Part shown: one piece after another, positions 1-64,000 of the stretch
Layout of the letters: each line of letters begins with the position of its first letter
How positions within the stretch are numbered: position 1 is the first letter of the stretch
From: Blastocladiella emersonii ATCC 22665
Taxonomy: Eukaryota > Fungi > Blastocladiomycota
Length of the DNA stretch: 64,000 bases
Direction of reading: 5' to 3'
Assembly: GCA_025594325.1 (NCBI GenBank)
Contig: JANHCV010000003.1
Span: 1,426,001 to 1,490,000 of the forward strand
Notes under the pieces: model-generated
Told to the model about the DNA's origin: nothing
Databases searched by the model: none
Seen by the model: only the letters and a program-made list of their open reading frames with translations
Position numbers and translations under genes: made by a program

Positions 1-889
1 GGGCGAGCGCGTATTTGCGCTGCGTCTCGTGCGCAAAGCGCGCCCACTCAATGTACTCGGCCGTCTCGCGGTACCGAGCCAGCGCGGCCTGCAGCGAGCG
101 CTTGTGGTCGGTCAGCAGCGCGAGCTCGTTCTCGAGCTGGACCATGGACGTCTCGAACTCGCGCATCAGGTGCTGCTGCTCGATGTCGTCCTCCTCGCGG
201 CCCGAGTTGCCGAGGATCTCGCGCTTCTTGCGGATCTGCAGCAGGCTGCTCTCGAGGTCGTCAATGTGGTTGTTCATGATGTCGAAGAGCTGGCGCTGCA
301 GCGTCTCGGTCTCCTTGATGGAGATCTCGGTGACGCGCATCGGGTCGGGCACCATGAGCTCGCGCTTCTCGGTGACCCAGATGCGCGCCGAGAGCTGGTC
401 GTCGTTCGAGTCCTTGGACGTCTTGAACACGGACAGCCGCTCGATGGTGTTGTTGGCCTGCGCGAGCGACAGCTCGACCGTCTCGCGCTCGCGCGCCGCC
501 AGGTCGAGCTTCATCTGGTACGCCTTGTTGAGCTCGTCCATCTCCATGTCCTTTTCGCCGAGCCGCCGCTCGAGCTTGGAGATGGTCTCCTTGAGCTCGG
601 CAATCGAGTCCTCGCGGTTCAGAATCTCCTGCTTGGACGCGATGATCCGCTTCTGCAGCAGCGAGATGTCGCGCTCGCGCACCTTGACCTTGTGCTGCAG
701 GTCGGCCAGCGTCTCGCGGCTCTCGGTCAGCTCCTCCTTGCGCATGTCACCGAGCCGCGTCACCAGCACGAACCACGGGATCTTGTCGAGCGATGTCACC
801 TTGTCGACGGCCGACGAGATGTGTGGCGAAAGTGTCAGCTGGTTTGAGAAGATGGCCGTCTCGAGCTCCTGCCGGATCGTGTCCATCAT
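1..889 (-). CDS. Coiled-coil protein, partial (runs off window start; may have upstream exons)
   Basis: Open minus-strand frame from ATG at 889 (MMDTIRQELETAIFSNQ...RKEELTESRETLADLQHKVKVRERDISLLQKRII...) with host-like GC3 codon bias and heptad-like E/K/L content. Missing from the ORF track because it has no stop in the window. Divergent from SMC1. Confidence 0.65.
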   Translation of the reverse strand, partial: MMDTIRQELETAIFSNQLTLSPHISSAVDKVTSLDKIPWFVLVTRLGDMRKEELTESRETLADLQHKVKVRERDISLLQKRIIASKQEILNREDSIAELKETISKLERRLGEKDMEMDELNKAYQMKLDLAARERETVELSLAQANNTIERLSVFKTSKDSNDDQLSARIWVTEKRELMVPDPMRVTEISIKETETLQRQLFDIMNNHIDDLESSLLQIRKKREILGNSGREEDDIEQQHLMREFETSMVQLENELALLTDHKRSLQAALARYRETAEYIEWARFAHETQRKYALA

Positions 890-1525
890 GGGCCCGAGCG
901 TTGGCGCAAACGACGGCACGGTCGCTACACCGCGTGCGGGTCAGTGGGAAGACGTAGTGATGGTGCGGGTACCCTGCTGTACCCAAAACTTCAAAGCACG
1001 CGCGGACGCGTGACTCGTTGGGCGCGTCGGGTGCTCGACTCAGTTTTTCTCGTAGGTCGATCTCGAGGCCGAGCACTAGACGGCATTATGGTCATAAATC
1101 AGCTCGATTGCATGTATCTCGCGGTGAAAGGGTGGACTCACCCGAGCGGGTCGGCAGCCGGGCGCCGGTCCCCATGGCTGCCGATATTCCATTTGCATTC
1201 GCTGATGGCATGGTTTTTGGTTTTGCTGGTTGGCTCTCTAGACAAGCACTCGGCTAAGGTTGGGATTGTCTCGCGGCCGGCCGACGCGTCCCGCACGACG
1301 CGTCGCGAAAGCAGGTGAGGTCACACGGGTGAACGCCGCTCCTCGCTTCCTCGTGTGAGTCGGTCGCTGAACGAGAAGTGCGTTCTCGAGCCCAAGTCCC
1401 GCTGCACCCCCACACTCCATGTAAACGGCGGATCGGCGCACTCCATTACTTTGCGCAAACAGAGACCACGCATCGACGCTATACATACACACGCGCGAAA
1501 CCCACCCGCCCCTGTACACGACACG

Positions 1526-4500
1526 ATGGGTCGCCTCGTCCAGCTCGAGGTCGAGAACTTCAAGTCGTACCGCGGCCGCCATGTCATTGGCCCCTTCAAG
1601 GACCTGACGGCCGTCATCGGGCCCAACGGCTCGGGTGCGTTGCATACTCCTTCGCCGCATTGAGCGCATTTGCGGACCTTGTCTGACGCGACGCACCGGC
1701 CTCCCGCGAGTCTAGGCAAGTCCAACCTCATGGACGCCATCTCGTTCGTGCTCGGCGTGCAGTCGTCGCACCTGCGCTCGACCAACCTCAAGGAGCTCAT
1801 CTACCGCGGGCGCGCGCGGCTCGACGGGGACGGCGCCGAGATCCCGGGCACGTCCGAGTCGGCGACCTCGGCGTCCGTGTCGGCCATGTACGAGGACGAC
1901 GAAGGGAACCAGGTCCGCTTCACGCGCACCATCTCGGGCAGCGGCACCTCCGACTACCGCGTCAACGGCACTCTGACCAAGCGCGAGCCGTACGTGGCGT
2001 ACCTCGAGCGCGAGAACATCCTCGTCAAGGCGCGCAACTTCCTCGTGTTCCAGGGCGACGTCGAGGCCGTCGCCGCGCAGAGCCCGCGCGACCTCGCCCG
2101 CCTCATCGAGCAGGTCTCGGGCTCGCTCGAGCTCAAGGCCCAGTACGACACCCTCAAGGACCAGATGGACCGCGCCATGGAGAACTCGACCCTCGTCTTC
2201 CAGAAGAAGCGCGGCATGCACGCCGAGCTCAAGCAGTACAAGGAGCAAAAGGACGAGGCCGACCGCTTCGACGCCCTCGAGCTCGAGCAGGCCCAGCTCG
2301 TCCTCCAGCAGGCCCTGTGCCGCCTGTACCACATCGAGCAGAAGCTCGCCACGTCCCAGCTCGAGCTCGCCCAGGACGAGGAGAAGCACGCCACCTCCGC
2401 CCAGCTGCGCGCCGACATCGAGCAGAGCCTGCAGGCCGCCAAGCAGGAGGTGGCCACCGCCCAGCGGGACGTGACCCGCCAGGAGCGCCGCGTCGCGCAA
2501 AAGGACCGCGCGCGCGCCGAGAAGGGTCCCGTCCTCGTCCAGCTGAACCAGACCAAGGCCCACGCCGCCGCCAAGGTCGAGAAGCTCGAGGCGCAGATCG
2601 CGAACGTCACCCGCGACAGCGACCGCCACGCCGCGACGCTCGCCGACCTCGAGCAGCAGCTCGCGACCGTCGACCGCGCCCGCGCCAACCTCGACCGCCG
2701 CATCGGCGCCGCCCGCACCCAGCGCGCCGCGCTCGAGGCGCACCTCGACGAGTACCACCGCACCCAGTCGGCCTTCCTCGTCGCCGCCGCCAACAAGCAG
2801 CAGCAGCTCGACTCGCTCGTCCTCGGCACCAAGTCGCGCGCCGACCGCGCCGCGCACGCCCAGGCCACGCTCGAGACCACCGACCGCAAGCTCGCCGCCG
2901 TCGACCAGGAGCGCTCCGCCGCCACCGAGAAGCTCGAGCGCGCCCGCGAGGCGCACGCGGTCGCGGCGCAGGGCCTCCGCGACGTGCAGCAGGAGCTCGC
3001 CCAGGTCGAGTCGCGCGAGGCCAACCTGCGCGCCCAGGAGCAGTCGCTCAACGAAAAGTACGTGCAGCTCACGGCCAAGGTCATGGAGTACAAGCAGGAC
3101 AAGCGGCAGTCCAAGCGCGAGGAGAACAACGCCAAGCTCGTCGGCGAGCTCCAGGCCATGTTCCCGGGAGTCCGCGGTCGGCTTCGCACGCTGTGCCGCA
3201 CGACGCAGTCCAAGTACGACACGGCGTACCACCTGATCCTCGGGCGCAACCTCGACGCCATCGTCACCGACACCCAGGCGACCGCCATCCAGTGCATCAA
3301 GCACATGCGCGAGCAGCGCATGGGCCACGCGCAGTTCCTCCCGCTGCAGGACCTCGTGACCAAGGAGATCCCGCAGTCGCTGCGCACCTTCGCCCACGCG
3401 CGGCCCGCCATCGACGTGCTCCAGTACGAAAAGGATATCGAGCCCGCGGTCCGGTACGCGTGCAGCACCACGCTCGTGTGCGAGACGCTCGCCGTGGCCA
3501 AGCACATCTGCTACGAGCGCGACACGCGCGTTAAGGCCGTGACGCTCGACGGCATTACCATCCACAAGTCGGGCGCCATGTCCGGGTCCGCGTCGTCGGC
3601 CAACGCGGCCAGCGCCACGTCGGCGTGGCAGGCGCAGGACTTTGAGCGCGCCGAGGACGCCCGCAACAAGGTCATCGCCGAGCTGAACCTGCTCTCCAAG
3701 GAGCGCCGCAAGTACATGGACCGCGACGAGCTCCGCGCGCAGCTCACCACGCGCCAGGGCCAGGTCGAGTTCGTCGCCAACATGGTCGCCGGGCTCGAGG
3801 CCAAGGTCGCGGCGCTCACCGACGAGCACCGCGCGCTCACGCAGACGCGCACCACGGCGGCGGCTACCCTCGAGTCGCTCGCCGAGGACATGCAGGACGC
3901 GCACATCGAGGACCTCAAGGACGAGCTCGCCGACATCAAGCGGTCCACGTTCGCGGCGTTCTGCGCGGCTGCGGGCGTCGAGTCGGTCGACGAGTACGAG
4001 CGCGTCGTGCTGCAGACGGTCGCGGACGAGGCGCGCGAGCAGCAGGCGCTCGACGCGCAGCGCGCCACGGTCGAGACCACGCTCGCGTACGAGCGCGAGC
4101 AGCGCGCGTCGCTCGATCGCCGCATCGCGCAGCTGCGCACGTCGCAGGCGACCGAGCAGGCCACGGTCGCGGACCTCGCGGCCAAGGTCGCGGACGTCGA
4201 GGCCGTCATCAACGCGGCGCAGGCCGAGCTCGACGAACTCAACGCCGAGCTGCGCGAGCTCCAGGCCGTGCACCAGGCCAAGGTCGCCGCGGCCAACCTG
4301 CGCAAGCGCCAGCTGCGCGAGACGATCGGTATCATGGAGGGGCTTGAGCGGACGATGATGGAGGCGCGCGGCGAGATCACCAAGCTGCACCACCAGCGGT
4401 TTGCGCAGCTGCGGCGCGCGCGCGTCGAGAACATCCCGATCCGGCTCGCGGCCGGGTCCATGGCCGACCTGCGGCCCGAGGCGAGCGTCGAGGAGTCGCA

Positions 4501-5278
4501 GGACGTCAGCCAGGGGATCGAGATCGACTACTCGGGGCTCAGCGACGAGTACAAGGATCTGGGCGACGCCGCGGCGGCCGACCAGCAGTTCAATGAGCGG
4601 CTCGCGCAGATGGCCGACGACCTCGACCGCATGGCGCCCAACCGCCGTGTGCTCGACAAGATGGCGGGCGTCACGACCAAGGCCAAGCAGACGGACCGCG
4701 AGTTTGACCGCGCCCGCCGCGACGCGCGGTCGGCCAAGGACGAGTTCGAGGCGGTGCACGCGGAGCGGTACTCGCTATTCATGGCCGCCTTCAACCACAT
4801 CTCCGGGTGCATCAACCAGGTGTACAAGGAGCTCACCATGTCGCGCAACTTCCCGGTCGGCGGGACCGCGTACCTGTCGCTCGAGTCGGAGGAGGACCCG
4901 TTCTCGTCGGGCATCAAGTACCACGCGATGCCGCCCATGAAGCGGTTCCGCGACATGGAGCAGCTGTCGGGCGGCGAGAAGACGGTCGCCGCGCTCGCGC
5001 TCCTGTTCGCCATCAACTCGTTCCGCCCCGCGCCCTTCTTTGTGCTTGACGAGGTGGACGCGGCGCTCGACAACGCCAACGTGGCCAAGGTCGCCCGGTA
5101 CGTGACGCAGGCCCGCGCCCGCGACCCCGTGTCTGGCCGCCCCGCGGTTCAATTCATCGTCATCTCGCTCAAGAACACCTTCTACGAGCGCGCCGAGGCC
5201 CTCGTCGGCGTGTACCGCGACAACGAGGATAACTCGTCGAGCTCCATGACGCTGGACCTCGAGCAGTACGAGGCGTGA
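1526..5278 (+). CDS. SMC1: Cohesin subunit SMC1; intron 1635-1715
   Basis: Exon 1 [17 protein letters not shown]...GPNGS splices (GTGCGT...CTAG) to [14 protein letters not shown], restoring Walker A. Also [10 protein letters not shown], hinge region, [33 protein letters not shown] and [12 protein letters not shown] (SMC1-type C-terminal head). Confidence 0.97.
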
Positions 5279-6171
5279 TGAGGGGGGTGTGCGTGATGCG
5301 ATTTTGGGATGGGATCGAGATTGTATAAACGTGGTTATTTATCCTCATCATCATTCTCCGAGAAACTATAGTGAGAAACTGCGGGTTATTCGTCTCGGAC
5401 GAGCGGGGCGCTTGTGGAAGCGGAGGAGGAGCGAAAAGTGGTCGCCGAGACATCACGTGCGTGTGAGCGACGCGTGCGAGGGCGGCTCGTTGCTGTTCGC
5501 CTGCTCTCCACAAGGTCTGAGGAAGTAGTTTGGGTCCTCAAACTTGGTGCAACGTAGACAGTAGCATAAGCGTATGTGCGGCTTGAATCAGAGTGAGCAG
5601 CGCGAATGAGCACCTCGCGCTCGCAGCCTTGCTTGCAGCGGCATCTTTCTCGTCGTTCGTGCGGGCTCCACAGCTTACATCATCTCGTACATGCGCAGAA
5701 AAATCAATGGTTGCTCTCAGCGTCCCTTGAATAGCTCAATGCTCGGCACACGCACGAACTCGTACAACCAGGTCGCCGAGATACTCGAGCTTTTCTCACT
5801 AGTCACTCATCAACGTTTTGCGTGAACGTTGAAGGTCTGCATACCGGGCTCAGCGTGGAAGATCGCGGGGCTGAACGAGCAAGAACACGATCAAAGCAAT
5901 CACGACAAGCACGATTTGCTCCTCACCTCGCTCAAGCGCGAACTCAGTTGCTCAACATCGTCAGAACTTCGTTTGCTCGCCATGGAGCACGCTTAGGAGA
6001 ACGATCAGTGAGGATGAAAAAAAGATAGATGATATGGTGGGGCGCGCAAAGACTGCAAGGTCGCGAGGAGAAAAAGAGGAACAAAAGATCTGTACAAAGG
6101 GGGGGAGGTCGGCGAGCGCGGCCGCGCGGACACGGTCGTCGATCACCGATCATCGTCGAGCAACGCGGGAC

Positions 6172-6879
6172 TTAAACGAGCTGGAACTGCGACTGCGACT
6201 GGAACTGCGAGGCGTCGATGCCGTGGCCGTGCGCGCCCGAGAGGTCCTGGAACTGCGACTGCGACTGGGCCTGCACCGCGTCGCCGTGGCCAAAGTTGCC
6301 CTGGAACTGCGACTGCGACTGGGCCTGCAGCGCGTCGCCGTGGCCGTGGCCGGCGTTCCACTGCGACTGAGCCTGCGACTGCTGCTGGAACGCGTCGCCG
6401 CCGTGGCCGTGACCGTGACCAACGTCCCACTGCGACTGCTGCTGCGCCTGCGACTGGAAGCCGCCATCGCCCGCCTGGAACTGCGACTGCGACTGCTGCT
6501 GGAAGGCGTCGTCAACCGTGTGGTGGCCGCTGCCCCAGTTGCTCTGCGCCTGCGACTGGAACTGCGACTGCGCGCCATGGTCACCGCCAAACTGGTTCTG
6601 CGCCTGCGACTGGAACTGCGACTGCGCGCCATGGTCACCGCCAAACTGGTTCTGCGCCTGCGACTGGAACTGCGACTGCGCGCCATGGTCACCGCCAAAC
6701 TGGGTCTGGGCCTGTGACTGGAACTGCGACTGGGCGCCGTGGTCGCCAAACTGTTGCTGTGCCTGCCACTGCGACTGCGACTGCGCGCCGCCGTTGCCGG
6801 CGGAGAACTGGGCCTGCGACTGGGCCTGGGTCTGCACGGCCGGGATCGAGATCGGGGCGAAAGCGGCGGTGGCACTCAT
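6172..6879 (-). CDS. 235-aa Q/S/G/H-rich low-complexity repeat protein (QSQFQSQAQ motifs), unknown function
   Basis: ATG at 6879 in MSATAAFAP. Repeats GDHGAQSQFQSQAQNQFG and GHGHGDA.QAQSQSQFQ. TATA-like box about 95 bp upstream. Host-like codon bias. Confidence 0.75.
   Translation of the reverse strand: MSATAAFAPISIPAVQTQAQSQAQFSAGNGGAQSQSQWQAQQQFGDHGAQSQFQSQAQTQFGGDHGAQSQFQSQAQNQFGGDHGAQSQFQSQAQNQFGGDHGAQSQFQSQAQSNWGSGHHTVDDAFQQQSQSQFQAGDGGFQSQAQQQSQWDVGHGHGHGGDAFQQQSQAQSQWNAGHGHGDALQAQSQSQFQGNFGHGDAVQAQSQSQFQDLSGAHGHGIDASQFQSQSQFQLV
6543..6753. repeat. 54-bp coding tandem repeat (3 near-identical copies plus 1 degenerate)
   Basis: Unit tctgcgcctgcgactggaactgcgactgcgcgccatggtcaccgccaaactggt starts at 6543, 6597 and 6651, with a diverged copy at 6705. 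Confidence 0.95.
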
Positions 6880-6973
6880 GGTGGTGGTTGATGCGTGGGG
6901 TGGATGGTGGTGGTGGTGTTGATGCGTGTGCAAGGGTGACGAGCAAGAGCTGAGGCGGCGGGGGCGCGGCCGC

Positions 6974-6981
6974 TTTAAATA
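6974..6981 (-). promoter_or_regulatory. Putative TATA box of the Q/S repeat gene
   Basis: TATTTAAA on the minus strand, an isolated AT island in GC-rich DNA about 95 bp upstream of ATG 6879. Confidence 0.5.
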
Positions 6982-7903
6982 CCCGCGGGCGAGACCCCGC
7001 TGGCCCGCCAAAGCAACGCGCACACATCAAGGCGAGACAGCCTAGCCGCCTAACGCTTGTTCCCGCCAACGCGTTGGCCACGTCGAGGCGAGCCGCTGCG
7101 CCCGAAGCGGTCCGCTTCCCTCCGCTGGCCGCTGCCTCGCTGCGGCGCACCGCTCGCCTTCCCATCCGGGCCCCGCGCCGCTGCTTGCACGCGAAATTGC
7201 GTGAGACCACCCTCGCGCTCGCGTGCGCGATCAGCTCGGCGCACACGCTTCGCGTTGGAGCAGCGCCGACAGCGTCAACACGGCGCACCGCAGCGACGGC
7301 AAGCGGGCGGGAGACGCGTTGCACCGGGCCTCCACTTTGACACCTCGAGGGCGACCGCACGCCGCAGTTGGTGAGCCGCTCCTGCATGGGCGTCTCCCAC
7401 GGTGCAGCGGATCGCTGCTGCGGTCGGCCGAGACAGGAGAGTCGCTCACGACCGCGTCGCGCCCGCGCGTGTGAGTCGGGTGCTCGCGGCGTGTTGCGTG
7501 CGCGGGCCGCTCCCACGCGCGTTCGTGTTGCGCCTTGGCGCTGCGACATGGTGCAAGAAGTCGCATTCGTTCATCATGATGGCATCGGCTTCCATGGCTG
7601 TGTGATTTGGAGAAGGTCTCACACACGCGAGTGGGATCCTTGGCGACTCGCGGCGACCGGCTTGACCCGTCTCGCCACCATGTCGCAACGTGGCCTTCCG
7701 CAACAGGACTCATGCTCCGTCACACTCAGTGGCGCGTGAGTTTGTCGGAGGAATCCATCCGCACGGGGCGGGTTGGGTTCTCTGAGACATCAGGCACGAC
7801 GTGAAGCTCACCGCAGCGTGACTGCCACGTCCGCGTTGCGCCACACCGCGAAGAACATGCGTTTTGAGTCAAAATTGTCTATCGATTATACTGACCACGC
7901 GGG

Positions 7904-10900
7904 TCACGACGAGCCGACCTGCGAGTCCATGGGCGGTCCCCACCGCAGCTTCTGTACAATGGCGGTATCCTTGCCCTTGAGGGCGCCGACTGAGACGAGC
8001 CCCGCGTACGACGTGTACCCGCACAGCGTCATGGCGCCGGACGCCGTAGCGGGCGCGACCACGGGCTGCGCGCGGACCATGGCGTCGCGCTTCACGTCCC
8101 ACAGGAACATCATTCCGTGCGAGCTCCACGCGAGCTCGGGCTTGGCCTCATCGCCGCGCTGCAGGATCGCGCCCGGGTTGCTCGGGTTCTTGGCGTCGAA
8201 CATGGACGGGCTGTTGGGCGTCGTGCTGAGCGGCGAGCTGAGCTGCGCGAGCGACGACGGCATGCGCCGGAGCAGGCTCGATGCGACCGACGTGGACCCG
8301 TCGGCGGGGCTCGGCGGGTCGCACGTCCCGACCATCGTGTCGAGGCATAGCATACGCTCGAGGCGGCTCCCGCCGTCAGCACCTGCGCCCGCGTCCCACA
8401 TGGCGTGCAGCGCGACGCCGCACACGCGGCGCTTGGTCCCCACGCCGTCGATGCCGTGCGACGGCAGGTCGCCGCCGTCGTGCATGCTGGGCAGCATCGG
8501 CGTGGTGAGCCGCGGGAGGCGCGCCTTGAGCGGCTCCCACTGCAGCGCGCGCAGGTCGTACACCTCGGCCGTCTCGAAGAAGGTGTCGACGGGCGCGTCG
8601 AGGTGGAACTTGAGGACGCACGCGGTGGCCGCATCGTAGACGAGGTGCGGGCGGTGCTTCTTGGACACGGGCACGCTCCATTTCGGCTGGCGCATCCACT
8701 CCTGGGTGCGCGGGTCGAGCCGTGCGAACCGCCGCCGGCTGTCGCCGCCGCCACCCACAAACAGCGTGCCGCCGCCGTGGATCACGCAAATGTCGTTCCA
8801 CCCGGACGCGTACAGCTGCGGCGCCGACACGAGCCGCATGGTGCCAAGGTCGAGCCGCGTCACCGAGTGCCGCTTGACGCGCCCGCCGCCCACCAGGTAC
8901 ACGGACTGCTCGCGCGGCAGGAACCCCATGTCGAACGTCCGCGGCGTGTCCCACCCGGCAAACAGGTCGTACACGTCCAGCGACACGTCCGCCGCCTGCC
9001 GCACCTGCTCGGCGCCGTCCGTGCGCCGTACCGCGGCCCCCGGCTTGAGCGCAATGGGTTTCTCAAACTCGCCGCTGGGGAGCGACAGGTAGTGGATCGT
9101 CGCGTCGCGCCCCGCCACGAAGATCGGGTGGTGCTCGCCCTCATCCATGGCGTGCGCGACGACGGGTACCGGCAGGATCGCGCGGCCCGGGTGTTCGACG
9201 CGGTCGAGGTCCACCGAGCGGCACGTGTACAGCGGCACGAACCCTTCCTGGCTCGCGCCCGCCTCGTCCTGGCACGACGCCCAGATGAACCCGCGCTCGT
9301 AGATCCCCGCCGGCGTCGGCAGCGGGTACACGGGCGTCTCGCCGTCGGGCACGTCGAGGAACCGCGCGCCCAGCTCCACGGGACGCACGCTCACCGAAAT
9401 CACCGTGCCCTCGGGCGGGAACAGCAGCGGCGAGCCGACGCCGAGCAGCTCGAGAGGGAGCGCGTTTTCGGCGGCAGCGTCGGGTGTTGCGGGCGGCTGT
9501 GATGCCGGTGGAGATGATGGCGGCGGCGAGATGGGTGCTGTTGGAGACGGTGGTGCTGCACGCGGCGTTGGTGGCGCGCTCGGGATCGGGATCGGGTGCA
9601 TGACAGGTAGTGGCGGGAGCGGCGGTGCCGGCGCGAGCGGGAACATGGGCCCGGGCGGCGGGTACAGCGTGCCCGACGGCGACGAGGAGAGGGGAGGCGG
9701 CGTCGGCATGGGCATCGGCATCATCGGGACCATGGGCATTGGCATCGGCATCGACGTGGGGAAGCCCGACGGCGAAGGGAAACCGGTTGGTGAAGGGAGT
9801 CCCGACGGCGACGGCATGTCGCGCGGACCGTCGTACGGGGCTCGAATCGCGTCGCGGATGGAGCGGGCCTGCGAAGCCTGGCTCATGGCGCGGCGCAGCG
9901 CGCGCTTCTCGCGGTCGAAGCTGGACAATGGCGGCGACGACGAATCCTCGACGCCGGCTCGCTGCAGGATGGCGCTGGGCGGGATCGAGCGGTGGCGGGC
10001 GAGTGCCGCCGCCCCGACCTCGCGGCTGCGGCCGCGCTCGCCACCGTCGTCGTCGTACTCGTCTTCCGAGTCGTACGAGCCGTTTGACGACGAGCGGCCG
10101 AGGCTGGACAGCGAGTCGACGGCCGAGTCGTGCTTGGACGACAGCTTGCGCACGAGGGTACTGCTCGGGCTGCCCTGCACGGCGGCGCCGCCGCCGCCCA
10201 TCGACCCGACGGCGACGGGGTCGTTGCGCGACATGACGTCGAGCCGGCGGGCGACCTCCTCGAACCCGGGCCGCACCGACGCGTCCTGGGCCCAGCAGTC
10301 GCGGATGAGCGCGGCAAACTCGGGCGGCGTGTCGTCGGGGATCTCGGGCCGCGCGCCCTCGAGGATCGACATGCGCACAATGAGCGGGTCCTCGCCGTCG
10401 AACGGGTACTCGCGCGACGCCACCTCGTACAGCATCATGCCGAACGAGTACACGTCGCACGCCTCGGTGAACCGGCCGCCCGCGCGCAGCCGCTCGGGCG
10501 CCGTCCATGCCAGCGTCATGTACTGCTTCCGCGCGTCGGTCGGCTCGGTTCCCGAGCGCGTGGCGGTCGCGGACGCCGTGGTGAGCAAGCTGGTGCGCGA
10601 CTTGGCAAGCCCAAAGTCGGACACCTTGGCGTGCAGGTACTCGTCGAGCAGGACGTTGAGCGACTTGAGGTCGCGGTGCTGCACGTTGTTGGCGTAGAGC
10701 AGCTGCATGCCGCGCGCCGCCTCGAGCGCGATGCGGTACCGCAGTGGCCATGGCAGCTCGACGTCGTCGTCGCGCAGGACCTCGGACAGGTTGCCGCGCG
10801 CCATGTGCTCAAGGACGATGCAGTAGCGGCCGTGCTCGGTGCAGATGCCGTAGAGGCGCGGGATGTAGCGCGACGTGATGCTGCGCAGGACGTCGACCTC

Positions 10901-11731
10901 GCACTTGAAGTCCTTAAGGGCCGCGGGACCGAGCCGCTGCACGTCGAGCACCTTGATGGCGACCTGCTCGCCCTGGTACGTGCCGCGGTACACGACGCCG
11001 AACCCGCCGCGGCCAATCTCCTCCTCGAAGATGAGCTTCCAGTACGGGATCTCGAGGTGCTGGAACCGGTCGCCCGCGAGCGGCTGCGGCGCGACCACGA
11101 CGGTGCGCAGGTAGTCCTTGAGTGAGTCGACCGTCTTCTTGGCCAGGTCCTCCTGGTGCACGTAGATGCCGTTGAGCAGCGCGAGCTCCTCGGTGTGCAT
11201 GGCGACGATCGAGTCGAGGATCTCGCGGATGTGCGCGGCGTCGGCCTACGTTGTGGAAAATCGTCAGCCACGGGCCGCGCGTCGGACAGGTCGCAGGTAT
11301 CGCACCTCCTCAGCGAGCTTGTCGTCGTCGGGGTTGAAGAGCGAGGCGACGTTGATCTGGACGTCGAGCATCTGCATGACGTGGGACAGGCGGTCGTTGA
11401 TCTCGTTGAAGGCGGAGCGGAACGAGCCGAGGGTGAGGAGACGCTGGTGCCACTTGGTCTTGCTGGAAAACGACTCGACGAGGGCCTGGGCCTGGTCGAC
11501 GAGCGAAGCGAGGTCCGCCAGCGTGTCCTCGACGCGGGCGACCTTGGCGAGCTCGCCCGCGCGCGCCAGCTCGTCCAGCATCTCGGCGAGCTGCACGACG
11601 CGGCGCGCCAGCAGCTGGCACTGCTCGTTGTTGACCTTGACCGAGTGCGCGATCCCTTGCAGCCCGGCAGCGCTCGCCACCAGGCCCGTGATGATCTTGG
11701 CGCTCACCGTGAGGACGACGAGGTCCACCAT
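7904..11731 (-). CDS. MLKL-like N-terminal 4-helix bundle + TKL-type protein kinase + Pro-rich linker + Kelch-like repeats; intron 11246-11305
   Basis: Exon 1 (11306-11731) VKVNNEQCQLLARRVVQLAEMLDEL...AQALVESFSS...FNEINDRLSHV joins in frame (GTGCGA...CGTAG) to the 1098-aa ORF. Kinase motifs IGRGGFGVVY, VAIK, HRDLKSLN, DFG, WTAPE, DVYSFG. C-terminal VYLVGG, LFVGGG..RLDPRTQEW and AEVYDLRALQWE. Confidence 0.9.
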
Positions 11732-12327
11732 GGCGAAACGTGGGGTGGACGGGCTATGGGTGTTGATGCGTCTAGTGTGTGCGTTGCAGGGGGTCTATGT
11801 AGTTGTTTTGTTGCTGGGGAGCGGGGAGAGAGGAGAGGCGGGCGAAGGCGGCGAGGGCGCTCGAGGCGGCGGTGGCGCACCGTGGAACCCTTCGAGAAGG
11901 CACCCCACTCGACCCAGGCAGCCGCCTCGCGGTGCGTTCACCGCCTGATCCGCGACCTCGTGGCATGGAATCGACTATGTTTGGATTGAGGCGCCGACAC
12001 GGAGCATGGTCCTTGAAGTCGCGTGCCGCGCGTTCGCCATCAGCGTCCTGATCAAACCACATTGAATCGCCGTTGCGAGACCAAAGAGCAAGGAGCATCG
12101 CGTCGGACTCAACGAGGTTGATCCAGGCAGCCTCACGGGCCGTGTCCGTGGTGGTCGGCCGCTGAAAGCGGAGGGACTCGGAAGCTTTCGCAGCCTTCGC
12201 GCACCGAAACTTGGCGAGTTGATCACCGCGTGATGTGCTGCGGCTAGCCGTGGATCGGCGGCTGGCAAGCCTGCCCACGGCGCGCACGAAGCAAGGACGA
12301 AAACCGAGGGTGAGCCGTGGACCCGAA

Positions 12328-13094
12328 TAGCGATGTTGAGCACCCGGCGGCGCATTTTCACGAGCGGCATTCTCACGAATGTGGCGCACCGCAGTTCCCG
12401 TTCCGAGCAAGCGAGCCCGTTCATGGCCTGTCGAGGAACTCCACTACATATACACTCCCCACGAGCTATGAACCTGCGGGACTTGTTGCAATAGGTTGCC
12501 CAGGGCATCCGCGAGCGGCTGAGCTCGTTTGAGCCGGATTCTCGCGGAGGATGGTGGCAACGAGCATCGCCCAGGTCGCCTTCAGCGTCAGCTCTTGATA
12601 TCAGCGCCTGGAACGATCAACATGGCCCTGAACATCATGATCCGAGACGATCAACAGCGTCAACCAACTTGAGGGTGACCTAGACCATGAAAACTACCAA
12701 CAGTTCAAGCACGTGCGCGTCGCCTTTCAATCTTCACTCAGCTGGAGTCCTGACGCTCTAAAACGAAGCATAAATCAAATGATAGCACTGCTGATGCGCG
12801 CGTCATTGAAGTTTCGCGAGCACCCCCGCGAAACGGCTCGTCCGCGGTGGAGCTGTTCGTCAAGTCCTTGAACTCGTATGAAAAAAATTCAGCGGGTATT
12901 CAAGCGTCTCCCGAATGTGTTGTAGCAAGTCTCATTGAGTAACAATTCGAGGTGTATGTATGGAGAGCGACGTGGAGACGAAGGTGGGGCTGGCCCTCGG
13001 GTTGAGCTCGCTTACTCGGAACGGGAACTGTGGTGCGCCACATTCGTGAGAATGCCGCTCGTGAGAATGCGCCGCCGGGTGCTCAACATCGCTA
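12328..13094. mobile_element. MITE-like non-autonomous element with ~89-bp terminal inverted repeats
   Basis: 12328-12416 is the reverse complement of 13006-13094 with 3 mismatches. Ends TAGCGATG...CATCGCTA (either a TA TSD or TA belongs to the TIR). Interior is less GC-rich and has no credible ORF. Confidence 0.85.
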
Positions 13095-13803
13095 GTGGCG
13101 CAACGCGATCAGCCGTGGCCCGCGTGACGCGGCAGGTCGTGCTTGCATCCCCCTTGACCCACCCTTGACCCGCGCAGCGCGCGCCCGCGCTCTCCTTTGC
13201 CCGCCTCAGCGCCGCGTTATGATAGAATTGCCTACCCAGCCCACGAATGGCGAGACCCGACCATCATCGTCTTCCTCACTTGGCTCGCCACCCGACGAGT
13301 CGGCACCGTTCAGCCAGCGACGCGACGGCCAAGTGGACTCGTACTCTGTTCGCTGGCGTTCTGGCCAAGATCGCGCGCACGCAGTCCCTCATCGCGAGTC
13401 GGACCACGGACGTGCACGCTGACGTCGCGTTCTTCCGCACCAAGATTGTCGCCGCGCGTCGGCAGGGGTTCGTCGAGGTCGTGGCCGTGTTTCGGTCCGT
13501 GCCCGCGTACGCGGACTTGGTTGAAGAGGAGGACCGGTCGCTGCCAGGCTACGGCCAGGCCATGCCGTCGAACGTGGAATAGATGAAGAAACGTTGATTG
13601 AAAGAGATAGAACTGAAAAGCTATCGGCGGGCGCCTCACATGATATCTTGACACGTCTCTCAGCGTCTCTCGCCGATCGCCCGAGCACAGTTCCCGCTCG
13701 TCATTGCACGAAGATCACGAAACCAAGTTTGAGGCAGAGGTCGAAGATATCAAAAATGCTTCTAGTATTACACACACAAACACAAAATCGCCCGGCTCGC
13801 ACC

Positions 13804-16274
13804 CTAGTGCCGCCACTCGGGCTCGTACTCGCCGCCCTGCTGCCGTTGCTGTTGCTGATAGCGGTACTGGTACTGCTGATCCCCGTGCGTCGCTGCGGGC
13901 GTGAGCGCTGGCGGCTGGATACTGCCGTACGCGCCCTGGACATACCCATGGGCGTGCGCCTGGCGGTACCCGCCGTCCATGCTCGGCCCACGGGGCGGCG
14001 CGGCAAACTGCGGCCCGTCCTCGGGCCCGGCGTCCGCGAGGTCGGCGATAGGAAAGAAGCCGTGGTACCCGGGCTCGGCCGCCGCCGCTGCGGGCGCGTC
14101 GTAGTCGACGGGCGACGTGGCCGTGTTCCCGAACAGCTCGCTCTCCTCCTCGTCGTCAGGCTGCGCGCGGCTGCCCAAAAACCCGCCGAGGACGAACGCG
14201 CGCGTGCGGCTTGCGGCGGTACCCGACGACGACCCGGACGTGCGCGACTTGGGCACGTTGGCGAGACTGCTCGTCGCGGTCTCGATGTGCGGCACGATCG
14301 TCGTGGTCGTGACGGCCGCCGGGCGCAGGCTCAGGTCTGAGTGCGACTGCGGTGGGGAGGAAGCGGCAGCGTGCGACGCGGTCCATGCGTGGATCGGCGC
14401 CGTGCTCGCAACGGGCCCTTCGTCGGGCCGCGGCGGGCGCGGCGGCGGGACGGCCGTCATCGACCCGAGCGCAGCGTGCGCTGACGGCCACTGCGCGGTC
14501 AGCGGCGGCGCCGGGCCCGTTGGCGACATGGGGCGGTATACGGAGCGGACCTCGGAGCGCGGCGGCGCGCTGGATTTCGGGAGGACCGAGAATCCGCCCG
14601 CCGCGGCCCCGCGCAGGCGCTGGAGGAGACCAGCACCACCGCTCGAACCGATGTTGCGCATCGGCGCGCCAACGGACTGCGACGGCGCGTAGTTAGCCGC
14701 GCGGTTCCGGCGCGCATAGTGGCGGAACCCGAAGCCGGCGACGGCGAGGACGAGGCACACGGCAGCGACGATCCCGACGATCCCGCCCGCGCCGATCCCG
14801 CCCCCACCCAGCTCGGCGTCGTCGCCGGCGCGCGAGCTGCTGACGGACGAGTTGAGGTACGGGCACCCCTGCGCGGCGGCGATCTCGGCGGTCGCGTACC
14901 CGCACATGACGGTACTATCGAGCCCGAGCGCGGCCGGCGTGCGGCACGCGGTATCCGCAGCCGCGACGAGCGGCAGTCCCAAACTCTCGGTGTCGCGGAC
15001 GAGCTTGTCGTTGCCGCGCGGGCACAGCGTCGCGTTGGCGAGATCGGCCTTGAGGGACTCGAGCCGTTCGGCGCGCGCGCTCGGGCACAGGAGCAGCTGC
15101 GGCTCGCTGCCCGCGGTCGTGGTGCACGGGTGGCGGCGGTCGCGGTAGAAGCGGACCAGGTCCGCCACGGCGAACGTCAGCGAGTACCGGTGGTGCGGCA
15201 GATCGCACCCGGACGCCGCCAGGTTGTGCTCGGGCCAGTGCGTGATGAGCGCCGTCACGAGCGCGCGCAGGTCGTCGGGCGAGCCCACGCGCGACGCGGT
15301 GGAGGCGATGGAGGGGGAGGTTGCGGGCAGGCGAAATTTGAAGTACTCGGACAGGTCCGACGGGAGGAGCACGCTCGCGTCGGCGAGGCCTACGTTCGAG
15401 GATGAGTGTGAGTGGGATCAACTCGACGATCAACCAAGGGGAAACGTACTCTTAAACTGCTGCGACTTGCCGAGATCAAAGCACTTGTTCTCGGCAAACA
15501 CGCCGCTGGAGCACATGAACTGACCGCCGCACCCGTTGGCCGCGGGCGGCGGCGGCGGGACAACCACGGTGGTACGTGGTGGCGCAGCACTCGCCGAAGT
15601 CGACGCGGCAGGCGGCCGGGCCGACGTGGCGACATGGTCGACGCTCGAAGACGGCGCAGGCGCGGGCGAGGCCGAGGTGGGCGCGGGGGCTGGTGGATCG
15701 GGAACCGTCAGCGACTGAGTGGGACTCGGCGAAGCGGAGGAGGAGGGAAGTGGGATCGGCGCCGTGGGCACGGGAGGCGGCGGCGTGGTGCTGGTCGCGG
15801 TCGGCTGCGGCGCGGTGGGGATCGGAGGCGGAGGAAGAAGAGAGGTGAAAGTGGGCACACCAGAGGAGGAAGCCGAGGACGTTGGCGACGGCTGCGGCGG
15901 CTGCGACGTCGGCGATGGGCTGTTGCTGCTCGAGGACGGGACCGGAGTCGGCGCTGGCGGCGAAGAGGAAGAAGACGTCGCTGGTGGTGGTGGCACAGGA
16001 CTAGCCGAGCTCGACGGCGCACTCGACGCCGACGACGACGGTGCAGGAGCAGCCGATCCCGAAGAGGAAGTCGGCGGCGGCGAGGGGACGGGTGGCGCGG
16101 GCGACGGTGCGGCGGAGCCCGTTGGTGCGGGGCCTAGACGACGCGTGCCCTGATCAGTCCTCTGATCGGACCCGACTCTCTGCTCGGAGCTCGCGTACCG
16201 GACGACGACGAGGCAGCAGGCGCGTCGCCGACGGCCAGGCGGACGGCGGGGCTGCCGAGAAAGACGCGATTCAT
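13804..16274 (-). CDS. Single-pass membrane protein: P/S/T-rich stalk, Cys-containing ectodomain, TM helix, low-complexity tail; introns ~16134-16199 and 15390-15449
   Basis: P/S/T-rich ORF ending ANGCGGQFMCSSGVFAENKCFDLG splices in frame to the 522-aa ORF containing TM IVGIVAAVCLVLAVAGFGF followed by RHYARRNR. The start codon is uncertain. Confidence 0.7.
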
Positions 16275-16727
16275 GATGCGGCCAGTCCAGCGGGGTCGGG
16301 AGATGAACAGACGCGGCCGCGGGAGAGAGCGAGGACCGCTCTTGTAGGGCTGTGCAGAGGCCGCTGAGAGGCCAGGCAATGGTTCGAAATAGTCGGCGAG
16401 GCCGTAAGCAGTCGTCCGCGACGTCGGAGGGCCGAAACGTGTCAGCGTGGCAGGGTGGCACCGCCCGCCGCTGGCCGCTGCTATCCACGCACCTCCCAAA
16501 AATAGCAGGCGCCCCGAGTGGACCGCCGGCCTGCATGCGTGAGCGGCGCGGTCACGCCGTAGCTGCGGGCGCACTGGCGAATCAGACGCCTCGGTGTTGG
16601 CCGCGGAGTCGGGCGTGATGCAAGCGCACGCGGCATGAGCAACGCGAGGCGAAGCCCTCGTCCTGGCGCCTGCAACAGAGAAAAACGATGCTATTATGCG
16701 CTTCCTTGCTATACAGTACTTTCCTCT

Positions 16728-19295
16728 TTACTCGCGCGCCCACCGGTCGACAGCCCACCCGATCCCGCCCGCGATCCACGCCGCCGCGACCGTCCACCTC
16801 AGCTCGACAGCCCCGATCACGACAGCCGCTGCGACCGCGCCCCACGCGAGCACGACGGCCGTGCGCGTCACCACGTTGCTCGGGTTGAGCGCGGGCGTCG
16901 TGACCGCGACCGCCGCCACCACGTCCATGGCGAGCTCCTTGGTCGGAAACCGCGTCGCCGCCTGCGTCGCGGTGCCCGCGTGCGCGATACACGCCTGTAC
17001 CACGGGCGCGAGCGGGAGCGCGACGAGGAGGGCGAACGACAGCGCCATGGCGGTGCGCAGCGACCGCGACCGCGCTCGCGCGAGCCACGACAGCATCACG
17101 ACGCCCGTCGCGAGCGGCAGGTCGCCGTCGCCCAGCGACATCGCGGCGGGGCACACGGCCGCGGGGATCCCGGCCGATACCGTCGCGAGCGCCGCGGCGA
17201 TCAGCGCGATATCCGCCGCGGTCCCGCCGCCGTGCGTCTTGGGCCACCACCGCGCGACGCGGCGCGCGACAGGCAGAACCGCGTCGTTGAGCGCGACATC
17301 GACGAGGAGGTAGATCGCGCCCGCGAGCATCGCCGCGGCGTGCACCGCGACCGCGTCGCTCGCCGACACCAGCGTGCCGGGGACCACCCACCCGTCGAGC
17401 GCCGGGACGGGCGTCCGTGGGAGCGCCGCGCGCAGCCCGAGCCGCTGCACCCAGTGCGGGACCGAGCCCGTCGCCACCATCGCGGTCAGCGCGACCGTCA
17501 TGATCGCGAACGGCACGGGCCCGCCGAGCGACCGGACCGCGGACCGCGCGCGCACCCACGACTCGGGCGTGTACGCGCTCGCGACTGCGGCGACCGCGAT
17601 CGCCCACGTCAGCGCGGCGACGAGCGGTAGGCCCGCGTGCAGCGCGGTGCTGGCCGCGGTCACGCGCCACGACCGCGATGCGCGGAGGGTCAGAGTCAGC
17701 GGTTTCGGGTGAGGGCAGGCGGTCGCGTTGGCGGGGCTCGGACGCGTCGCGCGGATGTACCGCCTCGTCGGAAGCACGGTTGCCGAGGTCAGGCGGACCA
17801 GGTGCGGCGGGAACTCGGGGTACAGCGACGCGTAGTGGTGCGTCCCGTTGGCCGAGACGGTGGCGAGGCGGCGGTCGTCATGCGAGCCGCCGGCCGAAAA
17901 GTCGCGTACGAGGTCGAGGTGGACCGTCGTGCACGCCGGGTCAGCGGTGGCGTCGGGCGAGTCGAGGGCGGCCTCGAACGTGTACCCGAACTGCGGGTCG
18001 AGCGACCCGGTCAGCCGCCACTGCACGGCCGACGGGATCGCGGCGGGGACCGTCACGCGGGCCGACAGGTCGTCGGACCACTCGGCTTCGCGGGTCTCTA
18101 CTGCGGTAGCCGGAACAACGGTGAACTCCTTGCGGTACGCAGTGAGCACGGTCGACGCGTTCCCCGCGAGCTGCGGGCTCGCGGCGAGCAGGCCGCGGAC
18201 CTGGGCGTGCAGCAGGCCGCGGCACCACAGGATCGACTGGTGGTCGCACGGCGTCAGCGCGCCCGCGACGGCCGTCGAGTGGACGGTCCACCACATGCCG
18301 TCGTGGTGGTGGTGCGACGGTGCGGCCGCGAGCGCCGACCGGACGTGCCGGTCCGTGGCGCCGCCCGTGACCGAGACGACGGGCGGGAGCCAGTGGTCCC
18401 GCGATAGCGCGGCCTCGGCGCGCGCCAGGGACGTGTACAGGTCCGTCATCCCGGCGACGGCGGGGACGGGCGGCGCGGCGTGTGGTGCGGCGAGCGAGAG
18501 GAGGTGGTGGATGATGGACAGACGCGACGTGTCGGAGGACGGGCGCGGGTGGGTGCCGAGCAGCGGGGCGATGCGCGCGACCACGGCGCCCATGGAGTGG
18601 CCGACGACGGGGATCGCGTCAGTGCGGTACCGCTGCGAGAGGAACACGAGCACAGCGTTGACATAGTGGGCCTGGTCAGCCAATAAATGCGGCGACAGCG
18701 CCGAGAGCTCACCCCCAAAGTCAATGGTGAACACGTCAACGTGGTCGGTGAGCGCCGCGTCGGGCAGCCCCGAGAGGTACTGGGGGTCCTTGCGCACGAG
18801 CATCGAGGTGCGCGACGCGAGCGAGCGGGCCTGCTTGTACGACCCGGCGTTGCCGTGCACGAACAGCACGGGGCGCGTCCCCGCGGGCGCCTCGGGCTCC
18901 AGCCACGACGCCGGCGAGAAGCGCGGGTCCGACACGAGCTCGCGGTACAGGAACACGCGGTACCGGTCCACGGCGCGCTGCCGCGTCGCGTTCTCGGACT
19001 GCATCGACCACAGCGCGGCCGGGATCGCGCGCGGCGGGACGGCGGTGGTCCGGATCGCGTCGGCGGCTTCCGCGGCGCGCTGCACCAGGTACGAGGGGAC
19101 GGGCTCGTACGCTGGCCACATGTACACGATCTCGCAAGTCGACCGGTCGAGCGCCGCGCGGTCGCTGTACGCCGCCAGCAGCAGCCCGAGCGCGACGAGG
19201 CCGGCGGCCGCCTGGGTCACGGCCTTCCACACGCTTCGTGTAGGTGCGGGTGGGGGTTGCTTCATTGGATTCATGTTTGGCGAGACACCGGCCAT
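16728..19295 (-). CDS. BST1: GPI inositol-deacylase (PGAP1/Bst1 family)
   Basis: PVLFVHGNAGSYKQARSLA, GHSMG nucleophile motif, CDHQSILWC, N-terminal TM and several C-terminal hydrophobic segments. Likely ATG at 19295. Confidence 0.9.
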   Translation of the reverse strand: MAGVSPNMNPMKQPPPAPTRSVWKAVTQAAAGLVALGLLLAAYSDRAALDRSTCEIVYMWPAYEPVPSYLVQRAAEAADAIRTTAVPPRAIPAALWSMQSENATRQRAVDRYRVFLYRELVSDPRFSPASWLEPEAPAGTRPVLFVHGNAGSYKQARSLASRTSMLVRKDPQYLSGLPDAALTDHVDVFTIDFGGELSALSPHLLADQAHYVNAVLVFLSQRYRTDAIPVVGHSMGAVVARIAPLLGTHPRPSSDTSRLSIIHHLLSLAAPHAAPPVPAVAGMTDLYTSLARAEAALSRDHWLPPVVSVTGGATDRHVRSALAAAPSHHHHDGMWWTVHSTAVAGALTPCDHQSILWCRGLLHAQVRGLLAASPQLAGNASTVLTAYRKEFTVVPATAVETREAEWSDDLSARVTVPAAIPSAVQWRLTGSLDPQFGYTFEAALDSPDATADPACTTVHLDLVRDFSAGGSHDDRRLATVSANGTHHYASLYPEFPPHLVRLTSATVLPTRRYIRATRPSPANATACPHPKPLTLTLRASRSWRVTAASTALHAGLPLVAALTWAIAVAAVASAYTPESWVRARSAVRSLGGPVPFAIMTVALTAMVATGSVPHWVQRLGLRAALPRTPVPALDGWVVPGTLVSASDAVAVHAAAMLAGAIYLLVDVALNDAVLPVARRVARWWPKTHGGGTAADIALIAAALATVSAGIPAAVCPAAMSLGDGDLPLATGVVMLSWLARARSRSLRTAMALSFALLVALPLAPVVQACIAHAGTATQAATRFPTKELAMDVVAAVAVTTPALNPSNVVTRTAVVLAWGAVAAAVVIGAVELRWTVAAAWIAGGIGWAVDRWARE

Positions 19296-19522
19296 GCGTG
19301 GGGAGAGAGAGAAAGGCTCCGGATTCGGAGCAGGATTCGGAGCAGCAGGGCAAGGGATGAGCCGAGAAAAGAGCGCGTCGGTCACGTCAGTCTCGGCGTG
19401 ACCGCGCCGATCTGGATGACGCGCCGCGCTGCCACGTCCGTTCGTCTTCGCCCCGCTTCTCTGCCCGCCTGCGCTCTCTCTCCTCACGCAACACCGCACA
19501 CGTATCAACAACCAACCAAACC

Positions 19523-21340
19523 ATGTCATCCAACGTCGTGGTCTCGGGCCCCGACAACCGCCGCACCACCGTCAAGGTGACGCCGGCCATGCCGCTGCGC
19601 GACGTGCTCGCCGCCGCGTGCTCGCAGCTCAAGCTCGACGGGCCGAGCGACGGCTACGAGCTGCGCCGCTCCAACGCGCGCCCCGGCACCCCCGGCGCCG
19701 CCCCGCTCGACCTGTCGCTGTCGGTTCGCTTCGCCAACCTCGCCTCGGGCGCCAAGCTCGACCTCGTCCGCCGCTCGGGCGCCGCCATGCGCCGTGCTGC
19801 CAACGCCGTAGTCAAGATCGCACTCCAGCTCGAGGACGGCGGCCGTACCATCGACACGTACCCGGCCACCACGCGCCTGTGGGAGATTCTCCTTCACGTC
19901 GAGGGCAAGTCGCAGGGGTACGCTCATGCACTCGACCACCCTGCTCTGCGCCTAATCGCTGACACGCTTCCGTGTAGCACCATCAACCTCACGCGCCGCG
20001 TCGGCCACCCAAAGGATGGCAGCAAGTCGCTCCTCGGCAAGCTGCAGTCCGCCGTCGGCCAGGACGAGTACATGATCCCGACCCTCAACATCGCCAACCG
20101 CGAGGTCAACACCCTCGAGCTGCTGCGCTCCACCACCCTCGCCTCGCTCGGCGTCGAGGGCAGCGCCGCCATCCGCCTCATGTTCCGCTACTCGGGCAAG
20201 TCGCTCGCCGACGTCCTCCCGATCCTCGACACCCCGCTCCCGCCCATGGAGGCCGCGGCGCCTGAGGCTGCTGCGACGACCGCCGAGGCTCCGCGTGTCC
20301 CGACGCCTACTGCGACCGTCGCTGCCCCTGCCCCTGCTCCTGCTCCCGCTCCGACCGCCGCGGCACCCGCACCAGTGCCCGCCGCTGCGTCGCCTGTCCG
20401 CGCTCCTCCCAGTCCTGCTCCGCTTCCCACCCCTGTCGCCGCTGCTCCTGCCCCTACGCAGACCCTGGCCGATCCCATGGACGTGGACCCGACCCCGGCA
20501 CCACCAGCGCCCGCTACTCCCGCGCCGTCTGCTGCTGCCGCACCACCTGCTCGCGCGACGCCAGAACCTACTCCGGTCCCCGTCGAGCCTGTCGTCATCG
20601 ACCGCAACCCGACCCTCTTCGCCCCGCCCACCGAGTCGTCCATCACCAAGATCGAGCTGCCCGACTCCTTCTTTGACCTGACGGGCGCCGAGCTCAAGGC
20701 CGTCCTCTCGGCCTCGGACCGCCGCCGCCGCGACGCCGAGAACGCCCCGCTGCGCACCGCCGCCATGCGCCAGCGCGAGGAGAACGCCCGCCGCAGCAAG
20801 TATCCCAAGACCCTGGTCCGCGTCCGGTGCCCCGACCAGTTCATTGTCCAGCTCACCTTCCTCTCCAGCGAGTCCGTCGCCGACCTCTACGCCGCCCTCC
20901 GCGACGCCATGGACCCCGCTACCACCGCCAACGTCGCGTGGAAGCTCATCGTCACGGTCCCGCGCGTCCGAGAGCTCGACCCCGCCAACGATTTCTGGGA
21001 CGCCGAGCTCGCGCCCGCCGGTGTCGTGCACCTCACGCTCGACGGGGATTCCGCCGCCGCGTGGCCCGGCGCGACGGCCGCGTTCCGCAAGGACGCCGTC
21101 GGCGAGGTTCAGCTCCTCCCCGAGGCCGGATCCGCGGGCGACGGCGGCCGTAACCTCCTCCTCGAGCAGCAGGCCGCAGCGGGCGGGGTTGACGGCGAGC
21201 GTGAGCGCGCTGCGGCTCGGTCGCGCGCTGCCGCTGCCGCCGCGCAGCGTTCGGCCGAGGGCGGCTCGTCGGCCTCGTCTTCCTCGGGCGGGTTCGGCAT
21301 GAGCAAGCCCAAGTGGTTCAAGGGCTTCACCAAGAACTGA
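19523..21340 (+). CDS. TUG/ASPSCR1/Ubx4-like protein (N-terminal ubiquitin-like domains, C-terminal UBX domain); probable in-frame intron 19918-19977
   Basis: RRTTVKVTPAMPLRDVLAAAC...LDLSLSVRFANLASGAKLDLV, IELPDSFFDLT and KYPKTLVRVRCPDQFIVQLTF. A 60-nt GTACGC...CTAAT...TAG segment is read through in the ORF track. Confidence 0.88.
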   Translation: MSSNVVVSGPDNRRTTVKVTPAMPLRDVLAAACSQLKLDGPSDGYELRRSNARPGTPGAAPLDLSLSVRFANLASGAKLDLVRRSGAAMRRAANAVVKIALQLEDGGRTIDTYPATTRLWEILLHVEGKSQGYAHALDHPALRLIADTLPCSTINLTRRVGHPKDGSKSLLGKLQSAVGQDEYMIPTLNIANREVNTLELLRSTTLASLGVEGSAAIRLMFRYSGKSLADVLPILDTPLPPMEAAAPEAAATTAEAPRVPTPTATVAAPAPAPAPAPTAAAPAPVPAAASPVRAPPSPAPLPTPVAAAPAPTQTLADPMDVDPTPAPPAPATPAPSAAAAPPARATPEPTPVPVEPVVIDRNPTLFAPPTESSITKIELPDSFFDLTGAELKAVLSASDRRRRDAENAPLRTAAMRQREENARRSKYPKTLVRVRCPDQFIVQLTFLSSESVADLYAALRDAMDPATTANVAWKLIVTVPRVRELDPANDFWDAELAPAGVVHLTLDGDSAAAWPGATAAFRKDAVGEVQLLPEAGSAGDGGRNLLLEQQAAAGGVDGERERAAARSRAAAAAAQRSAEGGSSASSSSGGFGMSKPKWFKGFTKN

Positions 21341-22307
21341 GCCCGGGCGTTGATCATAATGTATATTAAATTGCATCGCAACGGACCACGTGCGCCCCTG
21401 TGACCGAAATCGCAACTCCTCTGAACTCAAATGCTGGCGATCGGCGCCTCGTTCTGGACCTGTTACGCACCTCGGTCGATCCATGTATCACGCCAAAGCC
21501 ATCACATGAAGTCCGACTTGATCCCGTTCCCCTCCGCGCCCTCGCCCAACGCGCCCGTCCTCTCCTCGCTCACCTCCTTCAGCTCTCATCCCGCTCCCCG
21601 CCTGTACTCCTTCGCGCTCGTCAAGCGCGACTGGTGGGCCTCCTGCTCGTCAGCGCCGTACCGTGCCTGTCTCGAACACTCAACCCCCACCCTGCCGCAA
21701 CAACTATCCTTGTTCCCCTCGCCCACACACCTCCGCGCCTCCTCGAACCAGCCGCTGCCTCACTCGGCGCACGATGCCAGGGTGAGCTGGCCCATACTTG
21801 CTGTTTTATCCCTCCGCACTAGTCGAACGCGTCGTCCGCGCGCCTCGTGCGCGCGCGCCGGCGTGGGAAGCCCGTCGATTTCAGGCGATCCAGGGACGAA
21901 GATCGTCCACTCGTAGCTGCCCTCTTTGTTCCACGTCTTGTGGGACGCTTGGGCGCCCTGGATCCGCTGCCGGCGGGCTTCTGAAGAACGAAAAGTGCAA
22001 GATCAAACGAACGCATCATAGTACTTCGGTGCAGCTCACCTGCCCGGCGTCTCCACGTCGATTACATCTTGGCTCGCTCGTGAGAGCGTATTTTGCTACT
22101 TTGGCCCTTGATTCTCGTTGTGGCTCCGTCTCCACCTCGGTTTTGCGAGCGTGTTACCGCCTTATATTTCGCGCCTAGGGTGGATCACGACCGATGTTCG
22201 CGCGGGCCCGTCACCACCTCGTCATCGAAAGTCGCGACGGAATTCCCTCGCCGGATCCCACAAGTTTCGTGCAGACAACGCCGCCACGGGCAGGTTTATT
22301 GATTGCT

Positions 22308-22835
22308 TTACAGAGAAACGGCAAGGTACGCCGAGGCAGCGACCACCGCGGCCACGGACCACGCCGAGGTCGCGCTATTCGCCACGGCCACGGACTCCTT
22401 CGCCGACGCGCCGTTCACGCTCTCGGCCTCGACCTTGGCGGGCGCGCCGCTCTTCGCTGGTTTGCTGGGTTTCGGCGTGCCTTCCGCCGGCTTATCGCCG
22501 TCCACGGTCGCGCGCTTGCCCGACTCGCTGTCAACCACCTTGGTCCCGAGATCCACGGTGAGCGGGTTGGGCGATAGCGACGATGAACTCACCCGCGCCG
22601 CACACGTCGCCGTCGCGCACGTCATGCAGGTCCGCGTCGTGATCACGCACTCGGTCTCGCCCGTGCACGCCGGCGTGCAGGTCGGCTCGACTTCGGTGAT
22701 CGGACACAGCGCGCAGTTGCTCCACGCGTTGGTCGACGGCGCCGCCGATGTGTCGGGCTCAGGCTGCTGCGGCGCGGCGAGGGCCGCGGATGTCGCGAGG
22801 CCAAGGAGGAGGGTGATGGTCAAAGAGGAGCGCAT
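22308..22835 (-). CDS. Small secreted, probably GPI-anchored protein with an 8-Cys Opy2-like domain
   Basis: Signal peptide MRSSLTITLLLGLATSAALAA, then CALCPITEVEPTCTPACTGETECVITTRTCMTCATATC, an S/P/K linker and a hydrophobic C-terminus AWSVAAVVAASAYLAVSL. Confidence 0.8.
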   Translation of the reverse strand: MRSSLTITLLLGLATSAALAAPQQPEPDTSAAPSTNAWSNCALCPITEVEPTCTPACTGETECVITTRTCMTCATATCAARVSSSSLSPNPLTVDLGTKVVDSESGKRATVDGDKPAEGTPKPSKPAKSGAPAKVEAESVNGASAKESVAVANSATSAWSVAAVVAASAYLAVSL

Positions 22836-23188
22836 GTCGGATTCGTATCGATTCTCTCGCAGCGCGACGCGGACGCGGGGGAGCCGCTCGGTCTTGTACT
22901 CTTCGGATTGCCTGCGCTTGACCCGCGCGCCAAGCGGGTGCGCTTAACTTCAGCCGTCGAGTTCATGGGAGGCTTGCGCCCGTGGAGGGGCTGGATTCGC
23001 GCTGCGCCACTCGCTCACCTTGACCCTGAAACGCGACGCGACGCGCGTTCGCGGCCGTGCATGAATCGAAACATGAGCGCTCGCTCGACTAGAGAATATT
23101 CAAAGGAAATAACTTGAATGAACACAAAAACAACGATGGAACAAAATCAGGCGGACGACCAAGGCGTGAACGAGGAAGTCGTGGATGC

Positions 23189-25754
23189 TCACAACGCGGG
23201 CTTGGCGCGAGTCTTAACGCGCACAACCCACTTGTTGTCGACGATCGTAGACCGTGGAAATCCGGCTTCAGAGCTCGTGGGATGAACAGGAGCGGGAATT
23301 GTCCGAGCTCGCCGCGTGGACTTAAGCTTTTTGGCACAAGCGGAGGCGACTTGGTCAGCGACTGCTCCAAAGAAGCTTTCCAACCGCTTGGGCGACATAG
23401 GTTTGCGGCGAGCAAGCTTTTTGGGCTTCGGTTCCGCATGTTGAGGCTCCATTCGATGACGTGCGCGTTCGAGCAGGCAACGCTGCCGGTCCGCTGCAGC
23501 GGGATCAAGTTGGGCAAGCTCCTTGTGGAGCGCCAGAAAGCGTGCGTCAGCAAGCACCCAAAGAAGCGCTGGCCTGGTTCTGGACATGTTCAAGACGGTA
23601 TTCACGAGTTTCTTGTCTACTGGGACTCCAGACTGCACTCGATTGTTGGTCAAGCATTCAAGTGCGAATTCGCCGTCCTCCAGACGAATCGCTGCTTCAG
23701 CAATGGACGTCCAGACGTTTGTCGAGGTGATCCGATTCACATTGGCTCGCGACGGGCCGCCTCGTCCGATCAAAGTCACAAGCTCGCGAAGTAAATCGCC
23801 GCGACCAGCGAATCCAAGCGTATTGGCCGTGACAGAGAGGAGCTGAGGCGTCCACTTGAGAGGTCTATGGGGTGCGCTGCCCGGTAAGAATGGCACGTAA
23901 TTCCATCGGAGCTCAACAGCTGCGGAAGCGTCGCCCAGGACCCAGCGGCGAATGAAGTTTACAACCGGATCAAGGCTGAGACCTGCGGAGGAAAACGAGT
24001 GTGAAAGCAATGCAATCAGCCCCCTTGTGTAAACGGTAGTGTCTGGAGCAACGATAGAAATGAGTCCAAGCTCGTGTACAACTGTTTGGTGGACCTTTGC
24101 AACGAATTCAATGCACGATGGGTCGCCCCGTTGAAAGTGTTTGTGTGCGACAGCGACAATGGTGGCCCACTGACCCAGCTCCACAACAGTTGGGCCAAGC
24201 TTGCGCGTGATTGCAAGGGCTTAAGCGTAAGCCATTTCGAGATTGCAGCCACTTCCATCAACGCAAGCAAGAAGTGGCTCGACGTCGCGCGCAAACATGG
24301 ACATGCCCGCCAAGTTGGCGTGTGTTGGCGAAACTGAACCATTGTCAAACTTGCCATGAAGACTGTGCGCTTCGAGCGCGATTTGAATCTCGGCGCTTGC
24401 GACACGATGGCCGCACTTAGCAGCAATCCGCTGGAGCATGACCGACGTGATATTGCTTGGTTTCGTGCCGCGGTCAGTCATTTCGTGGAAATGGGCCATA
24501 GCGCGATCCAACGGTTCAAGGTTAGTTGAAGCAGCGTCACGCGCAGTCAAATGGATCAACGTGTCAAAGTACGAGGACCGCCCAAGAGCGTTGTGATCTT
24601 GCTCAACGAGTGAGCGGTGGCATGAGAGAATTTCTTGATAGCCGCCTCGCGCGGCATGAACGTGAAGCATAAGCTTGGCATAGCCGACCGAGTCACGCAC
24701 GTTTGCGTCGGAATAACGATCGAAAAAGTGGAGAGCGCGCTCTTGCGGGCAACCAACTTGAAGTAGTGCATGAATTGTCTTGCGAACACTCGAGTTTGAC
24801 GGCTCAATGCCAAGAGAGCGAGCGTGCGACAGCGTCGCTTCAGCTTGGTCGAGATACTGCTCATGTAACAGGTTAGCGACAAGTGTGTTGACGACCTCGG
24901 GGTCAATAGGAGGTCTAGGGGACTGCTCCGCGTCACTGGTTTCGGAAATCAACGTCAGAAGGTCAAAAGCGGCTCGCGGGCCTTCTTTAAAAAGCGCAGA
25001 GTGGATCAAAGCGTTGTTGAGGTCGCGTGACGCGAAGCGATGCGGGATGAGTTCGCGTGAAACTGCTTCGTCAAAAATGGCTTCGATTGCTTCGCGACCG
25101 CGGTCGTTGCGAGCGTACGCGCCTGCAAGCGCACGGAGGAATGCAAGGGATCGGATTCGAACGGCTTGCGCAAGGTCGTCAACATCAGCAAATCGTTTTG
25201 CACCAGAGCAGAGGAGTATGGCTGAAGCAACCGCTTCGGGCGTGCCATTGAGAGTAACAGCCTTGACGAGCACCCCGAAGTTGCTCGTTGGCGCCGAAGT
25301 GATGCGCCGGATGCAGGGGATTCGGCGCATCCCAGCAAGGAGTGCGGCGAGTGCCTGGCCCCACTCGGCCGGCGAATTCGAAGTACGCTGTGGGACGCAG
25401 GAGAGCGACCGGAACCAGGCTTGGAGCTGCTTACCACTTCGAGGAGAAGAGTCAACCTGATCCCAAGGGACTTCGTTGAGAGCAGCAAGAAAGCCAGCCG
25501 GATCTCCCGAGTGAACAAACGACTCGGCGCGCTGAATGCTTGTAGAGGGATGCGTCGATGAGGCGCGCATGTACATGGCTGCGATATCGGGAAACCGGAT
25601 TGAGCCAAGCGCAACGGAGGGATTGCGAGCCGAAGGCCCAAGCCAACTGTCGCGAGTGTGACGCCAGGCGAGCGCTCAAGGAGATAGGAGCAAGAGCTCG
25701 GCGACCAGGCGCAGTTGCGCCAAGTCCCGGCCGGAAATGCATGAGCCTATACAT
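23189..25754 (-). pseudogene. PPR-like helical-repeat protein with a mitochondrial-type presequence, interrupted by an in-frame TAA (24221-24223); pseudogene or unusual splicing
   Basis: R-rich N-terminus MYRLMHFRPGLG... (ATG 25754). PPR-like units (EVVNTLVANLLHEQYLDQAEATLSHARSLGIEPS; AMAHFHEMTDRGTKPS; DKKLVNTVLN). ORFs 24221-25576 and 23189-24184 are in the same frame, separated by a single TAA. Confidence 0.6.
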
Positions 25755-26066
25755 TGCGGACGAGGTCTTTTGAGAGCGGGGACCTCGAGCGCGCCGTGGT
25801 TGAGCGAACGGCGGTCTCCTGAGAGGCACACGTGTAGAAACCGTCAGTCGCGTCACCACGCGTCGCGCCGTTTGTCTCGCACCTTCCTTCGGCGCGTTAT
25901 CTTGCCTCCCTGTTCGCGAACCGGAACACCTCGTCTGCTTGTTACACGCGCTTTTGCTCGGCAAGGATCGCCTTGGCGCGGAGCGCGGCAATGGTCACAC
26001 AGTGAACCCCTGCTCCTTCCCTTCTCTCCCCGCTGCATCCTGAAAACTAAAGCATAGACACTCATC

Positions 26067-27249
26067 ATGGAACATCAAGACGTAACGAGCAAGGAGCGCG
26101 GCGCCGAGGTCGACGTGCCGCTCCTCCCAGCGCCCGTCCAGCACCCCTCGGGCGGCGGCAGCTTGGCGTGCTGCAACAGCAAGGATACGGGCCACGATGC
26201 CGTTGATTCGTCGTCTACGGTCGCCATGTCGGTCGGCTTCTACATGGTCTCGGCCATCACCATGGTACGCCGCCTGCTCGACTCTGATTACAAAACTCGC
26301 GCTAACCCTCGCCCTACGACAGGTCCTGGCCAATAAGTCGGTCCTCAACGCGGTCCCGGACCTCCCGCTCGTCTTTCTGCTGGGCCAGCTGATCATGGCC
26401 GTGGTGATGCTGCGCGGCGCGTCGGTCGCGCGGTTCATCACGCTGCCGGCGCTCACGGCGGCGTCGTGCCGCGAGGTCATGTCCGTGTCGGTGCTCAACG
26501 TCGTGACGCTGGCGCTCAACACGTACTGCCTTCGCGCCGTCGACGCGTCGCTGTTCCAAGTCGCGCGCGGGCTCGTAATCCCATTCACGGTGGCGCTGAC
26601 GGCGGCGAACCTGCACGGCGGCGCGCCGACGCGCATCTCGCCCGCGGTCCTGGTATGCTGCCTTCTGATCTGCCTCGGGTTCACGACGGGCATGCTGTTC
26701 GACGCGGCGTCGCCGAGCTACACGGGCGCGTCGCTCGCGCGCGACATGACGCTTGGCGCGCTGGCGTCGGCGGCGTGCGCGGTGCACGCCGTGGCTATCA
26801 AACGCGTCCAGGCGCGCGTCGCGCGCACGCTCGATCTCGCGTACCTCAGCAACGCGGTGTCGGCGGTGCTCCTGGTCCCCGTGATCGCGTGCACGGGCGA
26901 GCTCGGCGCGCTCGCGGGCGCGTCGGCCGAGACCGTGTGGCGGCCGCTCGCACACGGGATCCTCGTCACGGGCGTGCTCGGGTTCCTGATCAACGTCGCC
27001 GGCCTGCTCCAGATCAAGGTCACGTCGCCGCTCAGCCACATGGTCAGCAGCGCCGCCCGCGGCGTGCTCCAGACGGGCGCGGCCGCGCTGGTCCTCCGCG
27101 AGGTCGTGGGCCCTGCGCGTATGGCCGGGATCGCGCTTATCTCGGCTGGGTCCATGGGATACGTCTGGGCCAAGAGCCGCGAGGCGGCGGCCGGGCGCGG
27201 CGCGGGCGTCAGCACCGCCGGCGCCAAGGGCGGCAAGACCAAGGCGTGA
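26067..27249 (+). CDS. Nucleotide-sugar transporter (GDP-fucose transporter/TPT-like, DMT superfamily); intron 26265-26322
   Basis: Spliced FYMVSAITM|VLANKSVLN, FQVARGLVIPFTV, LQIKVTSPLSHMVSSAARGVLQT and about 10 hydrophobic segments. Confidence 0.85.
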
Positions 27250-28007
27250 GAGAGACACTTTTTGTTCGATTGCGAGACTCCTGATTCACTTCAATACCCA
27301 AACTTGATGTCCACCGTGTCCTCGCAAGCAGTGACCATGGCCATGAGCCACGGCTGAGCATATACTCACCTAACTCGTCAAACCGTTATAAGGTCTCGCT
27401 CCACGGCCGCGGTCATGCTGCCATCCCCGTCCTCGCGAACGGGTCCGCGCGGTGCGAGAAGCTGCGCGCTGACGGGCGCTGCTAGGCCAAATATTTCAGT
27501 TCTACGCTCCCGCCCATCACCGAGCTATGGACGCCGGCCGCACGCTTCTCCGTCGACCTACGCACGACCTACGCCTCACAGCGCCGCAGAAGTTCATGGC
27601 CATGGCCATGACCAAGGCGATTGACCTGGCCGCGGGCGCGGCCGTCGTGTTTGACCAGTTCGACCAGGCCATGGACGTCGTACTCGCGCACAACGGCCAG
27701 GTTGCAGCCAAGGGCAGCGGCAGCGGCGGGTCGGTGATCAAGTTGATTGGCGTGATGCGCGAGGAAACAACTCTCTGCGAGGACGACGCTCCACCGCGAG
27801 TTCCACACACATCTAGACAGCGGGTTCGATGCACACAGACGAGAGAGAGCGAGAGCTTTACGATAAGGTTCTTATAATTAGGTTTGAGCAATCGACGGGA
27901 GGAGTGCGTGAGTGCAGAGTTAGAGCAAAACGTGGGGGAGAGGGAGGGGGAACAACAGCAAACAATACTACTCGGGTCCCACCAACATCGAGCACACCCG
28001 CGCGCGC

Positions 28008-31326
<3,319 letters not shown>

Positions 31327-31778
31327 GGTCCTGTTGTGTTGAGAGAGGCGGTGAGCGCGCGGTTGGGGCGGGGCCGATCCATGGGTTTGAGTGCATACCA
31401 AGAGTGTGCGACACGCTCAGTTGTGGAGGAGAGGGGCGGACTGTGCGAGTGCGGGTCAGGGATTCGGTGCGGGAGGGGGAGGGAGAGAGAAGGGCGGGAC
31501 GGGCAGCGGGCGGGCAGGCAGGGCGAGGCACGGCGTGTGCCACACACGTTCGCCGCGCTTCGGCACGCGCGCCCAAGGCGCCCAACCGTGGAAGGTGGGG
31601 ACACGCGCGACCGCGCCTCACGCACGTGCGCGCGGCGTGCCGGTTTTCGCCACGTCGACCGCGCGCTGATTGGCCGGTGCTCGGGAGACGGCCGCACGCG
31701 GGTTTGAGCGACGCGTTCTCCCGCGCCAACATCACCGCCCACCATCATCGTCATTTGGGCACATCGTAACCCGCTGCA

Positions 31779-32956
31779 ATGGAATCCTACGCGTGGTCGG
31801 CCGCCGTCGCCGCCGTCCCCATCGCCCTCGTGTGGCTATGGTCGCGCAGCGTTTCGGGGACCGCCGCCCAGTCGTCGTCGTCGTCGCGTAAGGCGCCCGG
31901 CGCGTTCGACGCCGCGGCTTCTTCGCCCACGTCGGCACCGGCAGCTACGCCGAGCAAGAAGAAGAAGAAGGGCAAGGGCGGCAACAAGGCCGCGACCGGC
32001 ACGCTGACGTCCGACGTGCTCGCGCCGAAACCCGTCGTTCCCGCACCTGCACCGGCACCGGCACCCGCCCAGTCGAAGAAGGGCAAGAAGAAGGGCGGCA
32101 AGAACAAGCCCGCCGCCGCTTCCGCGCCCGCTAAGCCCGAGCCGTCCGCTCACGACGAGTCGCCCGACTCGCCCGCCCGCTCGCGCTCCCAGTCTCGGTC
32201 CCGTTCCCGCTCGCGCTCCCGCAGCGACACCAACAACAACAGCGACGAGGACGACGGGTGGAACCACATTCACGCGCCCGTGACGTCGACGGGCCGCCGC
32301 AAGCACGCGCGCCGCGTGCTGCCGCCGTCCGAGCGCGAGTTCTGGGGCGCCCTCGCCAACTCGCAGGCACCCGTGCGCGGGGCACGGGTCCCGACGCCCA
32401 GCAAGAACGGGCCCGTCGATTTCTCGACGCTCGCCGACGCCGGGCTCGTCGAGAGCACCCCGCCGTCGTCCGATAACGAGGGTGAGGAGACCGAGGCGGT
32501 GCCGGCGAAACCCGCCGTCCGCGTGCTCACCATCAAGGGTACCGCGCCGCCGCCCCGCCCGCCGCCGCCGCCGCGCGTGCGTGCTTCCGGTCCGTCCTCC
32601 CTCGCCCCTCCCCTGTTCCTCACTAACTCCTCCCCACGCCTGTAGACCTCGCCCCGACCAAGAAACAGCGCGAGCGCGCGCGCCAGAAAGAGTACGAGCG
32701 CGCGGCCAAGGAAGAGGAGCGCAAGGCGCGCGACCGCCGCCTGTTCCAGTACCGCATGGAGCAGATGCGCGCCGCCGACGAGGCCGCCAAGGACAAGAAG
32801 CGCGGCGGCGGGCCGCGGTCCGTGCCCGCGGGCGCCAAGGGCGCGCCCGTCAACGCCAGCGTGTGGCGCACCGGGTCCGGGTCCGTGATCACGCCCGCCG
32901 AGGCCGACGAGGTCGTGGTCAAGGACGATATTGCGAGCGAGTTCTTGTGGTCGTGA
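31779..32956 (+). CDS. N-terminally membrane-anchored, K/S/P-rich protein of unknown function; intron ~32590-32645
   Basis: Hydrophobic N-terminus (WSAAVAAVPIALVWLW) and poly-K tracts. Exon 2 LAPTKKQRERARQKEYERAAKEEERKARDRRLFQYRMEQMR... ends at TGA 32954-32956. Confidence 0.7.
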
Positions 32957-33052
32957 TGTGAGGTGAATGGAGCATGCAGTTCTGTATTCTTGGGCACCGG
33001 ACGAGAGAAGAGCGAGGGGAGAAAAGATGGGGAATCAATCAGGACAAACAAC

Positions 33053-34477
33053 TTACTTGGCGAGGTGCGCCGTGGCCAGCTGCGCCTCGAGCTGCTTGAT
33101 GCGCAGGTCGCGCTGGACCAGGTCGTTCTTGAGCTGCTCGTTCTCAGCGGCCAGCGCCTTGTACGCTGCCGCGAGCTCGCCCGCCTCCTTGGGCAGGTCG
33201 GTTGCCGACGCGCCCGAGCCAGGGAGCGATGCGGCGGCCTCGTTGGCGGCCGACGACGCGGTGAACTCCTTCTTGGCCTGGACCTTGAACCCGTGCTCCA
33301 TGGACACGAGCTTGGGCGCGGGCAGCGGGGTGGCGGGGTCCGAGTCAAAGAAGCCCGCGGCGGTGACGGTGGGCTCGTCTCCGGGGGCGTCGGGGAAGAT
33401 GTCGGCCTGGAACGTGTCGGCCTTGCGGGGGACGACGAACGAGATGGGCTCGACGAGGTTGGTGTGGACCTTGAAGGCGCGGGCAATCTCGTTGGACGTG
33501 ACGTTGCAGGCGCGCTTGGGCAGGAACCCGATGCCGCGCTGCGGCTCCGACGACTTGAAGTCGGCGAGCGGGTACAGCTCGTCGTTGGCGTCGTCGTACT
33601 CGTAGTAGGCAATGTTGCCGTCACCCTTGCCGGCGAGGAACAGCACCTGGGTCTCCTTGTCGTAGAAGGGCATGAGGATGCCCGACGACGAGTCGAGGTC
33701 CATGGCCTTGACGGGGGTCTTGAAGTTGCGCATGTCCCACACGTTGATCTGGCGGTCCGAGGTGCGCGAGAAGCCCGTGGTCACGAGCTTGTCGAGGTCG
33801 CCGAGCCACACGGCGCGGCTGCCCTTGATCCCCTGGTGGCCGGCCGTCTCCTGGGCCACCGTCTTGGCGCGCACGTCAAACACGCGCAGCACCTTGTCCT
33901 TGCACGTCGTGGCGAGGCGGTCGCCCGTCCACGAGTAGGTCATGGACTGGATCAGCTCGCCGTGGCCGGCCAGCTCGATGCGCTCGGTCGCGTGCTCAAT
34001 GTCCCACAGCTTGACGGCGAAGTCGGCGCCCGCCGACGTCAGCACGTTCTCAGCGGTCGGGTGGAACTGCACGTGGCCGACCTTGCGCTGGTGGCCCGAC
34101 AGGGTCACGGTCGGCGTGGTGATGTGCTCCTTGGGCCCGCCCTCGGGGATCTTCCACACCATGACCTTGCAGTCCTCGGCGCCCGACGCGACAATGTGGT
34201 CGTTGAAGGGGTGGAAGTCCGTGTCGAGCACGGTGCCGGCGTGGGCGCTGAACAGCGGCAGGCTGTCGAGCTGCTTGCCCGTCTGTGCGAGCGGGATCAC
34301 GGCAAAGGAACCGCCGCCGACCGTGTTCCAGTTGAGCGAGATGAACTGCGGGTTGACCTTGACCAGGTTCGTGTCCCACGCCGACGACGACACGCGCACG
34401 TTGTCGTAGCAGTTGTCGCGCTTGTTGGGCGTGCCGTACACGTGCCGGTACTTGGACTGGCGGACGAAGCGCGACAT
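33053..34477 (-). CDS. CRN1: Coronin (WD40 actin-binding protein with C-terminal coiled coil)
   Basis: MSRFVRQSKYRHVYG, GGSFAVIPL, WD repeats, LFLAGKGDGNIAYYE, EPISFVVPRKADTFQADIFPD and a terminal coiled coil. Confidence 0.97.
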   Translation of the reverse strand: MSRFVRQSKYRHVYGTPNKRDNCYDNVRVSSSAWDTNLVKVNPQFISLNWNTVGGGSFAVIPLAQTGKQLDSLPLFSAHAGTVLDTDFHPFNDHIVASGAEDCKVMVWKIPEGGPKEHITTPTVTLSGHQRKVGHVQFHPTAENVLTSAGADFAVKLWDIEHATERIELAGHGELIQSMTYSWTGDRLATTCKDKVLRVFDVRAKTVAQETAGHQGIKGSRAVWLGDLDKLVTTGFSRTSDRQINVWDMRNFKTPVKAMDLDSSSGILMPFYDKETQVLFLAGKGDGNIAYYEYDDANDELYPLADFKSSEPQRGIGFLPKRACNVTSNEIARAFKVHTNLVEPISFVVPRKADTFQADIFPDAPGDEPTVTAAGFFDSDPATPLPAPKLVSMEHGFKVQAKKEFTASSAANEAAASLPGSGASATDLPKEAGELAAAYKALAAENEQLKNDLVQRDLRIKQLEAQLATAHLAK

Positions 34478-35097
34478 GGTGGGCGGGTGGATCTACGCGG
34501 GCCGAGGGTGCGTGCGCCGGTTAGCGAGCGAGTCGCGCGCGTCGAGGGGTTGGCTCGGTCCCGCTGCTGCTGCTGTTGCTGCTGCTACGGCGACTCTGGC
34601 CGCCGTTTGCGCGTCACAAAGGGCTCCCCGAAGAGCCACGATCGCGCTGCTCGTTGGTGTAACGTCGGGCGAGCAGGAAACCCCGTGTTGTTGGACCAGC
34701 CCGGCTCGACGAGCTGTAGCAGCGGCGGGGCCAGCCGGATCGGGCGGATCGGATCGTACTCGACGGCGACGAGAGACTCTGCGGGGGACGCGTAGCAAGG
34801 CAACGGCGGCGTGCTACTGGCGTGCAGTGGGTGGGCGGGCGCGGGCGGACGCGCAAAGGATGTTGTTGGGAGAGCGAGCGAGCGAGGGCGGGCGACCGGG
34901 CGGGGCAGGGGAGGCGCCGGCCGACCAACAGGCAGCCGGGAAAGCGAAAAAGTCGGCACACGCGTTCGGGCGGCGGCGGTGGGCGGCGCCGCAAAAATGA
35001 GCGGTCACGCGGCGATGAACGCGCGGTTTCACTTGGTTTTCGCTCGCTCGCGTCGCGACGGGAGGGGGGACACGCAGGATGGATATATTGTACTAAA

Positions 35098-36972
35098 TCA
35101 CGTCCACTCGTTGACGTGCTGGAACACCTGGTACCGGTGCTCGAGCCCGGGATCTAGTACCGGCGCCGGCACCGACCCATCCCCGAGCGGCTGCGGCTGG
35201 ACGCCCGGCGCCGCGAGGAACGGGAGGTGCTCGTGCTCCTCAGCCGCGGACAGGTCGACAACCGACAACTCAGTCGACGCGAGGTTAGCTGGGTGGAGCG
35301 CCGCCGCGTGCCGCTGCCGCTGCTCCTCGGCCTCGGCCATGGCGAGCACGTCGCGCGGCACCATGTCGCGCAGCTGCACCGCCGCCACGCCCTGCAGGAG
35401 CAGCGACTCGAGCACAATGTCGAGCTCGTCGAGCATCCGCCGTGGGCGCCGCATCGTGTCCTCGTGCCGCGCCCGCCGCGCCTGCGCGACTTGCCGCACG
35501 CGGTACTGGTCCGCGTCCTCGTCGTCATCGCCTTCGTCCATGTCGTCGCCCTGCGCGTCGGCGGGGTCAACGGGGGCGTCGAGGGGGCGGCTCGCGGGTT
35601 CGCCGGGAACGGGTTCGAGCGGGAGCACGTCGTCTATCTCGGAATCGGCGCCGAGCACTTGCGCGTCGTCCTCGTCTTCTTCGTCGAGCTCCATCATCTC
35701 CTCCTCGTCGTCCTCGTCAACAGCGGGTGCAGGGACGGGCGTGGCTGGGCCGTACGCGCTGCGCCGCTGCGGCTGCGGAGCCGGCGGCCGCGCGCGCGGC
35801 GGGAGCGGGGGCAGCGCGACGCCGACCTTGTTGAGCCGCGCCATCGCCGCGCGCACGCGCGCCTCCATGCTACGCCGCTCGCGCTCCGCGCGGTGGAACG
35901 GTGCCGGCGCGTTCGACGGTCCCTGCACACCCGCCTCGGTCGTTTCGCCGGGGAACGCAATGACGCCGACCTCGAGCAGGTCGCAGATCTGCCCGATAAA
36001 GTGCACCAGGTTGTTGCGCGTGATATCCTCGGCCCACGGTAGCGGCGCCGCGACGCGCAGGATCAGGTTGACCAAGTCGCGGTACCGGAACTGCGTCGTC
36101 GACGCAATCGACTCGCCGAGCAGCGGGCCCCACAGCGCCGCGGGACACTTGCGGTGCTCCACCGCCTCGCGCGCCAGGCACGCGACCGCGACCGCCGACG
36201 GGGACATGTGTTTCCCCGTCAGCGCTGGCTCGCCGAGCCGTAGCAGGATCACGGCGCGCGCGCGGACTGCCGGGGCGAGTGCGGCGGGGAGCGGCGCGTA
36301 CGCGTCCAGCGCGTACGGCGACCCGACGGCGCCCGCCTCGCGCGCCGCGCGCATCAGGTCGGCCCGGTCGACGGCGTGCCCGGGCTCGCCGATCACGACC
36401 ATGGCGTCGATCACCCGCACCACGGCGAGCGCGAGGTCGTCGCCCGCGTACTCGAGCCCGAGCGAGTGCCGCACCGAGTGCACGTACGTCCCGAGCAGGA
36501 ACCGGTCGACGCGCAGGACGGCGGCGGCGCGGGACAGCGGGATCGCCGCGGCGTGCCGCGTGACGAGGATCGCGACGGCAGCGCCGACGAGCCGCGCGGG
36601 GAGACCCCACCGGAACGTCCCCGTGCGGTATAGCTCGGCGGCCGAGTCGCGGATACTCGGCCAGTACGCCTCGAGCCCGAGCAAGAGCACGGTCCCGCGC
36701 AGCTCGCGCATCGCGCGCTGGCGTTGCCGCTCGTGGTAGTCGTCGGTGCCTCGCCCCGGGCGCGACGGCGGGCCGGGCCCCATGCGCACGGTGCCTGCAA
36801 AGCCGGCGACGAAGATGCCCTGGTCGGCCTCGGTTGTCACCATGCTCTCGTCAAGCACAGCACCGCACTGCGTGCACACGACCTGCGCGTCGGCTTCCTC
36901 CAGGTCGGACGCCGGCGCGCCGCACGACGGGCACCCTGGAGCTCGTGATGATGCATGGTGTGACGAATTCAT
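35098..36972 (-). CDS. TFIIB-family (Brf-like) transcription factor: Zn ribbon + cyclin-like repeats + acidic C-terminus
   Basis: CPSCG...VVCTQCGAVLDE zinc ribbon. Helical repeats LVGAAVAILVTRHAAAIPLSRAA..LRVDRFLLG and GKHMSPSAVAVACL. D/E-rich tail. Confidence 0.75.
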   Translation of the reverse strand: MNSSHHASSRAPGCPSCGAPASDLEEADAQVVCTQCGAVLDESMVTTEADQGIFVAGFAGTVRMGPGPPSRPGRGTDDYHERQRQRAMRELRGTVLLLGLEAYWPSIRDSAAELYRTGTFRWGLPARLVGAAVAILVTRHAAAIPLSRAAAVLRVDRFLLGTYVHSVRHSLGLEYAGDDLALAVVRVIDAMVVIGEPGHAVDRADLMRAAREAGAVGSPYALDAYAPLPAALAPAVRARAVILLRLGEPALTGKHMSPSAVAVACLAREAVEHRKCPAALWGPLLGESIASTTQFRYRDLVNLILRVAAPLPWAEDITRNNLVHFIGQICDLLEVGVIAFPGETTEAGVQGPSNAPAPFHRAERERRSMEARVRAAMARLNKVGVALPPLPPRARPPAPQPQRRSAYGPATPVPAPAVDEDDEEEMMELDEEDEDDAQVLGADSEIDDVLPLEPVPGEPASRPLDAPVDPADAQGDDMDEGDDDEDADQYRVRQVAQARRARHEDTMRRPRRMLDELDIVLESLLLQGVAAVQLRDMVPRDVLAMAEAEEQRQRHAAALHPANLASTELSVVDLSAAEEHEHLPFLAAPGVQPQPLGDGSVPAPVLDPGLEHRYQVFQHVNEWT

Positions 36973-37139
36973 GGGTTGGAAGTTGGTCAGCGAGCAGAGG
37001 AGGTGAGAAGGGCGGCGACGAGTCGAGGCCGTTCCGCGCGCTTCTGCGGCCTTCGCCGACCTTCACCGCCCCGTTCACTTCACATCCATGGCCATCCACG
37101 GCCACCGCGTCATCAGAAGCCGTCGCCATGGCCGAGATC

Positions 37140-37145
37140 TATAAA
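37140..37145 (+). promoter_or_regulatory. Putative TATA box of the PB1 gene
   Basis: TATAAA about 96 bp upstream of ATG 37241. Confidence 0.5.
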
Positions 37146-37240
37146 GCGAGGCGGTCCCCCGACCTACCTCGACTGGATCAGAGCTCATCACAGCAACGCA
37201 GCGACTGACGACCATCACACCGGCCAACAGTACCACCACC

Positions 37241-38395
37241 ATGGCCCCGACCATCCCCTACTCGCCGAGCACTTACGTCGTCAAGCTGCGCGCGCACGGC
37301 ACCCTGCGCCGCGTCCGTGTGCCGCACACCGTCGACTGGCCCACGTTCCTCGCCACGGTCCACCGCTTGTTCCCGCACACGCGCGCCTCGACCAGCTCCC
37401 TCGAGATCACGTACACGGACGAGGACGGCGACGTCATCTCGCTGTCGACCACGGACGAGCTCCGCGAGGCCTTGCAAACGGCCGAGCAGCTGGGTCGCGC
37501 GCCGCTGGTCTTCAGCGTCGTGGGCGACGACATGAGCGACTCGGACGCGGCCTCGATTGCCAGCTGGCGCGCGCGCGTCGTCTCGGGCCCGTTGCTCGAG
37601 GAGGTCGAGGTGCCGCCGTCGCCCGTGTCCACGACCTCGTCCTCGTCTTCGTCAAGTTTGGAGCCGCGCTCGCCCGTCTCGGCCAACGCCACGGACTCGG
37701 ACGTCGAGTCGGTCGCCATTGACGCCAACGCCTATGAGCAGATGAGCCTGCCCGGCAGTGAGGCCGACGACTACGACTCCGTCTCGGACTTGGACGCTTC
37801 GAGCAGCGACGACAACGACGAATCTGCTGACGAGGACGCCTCGCCCAAGGAGAACCTCGCCGCGCGTCAAGCACCCGCTACCAAGACGCGCAAGTTCTCG
37901 TCGCAGCCCGACTCGCCGACCATGAACGCCTTCGGCATGCTCAGCGCCCTCTTCGGCAGCCCCGACTCGCCCCGCCCGTGCACCTCCCGTGCCGACCGCG
38001 ATCGCCCTCATCATCCCGCAACCACCGCTCAGCGTCAGCACGCTGCCGCCGTGACCGCCGCGCGCGAGCGGGAAGAGATGGAGCGCCGCCGCCGCTGTCG
38101 CCAGCGCGCCATGGAGCTCGCGGCCGCGCAAGAGCGCGAACGCCAGTACGCCGAGTACGTCCGCGAGCTCGAGCGCCAGCGCCGCCGCGAGTTGCAGATC
38201 GAGCGGGAGCGCGAGGAGCGCGAGTACCGCCGTGCCCTGACCGCCGAACGCCAACGTCGCCAGCAGCAGGAGGCCACCGCTATCGAGATGATGATGATGG
38301 ACCCCTTCACGGCCATGTGCCGCGGGAGCAGCCACCGCCGCCAGCGCGCATCGCCAGCTCAGTATATCTCGACGATCCCTGGATGGGCGTGGTAA
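37241..38395 (+). CDS. PB1-domain protein with acidic linker and R/E/Q-rich coiled coil
   Basis: VVKLRAHGTLRRVRV...LEITYTDEDGDVISLSTTDELREAL (basic lysine plus acidic OPCA motif). Confidence 0.85.
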   Translation: MAPTIPYSPSTYVVKLRAHGTLRRVRVPHTVDWPTFLATVHRLFPHTRASTSSLEITYTDEDGDVISLSTTDELREALQTAEQLGRAPLVFSVVGDDMSDSDAASIASWRARVVSGPLLEEVEVPPSPVSTTSSSSSSSLEPRSPVSANATDSDVESVAIDANAYEQMSLPGSEADDYDSVSDLDASSSDDNDESADEDASPKENLAARQAPATKTRKFSSQPDSPTMNAFGMLSALFGSPDSPRPCTSRADRDRPHHPATTAQRQHAAAVTAAREREEMERRRRCRQRAMELAAAQERERQYAEYVRELERQRRRELQIEREREEREYRRALTAERQRRQQQEATAIEMMMMDPFTAMCRGSSHRRQRASPAQYISTIPGWAW

Positions 38396-40349
38396 GCTGA
38401 GATGAATACAATTCCTCCCTTTGACTGAATTGAAGCTCGATCTCGAAAAAAGCCTGCTAGTCTCGATCGAACCAGTCTCCCTCGCCAACCAACTTTGCCG
38501 AGTCCCTTGCCCACCAGGTTTCCGCTCACGCTCAAGTTCCGAGACTTGTTGCGCTCGCAGCGGTGCTGTCGCATGAGAGAGCAAGCACTGACTCGTCCGC
38601 CGACGCTTGGTGCCAGAGCGTACCCTGCGAAGCGAGGAGGTGCAACCGCGGGACGGACCCACCGCCGGGCCTTGGTCGCTCGTGGCGACGACGGCGTGCA
38701 AAGCAGCCGAAAGACGAGATGCGGCAAGTGACGGTCGGTTTCCATGCGATTCGTGGGTGGCAGAGCAGCATAGAGGAGAGCAGCGACCGCCGGCTCGACG
38801 CGCCGCTCAAACAAGTCGGCTCGCCTCGAGGAGTCAGTTCACCGCGCATCTGAGCAGCGCTCAGGCATGGTTTGCGAGCAACTCGAGAAGGAGGTGCACG
38901 GCGATCGCGTGAGCCAACGCGCAGTCGGCGTTCGCACAGAGCGCGCGCGACAGAGGGGGCAACAGCGTGCGCGTTGCATCAGGACGCGTCCTCGGACGAC
39001 ATGGCGTTGCAGTTGAATCGCTCGCTGGGTCTCTCTTTGGCTCGGAATTCATGCAGCAACATGTAAGACGGGCCTCGTTTGAGCCCGCTGGCGACGCAGA
39101 GCGGTCGGGTCGCTGGGCAGGTCGCCCGCGGCGGGTCGAGGAGGACGGGATCTGTGAGATGATTGCCGTGCTCAGTCGGTCGGTCGTGACCAGCATGAAG
39201 GTGAATGGGATGAAGATGCTGGCGGTTCCGTGGAGGACAAGAAGCGGTGGCGAGCGCGCCCGTCGGAACTGCGATAGAGAAGGTTCGCGGCGCTCCCTCG
39301 GCGCTAGATCTCCTCGTTCGGCAGTGCCAGCGCACTCCAGAGCGCGTCGCACTAGGAGACGGCAGCCGATCGAGTGCGGCGCAGCGACTCGAACCGACAC
39401 TCAGTGTCACGGGCACTCCGAGGAGGCAGCAGACCGTCGGTGCCGCCGTGCAAGTGCCGTTGCGGGTAGTCGCGCAAGCTTATGCGGTACATGGTGCCCC
39501 TGGGACGCCTGTGAACGCGCCGGCGAGACGAAGGCTCGGGGGAGAGGGGACCGCCGTCGCTCGAGGGGGTGGGAGTGCGGTCCGCCACGCTCAGCGCACA
39601 GTGATGCCATGTGGCGCAACGCGTCGGCAGCACGCGCCGAGGTCCAATCCCTCTTCTGCTTTGCACCACGGCGCGAGGGCGTGCGGTAACTCGGGGTTGC
39701 CGACCGAATGGAACGCATTTGCACTCGCTGCTGGGGTGGCGCGAGGTGAAACTCGTCGCGTCGCGGAATCACGCCATGGTCACGTTTTGTCTCGCAGCCG
39801 CGGCCGCGGGAGACGCGCGCACGCACACGTCGACCACACTTGCCTCCCGAAACGCGACGCGTCGATGCGTCGATACGTCGGCGCGTCGAACAGCTTGTTC
39901 TCTTGCCACATCATGCTTTGACTCCTTTTGCGATGCCATCGACCGCCCCGCCTTCCGCCACGTGCTGATGCAATACCGCCCGTAACCGCTCGACGGGCTC
40001 GCGCCACGTACCCGGGTGCACTCGTGCCAACCTGCGCAGGCGGACCGCCGGTTCAGTTTAGCCGGGCTCCGACCCCGGGTCCCGTGTTAACACGGATCGT
40101 CTGTCGCGCGACGAGTGGCACAGGCAGCGCGACGCCGCCGTAACCTCGAGCACTCCAGTCTTGCACACTGCACCGGCTGCTGCGCAACGCCGGCATGCAG
40201 TCGTTCAAGGCTGCCGCTCGGACCTGAACCTGACCCGCGCGTCCGCACGTGTATGCCGACCGGCCGGCCGTCGCGACACACTCTTCAAGCGCCGTTGGGG
40301 TTTCAGCCGTGTCCGTCCAGTACGTCAAGCGCACGCGACGAGATGTCTG

Positions 40350-43300
40350 CTGACGCAGGGCGTGTCCGTCCAGATGGCGACGACGTCAAGGAGATCCTGG
40401 GCATGGCCAGCCGAGCCGATCCGAGCTGAGCCCACGACTACCTGCAACCGGACTCAGCACGCTTCGTGTCGTGTTCGGTCCCAACATCAGCCGCGCGCGA
40501 CACGGATCAGCGCGGTACGTGTTCTCACTCTCGACGCTCTCGCCGCGGCGCATGCGTCGTCGTGGGCGCGCACACGCCCTTGCCGAGTGATCTGCCCGCC
40601 AAGCAGCAGGTCGAGCTCGGCGTGGAGCGCGTAGTGATTGCGAGCAGTCGGGTGCAGGTACACGGCCTCTCGATGCACCTCGCACTAAACGGCCTGTACT
40701 GACATGGGCGCGTCGAATCTCGTGTAGAAGCGACTCCAAGTACCTCTCGGCCGTGCTAACTTTGGCGGTTCCGCATGTGCACGAGTTCAAGCTCGAGTCG
40801 CTCAACTGCGCTGCTACGACGCGTCAAGGCGACCACGCACACGATCAATCAGCGTACGGCATGTAGCTCGACCCTGACGCGCGAGTTCAAGTCGACGGGC
40901 GGCGTACATTGCCTGACACAGGACGTGTTGTTTCGTCGGTCGCCACGGAACATCACACTGATGATCACTCACCTCTCGACGCTTCCATTCACCAGACCAT
41001 CGTCGTGCCAGTTGATCCAACAGCTGGCGGTCGCTCACGGCAACGCACGACGACCGTGAACCCGTGCGCACGCGCTCAAGGTCAGCATCGGCGTGGACCA
41101 GATCGCGCTCAAGAAGTAGGTCGGCACTCGTTTGAGGACTCGCTGATCGAGCTCCAGGGCGCGACCATGGCCATGAACCGGGTCGGTCGCTGGCCGCGGG
41201 CCGATCAGCAAGCGCCAGTCGGCAGCTCAAGCTGGTCGCCACCATCCCCAAGCTCTTGCTCAAGCTCGCGCGCCGGAGTACGAGCCGAGCGCGAGTGGTG
41301 TCAGATGTGCGGTACGCAAAGGGGTCTGTCGCCATCCGCAGACTCATGACGCGTCACTCGAATCCAGGGCGAGGTTGACGCTACGACTACCGCCGCAAGA
41401 CGCGCCTCGGGCCTCGGGCCTCGCTCAGTCGACGACCACCAGCGACTAGCAACAGTGGGCCAGCCTGCAGGACTCGTACCGGCGACACTCGCGCGCAGTG
41501 GCTCTAGCTGCCGTCGAGCATGTCGGACCGGGTCGCGACGCAATCCAGTTCAAGTCAGCGGCGGGCGGAAGGGGCGGGGATGCAGCAAGTGATCGTCAAC
41601 CTGGGACGTGTCGTCGCTCTGGGTCCCTCATTCGCGCGGACACGGATGTTCGCTCACGCTACTTGCTCGCTCGCTCGCCGCGCTACTCTAGAAACCTACC
41701 GCGTGTCGTGACCGAGCGCTCTCGACAGTCCGGCCATTCTCGACGTTTGGACGGCCGTCGCGGTCATGATGACCATCGCGTCCATCCGCGTCGTGCTCCC
41801 GCCTCGCCAGCGCTCCAAATCGATGCACCTCGAAAACTACTGTCCGTCGCAAGAGCAAGCAGCACGGCCCATTACGGTTTTTCGGGTGCCACAACGAAGG
41901 TATGCTACGGATCGGCTACCGCACCACGGGAAATGACGCGTCGCTCGGCTCTAGGAGACAGCCAGCCCGCCATGTACACGGCCTCGGGCGGCGGTGTTCC
42001 TGTTCCATGGCTTCCGCGGCCCGTGTGTCCCTCGACGACACCAACCACCTCTCGCTCGCCCGCCAAGTAATCCGCTCGTCGCCGACAAGGTCGACCTCGA
42101 CGTGAGCTGCGTCTCCAGTGGCAAGCAGCTCAGGCGCCGGTACGCGTGGCGTGGTCGCGTCCTTGGGCCATGTTCGGCGGCGTCTTTGCTACATCCGGTA
42201 CGCCAAAGGCACGCTTCCCGACGTCTGCTGACGCGGCGCGCATCGTTCCAGACCACCTACAACGACGTCAAGAAGACTTTTGGCGGCTCCACCTCCTCCT
42301 CGAGTCAGAACGGTACGTGTCCCTTCCCTTACTCGCTGCGCTCTCATCGAAAACGCGTCGCTTTGCGCTCGTCATCCAGTTGTCCAGTTTATTTCGCGCC
42401 GCGGCCTAGAGTTCTTGACGGACTGTTCGCTCGCCCGGCTCCGAGTCCAGCCAGCCAGCCATGTTGCTCGATGACAACAACGACGCGAACACGCGCTCGC
42501 CGAGGCGATCCGGGTGCCGCGATGCAGGTCAAGCTCGACGCGGATCGCGTAGATCCCGGTACGGCAGCAGCAGTTTGGTGGCGGTAAGCGCGTGTTTGCA
42601 AAGGATCCGTCACTCGGCTCAACACTGACCTGGGTCGGCGGCTTCCGCGTAGCAGCAATGACATCAAGCTCGCACTCGGGCGTGCTGGCCGCGGCGTCGG
42701 CCGGCTGTTCCGCGACCATCAACTGCTCCTCGTGTCTCTTGCCCAGTTCTCGCAGCAAGGTCGCTTCCTCTCAACGGTTTGCCTCAAGCAGAGCGACGGT
42801 ACGAGTATTCATGGTCTCTTAGTGGTCGTCATGCACTCATTGCTCACGCGCGCTCGACTACTACTGCAGCACGCTACGCCGACGCGTCAAGTCGGCCACG
42901 CTCAAGTTCAACGCTCAGCGCTCACGCTCAACGTACGGCACGACGCTCGACTGACCGCGCAGCGCGGCGCGAGTCCTGGACAGCGGGCGGCGTACATTGC
43001 CCTGCATGGATGGTACGTGATACGTGTCGTCGCTTCGTCGTTGGTCGCCACGAAAAGTATCACCAATGACCGACCACTCACATCTTGCTGTTGCTGAATT
43101 TCTCCAGATCCTCGCCATGACTCTCGATTCCGGCGAGTCGTGCTCCTCGGCAACACACGACGACCCGAGAACCAGCACGCGCGCATTCAAGGCCAGCGGC
43201 AGCATTGGGCGTGGGCCGGCTCGCGCTCACCGAGAAGCTCGACACGCACACACTGGTTCGAGGACTCGCTCGCTGGTCGAGATCCAGTGCGCAGCCATGG

Positions 43301-46200
43301 CCATGGCCATGGCCATGGTCGTGGTCATGATGACTCGCTCGGGCCGCGGTTTGTCCAGGTATGAGCAGCAGTCCAAGCTGGCCATCGTCGTCGTTCATCC
43401 CTGAGACCACGCGCACCGAGTTCAAGCCGACCAAGCGTTAGCTTACGGTACGCGCAAAGTGCTCGCTGCCACCCACAGAATCGTGACTGACGCGTTGCTC
43501 GGAGCTAGGGCGAGTACGACACTACAACTTCTTGAACGACCAACACTACACGCGCCGCCGGGTTGGGGTCAAGCCGGGCGTCATGGACTCGTACTCGTCG
43601 CCCTCGTCGAAGCTCAACTTCCGCTGCTTCGACTGCTTCAAGCGGCAGGGTGCCTCGACGTCGGTCGTTCCAGAACTGCAACGGCCGCCGCCATCTCGAT
43701 CATCGACACATCGACAGCGGTCCTCGGCCCAGCTCATGCTCAGCACGGTGCTGTACTTTCAACGACGACGACTCGACTTCCGCGACAACACCACGCGCGC
43801 GCAGCCACGACACGACGCGCCTCGACGCGAACGACCAGCTCAAGTCGGCGGCGAGCGTCACCCGGCGGGGTCGCAGGCCATCATCGTCAACCTGGGACGT
43901 GTCGCGCTCGATCCCTCACTCGTGCGAACATTGCCGATCACTCACATTATGCTCGCTCGCCCTGCGCTCTGCGCTAGAAACCCATCGTGTGTGTGCGCCC
44001 CAACCAGGTACTCGCGCGGCAGTCTGATTGACCACTCTCGCAAACGCTTCCGCTGCCGCCATGTCCATGGCCCATCGCGTCCGTCCGCGTCGTGATCCCG
44101 CCCCACGCCATCAGCGCTTCAAGTCGATCCAGGTCAACATCATCGCGCCCCGTCGACATTGCCGTGTTCGCGTCCGCCGCCGCCGCTGCGCCAGTGGGCG
44201 GTGGTACTACCACTCCAAAGGTACGCTACCAATCTCCTGTCGCCGCGTCGTCACGGGAAAATGACGCGTCGTTCGAGTCTAGAGGGCTGGAATCTCTCGA
44301 ACAGAGCACGGCCGGGGCTCTGTCAGCGCGCAACGGCAGCAGCAGCTACTACTCCGAGCACGACAGCATGTACTCGGCGCGCATCTCGGGTACAAGACCG
44401 AGATCCACAACTCGTCGCTGTCAGTAAACTCGGCTTCGCGCAGAGGCGACGGCCACGAACTGCACGAGATCGAGATGAACGACGGGATCGACTGCTAACT
44501 CATCATGATCCACGAGACGACGACGACCTACGGCATCAACGAGTCGACCGACATTCAGCAGCACTTGAGCAGCAGACCTGGAACGTGGCTCCCTCTTCTT
44601 CCAATCACACGTGTGCGCGAGTCCGTGATCGCTGACATCCATTCTCCGCGACCAGTGGATGGAAGCCGCGCTACTTTTCCTCGCTCGCATCGACCCGACT
44701 CGTGTTTGTACGCGCACGTACCGCGTAACGACGAGCTACCGCGTCTTCGCTCGCTTGCAGCCAGCTGCTCGCCTCGTACATGTACACTGACGGCCTCGGC
44801 CGCATTCCCACCTCCGAGTCATCTGCGCGCCAACCGCCGAGACAGGGTCAAGCACTACGACGAGAACCGCGTACGCATCGGATCACACGACAACTAGATG
44901 ATGTTGGTACGCGTGGCCGAGGCGAGACGAGACCATCCGCACGGCGGCTCATACTGACCGAGCCGCGCGACTGCACCCGCCGTGTAGCCGACTCGACCTG
45001 CTTCGAGTTCTTCTTCCTCCACGCGCCCGTACTCGCCTCCATCTCCGACGCTGCCGCCGCGACCAGCGGTGCTTCACGACGACAACGATTCGTTTTCGTG
45101 ATGGTACGCTTCATTTCTTCTGCGCTTAGTGGTTGCGAATACGGCGGACTGACGCGCGCGCGAACCATGAACGTTCCTCCAAGTAGGCGCTGCACGCTCA
45201 ACAAGGGTTGTTGATCGATCGTATCGCCACCGTCACTCTTCCTCTTCCTCAAGCGTGTCCGGATCATCTTCCTCGTCGCCCATATGTTTTGGCAACCTCG
45301 CCGCCTCGCCACGCTTCGCTTTCGCGCCATCGCCCAACCCATCAGCACGTGTTCGTGGCCTCGCGCTGTGGCCATGGCCGCGGATGGCATCAACTATGGC
45401 TCATCACCCGCGACATGATCGAGCTCGGAGCGCGCGACACGAATCGACGACTCACATCCCCGAGCTACCCGCGCGCGCACGTTCGAGTCCAAGCCGTCGT
45501 CGTGGTCGTGGTCGTTCGTCGTGCCGGCGGTGGTCGGGCAGGTCGTTGTCCAGCATGGGACGTGTTTTCCTGCTCGGTCGCGGCGACCCCACCCACTCAT
45601 CGGCCGATGGTCACTCACGCCTTGCTCGCTCGCTGCGCTGCACTAGTAGAGCTGGCGCCCGGTCCACCGTGCTTTGGGCCGAAAGGGTGGTCAGCAGTCC
45701 GACGATGATCATCCGTTTCTCGAGCATTGTATTGACGCCGTGATCAACAAGAATGGCGACGCGCGCGTCAAGCTCTTCTCCCTCCACGACAAGCCGTTCA
45801 CTCGCTCGATTACTTGCCACGGATACTGCCGGTTCGCCCGGGTCTAGTGAGATTCGACGACACGAGGGCGCGACACGCGACGATCGGCCGGCGCGCTTCT
45901 TTCTGCTGCCGCGAGCAAGGCGAGCTGCTTTGACTGCAAATCACTCCACTCCAAGATGGGCTCAGCGGCGCGTCGCGTCGCGGCTCGGCGAGGCAAGGTC
46001 AAGGCTCTCGCTTTGGCGTGGGCCAGCTCTCGCACATTACGGAGCTCGACACTCGCGCAGGGACTTGCTCCCTGATCGAGAACCAGCGCGCGGCCACGGC
46101 CATGGCCATGGTGACTCGGGCCGCGGGTCGCCCAGCACGGAGCAGCAGCAGCAGTCCAAGCTGACCATCGTCGTCCATCGCCGAGACCACTCCACGCTTC
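40350..46200 (+). repeat. Decayed tandem array (about 3 copies, period ~2.1-2.8 kb) of an unidentified sequence, probably pseudogene relics
   Basis: Co-linear shared anchors: gggcggcgtacattgcc at 40897 and 42985; gaggactcgct at 41134 and 43260; atcgtcaacctgggacgtgtcg at 41592 and 43883; gcagcagtccaagctg.ccatcgtcgt at ~43364 and ~46148. No intact ORF with host codon bias. Confidence 0.75.
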
Positions 46201-46900
46201 CGATTTGGCATTTGACTATGGATTGCCGCGACTCGGCACACCACCGATTTCACCTGCTACTTTCTATGGCTTCCGAAGCGCTCGCTCAACGATCAAATCG
46301 AGTCCGCTTTCGCTAGTTTTATTGCTTCCTCTCGTATTTTTGCCCGGTAGTACCTGCAAGCTTGGTCGCCGAGTCCTTGCTTTTCCCGCTCAGTCGGAGT
46401 TGGAACGTTGCGCTGCTCATGTTCATGCTCTACGCGGCAACCCGCGCATCACCAAGTTTTTCTCATCAGTGGTAGGCTCTGAGCCAAGGCCCAACAACAA
46501 GCTTCCATATTGATTATTCGGCATCACTTGTCATAAACTCAGCAGGCACAGGTGCTATGCCCGCGCTCTTCGTCAGCGGTTGAACAAGCTGACGCCGCGA
46601 GTAAAGCAAAATGATAGGTAACCCGTCGTAAGACGCAAGATATCATTGATTTTTTTCTTCAACCATATTGTATTCTTCGCTGAATTTAACACTTGTGGTG
46701 CACGGAGCGTGCAACGCGTGACGCGCTGCGCCACAGCTGCGCCACAGCGTGACCACGGCGAGCTCTGAGTGGTCGTGGTCCGCACTGCTCATCTTCGCGT
46801 CTCGCATGTCTCGCACTGCGCCTACGGCTCCGTCAGTCGGTCATGTGCCCCTTCGTTTGCACTCGCGGAGTCCTCGCCGCATGCGTGTCACCTCCGATCG

Positions 46901-46907
46901 TATAAAT
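46901..46907 (+). promoter_or_regulatory. Putative TATA box of the Q/A-rich gene
   Basis: TATAAAT about 85 bp upstream of ATG 46991. Confidence 0.5.
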
Positions 46908-46990
46908 CCGGGCCGTTCCCCGCTCTCCCCGCCGCTTCACAACACGCTTGCATACTTTGCTCACGTATCCGACAAACCTACTATCAAAGA

Positions 46991-48175
46991 ATGGGTCGCA
47001 CTCAGCTCCACTCTGCCCAGCGCCAGGCCGTGCACCAGCACCAGGCCCAGACCGCCAACACCAAGTCCGCCATCGCGAACAACAACAACGCGCCCGCTGC
47101 GAAGCAGCAGCAGCAGCAGCAGGCTCGTGTCCAGTCGCCGCAGCTCAAGCAGGCTGCCCCCGCCGCCGCCGCTCAGCAGCAGAAGCAGGCCCCGCAGCAA
47201 GCCCGCGCGCAGTCGGCTCAGCCCAAGCAGGCCGCCGTTCAGCAGCAGCAGGCTCGCGCTCAGTCGCCCCAGCTCAAGCAGCAGCAGCAGGCCTCGGTCG
47301 CCGCCGCTCCCCAGAAGCAGCAGCTCCAGGCCCGTACCCAGTCGGCGGCCGCCGCAGCGCAGGTCTACCGCGCCACGCCCGTGCGCGAGCATCCCGACGA
47401 CGCGTTCCTCTCGGGCGCGTGGATGTTCGACGAGGCCCGCGTCCCGCAGTGGATGGCGCCGCAGCTGCCCAAGGCCCAGCAGCAGCAGGCCCGCGCCGTT
47501 CAGCCCACCGCCGCCGCTCGCGCTCAGTCGCCTCAGCAGCAGCAGCAGCATCACCTCAAGCAGGCGGCCCCCGCTGCCGCCACGCCCGTGAAGCAGCAGG
47601 CGGCCGCTCGCGCGCAGCCTCAGAAGGTCCAGCTCCCGCGCAACGCCGCTGCTGTGATCCCCGTCGGCGCGGTCCGCGCCAAGAACGCGTCGGCCGACGA
47701 CGCCTTCTTCTCGGGCTCGTGGCTCTTTGACTCGGCCGCCGCGCCGCAGTGGCTCCAGTCGCAGCTGCCCGCGCCCAAGGCCCAGCAGGCGCAGGCTCAG
47801 GCTCAGCCTCAGCCTCAGCAGCAGCAGCTCAAGCAGCAGGCCCCCGCTCCTCGCGCGCAGTCGGCCCAGATCAAGCAGGCTGCCGCCCCGACTCAGCAGC
47901 AGCAGGCGCGCGCTCAGTCGCCTCAGCTGAAGCAGGCAGCGCCCGCTCAGCAGGCTGCCGCCGCTCCCCGCGCGCAGTCGGCCCAGCTCAAGCAGGCCGC
48001 TCCTCAGCAGCAGCAGACCCGCGCTCAGTCGCCGCAGCTCAAGCAGGCGCAGCAGCTTCAGAAGCCCCAGCAGCAGCAGATCCAGGTCCAGGCCCAGGCC
48101 CAGAAGCAGCAGGCCCAGAAGCAGCAGGACCAGCGCCGCCCGCAGTCGCCGACCCGCGGCAACAAGCGCGCGTAA
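46991..48175 (+). CDS. 394-aa Q/A/P-rich repeat protein (AQSPQLKQ repeats, two aromatic motifs)
   Basis: ATG 46991 after a TATA box. Many RAQSPQLKQ/RAQSAQLKQ units, plus DDAFLSGAWMFDEARVPQWM and DDAFFSGSWLFDSAAAPQWL. Confidence 0.75.
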   Translation: MGRTQLHSAQRQAVHQHQAQTANTKSAIANNNNAPAAKQQQQQQARVQSPQLKQAAPAAAAQQQKQAPQQARAQSAQPKQAAVQQQQARAQSPQLKQQQQASVAAAPQKQQLQARTQSAAAAAQVYRATPVREHPDDAFLSGAWMFDEARVPQWMAPQLPKAQQQQARAVQPTAAARAQSPQQQQQHHLKQAAPAAATPVKQQAAARAQPQKVQLPRNAAAVIPVGAVRAKNASADDAFFSGSWLFDSAAAPQWLQSQLPAPKAQQAQAQAQPQPQQQQLKQQAPAPRAQSAQIKQAAAPTQQQQARAQSPQLKQAAPAQQAAAAPRAQSAQLKQAAPQQQQTRAQSPQLKQAQQLQKPQQQQIQVQAQAQKQQAQKQQDQRRPQSPTRGNKRA

Positions 48176-48356
48176 CGGCCTCGACGCGTAACGATACCCT
48201 TGACGTGCATCGCGAGGAGCGAAATCGGCTCATGCGATGTTCGACCGATCAATAAAAGACTTCTCCTATCCTTTCGTGTATGAAAGCATTAGTGGACGCG
48301 TCGCGATATCATGTGGCGACCAAGTGACGCGGCGGAGTCAGCTTCATTTGCGCCGG

Positions 48357-48382
48357 GAAGCGACCTAGTCTCGGTGCCAGAC
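48357..48382 (+). repeat. Left TSD (GAAGCGACC) and left TIR of the AcademH element
   Basis: gaagcgacc|tagtctcggtgccagac. Confidence 0.95.
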
Positions 48383-49030
48383 CGTGCGGATCCAGCTGGC
48401 CAGAGCGGTCGCGTGGGGGTCACGTTTCCGGAGTCACATGACCGCGCCCTGCACGGCGCGTCTCTCGTACGGTCTGGTTGCAGTTTGCTCGGCCCAGAAG
48501 CGATCTGCGCTCTAAACCTCCTGCTCCCGCACCCCTTACCCGATCGGCTTTATATGCATATCAATCGACGCGTCTCTGCAAGGGATACACGCTCGTATCA
48601 ATCACAAACCTTGATTCCGCGCCGCTGAGGAGTTAGGCTTGATCGAAGGCCGCGGCCCTGTGGTAGCCGCTCGAGCGCGGGCCCTCGCGGCGCCGCCCTC
48701 ACTCCCCGCGACATGAACTTCACAACTAAGGCAATACGTGAGTACAACAAGCTTCTGGCTTTATTCTGACACCCATGGATGTGAAAAATATGTGGTCGGA
48801 GCGATGATTGAGCGGGGAGGAGCCGCGCGGCCTCGCGCCCCACTCTCAAGGCCCGATCCTTGGGCGGGATAATGAGAATCCGAGCTCCTCCTGATTCATG
48901 AGCATTGAATGCGTCGACCTCGGTCAAGGGGACTGGTGTTGGACGAAGTGATGCGGGCCAAGTCGCGCGGCGCCCACCGCGTTCGCTCTCTCCAATATAG
49001 CTCCACGAATGCACCTCCATGTGAGCTGCT

Positions 49031-52000
49031 ATGCAACCTAACCTATCGCAACCGACATTTATGACCAAGAAATCTCGCAGGTCGACGGCGGCCGCCCCTT
49101 TGGCAAGCTCGTCTGACTCGGCACCGTCCGCCGGGAGTGGAACGAGCGGTGGTCGTCCCCCTGACCCTGTACAGTCGATGGGCGACCGGACGCGACTCGA
49201 CTCGGAGCCTCGTCGATGGTTCTTGCGTCGCATGGTCCAACCGATTCCGCGGGACCCGCCCTGGAAACCTCTTGATCGTCAGTTGCTCGCGAGGGCCGCC
49301 TTGGCGCGTCTCACGCCAGATGACCTTCGCCAGGGCTACATCGACTTGTGTGCGGATCTGGATCCGACTGGTGCGAATACTAAGCTTGCCGTCCTTCCAA
49401 ATGCGACCAAGGAGTCGGTTACTCGCGAGTGGGGTGAGCTGCTTGAGTTGATCGATACATCCATTGACCGCGATCCAGTCGCCGAGGCCATCCCGCTTCT
49501 TCATGCCGAGCTCGAACGATTCAACAAAGCGTCCGCCAACGACCTGAAGCTTGGCACAAAGCTCGACTTTGAGGCGCTCAACGTGGGCGATATCGCCCAG
49601 CGCTGCGCGAACATCTGCCCTCAGCTTTATAGAATACTCAAAGCTATCAGCACCCCTCCGCGTAAACAATCAGCGGCTCGCCCTTTGACGCCAGCTTCTG
49701 ACGAATCGGCTAGTTCCTTCGATTCGGACGAGTCCGACTCGCCGCCCGCGCAATCCAAGCGCGCTGGGACATCCACAATCGTAACGCCCGCCATGCTTTC
49801 GTACATGTTCATTATCACGACGCTCAACTTCCTCCTGCATGGCCACTCCTCTGCGCTGCACCTGGCGCTCGGAATGATGCTCGATTACCTCAGTGGGGCT
49901 TCACGCGCAGTCATTAAAATCCTCAACAAGCTGAAGGTTACAGCGTCCGACTGGTCTAACCATCGGAGCCTCAACCTTGCGGCCAAGTTGAAGCGTACAG
50001 GTGCAGGGTGCGAGAGGAAGGTTGAGCACGATGCACGGAAGGCTGAGGAGATGACGGAGACGGTGATGGACACGGCGAAGGAGGTAGACGCAGAAGGGAG
50101 GAAAGGGTGTATAACGACGGCTAATAGTAGCAGCGATCTAGAACAAAACCAGAGGGAGCGGAGACGCTCGCTTGAGGTGAGCGTGCGACCCCGCGGCGAG
50201 GCAGTCCGCCGGCGGTGAATGGAAGTGTGGCGCCGCCGGCGCGTGCCACTCGCGTGATTGCCCGACGCGTCTCTCGCGGTCGGGCCAGCGTGCGCATGTG
50301 TACTTGAACTGGCCACGAGCGCCAGGGGCGCGGTGAAGAAGCTCCTCGCTGATCCGAAAGCGCTTGTCGTGATTGCCATGGACAATGTCAATGTTTACCA
50401 GTCTCCATCTGAATCGACCTCGATTCACGGTTCGGTCATGCACAATTGGACTCTTGTCCTGTCCTTTGAGGTCCCAAAGCCGTGCGACTTCGCGTTCACG
50501 CCCGAGCAGCTCTCGCTTCGAAATGCCCTGCTTCGCGCACACGATACGCCGGCTATGCGAACGCCTGGCTCCCCTACTTACTCTCTCAAGGCCATTCTGG
50601 AGCCTCCGGCAGACCGCTCGGCCCGCCTTCAGCGCGCTCGGCGCGAAATTGCGCATTACATTTCGAGCAATGATGGGCCAGCGGCCGACCTTGGCCACGC
50701 TCGGGTTCTTGGCCACGCTGCCTTTGCGCTTCCCGCCAATACAGCTCCCGCAGTCACACTTCCGGTTGTGATCCGCGTGGTCGAGATTCTTAACCTGAAC
50801 GAAGGCGAGCGGTCTGGCATGATCAACGTGTTGGACGAGGTGCTGCGACTCGTTGGTCGCCACCCGACGCAGCCCATCTTTGGTGATGACGGAACCTTTC
50901 TCATGCAATGGGCCGCAAAGGCCGCTCGACAGTACTGCGGCTTTGGAGGGGATTTGAGCACCATTGTGCCCATCACCTCGGACTGGCACACGATGTTCAA
51001 CTTCGTTGCTGCGATTGTGAACCGCTTCTGGGGTGAGCCCACCGACCAGCTGTCCATCTCGTGGTACAAACAGCTTACTCAGCGCAAGGAACTCAAACGT
51101 GCCAAGATTACGTATCACGCCGGCATGCGGATCATCGACGAGCTGGTACGCCTCCCTGAGCTGCTGAAACTAGGAACAGGTTGGATATTGACATGTGCTT
51201 GTACGTCCCCGAAAGCTTGAGTGTCATTTGCGTGCGCTCTTCAAGCTTGAGCTTGCCGAGCTCAAGCGTGCTCGAGGTCTGACTGACTCGGACCCGTACA
51301 AGCTCTCTGTCAACGATGCTGCTGTTGTGATCGACAAGATCATGACCAACTGGGTGTACTATAAAACACCGTACGTCTTGCTCGCGCATTTCAGCTTTCG
51401 TGGAACCCACTAATCAACGTCCCGTCTTTCATTTAGCGCCGATCTCCATTTCTACAGCAATAATCCCCTCGCGTCGAAGCGTGGTTCCGGCTCCTCGAGC
51501 AAGGAAACCATTCCCATGCCCGCGAGTGCCCAGCAACACATTTTTCTTGGCGAGTTCTTGCAGGCCGCGCTCCTCCTCCGCGATTTCAGCAAAACGGTGC
51601 GCGCTGGCGACGGTCCCGCCCTGGTTCGGCTCCAGCGACCGCTTCTCGCCGCGTTTCTTGGCTCGGACCACAAGGTTTACCAGCGCGCCATCATGAGCGA
51701 GCTCCGTGGTCAGGCTGGCGCCTATTCCGAGTACGACCGCCTGCTCTCCACTTACCTCCGCTCTGTGCATTCCGCCAAATCGGAATCGGGCACCTGTCGC
51801 CCGATTGATCACCACGTCGAGGAACACGTCCGTGTTGTCAAGATCGGGGTCAAGAGCGCAGGCGCGAACGTTACCTTTGACAGCGCGGCCAATTTGGTCC
51901 ACGCCATGCCCAAGCTTAAGGCCATCGAGTCGACGTTCAACAACGTGTGCGCGATTTCTCCACCGTCCGCTTACCATAAGCGTGCTCGCGACAAGGCCCG

Positions 52001-52310
52001 TGCTCCGGCTGTCGACCTGATCTATTCGCGCCTTATCGACCCGAAACCCATGCACGATGGTACCGTCAAGGCGTTCAGCATCATTGGGCGGCAGCGAATG
52101 GGAGACGCCAGCCTCATGGTAGATCTCTGGGACTACTCGGACGTGACGAAGAAGCATCCCATGCCGGGGTCGAGTCTTGCATCTGTTGCTGCGGGGCAAG
52201 GCGAGCAGAGTAGCACCAACTCGGACGAGCTCCTCGCTTTCCCTCACCCCGAGGAGGAAATCATTGAAATCGAGTTGTCTGGGCTCGACAAGGATAGCGA
52301 CGAATTTTAA
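49031..52310 (+). CDS. Academ-type (DUF6589-like) DDE transposase; introns ~50008-50325 (uncertain), 51146-51215, 51371-51436
   Basis: Motifs in order: LGMMLDYLSGASRAVIKILNKL, VIAMDNVN, IFGDDGT, SDWHTMFN and PIDHHVEEHVRVVK, matching the DN.N / GD / xxH / D..xE pattern I recall for Academ transposases. The two 3' introns have canonical GTACG...AG ends and restore the frame. Confidence 0.78.
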
Positions 52311-52515
52311 GAGCAATACATATGAATTTTCCATCGTTCCGCGGACGCGCGCGCCTCGGCGAGTGAAGTGAGAAGTGTCTCGCAGCAGTCACGTGTTTGA
52401 TCGACGCGTCTCGCACGCGCACGAACCGAGACACTCGGTCGCAAAAATTAACTCAAACTCGACGAATCAAGAATAAATGATGATAGAAGCCTTTTATTTG
52501 GGCTAGATGCATGGC

Positions 52516-55261
52516 TCACGCGCCAGGTGGCGCGGGATGGTGGTGCTGGGTTGCTTGGTCCGCGGCAGCGCCGTGCGTAAACGGCGGCGCTTGAGCTTGA
52601 GTATTGCCGATCGGAGTTTGCTGAGGAGTAGCAACGTTGATCCCGTGCACGACGGACAAGTACCGAGCCATTGCGGGCGAAAAGTCGATGGCGGGGAAGC
52701 GAGGAGTTGGCGGGGGAGACGTCGGATAGCCAGAACTAGCCGAAATATACGGAGCTGGAGCTGAGGCAGGATGGGGAGCTGCGAATTGTTGAGGATACGG
52801 ATGGGCGGGAAGCGTGCCTGCATGAGAAGGAATCCAGGTCGCAGAGGGTGCAGCTTGAGGAAGCGGGATGTTCGTGGGAGCAAAGTGGGGCGCGTATCCT
52901 GGAGCTGGAGCGGGGTTTGAGACTGCGGGCGACAGTGACGGCGGCGTGGAGAGTGGAACTGGCACCGATAGTTGCGGCTCAGGAGCAATCGGATCGTCAA
53001 CATCCATGCGGTCGACGACCTGGGTCGCTTTAGGCTGGGCTTTGCCTCCCCGCTTGCCCTTGCCCGTTCGCGTGGTCGGCTGCGTTGTTGCAACCTCGGT
53101 TGGCTGTGATGTAGCAGCCTTTTTGGTGGCCTTCTTAGGCACGACCTTGGGCAACGCCCCGGTGTAAGCCAGCCGAATGCGCTCGAGAAGGCGTCCCACA
53201 TGGTCAGGTACGAAAAGCGAAGAATCTGGAGTCAAATAGTCGCGGGTCAGGATATCTGCATCAAACGCGGGATTCACGACGGCCAGGACATGCGCATTGG
53301 CGGTTATCCGTTCCAGTTCCTTGTCCGACAAAAAGTCGGCGACATTAAACATGTTGAGACCGTTGCAGTCGGACAACTCAATGCCAAGCTCGTTTGTCAG
53401 GTCAACGATGCTCGAAAAGAAATGGCGGAGCGATTCCAACCCCTTGAGCTTTCGCCCAGCCACTCGAGAACGAGGAGCCTTTGGTTTTGGTGCAGGGGCG
53501 GATGATGGAGGTGGAGGAAGCGAATCGAACGAGCGATGCAGAGCATCTTCGCTTGCAACATGGAAGTTGTAAATCGGAGATATGCGCGGATGGCCATGGG
53601 TCGAGCAGCAAATGTTCGGGTCAAGATGATCGCTGGACGGAACTCCATTGATCATTTCAAGCAAGACGGAACGTGCGCAAACAGGGGAGCTCTCGCTGGA
53701 GTTAGAAGGTTGCTCAAGATCCAGAGGCAGAGCGGGAGCAGAAACCGCAAGATCAGAGGCAACTGCATCCGCGGGCTCAGAGACAAGATGCGCGGGCTCA
53801 GACTCGAGGTTTGGACGCTTCTTTGGTGGCGGGGCGTCCTCGTTTGGAGCGCCGATGCCATGGCCCTGGAAGAAGGCGTCAACAACAAAGTCCATCGGTT
53901 TGTTGCTGGTTGAAGTAGAGGAGCTGACCGCTGGCGGGGCTGCACTAGCCGCGCTGCGAGCAGCATAGTACATGATGAACTCGGCCGGGTTTCCATCGCG
54001 GCCTGCGCGGCCCATGATCTGCATCGCCTCCTCCCCGGATGGCGTATTACCGATCGAAACGACACAGCGGACGTTGGGAACATGGACACCGGTGCCAAAC
54101 GCGTGCGTTGAGAAAAGAATTCGCGGTTGAACATGCTCAACGTTGCTTGTCATGTCGTTGTACACCGATTCGTGGTGCGCGGAATTGAGATCGCCGTGGT
54201 AATGCGCGAAAAGCGGGGCCGCGGTCGGGTTCAGCGCACACATGTAGCCGTAGAAGGCAACGACAAGTAACGGTTCGTACAAGTACACGAGAATGCGCGG
54301 TTTGCTGGCCGCGTTCGCAGGGTTGAGAGACATGACGTAGTCGCGCAGCCACTCGTAATGCTACGCGCGACTCAGTGGTCAGTGAATGAGCGATGCGTTG
54401 CGATGTCGCGCAGACGCATACGTAAGAGCCCGGATCCCGAATGGTCGTCGCATGCTTGGAGCGGACGAGACGAATGTAAATCTCGGGGCGGTCAAGCGGA
54501 CCGCGAACAAGCACGTAATCGTCACTGCCAAACTAAAGCTGAGTTCGAGTGATGTTGTGCTCCAGCTTTTTCCCAAGAGTGGCCGACATGATGAGTACAG
54601 GCGCATTGGGGAACAGCGAGCGGGCCTTGAACAGTTGCTTGCACTCGGGCCGGAACTGCGAGGTAGAATCGCCCCTAGTGAGCGAGAAGAACGTTCAGCA
54701 TCGTGTTCATCGTGCCGATGCGTTCCGAACGACGAGAACGCAGGCTCAGACTGCGTACCAGATCGCGAAGAGGTGCGCCTCATCAAGGACGATGAGGCCC
54801 ACGCGAGTGGCGGGTCGCTCCGAGATCCAAGCGGCGTGGAAACTGTTCACGTAGTACTCGGGCGTCATGAAGGCAATCCGGACCTCACCATTAAACAGTC
54901 GAGCCAGGGACGTCGCACGGTCGCTCGGTGCAACGTCCGAGTGAAACGATGCAGCCTCGATGCCCTTCGCGCGCGTCTGACTCAGCTGATCTCGAAGAAG
55001 CGAGCGGTAAGGGGACAAGACCACGACGATCTCTCCATCAAGCAGCTGCGCCATCGCGTGGAAGATGAGCGACTTGCCGAACCCGGTCCGCGCAGTGAGG
55101 ACCACGCTACGGCCCTCGAGCAGGTGCGAGAGAACCTGCTCCTGCTCGAGTCGAGGTTCGTCGATACCCAGCGAGAGGACGGTCTCGACTATCTGGTCAT
55201 GGTGCGGGAGCAGGCCCTCCGGTCGGGCCTGCGCCGCGGATTCCATTGCATTAGCTGACAT
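52516..55261 (-). pseudogene. RecQ-like SF2 helicase of the element, with an in-frame TAG at 54533-54535; introns 54675-54758 and 54361-54421
   Basis: ARTGFGKS (I), VLSPYRSLLRDQ (Ia), TPE, LDEAH (II), spliced WGDSTSQFRPE, IMSAT (III), STHAFGTGVH (V), QIMGRAGRDG (VI), Cys cluster CARSVLL...ICCSTH and a Pro-rich tail. The start codon could alternatively be ~55466. Confidence 0.88.
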
Positions 55262-55687
55262 GGCAGTGCGATAGAGTGCGTTTCGACTTTCATGATGCAG
55301 TAGGAGAGCGGGAGGAGACGGGCGAAGTGGGCGGGGCAGTCGGGCGAGCATCGACGCAGCGGGCCCGACCCTAGCCGAATTATCTCTCGCGACTCCCGCG
55401 AGTCCCGCGCGGGACTTGACCCCTTGCAACTGACATGGATCGATAGGTTGCATCGAGTACTCCATTTTATTAGTGTACGCCAAGGGCGATAGGTCAGGCG
55501 GTTGGGGAGCTAGAGCGCGATCAGAGCGCGCGGGGGGGGGGGGGGTTTCGGGCGCGCGAAAGCACAGGCGAGGCGTGGCGCCACGCAAACTGCTACCAGA
55601 CTCCAGCACCGTCGATCCGAACGAGCGCCCGCGGGTCACGCGGCGGCGATTGACTTGACAACGCCTCGAAGGTCACGTTGCCCTGGA

Positions 55688-55713
55688 GTCTGGCACCGAG
55701 ACTAGAAGCGACC
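55688..55713 (-). repeat. Right TIR and right TSD of the AcademH element
   Basis: gtctggcaccgagacta|gaagcgacc. Confidence 0.95.
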
Positions 55714-56699
55714 GTCGTCGTTGGCTTCCTTGGCCGTTCCTCTCACGGCTCACCACCACTCGCCATGAATCTGATGAACGAGTCGATGCAACGGACATGG
55801 AATCACGCGATGACGCTGACTTGCTGCATTATGGCCCTCACGCTTCCAAGTGCTTCTCAGTGGGTCGGCCGAACCGCACTGCACTTCACCCGCTTGAACG
55901 AAGCTAGCGGGCGGATCCTCGACCCTCTCTCATGGTCGACCCGAATAGAATCGACCCGACGGCGATGACTTGCCGTTGATACATCAGACAGACGTGCGTC
56001 TCGAGCGGCCGACTTGGTGCTTGGTGCGGCTGCCGCTCCAGAACGATTTCCAAATCCATCTTGCCCGATGTCCTTCGTGAGTCTCGAAGTTATTCCCAAA
56101 CTACTTGACTCGGACTGCAGCAAAGATTTCGACACAGTCGATGAGAACCTAATGGCCTGTTTCGATCAGCGCGCAGTCCGTGCTGATGTGCTTGTTGCAT
56201 CAGCCGGTGTCGCCGCTCTTGATGCAAAGTTGTCGATGATCCCCGAGGTATGGGCGGGTTGGCTGCCAGCGCGGAATCGATGTTTAAACGTACCTGGCTA
56301 CGCCATGGCCGCGACCAGGCCGAAATCTGGGCTCAAGGACACGCATTACACGTGTTCGTTCATTTTAGGAGAGGGCAACCAAGCAGCGGGCGAGTCGACT
56401 GCACAAATGGAGATTTTACATATTGGCTCATGCATGCCGAGAGCGCAGTGCAATGAAGGACGCGGTTGCACTGGGCGTTGGCGTCCTGTGAGAGCTGCGC
56501 TTCATGCACAACATAATGCAGCAAGTCAAGTTCATCGCGTGATTACATGGTCGTTGCATCGACTCGTTCATCAGATTCATGGCGAGTGGTGGTGAGCCGT
56601 GAGAGGAACGGCCAAGGAAGCCAACGACGACGGTCGCTTCCCGGTGCGAACGAAGCTGTCTCCGCCGCGTCACTACTCCTCGGCTAGCACGCTACTCCG

Positions 56700-57340
56700 G
56701 GGTCGAGTACCGAAGCGGCCAAGACAAGGCTCCGAGCAGTGACGATGGCGAGTCGTACAATTAGGACGAGTCGCTCATGGCCGTCGAGGAGAACGCCGCC
56801 TTTCAGCCAGCACCCGCCACTAAGTCGCCCAAGGTCTCGTCGCAGCTCGAGTCGCAGCGGCAGGAGCCCATGGACGCCTTCGACCTGCTCAGCGCCCTCT
56901 TTGGCCGCCCCGACTCGCCCCGCTCGTACACCTCCCGCGCTGACCGCGACCGCCCTCATCACCCTGCCGCCGCTCAGCGCCAGCACGCGGCCGCCATCGC
57001 CGCCGCGCGCGAGCGGGAAGAAACGGAACGTCGCCGCCGTCGCCAGCGCGCCATGGAGCTCGCGGCCGCGCAGGAGCGCGAGCGCCAGTACGCCGAGTAT
57101 CTCCGCGAGCTCGAGCGCCAGCGCCGCCGCGAACAGCAGCAGCTCGAACGCGAGCGCGAGGAGCGCGAGTACCGCCGTGCCCTGACCGCCGAGCGCCACC
57201 GTCGCCAGCAACAGCGCGAGGCCGCGGCTATTGAAATGATGATGGACCCGTTCGCGGCCATGTGCCGCGGGAGCAGCTACCGCCGCCAGCGCGCGGCGCC
57301 GGTCCAGTATGTTTCGACGATGCCTGCATGGGCGTGGTAA
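56700..57340 (+). pseudogene. 5'-truncated paralog of the PB1 gene (C-terminal half only)
   Basis: Co-linear with ~37780-38395 (RADRDRPHHPA, QRAMELAAAQERERQYAEY, EREREEREYRRALTAER, ..WAW stop). No PB1 domain. In-frame TAG at 56762-56764 just before ATG 56777. Confidence 0.75.
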
Positions 57341-57755
57341 GCTATGGATACATGACCGCTTGAATTGCATAAATCTTTTCTCGATCTTGAGGGTTGTGAC
57401 AAGTGGAGGCGTATCGGGAAAAAGAGTGGCGCGGGGCGGAAAAACGCTTTTTTTTTTTTGAAAATTCGCCCAGGTGTATTCACCTGCAGGGGCGGGAAAA
57501 CGCGTCTCGCACTCGTGTCTCACACCGCTCACGTGTTTGATCGTCGCGTGAGACAACTCTTTCGAAGTAGCCCCTCCCGGCTCGCTTCGCTCGTCGCTTC
57601 GACACGTCGCGTAAGACGCACACTCGGAAAAAATGCCTAGGCGAAGAAGTTGTTGATTCCCAAAGTGGGATCGGCTCGACGTGCTCAACTAACGCGACGG
57701 TGCCGTGTAAAACTAAACCAGTATATCCATCACAAACTAAGCTCAAACCACAAGA

Positions 57756-59207
57756 CTAGGCCGAGCAAACACCCTTGGGGTTCTTGATAGCGCGCTGGAA
57801 CCCAGGCATGGAGACGAGCGAGCCCGTGTTAGCCGTGCCCGCCGCGCCAGAGTAGCACCCGCCGTTCGTGTGGATCGCGACAGCCACGTCGCCAACGAGC
57901 ACAGGACTTCCGCTGCATCCACCCATAGCATCAATACGATGGCGAACGTGGAAGCGGTTCGGGAACGACACGATCTTCCCGTCGGCCTGCTGCTGGACCG
58001 ACGACAGGTGCTTGCGCGCCTCGTCCGAGACGAACCCGTAGCCGTAGATGCGCGCCGTGTCGCCGATCTTGACCTGGTTAGGGGCGAGGTCGCCCGACGC
58101 GGGGTTGACGGTGGCCAGCGTGTACGCCTTGTTGCCGATCGTCTCGCGGTGCGTCATGCCCGTGTTGGGGTTCGGGAACGTGCCGAAATACGCCCAGTCC
58201 TCGGCCTGCTCGCCAATGTAGAGGTCGGTCAGGTTGAACTGGACCGAGGCCGGGTCGACGGCGAACTGGGACTTGGGGTGCGGGTGGCGCTTGATGGACG
58301 TCTTCTGGCCCTCGTACATGACGACGGCCGACTGCGGCACGTTGATCTCGATGATCTGATCCTCGAGCACCTTGCCCTTGAAGCAGTGGCCCGCCGTGAC
58401 GTGGCACCCGCGCTTGTCCGTGATGGTCCACGCCGTGCAACCCACCGAAAACATTCGCACCGTCCGCTGGTCCGAAGAAGCTTTGCGCGTGTCGGCGGCC
58501 GTGCACAGCGACGCGGGCGGTGGCAGCTGCGTCTTGTCGGACCCGTACCCGGACTCGGTGTTGACCTCGAGCTGCGACACGACGATCGATGGCTTCTCGC
58601 TGGCCGCCGCCGCGGGGTCGGCGAGCAGCTCGACCTTGACCTTGCCGCCGTTGAAGACCGCCGACCGGAAGTTCCACTGCTTGATGGTTTCGGCATTGAG
58701 GTACTGCACGCCCTCGTCGGCGAGCGACGTGAGCCTCAGGATGTCGCCCGGCAGGTTCTCGCCGAACCCCTTGGCCGCGGCCGGGTTCGCGCGAAGCTTG
58801 GTCTTGCCCGCGTCAAAGTGCAGGCGCGACCACACAATGTGCTTGGCGCCGGGCTGCACCTGCGTCACGTCGATGACCTGCTTGAACACGACGAGCTTGC
58901 CGTTGCGCGGAGCGGGCGCGGGCGCGGCGGACGGCGGCGTGGCGGGGGCCTTGGGCGTGGTGGGCGGGCGGCGCTGTCCGGGGAAAACGACCTTGCGGTT
59001 GTTGATGGGCGCCGTCGGGCGGCGAGCCGGGCCGGGGAAGACCCACTCGAGGTCGGTCTTGCCAAACGACACGTTGATGAACTTGCGCGCGTCCGGGGGC
59101 AGGATGAGCGGCGACGCGGCCCTGGCGGCCGGCGCAGCGTGCACACTCGCCAGGCCGACGAGGGCGAGGGTCGCGGCGGCGAGGAAGACGGCGGACAATT
59201 TGGCCAT
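57756..59207 (-). CDS. Secreted trypsin-like (PA clan) serine protease with N-terminal beta-rich pro/CUB-like domain; intronless
   Basis: Signal peptide MAKLSAVFLAAATLALVGLASVHAA. Catalytic motifs VTAGHCF (His), EDWAYF (Asp) and DAMGGCSGSPV (Ser). N-domain WSRLHF...LRLTSL..EGVQYL..W..SAVFNGGKVKVEL. TATATA at 59328-59333. Confidence 0.88.
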   Translation of the reverse strand: MAKLSAVFLAAATLALVGLASVHAAPAARAASPLILPPDARKFINVSFGKTDLEWVFPGPARRPTAPINNRKVVFPGQRRPPTTPKAPATPPSAAPAPAPRNGKLVVFKQVIDVTQVQPGAKHIVWSRLHFDAGKTKLRANPAAAKGFGENLPGDILRLTSLADEGVQYLNAETIKQWNFRSAVFNGGKVKVELLADPAAAASEKPSIVVSQLEVNTESGYGSDKTQLPPPASLCTAADTRKASSDQRTVRMFSVGCTAWTITDKRGCHVTAGHCFKGKVLEDQIIEINVPQSAVVMYEGQKTSIKRHPHPKSQFAVDPASVQFNLTDLYIGEQAEDWAYFGTFPNPNTGMTHRETIGNKAYTLATVNPASGDLAPNQVKIGDTARIYGYGFVSDEARKHLSSVQQQADGKIVSFPNRFHVRHRIDAMGGCSGSPVLVGDVAVAIHTNGGCYSGAAGTANTGSLVSMPGFQRAIKNPKGVCSA

Positions 59208-61373
59208 GATTGGTGATGATGGTCGTCTAGTGAAGTCGGATCTCCTGTCTACGGTGGCAGGTCTAGGCAGCTCGGCGAGGGACACGTTGCAATTCAGACT
59301 CCGATCTCATGCCGCGGGAGCTCGCCCTATATACTCGGTTGCTGCGAGCGAGGCCCCACGGACTTCCTGCATGATGAAACGAGCGACGCGACGCTTACGA
59401 GGGCTCGCGGACGAACATTTGTTTCGATTGGTCGCAGGCTGGAACGCGACCGCGGGGCTGCAACGTGAAAGCAGGCTTCCGCTCTGGCGACCTCGTAGCT
59501 CGTTCGCTCAATGAAACGCGTTGCACTTGCACCGTTTTCGTTACGGACGAAGCGTCGTGTTCTATTTATTCGAGACAGATGGTGCCCAGCCGCGACGGGC
59601 CACGACTCGAGCGAGCTGTTATGTTTCCACCTCGCCGCGAACGTACTTGCCGCGGGACCCTACCACGACATTTTCAGTTGGAATCACTGTCCCGTACATT
59701 AGAAACATCTTCATGCTCTCGCGGTTCAAGAGGTCGGGCGGCTAGTCAGCGATGTACTTTACAGGCGACGTGATGGGAAGCCTGATCGTTTTGTCCTCGC
59801 TGGGCAACCACACGCCTCGCTCTTCTTGGAGCTTGCGCGCTCTGCTTTGAATTTTTATGGACGTCAATCAAGCTGGAAGTCGACACAAGTGGGCGATGGA
59901 CTGAAGGAAGTTGAGGCGGACGCGGAGAATCATTCAGATGGTCGCACCACTTGAAGAGGCGCAGGTTCGTGCTGTCGCGGACCTGCGTGTATCCTCGCCC
60001 GTTCGTTTCACATACTTGGAGTAAGCAAGGAAGTGCGAGTGCGAGCGGAACCGAAGAGGGCAGGGCTCCGAGCGATCGGGACCTTGCTCCACATCATCGA
60101 CCAGCAACTCGCTTGACATGGACGGTCAAGGCTCAGATTCACATGCACGAGGTCCTTCAATGTCCCTCTTATCGAGCTGACGTGGTTAACGTCGTCGTGA
60201 AGCGCGAGGCTCGACTGGAACCCGTGAGTTCCCTGCGAGGTGCGGTGTGGTAGAGGTGGCGCAGCGCGTCCTCCGTCCGCCGCCCGCGAGCGGGATTTTT
60301 CACACCCAGCCTCTCCGCGCGCGGCTGGAAGGTCGAGCAGATCCGGCGGGATCGAGCACGAGGAAGATGAGCGGAAAAAAACCAGCCGAGCTCAGATACG
60401 AGAGCGTAAAAGTCATTTGGCGACCAGTCATTATGCGAGGATCGTGCCGGGCAAACGGGAGCGATCCGCGACCCCCGCGATGGCGCAGTTGGGTGCAAGC
60501 GTCCTTGTTGAAGTGTGGCAAGGGCCCGGCCCGTCGGAGCAGATTCTCGCGATGCATGGATCGTTATGATGATCATGACGAAGGCGGCGGTGATGATGTA
60601 CTGTATGGCAGGCTCGGCAAAAGGTCTGGGTCGGGGATGGCGAGAACAAGGGCGTTGCGCGGGTGGGTCCGCAGCGGCAGCACACGCGCGTGGGCCACCT
60701 CACGCCGGCCGCGAGCGTGCCGCGTCCGCGTCGGCGGCGAGGAGACAGGGGTGGTGGTGCGCGCTGCGACCGCGTCGAGTTGAACGAGGAGAGAAAATTC
60801 GAGAGCAGCGAGGGTCAGCGACCGCGTGCCAGCCATCCGACTTGTCGGACCCTGCCGGTGGCGGCGGCGCGGGGGCCCTTGTTCTTGGTCGTGGTCGTGT
60901 CTGCTCCGCTGCCGCCGCCGCCCGCGCCGTGATCGTCCTCATCCTCCGCCCTTGTTCTCCTGCCGATCGCTTGCAACAACGGCGCCGCACTCGTCGCCCC
61001 CCGTCCCGTCAACGTGCTACCTCCTCCCGCCCTGCCTCTTGCCGCGCCGGCAACCTTGTTCTTCTTCCTCTCCCCCCGCACCGTCGAACGCGAGTCTCCT
61101 CCTCCATCCAGTCCATGCGCTGCATCCGCCGTTGCTCCTTCTCCTTCTCCTCCTCCCGCTGCAGCAGTATCGACCTCGCCTAGCACGGGCGACCGAGAAG
61201 AGAGAGAGAACGCACGAAGCCGCGAGAGCCGCGCCGTGGAGCCAAGCAACCGACCGCATCGCATCGCACGCGTGCTACGCTTCGCCATCGCCATCCGCCT
61301 CGCCCGCCCGATTCCAATCAGCAGCACCTGCGCCTGCGCCTGCAGCTGCGTGCACCATCGCCCACCGCCGACT

Positions 61374-64000
61374 ATGCCATCGACCAACCCCGCCGCACGT
61401 CCTGCATCGGCCACCGCGCCGCGTCGGGCGCCGCCCGCGCCTGTGCTCGATGGCGACGACGCGCTGCTCAAGCGATCGTCCTCGCCGTCGACCTCCTCCG
61501 AGTCGCCGCCGCCCGAGTTCCTGTGCGGGCTGACGCACGCCGTCATGCTCGACCCGGTCGTCACGCACCCGTGCGGCCACCTGTTCGACCGCTGGGCCAT
61601 CGAGCGCTGGCTCAACACGGCCGCCGACGACGCCGAGGCTGCCGCTGCTGCAGCTGCCGCCGCGACGGGGCAGGGCGAGACCGAGGCGGGGGCGCGTCAG
61701 CCGCGCCAGCACCGCCCGCGCAACCGCCGCGTGAGTCTGCTCGCCGCCGCGTCGCCCTCGTCGGCCGCGCAGCTAAGGCGCCGGTCGTCGGTTCCGCCGC
61801 CCTCCTCGCAGCAGCAGCAGCAGTTCCCGCCGGCCGGCCCGCCGCGCACCAACACGGTGAGCGCGTGGCTCGCGCGGCTTCCCGCCACGGCGTCGCGCCG
61901 CGCGTGCCCCGTGTGCAACGCGCCCGTCGACCGCGACGCCCTGTACCCGTGCTACCCGCTCAAGAACGCCATCGAGGCATGGATCCTGCGCCAGCACGAC
62001 GCCGTGTGGCGCGAGGAGGTACGCCCGTCCGCTCGCTCGTGTCTCATCGTCCGCGCGATGATCCCTGACACCCGTCCCGTATAGCGCGAACGACCGCGGC
62101 CGTCCGTATGGCGCAGGCTGCGCGCCGCCGTCGCCGCCATCCCGACCAAACTCATGCCGCGCACCGACAAGGGCGACGGCGGCGACCGCGACGCCAAGGA
62201 CGGCCGCCGGCACTCGGTCATCTCGATGCTCGCGTGTCCCGGCGGCCACGCCCGCACCCGCTCCACGTCGCCCGTCCGCCGCGGCGGGTCCTCGCGCGCC
62301 CGCCGTGCCTCGGTCCCGCCCGCCCCCGCCGCGCACCGCCACTACTCGGCCATCGCGTCGACCGAGATCCTCTCATCGAGCGGCGCCGAGACCGCCGCCG
62401 TCCTGTCCGCGTCGCCCGAGCGCGTCGACGCCCGCGTGCCCGTCGCGCAGCCGCGGCTCGCTCTCCCGCGTACCGCATCCGAGTCGGCCGTCGCTACCGC
62501 CGCCAAGGCCGCTGCGGCGTCCTCGTCGGCCTCGCTCTCGCGGCGCCGCGGCCACGGCTCGTCGTCGTCCAATGCCGACATGTACCGCATGCACTCGCGC
62601 ATACTCGCCGCGTCGTCGGGGGACTACTCGCGGGTCCCGTCGCGCGGGTCGCTGTCGGACCCGCCCGCCTGGCGCCAGAGCACCGTGCCCGCTGACTCGG
62701 TCGACTCGGCGCTGCACCGTCCTTCGCCGGTTCAGCAGCAGCAGCCGCGGTACGCCAGCGCAATGTCTTCGCGCCGGCCGATGGCGGGGGTCGCGCTCCG
62801 CGACGCCGCGGCCGAACGGCTCGGCGGATTCTCGTCGACCGAGTCGCTCGCGTACGGCAGCAGCGTGTCCGCGGGCGCGGCGCTCGCGGCCGAGGTCGAC
62901 TCGGGGTACCAGCCGAACCCGGGGAGCAACCAGGGTCACGCTGGCGCCAACACCGCCGGTTGCGGTCCGCGCGTGTCGCCCGTCTCGTCATCGTCGTCTG
63001 GGTACGCGTCCTCGTCATCCAACGCGGACGCGGCGGAGCAAGCCCCCGCACCCGCGTCGCCCGAACCGTGGGGCGCCCTGGTCCCCATCTTCCCCGCACT
63101 CCACCCGGAGATCCGCCTGGCGGGCGCCGAGGTCTCGGTCGGCCGCCACCCGGCGTGCACGGCGCAGCTCGCGCAGCCCGAGATCAGCACGCACCACCTG
63201 ACGCTGCGTCGCGAGCGCGCGCCCGGCTCCGCCCCCGCCAACGGCGATCCCTGGCGTGTCCTCGTCCACGACGTGAGCACCAACGGCGTCTTCATCAACG
63301 GCCGCGCCGTCGGCCGCGGGAACACGGTCGCGGTGCACGCCGGCGACGAGATCGCTCTCGCGCGCAAGCAGTTCCCGGCCGCCGGGATCGCGGCCGCGAC
63401 CACTGACGAGTTTCTCGCTGGGATCCGCGACTGGCCCGCCCTCCAGCGCGCGCACCCGGACAGCGCCCGCGCGCTCGCGCACCTCGCGGCGGGCGTGGCG
63501 CTCGCCGACTTGATCGCGGCGCGCGAGGAACGGCTCCTTGCGGTCGGCGTCACGGCGCCGCCCGTCCTCGACGCCCTCGCGGATGCCGTCGAGGCGTGGA
63601 AACACCGGTGCCGGTACCCCGTGTTCCGACTCGCCATCCTTGCCCCAGCGCAGCCGGTTCCCGCCCCCGCGCCCGTCCCGCAGCAGCAGCAGCAGCACAC
63701 GGCCGACTCGCTGACCTCCACGGTCCTCGCGCTGCTCGCCGAAGACCACCCGGCGGTCCCAACCGACACGCTAGCCATCATCGTGCGGTTCGAGCTGTAC
63801 GCGTACGCGGCGTCGGCTCCGCCGCAGTCCGGTGCCGCGGCCGCGGCGGCGTCGCCGCGCGCGCTCCCGCACCCCGCCGAGCTCTACATCCGGTGCTCGG
63901 CCGCGGTCCATGGGCTGCTGCGCCGCGTCGCGGGACACCAGCAGCAGGTGGCTGTGCCTGTCGCGACGGTGCCGCGCGGGATACCGCAGCAGCACTCCGC
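61374..64000 (+). CDS. U-box/RING-like E3 ligase domain + low-complexity region + FHA domain (+ possible SAM-like), partial; intron 62019-62084
   Basis: PEFLCGLTHAVMLDPVVTHPCGHLFDRWAIERWL...CPVCNAPVDRDALYPCYPLKNAIEAW. After the GTACGC...ATAG intron the frame stays open to the window end and contains VSVGRHPAC...EISTHHLTL...DVSTNGVFING...GDEIAL (FHA). Confidence 0.85.

Follow-up and report, generated by a model that had tools for sequence, protein, structure and literature searches.

A minus-strand gene of Blastocladiella emersonii ATCC 22665 encodes a 1255-residue protein in which a four-helix bundle homologous to the N-terminal domain of MLKL (MLKL_N) is followed, in a single chain, by a brace-like helical connector, an apparently active protein kinase, a low-complexity linker and a C-terminal region that is probably of Kelch type. 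Because the bundle, the apparently active kinase and the Kelch-like tail are found in one protein, it can be regarded as a candidate one-chain cell-death or immune switch, belonging to a family of fungal proteins that has been little studied. That it is a cytosolic protein of the MLKL_N-kinase type, held in an autoinhibited state and acting as such a switch, has slightly better than an even chance in our view, the proposed cell-death or immune function being drawn by homology.

Gene structure and splicing

Within the window, a stretch of 64,000 nucleotides of contig JANHCV010000003.1, the ORFs and the sequence define a two-exon gene at 7904..11731 on the minus strand, with the start ATG at 11731 and the stop codon, included in this span, at 7904-7906, in agreement with the coordinates and strand given in a preliminary description of this DNA. 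Exon 1 (11306..11731, minus strand) comprises residues 1-142, which correspond to the bundle and the beginning of the brace according to Pfam MLKL_N and a phmmer search of the PDB, and exon 2 (7904..11245, minus strand) comprises the rest of the brace, the kinase, the linker and the tail. The two are separated by a GT-AG intron of 60 nt (11246..11305, minus strand), which lies in phase 0 after codon 142 and contains a CTGAC branch-like site, and their joint translation is an exact match to the deposited protein of this strain (P0001).

The fusion of bundle and kinase could be an artefact of the gene model, in which case intron retention would yield a free bundle of 155 amino acids and a separate kinase gene would start from ATG 11200, as could be supposed from the stop codon that the unspliced exon 1 meets 13 codons into the intron and from the in-frame ATG found 15 codons into exon 2. 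However, besides its GT..AG borders, CTGAC site and phase 0, the intron recurs at the same codon in the paralog P0003, where its length is 63 nt, and in a pair of B. britannica genes. Its position and phase are thus shared by four genes from two species, whose intron sequences diverge while the flanking coding sequence is kept. Moreover, the 15 codons preceding ATG 11200 are conserved as brace sequence, and the bundle-kinase spacing is kept across the family. These comparisons support the splicing of exon 1 to the kinase exon that had been proposed, and make a gene-model artefact highly improbable.

The N-terminal bundle and brace

Residues 1-125 (11357..11731, minus strand) are homologous to the MLKL_N four-helix bundle, with a match far beyond chance. 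Pfam MLKL_N (PF22215) recognized residues 29-125 with a score of 59.2 bits, the cut-off being 27 (E=4e-16), and phmmer of exon 1 against the PDB retrieved human and mouse MLKL (E=0.003). When a Blastocladiella-only profile was compared with the PDB, only MLKL chains were matched (E 1.5e-4 to 1.6e-3), the next unrelated match standing at 0.074. The AF2 model of the bundle, with a pLDDT of 90.8, places the helices at residues 4-29, 35-58, 67-89 and 102-121, and the structure search that had been suggested as a check on this region returned the MLKL N-terminal domain in all of the best nine Foldseek matches. Additionally, VIA-align superposed the model on 6zz1 with Z 14.6 over 137 residues at 2.9 A, and the fold scores against human, mouse and Arabidopsis MLKL ranged from Z 14.6 to 10.5, unrelated bundles reaching at most 10.3. 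The pattern from which an MLKL-type bundle was originally recognized in exon 1 was likewise found, including the helix with Q37-C38, VESFS, FNEINDRLSHV and DDDKLAEE/ADAA across the exon junction. No Pfam match to a HeLo or HELL domain was obtained at E up to 1.

According to the Kyte-Doolittle scale, helix alpha-1 (residues 4-29; 11645..11722, minus strand) is strongly hydrophobic, its best 19-residue mean being 1.95, whereas the vertebrate MLKL helices aligned with it score about 0.7. Since this value exceeds the classical membrane-spanning threshold of 1.6 and residues 4-29 include a single charged residue, the helix might be a signal anchor or transmembrane segment, and the protein would then be a constitutively membrane-tethered kinase instead of a switchable soluble executioner. 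However, helix 1 aligns with the first bundle helix of MLKL and is modelled as packed with pLDDT 85-97, and the corresponding helix of the paralog is less hydrophobic (1.45), which makes a permanent anchor quite unlikely. As regards charge, the bundle is slightly acidic, with 12 Lys+Arg versus 14 Asp+Glu in residues 1-125, whereas the compared vertebrate MLKL is net basic under identical counting (20 versus 16).

The brace-like connector is assigned to residues 134-193 (11093..11332, minus strand, a span that includes the intron) from a predicted AF2 helix and from profile alignment. The family profile aligns to residues 3-171 of mouse MLKL (3-171 or 1-179 among the MLKL alignments), and the VIA alignments to MLKL structures extend to model residue 150-164, which bears out the brace that had been proposed after the bundle. 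The kinase starts at residue 214, and at 205-221 in most relatives, indicating that the spacing between bundle and kinase is conserved.

The kinase domain

The TKL-like protein kinase domain spans residues 214-477 (10241..11032, minus strand; PK_Tyr_Ser-Thr, E=1.2e-52). The VAIK motif with K240 (10952..10963), the HRD motif within HRDLKSLN, a catalytic loop of the Ser/Thr type (10670..10678), and the DFG motif (10610..10618) are intact, as had been noted, and the same holds for the G-loop GRGGFG (10997-11014), all on the minus strand. DFG is followed by a Ser/Thr-rich activation segment of 42 residues ending in APE. GRGGFG, VAIK, HRDLKSLN, DFG and APE are present in both P0001 and the paralog P0003, and the degenerate pseudokinase motifs of animal MLKL and AtMLKLs were not found. 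Judged from these motifs, the kinase is apparently catalytically competent and of TKL Ser/Thr type. The nearest solved kinases are EGFR, CTR1, RIPK4, MLK4 and RIPK2; the EGFR match, the best over the whole sequence, is to a chain that carries the kinase twice.

The deposited name of the protein, "RIPK1", is wrong, as no RHIM and no death-domain match follow the kinase. The similarity of the kinase to RIPK1 (E ~5e-31) is no better than that to CTR1, MLK4 or Src. More generally, neither a RHIM-core nor an amyloid-type motif was found in the protein, and Pfam gave no death-domain match.

The linker and the Kelch-like tail

The kinase is followed by a long, presumably disordered Pro/Ser-rich linker of low complexity, defined by composition at approximately residues 480-735 (9467..10234, minus strand), which contains 22% Pro, 17% Ser and 17 PxxP motifs and has no Pfam match. 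An SH3-like module at residues 752-819 received no Pfam support. Beyond it, paralog identity and borderline Kelch matches delimit a conserved C-terminal region at residues 830-1255 (7907..9184, minus strand), possibly a Kelch-type beta-propeller, in which Pfam places the best Kelch_6-like motif at residues 962-992 (8696..8788, minus strand) and a Kelch_1-like motif at residues 1031-1048 (8528..8581, minus strand). Only when residues 830-1060 were scanned alone did Kelch_1 attain 20.7 bits, just above its cut-off of 20.1, and Kelch_6 20.5 bits, below its cut-off of 25.3; on longer queries Kelch_1 scored 14.4-16.7 bits, the lowest value being that of the whole exon-2 protein. Kelch matches with E 0.01-0.05 were obtained at homologous places in the paralog tail, and language-model features pointed for both paralogs to Kelch/RAG2 clusters (0.92-0.93), which is taken as a lead only.

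The AF2 model of the tail, computed from a two-sequence alignment, was unusable (pLDDT 28.7), the tail profile had no meaningful match in the PDB, alignment of the tail by hhalign to the Kelch part of one Kelch protein (P0064) gave E 0.073, no better than shuffled controls, and self-alignment revealed one weak repeat pair (E 0.32). The Kelch-like propeller that had been proposed is the least secure element: the Kelch_1 and Kelch_6 motifs are borderline, and the tail, probably a lineage-specific, Kelch-type, beta-rich domain, is only a possible propeller. Word-based searches for relatives of the tail, with residues 782-1255 and with the two-paralog alignment, returned nothing beyond the protein itself; since the search with residues 782-1255 missed even the known paralog, this does not prove that relatives are absent.

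The family and the gene neighbourhood

The paralog P0003 lies 118 kb from the gene, and the pair shares 65% identity in the core and 35% in the tail, indicating that the tail diverges faster. Throughout the family, the bundle-brace-kinase core is constant while the C-terminal addition varies among Sel1, LRR, NHL and Kelch-like domains, and some relatives carry an N-terminal TPR as well; this census of domains swapped on a constant core fits the earlier idea of a variable sensor on a conserved core. Among the relatives searched, no Kelch-like tail was seen outside Blastocladiella; both B. britannica contigs end just past the bundle or the G-loop, leaving their tails outside the available sequence. 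In the core tree, the Blastocladiella pair falls outside the Sel1 clade (split 98/98), and Pfam matched no Sel1 repeats after the kinase of the B. emersonii protein.

The genes around it code for proteins with TUG-UBL1, PGAP1 and SMC domains, together with several products without a Pfam match, and no NLR or immune-type partner was found among them. A downstream Q-rich repeat gene has no counterpart near the paralog. It should be observed that the acidic bundle and the lack of a RHIM, an amyloid motif and an NLR neighbour count against an executioner, as does the ability of plant MLKLs to function in immunity with no overt cell death.

Comparison with known systems

Animal MLKL (4BTF, 2MSV, 6ZZ1) likewise possesses a homologous bundle (Z 12.6-14.6), a helical brace and an equally spaced kinase fold. 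However, it is described as a pseudokinase (PMC10951266), which RIPK3 activates, and has nothing beyond its kinase fold, whereas the B. emersonii protein keeps VAIK, HRD and DFG, adds 780 residues of linker and tail, has a far more hydrophobic helix 1 and shows no evident RHIM partner. The plant MLKLs also have bundle, brace and kinase in common with it, as seen in the AtMLKL2/3 structures 6LBA (Z 13.7) and 6KA4 (Z 10.5). The AtMLKL proteins are described as having pseudokinase domains, whereas Pm13, a gene from a wheat relative that combines MLKL_NTD with a kinase retaining all catalytic residues, confers resistance (PMC10951266), and the B. emersonii protein is like Pm13 in its intact motifs. 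AtMLKL and Pm13 belong to a different kingdom, and no repeat or propeller domain figures in the descriptions of them that were consulted.

The MLKL_N-kinase-Sel1 proteins published for Glomeromycotina (PMC8778642), with the LRR, NHL and TPR variants, follow the same logic of a bundle, a kinase that often retains HRD and DFG, and a repeat domain; the B. emersonii tail is neither Sel1 nor LRR nor NHL, and a Pro/Ser linker of ~255 residues is inserted before it. The preliminary description was correct as to a bundle, brace and intact kinase in an early-diverging fungus, but the arrangement is less singular than it implied: this kind of architecture is already known from Pm13 and Glomeromycotina, and the Kelch-like tail and the occurrence in Blastocladiomycota are what is new. 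The HeLo/HELL executioners HET-S and HELLP belong to a distantly related helical-bundle superfamily (PMC12881547, PMC9815663) and share a hydrophobic N-terminal helix, which is implicated there in membrane attack. In contrast to them, the B. emersonii protein has no HeLo/HELL Pfam match, C-terminal amyloid motif or nearby NLR partner, and its control would be exerted via the fused kinase instead of amyloid templating.

Proposed function

If the protein acts as an autoinhibited switch, brace and kinase would keep the bundle inactive in the resting state, as in MLKL, until the binding of a ligand or partner by the C-terminal domain clusters the molecules or lifts autoinhibition. The kinase, being active, may then phosphorylate its own Ser/Thr-rich activation segment, standing in for the separate RIPK3 step of animals, and the released bundle would oligomerise and engage the membrane through its very hydrophobic helix 1, with ion leak or lysis as the outcome of a regulated cell-death or immune response.

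Alternatively, the protein may be an ordinary TKL-group signalling kinase, non-lytic in its action, in which the bundle has a regulatory role or mediates oligomerisation or localisation to membranes or the cytoskeleton, and the tail recruits substrates. A fully intact and generic kinase, with the nearest solved structures listed above, a bundle that is not net positive as the compared vertebrate MLKL is, and a neighbourhood in which no immune-type gene was found, all agree with such a role, as does the fact that Kelch-type domains are often protein-binding adaptors. However, in both sequence and fold the bundle resembles MLKL specifically and is no generic coiled coil, and the core stands beside swappable LRR, Sel1, NHL and TPR domains in a pattern typical of innate immune receptors. 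Additionally, the N-terminal domain of MLKL on its own forms pores and thereby triggers necroptosis, and in several animal MLKLs the isolated N-terminal domains tested so far are cytotoxic (PMC11476962). A purely signalling role is considered rather unlikely, although far from negligible, and the autoinhibited cell-death or immune switch is retained as the working interpretation.

Implications

A bolder proposal, which is doubtful at present, is that Blastocladiella retains a necroptosis module of ancestral style, complete in one chain, whose propeller senses, whose active kinase licenses itself by autophosphorylation and whose bundle kills by means of a membrane-inserting first helix. If this were true, animal MLKL and RIPK3 would have arisen via splitting and degeneration of an all-in-one kinase, and zoosporic fungi would have kinase-gated lytic cell death. 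The origin of MLKL has been described as unclear (PMC11476962), and the extent of necroptosis logic in fungal bundle proteins as still open (PMC12881547). When early-diverging fungi were surveyed, Glomeromycotina alone were reported to have MLKL homologs (PMC8778642), and in the literature searched Blastocladiella was nowhere mentioned together with MLKL. The gene and its paralog extend the MLKL_N-kinase family to Blastocladiomycota and combine an intact kinase with a new tail, and, because they occur in a culturable organism, the gating of an MLKL-type bundle by an active kinase in one chain becomes directly testable.

Gene structure and splicing

One minus-strand gene occupies the region, as indicated by ORF finding and by reading of the sequence. 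A 155-codon ORF starts at window position 11731 on the minus strand, and a second ORF of 1098 codons runs on the same strand from 11200 to a stop at 7904-7906. Sequence reading placed a 60-nt phase-0 intron on this strand, with GT at 11305, AG ending at 11246 and a CTGAC branch-like site inside, past which the frame is open for 15 codons ahead of the long ORF's first ATG. The two exons were searched separately (exon 1, window 11306-11731; coding part of exon 2, window 7907-11245; minus strand). Their joined product is exactly identical to the deposited B. emersonii protein P0001, labelled "RIPK1", which was used in later protein-level analyses.

The phase-0 intron after codon 142 recurs in three other genes, measuring 63 nt in both the B. 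emersonii paralog P0003 and the B. britannica P0002 gene, and also occurring in the B. britannica P0004 gene (locus 7142-7195 of L004, a stretch of contig MU625314.1). Intron sequences diverge among these genes, and the adjoining coding sequence is conserved. This comparative evidence argues in part for the exon 1-exon 2 splice, and the gene coordinates first proposed, with exon 1 joined to the kinase exon, agree with both the deposited protein and the shared intron site. The deposited P0004 protein (182 aa) represents a truncated model, its annotation wrongly running through the conserved GT of the intron into a stop; its brace and G-loop exon lies at L004 7195-7467, reaching the contig end.

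The N-terminal bundle

Exon 1 matched Pfam MLKL_N with 59.2 bits (cut-off 27, E=4e-16), and a single-sequence PDB search with it returned MLKL bundles only (E about 0.003). A profile of 49 family sequences matched mouse MLKL 4BTF at E=1.7e-25 across bundle and brace, a partly circular result because the alignment includes vertebrate MLKLs. With a Blastocladiella-only profile (n=4 sequences), MLKL chains still took the top seven places among the PDB matches (E 1.5e-4 to 1.6e-3), the first unrelated match appearing at E 0.074.

The AF2 model of residues 1-205 (pLDDT 90.8) shows the four helices of the bundle and a further, long helix spanning 134-193. Foldseek placed the human MLKL N-terminal domain in each of the nine top positions, at probability 1.0 and with target TM-scores of 0.66-0.73, yet with E-values of only about 0.02-0.14. 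VIA-align to 6ZZ1 gave Z 14.6 over 137 residues at 2.9 A, followed by AtMLKL2 (13.7), mouse MLKL (12.6) and AtMLKL3 (10.5), against 10.3 or less for unrelated helical bundles and 8.4 for the NRG1.1 CC-R domain. Z values of this size are ambiguous for helical bundles if taken alone; combined with the sequence statistics, they make the homology of residues 1-125 to the MLKL N-terminal bundle secure, as the preliminary description had proposed. The bundle is slightly acidic in net charge, and its helix 1 stands out as hydrophobic, with a best 19-residue hydropathy of 1.95 versus about 0.7 for vertebrate MLKLs.

The kinase domain and a possible mechanism

The kinase domain (residues 214-477, minus strand) matched PK_Tyr_Ser-Thr at E=1.2e-52. 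The closest solved kinases are EGFR, CTR1, RIPK4, MLK4 and RIPK2, which points to a generic TKL-type kinase; EGFR is the top whole-sequence match, in a chain that holds two kinase copies. P0001 and P0003 both carry the full set of GRGGFG, VAIK, alpha-C Glu, HRDLKSLN, DFG and APE, which includes the VAIK, HRD and DFG motifs noted at the outset. At 42 residues the activation segment is long, and it is Ser/Thr-rich. Neither a death domain nor a RHIM was found in P0001 by Pfam scan and motif search, and the name "RIPK1" is therefore a mere similarity label. In a search with residues 1-490, the kinase-only proteins that scored highest after the paralog and P0057, an unnamed JGI kinase, were Ser/Thr kinases of Pandoravirus and Cedratvirus (P0058-P0062, P0065; 34-40% identity across the kinase); plant receptor-like kinases came lower in that list.

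The evidence for the P0001 gene covers anatomy and homology. The main rival to a membrane-attacking function is that P0001 is a non-lytic signalling kinase. For the membrane-attacking function, we infer a mechanism from MLKL and from Pm13, an MLKL_NTD protein of a wheat relative in which the kinase is intact (PMC10951266): sensor binding would be followed by kinase autophosphorylation, after which the bundle would be released and would then attack the membrane.

The linker and the C-terminal tail

A Pro/Ser-rich linker, recognized by composition, spans residues 480-735 and is followed by a 520-residue tail about 35-37% identical to that of P0003. Tests of the Kelch-like character initially ascribed to this tail gave mixed results. 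Residues 830-1060 scanned alone matched Kelch_1 (20.7 bits) and Kelch_6 (20.5 bits), longer queries scoring lower, and the paralog tail matched both families at homologous positions (E 0.01-0.05). In both paralogs the language-model features indicate Kelch or RAG2 clusters (0.92-0.93), and both tails share a hydrophobic run plus GG and a YD...W motif. Other results were negative or uninformative: hhalign of the tail against a single Kelch protein did not outscore shuffled controls, the tail profile had no meaningful match in the PDB, self-alignment detected one weak repeat and nothing more, and the AF2 model of the tail was unusable at a pLDDT of 28.7. Support for a Kelch-type domain is thus modest, and we lean towards a Kelch-type propeller.

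The tail also carries a Ser/Pro-rich insertion some 70 residues long (about 1120-1192; window 8096-8314), which the paralog tail lacks and which is probably a disordered loop within the putative propeller. For residues 752-819 (window 9215-9415), considered as SH3-like, no Pfam match was obtained at E up to 10; their conservation in the paralog is only loose.

The paralog and genomic neighbours

P0003 (1289 aa; 10001-13933 of L001, a stretch of the same contig) has the same architecture as P0001 and lies 118 kb away, 66,003 bases past the end of the window. It lies beside genes for a KA1-domain kinase and for calreticulin, and the B. britannica gene on L004 is flanked by both as well, which constitutes synteny. 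Immediately downstream of the P0001 gene, on the same minus strand (window 6172-6879; L002 14853-15560), a gene encodes a 235-aa Gln/Ser/His/Gly-rich product with repeated QSQFQSQAQ.QFGGDHGA units and no Pfam match. No counterpart was found beside P0003, so that the repeat gene and the MLKL-like gene do not form a conserved pair.

Family distribution and architecture

Sel1-repeat MLKL homologs have been reported, within early-diverging fungi, in Glomeromycotina only (PMC8778642). A Basidiobolus "MLKL" has been mentioned, and rotifer MLKLs cluster with fungal and plant MLKLs (PMC11476962). Reviews have urged that fungal HeLo/4HB proteins be studied more broadly (PMC12881547), and in the literature library searched no paper mentioned Blastocladiella together with MLKL.

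In the tree of the core (bundle, brace and kinase), the Blastocladiella pair (support 100/100) falls outside the Sel1 clade (98/98) and weakly groups with vertebrate MLKLs (87/63); because its amino-acid composition was flagged as deviant, no conclusion is drawn on its deeper placement.

The census of paralogs and their C-terminal domains suggested at the outset was carried out by a full HMMER search that used exon 1 as the query and retrieved 53 proteins with E-values no higher than 1e-3. The top matches were P0003 and two B. britannica fragments, and about twenty of the remainder have a bundle-kinase-Sel1 architecture and a length of about 600 aa. An LRR tail and an NHL propeller (the latter in a bdelloid rotifer) occur once each, two relatives carry N-terminal TPR repeats, and several resemble vertebrate MLKL, one frog protein being named MLKL at source. 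The kinase starts at residues 205-221 in most relatives, and HRD and DFG are kept in many. It follows that the module of bundle, brace and kinase is old and conserved, with an interchangeable repeat domain that has been swapped among family members.

Follow-up and report, generated by a model that had tools for sequence, protein, structure and literature searches.

A probable AcademH-type transposon family in the fungus Blastocladiella emersonii, represented by a copy with intact ends and disabled genes

What is the 7,339-bp element at positions 48366-55704 of the 64,000-nucleotide stretch of Blastocladiella emersonii ATCC 22665 DNA analysed here (the window), and could it still move? Elements of the AcademH type are poorly characterised, and to our knowledge nobody knows what their helicase does. 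An initial annotation, made from the sequence alone, described the locus as a complete AcademH-type transposon, possibly in a blastoclad host, and B. emersonii does belong to the Blastocladiomycota. The architecture holds, with terminal inverted repeats (TIRs), a 9-bp target site duplication (TSD), and genes for a DUF6589 protein and a RecQ-like helicase, but both genes of this copy are disabled, and it cannot be called complete. We consider it highly probable that the locus is one copy of an AcademH-type family in B. emersonii, a family of cut-and-paste transposons that carry a helicase, are young, and occur in multiple copies.

The proposed boundaries proved exact to the base. The left TIR (48366-48382, plus strand, TAGTCTCGGTGCCAGAC) is 17 bp long and perfect, and the right TIR (55688-55704, minus strand) is its exact reverse complement; a window-wide search with up to three mismatches returned two matches only, against 0.18 expected by chance. 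Outside the TIRs lies a perfectly repeated 9-bp TSD, GAAGCGACC, at 48357-48365 on the left and 55705-55713 on the right. The target was the first arm of a 163-bp inverted repeat, which the element splits into 48323-48365 and 55705-55833. The second arm (56512-56674), 800 bp off in the same window, is uninterrupted and has GAAGCGACC once only, at 56632-56640. Because it crosses the site unbroken with a single GAAGCGACC, this second arm is a paralogous empty site. The inverted-repeat structure is older than the insertion of the element. The perfect TIRs and TSD also support the earlier suggestion that this insertion is recent. Rfam and tRNA scans over 48000-57000 gave no matches. It had further been expected that an annotation pipeline would call two ordinary genes here; the public annotation has none within the element, and the family is therefore currently invisible in protein databases.

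As the initial annotation described, the two genes converge tail to tail, with the transposase on the plus strand and the helicase on the minus strand. The transposase gene (49031-52310, plus strand) matches DUF6589, the Pfam family to which that annotation had pointed, on two exons (7.8e-11 and 1.7e-5); the two matches follow the order of the profile (68-200 and 271-410 of 410), and that on one exon lies well over the profile cut-off. DUF6589 aside, Pfam found no named transposase domain in the element, MULE and Transposase_mut included. The predicted exons are 49031-49980 joined to 50311-51145, 51216-51370, and 51437-52310, with predicted introns at 51146-51215 and 51371-51436, both with GT..AG ends, and the frame is open for 937 codons once these introns and a 330-bp interruption are removed. 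We infer that the product is a DDE enzyme, with D338, D509, and E775/776 of the 937-aa model as candidate triad; these residues are partially conserved with a protein of Allomyces macrogynus described below. AlphaFold2 run with no alignment gave a pLDDT of 35 for the window transposase exon and 37 for the Allomyces protein, and sequence searches of the PDB with the transposase returned no relevant solved structure.

The interruption comes from a 325-bp high-copy repeat (49986-50310), identified by contig depth and differing flanks. It is bordered by a 5-bp TSD, GGCCA (49981-49985 and 50311-50315), ends in weak 8-bp terminal inverted repeats (AGTTGAAG and CTTGAACT), and terminates the reading frame at codon 396 in the present copy. 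Contigs from the same sample at family depth jump over 49981-50310, a total of 330 bp, while the repeat segment itself has about sevenfold greater contig depth, many loose ends at 49986, and many different flanks. Two other accounts of these 330 bp were considered. An intron is rejected in view of the ends, size, depth, and many different flanks of the segment, and the idea of native sequence deleted elsewhere through GGCCA microhomology is rejected because the segment is deeper in other contexts and its removal reopens the frame.

The helicase gene (52516-55465, minus strand) comprises 934 codons in three predicted exons (55465-54759, 54674-54422, and 54360-52516), separated by predicted GT..AG introns of 84 nt (54758-54675) and 61 nt (54421-54361). 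Pfam detects DEAD (1e-18) and Helicase_C (1e-9) domains on the minus strand, and the protein shows motifs I (GFGKS), II (DEAH), III (SAT), and VI (RAGRDG). Among solved structures, both lobes are closest to RecQ, WRN, RECQ4, RECQ1, RECQ5, and BLM, so that the RecQ-like label given earlier is borne out and the protein has a RecQ-type helicase core. The lobe matches within this family, which includes E. coli RecQ (1oyw), reach 7e-16 and 2.9e-8. Unlike those helicases, the element's protein is borne by a transposon, has a long, low-complexity C-terminal half (about 470 aa rich in P, S, and A), and has no RQC, HRDC, or RecQ zinc-binding domain detectable by Pfam (E <= 0.1, 605-aa C-terminal ORF). 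By eye only, a C-x-R-x-x-L-L...C-C stretch is reminiscent of the zinc-binding region. With introns removed, the frame is open for all 934 codons apart from an in-frame TAG at codon 283 (54535-54533, minus strand), where the four runs of the same sample all have CAG (Gln).

The read evidence comes from one sample sequenced in four runs, probably the same sample from which the assembly was made. In its contigs the family lacks the 330 bp and has CAG at helicase codon 283; the present copy differs from them by about eight fixed differences over 5.9 kb, and an additional copy about 88% alike is also present. Because these contigs lack the insert and read CAG, intact sibling copies exist. The present copy, with a repeat in its transposase gene and a TAG in its helicase gene, can therefore make neither full protein, and would move only with proteins supplied by intact siblings.

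AcademH is the best fit for this combination of TIRs, a 9-bp TSD, a DDE-like transposase, and an SF2 helicase. As Kojima 2020 is cited in PMC10045372 and PMC10799480, AcademH is the helicase-encoding lineage of Academ; its TSD is 9 or 10 bp (PMC10045372), and its helicases carry DEAD and Helicase_C domains (PMC10799480). The element likewise is bounded by TIRs, encodes its putative DDE-type transposase and its SF2 (DEAD plus Helicase_C) helicase in two distinct genes, makes a 9-bp TSD that we checked against the paralogous empty site, and has a low copy number and a length of several kb. It differs in that Blastocladiomycota lie outside the host range quoted for AcademH, which names Basidiomycota, Ascomycota, Mucoromycota, and animals (PMC10799480), and in that its transposase has diverged to the point where pairwise search reaches Allomyces only. 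AcademX elements, in contrast, encode an XPG nuclease and make 3-4-bp TSDs (PMC10045372); they would share the transposase superfamily if DUF6589 is the Academ transposase, but the element carries a helicase instead, its TSD is 9 bp long, and Pfam detects no XPG domain in it. The equation of DUF6589 with the Academ transposase is circumstantial, drawing on element architecture, the length of the TSD, and how the two are distributed among taxa: DUF6589 clusters are most frequent in Mollusca, Mucoromycota, and Basidiomycota, and the Academ literature describes the superfamily as abundant in these same groups. On this reading the element belongs to a new family of an already described kind.

An on-board helicase is also found in Helitron and KolobokH elements. 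The element nevertheless lacks their other features, since it has TIRs, a 9-bp TSD, a RecQ-like helicase, and no Helitron domain. In Helitrons a Rep/HUH domain is fused to an SF1 helicase of the Pif1 type, and TIRs and TSDs are absent; the TSD of Kolobok is TTAA.

The relatives of the transposase are few. An exhaustive phmmer search of its 320-aa ORF against 1.84 billion proteins (E <= 0.001) gave one match, the DUF6589 protein AMAG_20110 of Allomyces macrogynus (9.6e-27), making this the sole detectable relative; because the search found none outside the blastoclads, the lineage is distant from typical family members. Protein searches by word index, with the helicase C-lobe and the Allomyces DUF6589 protein as queries, returned nothing useful, and a metagenome scan with the motifs GMI[NG]VLDE and SDWH[TA][ML]FN found no relative. 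Like the element, the Allomyces locus (GG745366.1:34514-56387) pairs a DUF6589 gene with remnants of a RecQ-like helicase, which lie downstream on the other strand; identity to the window proteins is 33-44% (about 34% for both genes). Unlike the element, it has a fragmentary helicase, and a search around it found no convincing TIR or TSD. With its helicase in fragments, the Allomyces locus is probably an old, decayed copy.

The isolation of the transposase raises the possibility that blastoclad DUF6589 elements form a separate, unnamed deep lineage, resembling AcademH in layout and TSD length only. The single homologue among 1.84 billion representatives and the barren word-based and metagenome searches could be read in this way, as could the nearest named clusters after DUF6589 in language-model features, which are P-element/THAP9 transposases at a weak 0.65. 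Furthermore, Academ nucleases had no Pfam match as of 2017, and we found no literature equating DUF6589 with Academ, the supplements of two fungal transposable element papers holding no Academ or DUF6589 data. We nevertheless consider such a lineage unlikely, given a DUF6589 profile match well over cut-off on one exon and colinear on the second, a 9-bp TSD with an SF2 helicase that together form the published AcademH signature, and a taxonomic spread of DUF6589 that mirrors that of Academ. In an elaborated version, the helicase-carrying DDE transposons of blastoclads would form a separate deep lineage that recognises its ends by structure and uses the RecQ-like helicase to open or extrude stems; we give this only a small chance.

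Two further readings concern the state of the copy and the origin of its helicase gene. The copy might be functional if the TAG were an error of assembly or polishing, in a repeat with many copies, and if the 330 bp were spliced out or tolerated. The CAG at 54535 in all four short-read contig sets, at full depth, and a segment length that is a multiple of three fit this idea, but GT..AG or CT..AC ends occur in none of the six registers of a 330-bp skip, whereas the four predicted introns measure 61-84 nt and have GT..AG ends; the segment also contains in-frame stops and stands at about sevenfold depth among many different flanks. Moreover, rare variants are lost from contigs; a TAG carried by a minority copy would stay hidden, and the CAG in the contigs is compatible with it. 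We therefore regard a functional copy as very improbable. Alternatively, a Mutator-like or other element with 9-bp TSDs may have captured a host RecQ gene, MULEs being known both for such TSDs and for frequent capture of host genes. Against this, DUF6589 is the sole transposase match, with no MULE or Transposase_mut domain; the helicase has no detectable RQC and HRDC domains; and the pairing of transposase and helicase recurs in Allomyces, which argues for an old pairing rather than a recent capture. A capture of this kind seems to us extremely improbable.

Both ends of the element could form stems, each composed of the inner TIR hexamer CCAGAC and 5-6 end-specific bases, with the complement about 77 nt inside. 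At the left end (48377-48477), CCAGACCGTGCG (48377-48388) can pair across 77 nt with CGTACGGTCTGG (48466-48477); the 6 nt beside the TIR are end-specific and matched by their complement, and the stem appears in the minimum free energy fold, with a z of only -1.1. At the right end (55596-55693), CCAGACTCCAG (55596-55606) and CTGGAGTCTGG (55683-55693), 76 nt apart, are 100% complementary, with z values of -3.5 and -3.2 and an equal fold in none of 200 shuffles. A subterminal block, GTCTGGTTGCAGTTTGCTCGGC (48472-48493), has an inverted match at 55580-55601 (86%).

The element entered one arm of the 163-bp inverted-repeat structure, where 9 bp of target were duplicated, and before or after that jump it received the 325-bp repeat in its transposase ORF and a CAG to TAG change in its helicase gene. 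Under the preferred reading of an AcademH-type family, the putative DDE transposase would bind the 17-bp TIR and subterminal GTCTGG blocks, excise the element, and join it into a target presumably cut with a 9-nt stagger. The helicase would most likely act on DNA ends or on strand-transfer or repair intermediates, and as a guess, the 11-12-bp stem at each end could be a plausible substrate for it. The stem-opening reading, if true, would give an AcademH-type helicase a testable job.

The locus offers base-exact ends, a verified 9-bp TSD, both gene models, and evidence of near-identical intact siblings, and its host phylum does not appear among those we found listed for AcademH. The host is a culturable model zoosporic fungus, and the locus could serve as the basis of transposition assays in which the helicase is either supplied or left out. 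This copy also shows how an element may die, through a repeat insertion and a nonsense codon, while its mobilisable ends are retained.

The spacer between the convergent genes (52311-52515) contains a palindrome, GTGTCTCG...CGAGACAC, at 52376-52435. Contigs have loose ends at 52373-52376 and 52410-52423, indicating that a short spacer motif is present in other genomic contexts.

The boundaries of the putative AcademH-type transposon at window positions 48366-55704 can be read directly from the window, with ...GGGAAGCGACC giving way to TAGTCTCGGTGCCAGAC... on the left and ...GTCTGGCACCGAGACTA to GAAGCGACCGTC... on the right. The terminal inverted repeats (TIRs) are therefore 17 bp long and perfect (48366-48382 and 55688-55704, read from both ends), and they are flanked by a target site duplication (TSD), GAAGCGACC, of exactly 9 bp in direct repeat (48357-48365 and 55705-55713). 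Even when up to three mismatches are allowed, these two sites are the only TIR matches in the 64-kb window, against a chance expectation of 0.18. In a repeat scan, the left flank (48323-48365) and the right flank (55705-55833) were both complementary to a continuous stretch at 56512-56674, which in the alignment spans the insertion point uninterrupted and carries a single GAAGCGACC. This stretch is a paralogous empty site inside the window, and thus insertion of the element with a 9-bp duplication goes beyond inference; the TIRs and TSD proposed in the initial annotation were exact, and the empty site agrees with them.

The flanks are themselves part of a structure of ~1 kb (48323-48365 plus 55705-56674) in which 163-bp inverted arms, 94% alike, surround 678 bp, with the element lying in the left arm. 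Because the element splits that arm, the inverted-repeat structure predates the insertion. Contigs that stop at 55705 carry yet another version of the 163-bp arm, which makes a foldback or MITE-like repeat family the probable identity of the structure; no TSD clearly belonging to it was seen.

Between its ends the element carries two convergent genes, 205 bp apart. Two plus-strand ORFs match Pfam DUF6589 colinearly (profile 68-200 at 7.8e-11 and 271-410 at 1.7e-5), and two minus-strand ORFs match DEAD (1e-18) and Helicase_C (1e-9), which bears out both the tail-to-tail transposase and helicase genes of the initial annotation and the DUF6589 profile it had singled out. For both helicase lobes, RecQ-family structures rank first, with E. 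coli RecQ (1oyw; 7e-16 and 2.9e-8) followed by WRN, RECQ4, RECQ1, RECQ5, and BLM; the language-model neighbors are RecQ-type DNA 3'-5' helicases, and the motifs GFGKS, DEAH, SAT, and RAGRDG are present. Pfam detected no RQC or HRDC domain, however, and thus the earlier label "RecQ-like" is valid only where the motor core is concerned. Over its C-terminal ~470 residues (52516-53900, minus strand) the helicase is P/S/A/Q-rich, of low complexity, and without a domain match. Introns predicted from sequence interrupt the transposase (51146-51215 and 51371-51436, plus strand) and the helicase (54758-54675 and 54421-54361, minus strand), and all four have GT..AG ends and lengths within 61-84 nt.

This copy is no longer intact. 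As present in the window, the transposase meets a translation stop at codon 396. Copies were compared by placing Logan contigs, which lose rare variants, from four runs on 49800-55790; all runs represent one sample, probably the source of the assembly. Contigs at the main depth of the family join 49980 straight to 50311, a joint at which five letters, GGCCA, fit either side. The skipped 330-bp stretch (49981-50310) has a depth ~7x that of the rest of the element, and contigs also stop at 49986 with many different flanks. Positions 49986-50310 thus read as a 325-bp high-copy repeat that entered the transposase ORF, made a 5-bp TSD there, and has weak inverted ends of 8 bp. An intron was considered for the interruption, and none of the six possible skip registers has intron-like ends. 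Excising the 330 bp preserves the frame, joining ...SLNLA to ATSARGAV..., and the resulting model with its two predicted introns is open over 937 codons; the element would then be expected to measure 7,009 bp instead of 7,339 bp. The 934-codon helicase model is likewise open except for an in-frame TAG at 54535-54533, between motif III and a conserved ...RPEIY... block, where all four runs have G, not A, at position 54535 at full depth, giving CAG (Gln) on the coding strand. Since both ORFs are lost through the interruption and this TAG, the description of the element as complete has to be withdrawn.

The window copy shows ~8 further fixed differences from the dominant contigs in 5.9 kb, at a few sites the variant chosen differs between runs, and a version ~88% alike is also present. 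The family therefore comprises several copies that are almost identical, together with one or more older relatives. Only this copy, or a minority of copies, carries the 325-bp insert and the nonsense codon.

In regard to classification, AcademH and AcademX are described as differing in accessory gene and TSD length: the former, the Academ lineage with a helicase, has TSDs of 9 or 10 bp, and the latter has an XPG nuclease and TSDs of 3-4 bp (PMC10045372). The AcademH helicase bears DEAD and Helicase_C domains, and low-copy members of the lineage are reported from Basidiomycota, Ascomycota, Mucoromycota, and animals (PMC10799480). The element shares TIRs, a 9-bp TSD, and a helicase with AcademH, and its helicase and TSD length set it apart from AcademX. 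Pfam had no family for the Academ nuclease in 2017, and DUF6589 clusters occur most often in Mollusca, Mucoromycota, and Basidiomycota, in which Academ is abundant; both facts give circumstantial support to the view that DUF6589 may be the Academ transposase. Judged by published descriptions, the element quite probably belongs to AcademH. We regard as unlikely the alternative that it represents a deep lineage of its own that merely has the AcademH layout. The kind is known, but the family is new and very divergent, and, completeness aside, the initial interpretation was largely right in describing a real element with exact ends and AcademH-type features. The published accounts we found do not list Blastocladiomycota among the hosts of AcademH.

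The host is indeed a blastoclad, as had been guessed: the window's intronless SMC1 ORF (1670-5278) matches that of Blastocladiella emersonii ATCC 22665 at 100% identity, with Catenaria (57%) and Allomyces arbusculus (53%) next. The position of the window on contig JANHCV010000003.1 of GCA_025594325.1 follows from a protease gene nearby. A pipeline had been expected to call two ordinary genes here; the public annotation has none inside the element (stretch inspected: 12431-21033 of L002, window ~48175-56777), and protein databases consequently lack the proteins of this family. An exhaustive phmmer search of 1.84 billion representatives (E <= 0.001), with the 320-aa transposase ORF as query, returned one protein only, AMAG_20110 of the blastoclad Allomyces macrogynus, which matches DUF6589 at 9.6e-27. 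After this DUF6589 gene, the locus carries opposite-strand coding remnants that share 34-44% identity with three segments of the window helicase, and therefore the pairing and its orientation are old within blastoclads. This decayed relative (10001-14628 of L001, from GG745366.1) comprises the annotated DUF6589 gene and opposite-strand RecQ-like fragments, among them a 164-aa protein that carries the annotation "DEAD (weak)"; clean ends of the Allomyces copy were sought and none were found. Motifs common to the two transposases (GMI.VLDE, IF.D.G, SDWH..FN, and D..VE..VR..K) point to D338, D509, and E775/776 as a candidate acidic triad. By sequence, the transposase matched no solved structure; after DUF6589, language-model features place P-element/THAP9 transposases as its nearest named clusters (score 0.65), a proximity that offers only a lead.

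Inward of the TIRs the two ends diverge, before an inverted block common to both, GTCTGGT(T/A)GCAGTTTGC, appears ~107 nt in. A stem can form at each end: at the left CCAGACCGTGCG can pair with CGTACGGTCTGG, and at the right CCAGACTCCAG with CTGGAGTCTGG, each across a loop of ~77 nt. The stem hexamer CCAGAC is part of the TIR, and the next 5-6 bases are end-specific, each matched by its own complement. In this single copy, right-end folding is better than 200 of 200 shuffles (z -3.5) and left-end folding is unremarkable (z -1.1), the stem nonetheless appearing in its best fold. By analogy with DDE cut-and-paste elements, the transposase would bind the TIR and the subterminal GTCTGG-containing blocks, excise the element, and integrate it at a 9-nt staggered cut, and this copy would now be mobile only with proteins from intact siblings. 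Our best guess, held with low confidence, is that the helicase acts on the structured ends or on strand-transfer or gap-repair intermediates. We consider the element of moderate value, chiefly as an experimental entry point.

A 12-G run near the right end (55526-55543), a C-run on the helicase strand in the 5' region of that gene, varies in length among contigs, with 1, 3, or 7 bases missing. G+C content is lower in the element (57-60%) than in most of the surrounding genome (62-75%; window 48001-56000), and a Q/A-rich repetitive ORF with 33-63-nt repeat units (46769-48175, plus strand) ends 190 bp upstream. The spacer between the convergent genes contains a palindrome, GTGTCTCG...CGAGACAC (52376-52435), whose core, CACGTG.TTG..CGACGCGTCTC, is found again within the 325-bp insert (50251-50273). 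Among the contigs this short motif has many other genomic contexts; it may be dispersed genome-wide, as a terminator-like element or one derived from a repeat.

What the first reader, a model, noticed from the sequence alone, without database searches (positions are those of the whole stretch)
48377..55693. Each transposon end carries its own ~100-bp-spaced inverted repeat with end-specific, co-varying sequence
Seen: at the left end, CCAGACCGTGCG (48377-48388) pairs with CGTACGGTCTGG (48466-48477), 11/12 matches. At the right end, CCAGACTCCAG (55596-55606) pairs perfectly with CTGGAGTCTGG (55683-55693). The CCAGAC core is shared with the TIR, but the extension differs between ends and is complementary only within each end. 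A further 17-bp subterminal inverted match (48472-48488 versus 55585-55601, 1 mismatch) lies ~105 bp from each terminus. Inference: selection for an intra-end fold-back or paired binding sites, which would suit a mechanism involving helicase-generated single-stranded ends rather than plain cut-and-paste.
Basis: partly seen in the sequence, partly recalled or inferred. Interest (0 to 1): 0.8.

Follow-up and report, generated by a model that had tools for sequence, protein, structure and literature searches.

The report
Covarying stem-loops at AcademH transposon ends
Each end of this helicase-carrying jumping gene holds a short inverted repeat whose sequence changes from family to family, and even from end to end, while staying self-complementary in about a hundred related ends, which implies that the ends fold back on themselves at some stage and gives a testable reason why the element carries a DNA helicase.

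Summary
It proves to be a conserved feature of a whole group of transposons.

**The element.** It spans 48366-55704, with a perfect 17-bp TIR and a 9-bp target duplication. It carries a DUF6589 transposase and a convergent RecQ-like helicase, which is the AcademH layout.

**The stem.** In each end the last 6 nt of the TIR (CCAGAC) plus 5-6 further nt pair with a complement about 77 nt further in.

**Relatives.**
- One end in Allomyces macrogynus has the same architecture with a third extension (CCTT/AAGG).
- A DNA-pattern scan that fixed only the TIR and the core found 83 metagenome loci. They include complete elements with the same gene layout or 9-bp duplications.

**Covariation.** Across 40 non-redundant ends the bases next to the core covary:
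- 13 different perfectly complementary 4-nt extensions, needing at least 12 double substitutions.
- Permutation test 0/20000; shuffle control 0/500.
- RNAalifold finds the same stem without guidance.

Folding is far better than shuffled controls.

**Reading.** Best explanation: a structure-selected stem-loop in single-stranded or cruciform DNA that acts in cis in transposition. A role for the helicase is inferred, not shown. The founding AcademH paper could not be read, so novelty is provisional. The scan also noted a fold-back Academ end elsewhere in this genome.

The parts
48357..48365 (.). Left copy of the 9-bp target-site duplication, GAAGCGACC
   Evidence: Identical 9-mer at 55705-55713. 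An uninterrupted paralogue of the target lies at 56512-56674 (I1/I2). Contigs of public runs continue from 48365 into an uninterrupted copy (table 7).
48366..48382 (+). Left terminal inverted repeat, TAGTCTCGGTGCCAGAC
   Evidence: Perfect 17-nt inverted match with 55688-55704; the only two hits in the window at up to 3 mismatches. TAGTCTCG-NNN-CCAGAC is shared with L001 and 83 metagenome loci.
48377..48388 (+). Left end, 5' arm of the stem (core CCAGAC plus extension CGTGCG)
   Evidence: Unchanged in a second, diverged copy of this end in the same sample.
48389..48465 (+). Left end, 77-nt loop. It holds CGGAGT at 48429-48434, a motif present in 9 of the 40 representative ends
   Evidence: The second genomic copy differs here by 7 substitutions and 4-5 indels, all within 48395-48429.
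48466..48477 (+). Left end, 3' arm of the stem (CGTACG plus core GTCTGG)
   Evidence: 11/12 complementary to 48377-48388. It forms the closing stem of the minimum-energy DNA fold on both strands.
48472..48491 (+). Left inner conserved block, GTCTGGTTGCAGTTTGCTCG, directly 3' of the stem
   Evidence: 16/17 inverted match to 55585-55601. The block is conserved across families as GTCTGGTG(A/C)(C/A)(T/G)TT(C/T)GG.
49031..52310 (+). Transposase gene region, read inward from the left end (ORF pieces 49031-50218, 50258-51220, 51516-52310)
   Evidence: Pfam DUF6589: 7.8e-11 and 1.7e-5. 33% identity over 146 aa to Allomyces macrogynus KNE70424.1.
52516..55639 (-). RecQ-like SF2 helicase gene region, read inward from the right end
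   Evidence: Pfam DEAD 1e-18 and Helicase_C 1e-9. Nearest solved structures are RecQ, WRN, RECQ4/5/1 and BLM.
55582..55601 (-). Right inner conserved block (GTCTGGTAGCAGTTTGCGTG on the - strand)
55596..55606 (-). Right end, 3' arm of the stem (read from the right terminus)
   Evidence: 11/11 complementary to 55683-55693.
55607..55682 (-). Right end, 76-nt loop
   Evidence: The stem-loop 55596-55693 folds with z = -3.9; the terminal 130 nt (55575-55704) with z = -2.6 and -2.8.
55683..55693 (-). Right end, 5' arm of the stem (core CCAGAC plus extension TCCAG on the - strand)
55688..55704 (-). Right terminal inverted repeat
55705..55713 (.). Right copy of the 9-bp target-site duplication

Best explanation
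Each end of this AcademH-type DNA transposon is a composite cis-acting site. It consists of an 11-nt outer TIR segment, a stem, a loop of 29-77 nt, and a conserved block of about 14-20 nt directly 3' of the stem. The stem is made of the inner TIR hexamer CCAGAC plus 3-12 variable nt, paired with a complement further in. The loop often carries CGGAGT motifs. The stem is kept by selection for base pairing, not for sequence. So at some stage of the element's life cycle the end is single-stranded, or extruded as a cruciform, and folds back. That would place the outer TIR segment next to the conserved inner block at the foot of the hairpin. Shown: the stem exists, it is conserved across deeply diverged families, and it covaries. 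Inferred: that the folded form is DNA rather than RNA; that the transposase recognises it; and that the element's own RecQ-like helicase opens the duplex to let it form, or removes it afterwards.
For: - **Third end.** The one Allomyces macrogynus end (transposase 33% identical over 146 aa) has the same layout with a different complementary extension, CCTT/AAGG.
- **Unbiased scan.** A scan that fixed only the TIR and the GTCTGGT core found 83 metagenome loci. L048 has DUF6589 plus a DEAD/Helicase_C helicase in the same convergent layout. Five complete elements, the window's among them, have 9-bp duplications.
- **Pairs beyond the core.** In 40 representatives, the perfect run beyond the core averages 2.75 against 0.76 when arms are cross-paired (0/20000 permutations).
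- **Pair counts.** 79.2% of cells are paired against 70.1% shuffled; covariation is 0.236 against 0.107 (0/500); slid registers give 0.04-0.10.
- **Independent changes.** There are 13 perfect 4-nt extension types, needing at least 12 double substitutions.
- **De novo prediction.** RNAalifold finds the same stem unprompted.
- **Folding.** With the core held fixed, mean z is -3.3 (top strand) and -3.85 (bottom strand), and 29 and 34 of 40 fall below -2.
- **Unselected ends.** Eleven of 12 TIR-bearing ends that the pattern did not select have a partner at 8-11/12 (10 of them at 9 or more), against 6-8 for chance TAGTCTC hits. One has a compensated core change, TCAGAC/GTCTGA.
- **Ends of one element.** The window's two ends have unrelated extensions. 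The two ends of L068 differ by an indel present in both arms.
- **Gene-less derivatives.** A 528-bp element with a perfect 9-bp duplication keeps both stems.
- **Second genomic copy.** It keeps the 5' arm and what is covered of the 3' arm, while the loop has diverged.
Against: - No experiment or read evidence shows single-stranded or hairpin DNA.
- Loops of 29-77 nt make spontaneous cruciform extrusion unlikely.
- The window's left end does not fold better than shuffles (z -0.6 to -1.85).
- Six of 40 representatives show no extension beyond the core.
- One lineage (L014/L049/L064) has lost the 3' arm by a 34-nt deletion.
- The metagenome set was selected to contain the 6-bp core, so it says nothing about how many such elements lack the feature.
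- The representatives are related to one another, so shuffle counts overstate independence.
- Nine-bp duplications are what ordinary double-strand DDE integration gives.
- No strand preference could be established: 10 A.C-type against 4 G.T-type mismatches, and a longer closing stem on the bottom strand in 9 representatives against 4 for the top. Both differences are weak.
Confidence: 0.55

Rival explanations
1. Paired duplex binding sites. CCAGAC and its inverted copy are two half-sites on double-stranded DNA, bound by a transposase dimer that loops the spacer. This would resemble the inner and outer sites of other transposon ends. Complementarity would then reflect shared protein specificity, as it does for TIRs, and not base pairing.
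For: The hexamer core and the block 3' of it are conserved in sequence across families, as binding sites are. The TIR is itself a near-dyad, GTCTCG-NNN-CCAGAC. Recurrent loop motifs such as CGGAGT look like further binding sites. Covariation between families alone cannot separate this from pairing, because binding sites co-evolve with their protein.
Against: Within one element a single transposase must serve both ends. Yet the window's ends carry unrelated extensions (CGTGCG against TCCAG), each matched only within its own end, and L068 shows a within-end matched indel. Thirteen extension types sit beside an invariant core, which is unlike a recognition sequence. Arms often continue for 12-20 nt with bulges, and the folds are much more stable than shuffles.
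Confidence: 0.15
2. Neutral by-product. The arms do pair physically, but only as a side effect. Examples would be hairpin-templated correction during replication or gap repair, or fold-back priming as in parvovirus termini. Such a process would keep re-copying one arm from the other without any selected function.
For: It explains within-end complementarity with end-specific sequence equally well. Mismatches are largely transitions, with no clear strand bias. Deletion of the 3' arm is tolerated in at least one lineage.
Against: Templated correction of quasi-palindromes is known mainly for short loops, whereas these loops are 29-77 nt. That statement rests on general knowledge and was not tested. 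The position of the stem relative to the TIR and the inner block is fixed across families whose transposase pieces BLASTP could not align, which points to constraint. Gene-less derivatives keep it.
Confidence: 0.15
3. RNA structure. Both genes are read inward from their own ends, so the stem-loops could be 5' leader hairpins that control translation or stability. Alternatively they could be hairpins in read-through transcripts that are processed into small RNAs.
For: The genes are convergent, so each end lies upstream of a gene in the sense orientation. The window's single mismatch is G.U-compatible on the sense strand.
Against: The 5' arm starts at nt 12 of the element, so a transcript containing it would have to start within the first 11 nt or outside the element. 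Gene-less derivatives keep the stems. Transition mismatches lean, if anything, toward the antisense strand (10 against 4). No RNA run holds the element.
Confidence: 0.07
4. Chance. The two inverted repeats in the window are coincidences in a GC-rich sequence.
For: Each alone is only modestly unusual: 2.4% and 1.1% of shuffles reach it. The left end's folding energy is ordinary.
Against: The register is the same in both ends, and the same architecture appears in Allomyces macrogynus and in about 100 metagenome ends with significant covariation.
Confidence: 0.01

Closest known systems
AcademH lineage of the Academ superfamily of eukaryotic DNA transposons (Kojima 2020, Mob DNA 11:15, cited in PMC10045372 and PMC10799480)
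   Same: A transposase gene plus a separate SF2 helicase gene (DEAD and Helicase_C), TIRs, and a 9-bp target duplication. PMC10045372 states that AcademH makes 9 or 10-bp duplications and AcademX 3 or 4 bp. PMC10799480 reports it from Basidiomycota, Ascomycota and Mucoromycota.
   Different: No paper I could search describes a conserved, covarying subterminal stem-loop or the shared TAGTCTCG-NNN-CCAGAC terminus. The founding paper is not held, so I cannot rule out that it shows these termini. The host here is a relative of Allomyces (Blastocladiomycota), a phylum not listed in the passage read.
IS200/IS605 and IS91/Helitron-type single-strand transposons with subterminal hairpins (from general knowledge)
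   Same: Subterminal stem-loops whose structure, more than their sequence, is what is kept. Helitrons also carry a helicase.
   Different: Those use HUH/Y1 nucleases, have no TIRs and make no target duplication. The Helitron helicase is Pif1-like (SF1). This element has TIRs, 9-bp duplications, a DUF6589 transposase and a RecQ-like SF2 helicase.
Inner repeats of cut-and-paste transposon ends: the P-element 11-bp internal inverted repeats, the piggyBac internal repeats, and the Sleeping Beauty IR/DR (from general knowledge)
   Same: A second conserved block about 100 nt inside each end, inverted between the two ends, like the block at 48472-48491 and 55582-55601.
   Different: Those are duplex protein-binding sites conserved in sequence. 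They are not known to be complementary to the adjacent TIR with family-specific and end-specific covarying extensions.
Parvovirus/AAV terminal hairpins and Foldback-type elements (from general knowledge)
   Same: Self-complementary termini kept through base pairing.
   Different: Those hairpins include the very terminus or span long arms. Here the outer 11 nt are outside the stem and the stem is only 9-20 bp around a large loop.

Membership tests
AcademH (Academ superfamily) | Separate SF2 helicase gene (DEAD plus Helicase_C) beside the transposase gene | tested here: met
   Window: DEAD 1e-18 and Helicase_C 1e-9 on the - strand, RecQ-like. The same convergent layout is seen in L001 and L048.
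AcademH (Academ superfamily) | Target-site duplication of 9 or 10 bp (AcademX: 3 or 4 bp), as stated in PMC10045372 | tested here: met
   9 bp in the window (9/9), L066 (9/9), L068 (9/9), L048 (8/9) and L054 (8/9).
AcademH (Academ superfamily) | Academ-type DDE transposase | tested here: inconclusive
   The transposase pieces match Pfam DUF6589. No library on hand labels a profile as Academ, and the founding paper is not held. The link from DUF6589 to Academ is therefore inferred from the helicase and the duplication length.
AcademH (Academ superfamily) | Terminal inverted repeats | tested here: met
   Perfect 17-bp TIR.
HUH single-strand transposons (IS200/IS605, IS91, Helitron) | HUH/Y1 or Rep nuclease, with no TIRs and no target duplication | tested here: not met
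   No such domain in any ORF scanned. TIRs and 9-bp duplications are present. The helicase is RecQ-like, not Pif1-like.
Structured cis element kept by base pairing | Compensatory changes on both sides of predicted pairs, above shuffled and slid controls | tested here: met
   Caveats: the 6-bp core was fixed by the search pattern, and the sequences are related to one another.
Structured cis element kept by base pairing | The structure forms in vivo and is needed for function | not testable with these tools
   This needs mobilisation assays with disrupting and compensatory mutants, or chemical probing.
Duplex inner/outer transposase-binding repeats (IR/DR, P-element type) | Repeat sequence conserved between the two ends of one element | tested here: not met
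   The core and the inner block are conserved between ends, but the extensions next to the core are not (window and L068). Only the extension part fails this test.

The most novel reading that the evidence does not exclude
AcademH elements transpose through structured ends. Their own RecQ-like helicase would open each end so that a covarying stem-loop forms, and a DDE-type transposase would recognise that fold. This would be a eukaryotic TIR transposon whose end recognition is structure-specific, and it would explain why this lineage replaced a nuclease with a helicase.
Probability: 0.3. Interest if true: 0.85.

Novelty: new variant of a known kind. Interest (0 to 1): 0.68.

Why it matters
Academ is one of the least studied superfamilies of eukaryotic DNA transposons, and no role is known for the helicase of AcademH. 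A stem kept by compensatory change in each end, across families whose transposase pieces BLASTP could not align, is concrete evidence that the ends work in a folded form. It turns the question of what the helicase is for into a defined experiment: disrupting and compensatory stem mutants, with and without the helicase. It also gives a compact signature (TAGTCTCG-NNN-CCAGAC, stem, conserved inner block, 9-bp duplication). With that signature both full-length and gene-less members can be found in fungal genomes and soil metagenomes, where protein searches failed.

Tried and rejected
**Protein routes to relatives mostly failed.**
- Word-index searches with the transposase ORF, with P0001 and with the helicase ORF found nothing beyond P0001 itself.
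- The exhaustive representative search gave one hit, P0001.
- Its 90% cluster has a single member.
- A back-translated pattern scan of metagenomes gave nothing.
- An exact look-up of the 605-aa ORF found nothing on record.

**Literature.** The founding AcademH paper could not be fetched by DOI or by PMC id.

**L001.** Its right end could not be found, so that copy looks truncated.

**More ends in the window.** The covariance model found no further ends in the window or in L001.

**Strand of the fold.** Transition mismatches are 10 A.C-type against 4 G.T-type on the top strand. The closing stem is longer on the bottom strand in 9 representatives against 4 for the top. This is too weak to use.

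**Second TIR copy.** I considered that the inner block might be an inverted second copy of the TIR. Beyond GTCTGG the sequences do not match, so I rejected this.

**Chance.** Rejected.

**Expected number of pattern hits.** My rough estimate of about 7 chance matches rests on a guessed database size, so I do not rely on it. The homology of the hits rests on the conserved inner block, the duplications and the coding content.
Full report
**Observation**

- Left end: 48377-48388 (CCAGACCGTGCG) pairs with 48466-48477 (CGTACGGTCTGG) at 11 of 12 positions, with 77 nt between the arms. The one mismatch, 48386 against 48468, is G.T on the + strand.
- Right end: 55596-55606 pairs perfectly (11/11) with 55683-55693, with 76 nt between the arms.
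- The subterminal block 48472-48488 matches 55585-55601 in inverted orientation at 16 of 17 positions, 106 and 103 nt from the termini.

CCAGAC is the inner hexamer of a perfect 17-bp TIR, TAGTCTCGGTGCCAGAC.

In dinucleotide shuffles of the terminal 140 nt, an equally good inverted repeat appeared in 24/1000 cases (left) and 11/1000 (right). That does not count the identical register at both ends. CCAGAC is under-represented in the window, 23 occurrences against about 40 in shuffles.

The two ends align only in the TIR and in the block beginning with GTCTGG. Everything between them, including the extensions next to the core, differs.

**The element**

It spans 48366-55704 (7339 bp) and is flanked by a perfect 9-bp duplication, GAAGCGACC.

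The insertion lies in one arm of another inverted repeat. The other arm, 56512-56674, preserves the uninterrupted target (I1 and I2). Contigs of public runs of the same sample continue from 48365 straight into an uninterrupted copy.

The + strand carries ORF pieces matching Pfam DUF6589. The - strand carries DEAD and Helicase_C pieces. The nearest solved relatives of the helicase are RecQ, WRN, RECQ4/5/1 and BLM.

A transposase with a separate SF2 helicase and a 9-bp duplication fits AcademH. PMC10045372 states that AcademH makes duplications of 9 or 10 bp and AcademX of 3 or 4 bp.

I could not confirm that DUF6589 is the Academ transposase, because the founding paper is not held.

The window lies on NCBI GCA_025594325.1, contig JANHCV010000003.1. 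The tool did not give the organism's name.

**Relatives**

Protein searches were nearly blank. The exhaustive search gave one protein, KNE70424.1 of Allomyces macrogynus ATCC 38327, 33% identical over 146 aa.

Its locus, L001, has the same convergent layout of DUF6589 gene and DEAD gene. Its left end reads TAGTCTCGAAC-CCAGAC-CCTT, then 64 nt, then AAGG-GTCTGG-TTCCAAAC. This is a third end with the same architecture and a third self-complementary extension.

I then scanned metagenome contigs for TAGTCTCG-NNN-CCAGAC, followed 55-85 nt later by GTCTGGT. The bases next to the core were left free. This returned 83 loci.

These are the same kind of element.
- L048 holds a 5.7-kb copy with DUF6589 ORFs on one strand and DEAD/Helicase_C ORFs on the other.
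- Complete elements in L048, L054, L066 and L068 have 9-bp duplications, matching at 8/9, 8/9, 9/9 and 9/9.
- L068 is a 528-bp gene-less derivative.

The pieces of the L048 transposase show no BLASTP similarity to the window's or to P0001, although all three match DUF6589. The compared pieces overlap only partly on the Pfam profile, so this is weak evidence of distance. A covariance model built on the ends then found about 100 full-length ends in these loci.

**Covariation**

The 91 ends fall into 40 clusters at about 85% identity.

- *Run of pairs beyond the core.* In the representatives, the perfect run averages 2.75 nt against 0.76 when 5' arms are cross-paired with 3' arms of other ends. 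None of 20000 permutations reached the observed value.
- *Pair counts on alignment A3, 14-pair stem.* 79.2% of cells are paired against 70.1% in shuffles (0/500). The covariation score is 0.236 against 0.107 (0/500), and 0.04-0.10 when the 3' partners are slid by 1-3 columns.
- *Pair types.* The first extension pair is C-G in 14 ends, G-C in 13 and U-A in 4. The second is U-A in 16, C-G in 13 and G-C in 3.
- *Allowing for relatedness.* I counted types, not sequences. There are 13 different perfectly complementary 4-nt extensions, and linking them needs at least 12 double substitutions. For 5 nt there are 13 types and at least 16.
- *De novo prediction.* RNAalifold, given only the alignment, predicts the same stem.
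- *Ends the pattern did not select.* Eleven of 12 TIR-bearing ends that failed the pattern have a partner at 8-11 of 12 positions (10 of them at 9 or more). Chance occurrences of TAGTCTC reach only 6-8. One of these ends has a compensated change in the core itself, TCAGAC with GTCTGA.

**Folding and other conserved parts**

With the 6-bp core held fixed and the interior shuffled, DNA folding energies give a mean z of -3.3 (top strand) and -3.85 (bottom strand). The score is below -2 in 29 and 34 of the 40 representatives. Many arms run on for 12-20 nt with bulges.

The window's right end folds well: z is -3.9 for the stem-loop itself and -2.6 to -2.8 for the terminal 130 nt. Its left end does not (-0.6 to -1.85).

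Directly 3' of the stem lies a block conserved across families, GTCTGGTG(A/C)(C/A)(T/G)TT(C/T)GG. CGGAGT occurs in the loops of 9 of the 40 representatives and GAAAAA in 16. The window's left loop has CGGAGT at 48429-48434.

I could not establish a strand preference. Transition mismatches are 10 A.C-type against 4 G.T-type on the top strand.

**Ends of one element compared**

This comparison separates base pairing from shared protein specificity, because one transposase must serve both ends.
- Window: the extensions are unrelated (CGTGCG against TCCAG), yet each is matched within its own end.
- L068: the two ends differ by an indel that is present in both arms of each end.
- L048 and L066: both ends carry the same or nearly the same extension, so they are uninformative.

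**Exceptions**

- Six of 40 representatives have no extension beyond the core. Three of them (L003, L055, L057) have a second TIR-like start at that position instead.
- One lineage (L014/L049/L064) has lost the 3' arm through a 34-nt deletion.

**Other copies in the host**

Contigs of runs X1-X3, all from one sample, show a second, diverged copy of the left end. All 7 substitutions and 4-5 indels fall within 48395-48429, in the loop. Positions 48366-48394 (TIR and 5' arm) and 48430-48472 are unchanged. So the G.T mismatch is not private to this copy.

**Mechanism**

Shown: a stem at a fixed position in each end, maintained by compensatory change and kept in gene-less derivatives.

Inferred: the arms pair physically in single-stranded or cruciform DNA. 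The fold would bring the outer 11 nt of the TIR next to the conserved inner block. The transposase would read this junction. The RecQ-like helicase would create or remove the fold. I give the general claim of functional DNA pairing 0.55, and the specific helicase-dependent recognition model about 0.3.

Rivals:
- duplex paired binding sites, 0.15, weakened by the comparison of ends within one element;
- neutral arm-to-arm correction, 0.15;
- RNA leader hairpins, 0.07. The 5' arm starts at nt 12, and gene-less copies keep the stem;
- chance, 0.01.

**Comparison and novelty**

By helicase, duplication length and TIRs the element is an AcademH-type transposon.

Subterminal hairpins are known for HUH single-strand transposons. 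Inner repeats are known for P, piggyBac and Sleeping Beauty (general knowledge). I found no description of a covarying stem that overlaps the TIR of a DDE-type eukaryotic transposon. Because the founding AcademH paper could not be read, I file this as a new variant of a known kind.

The scan's own notes list a fold-back Academ end on another piece of this genome (s1-292798). I could not fetch it. It is a lead that agrees with this report, not independent support.

Noticed in passing
window 49981-50310: The stretch that splits the transposase reading frame is a 330-bp insertion/deletion polymorphism. Contigs of all three public runs join 49980 directly to 50311, with GGCCA on both sides. Without it, 49031-51220 reads as one 619-aa frame with no internal stop. 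The 330 bp has higher contig depth than the rest of the element, so it may be repeated elsewhere.
   Followed up: partly
window 48323-48365 plus 55705-55833, and 56512-56674: The transposon sits in one arm of another inverted repeat (129 nt at 95% and 43 nt at 91%). Other uninterrupted copies of that repeat exist in the sample (loose ends at 48365).
   Followed up: partly
window 48366-48382 and all related TIRs: The TIR is itself a near-dyad: GTCTCG, three free bases, then CCAGAC, with 5 of 6 positions complementary. So CCAGAC could pair either with the outer half of the TIR or with the inner GTCTGG.
   Followed up: no
L001 8415-8440 (Allomyces macrogynus GG745366.1): The left terminus abuts GAGAC, giving a perfect 12-bp palindrome GAGACTAGTCTC at the boundary. 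The right end of this copy is missing, and the helicase gene is a 164-aa fragment.
   Followed up: partly
L011 1-40 and 832-871: The 40 nt on either side of a 791-bp element are perfect inverted repeats of each other. Either the element lies inside a larger palindrome or the contig is a fold-back assembly artefact.
   Followed up: partly
L014 10122-10179, L049 2977-3034, L064 2295-2352: An end variant with a 34-nt deletion, flanked by GT on both sides, has lost part of the loop and the 3' arm extension. The deletion happens to recreate GTCTGG.
   Followed up: partly
L003 ~1775-1794, L055 1984 and 2041, L057 ~6480-6505: A second TIR-like start (TAGTCTGGTT..., or TAGTCTCG again 57 nt further in) stands in direct orientation inside the end. 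This suggests tandem or nested ends.
   Followed up: no
window 48000-48134: Upstream of the element, many contigs show joints that go back or skip 35-69 nt, and depth is high. This indicates a variable tandem repeat in the Q/A-rich gene there.
   Followed up: no
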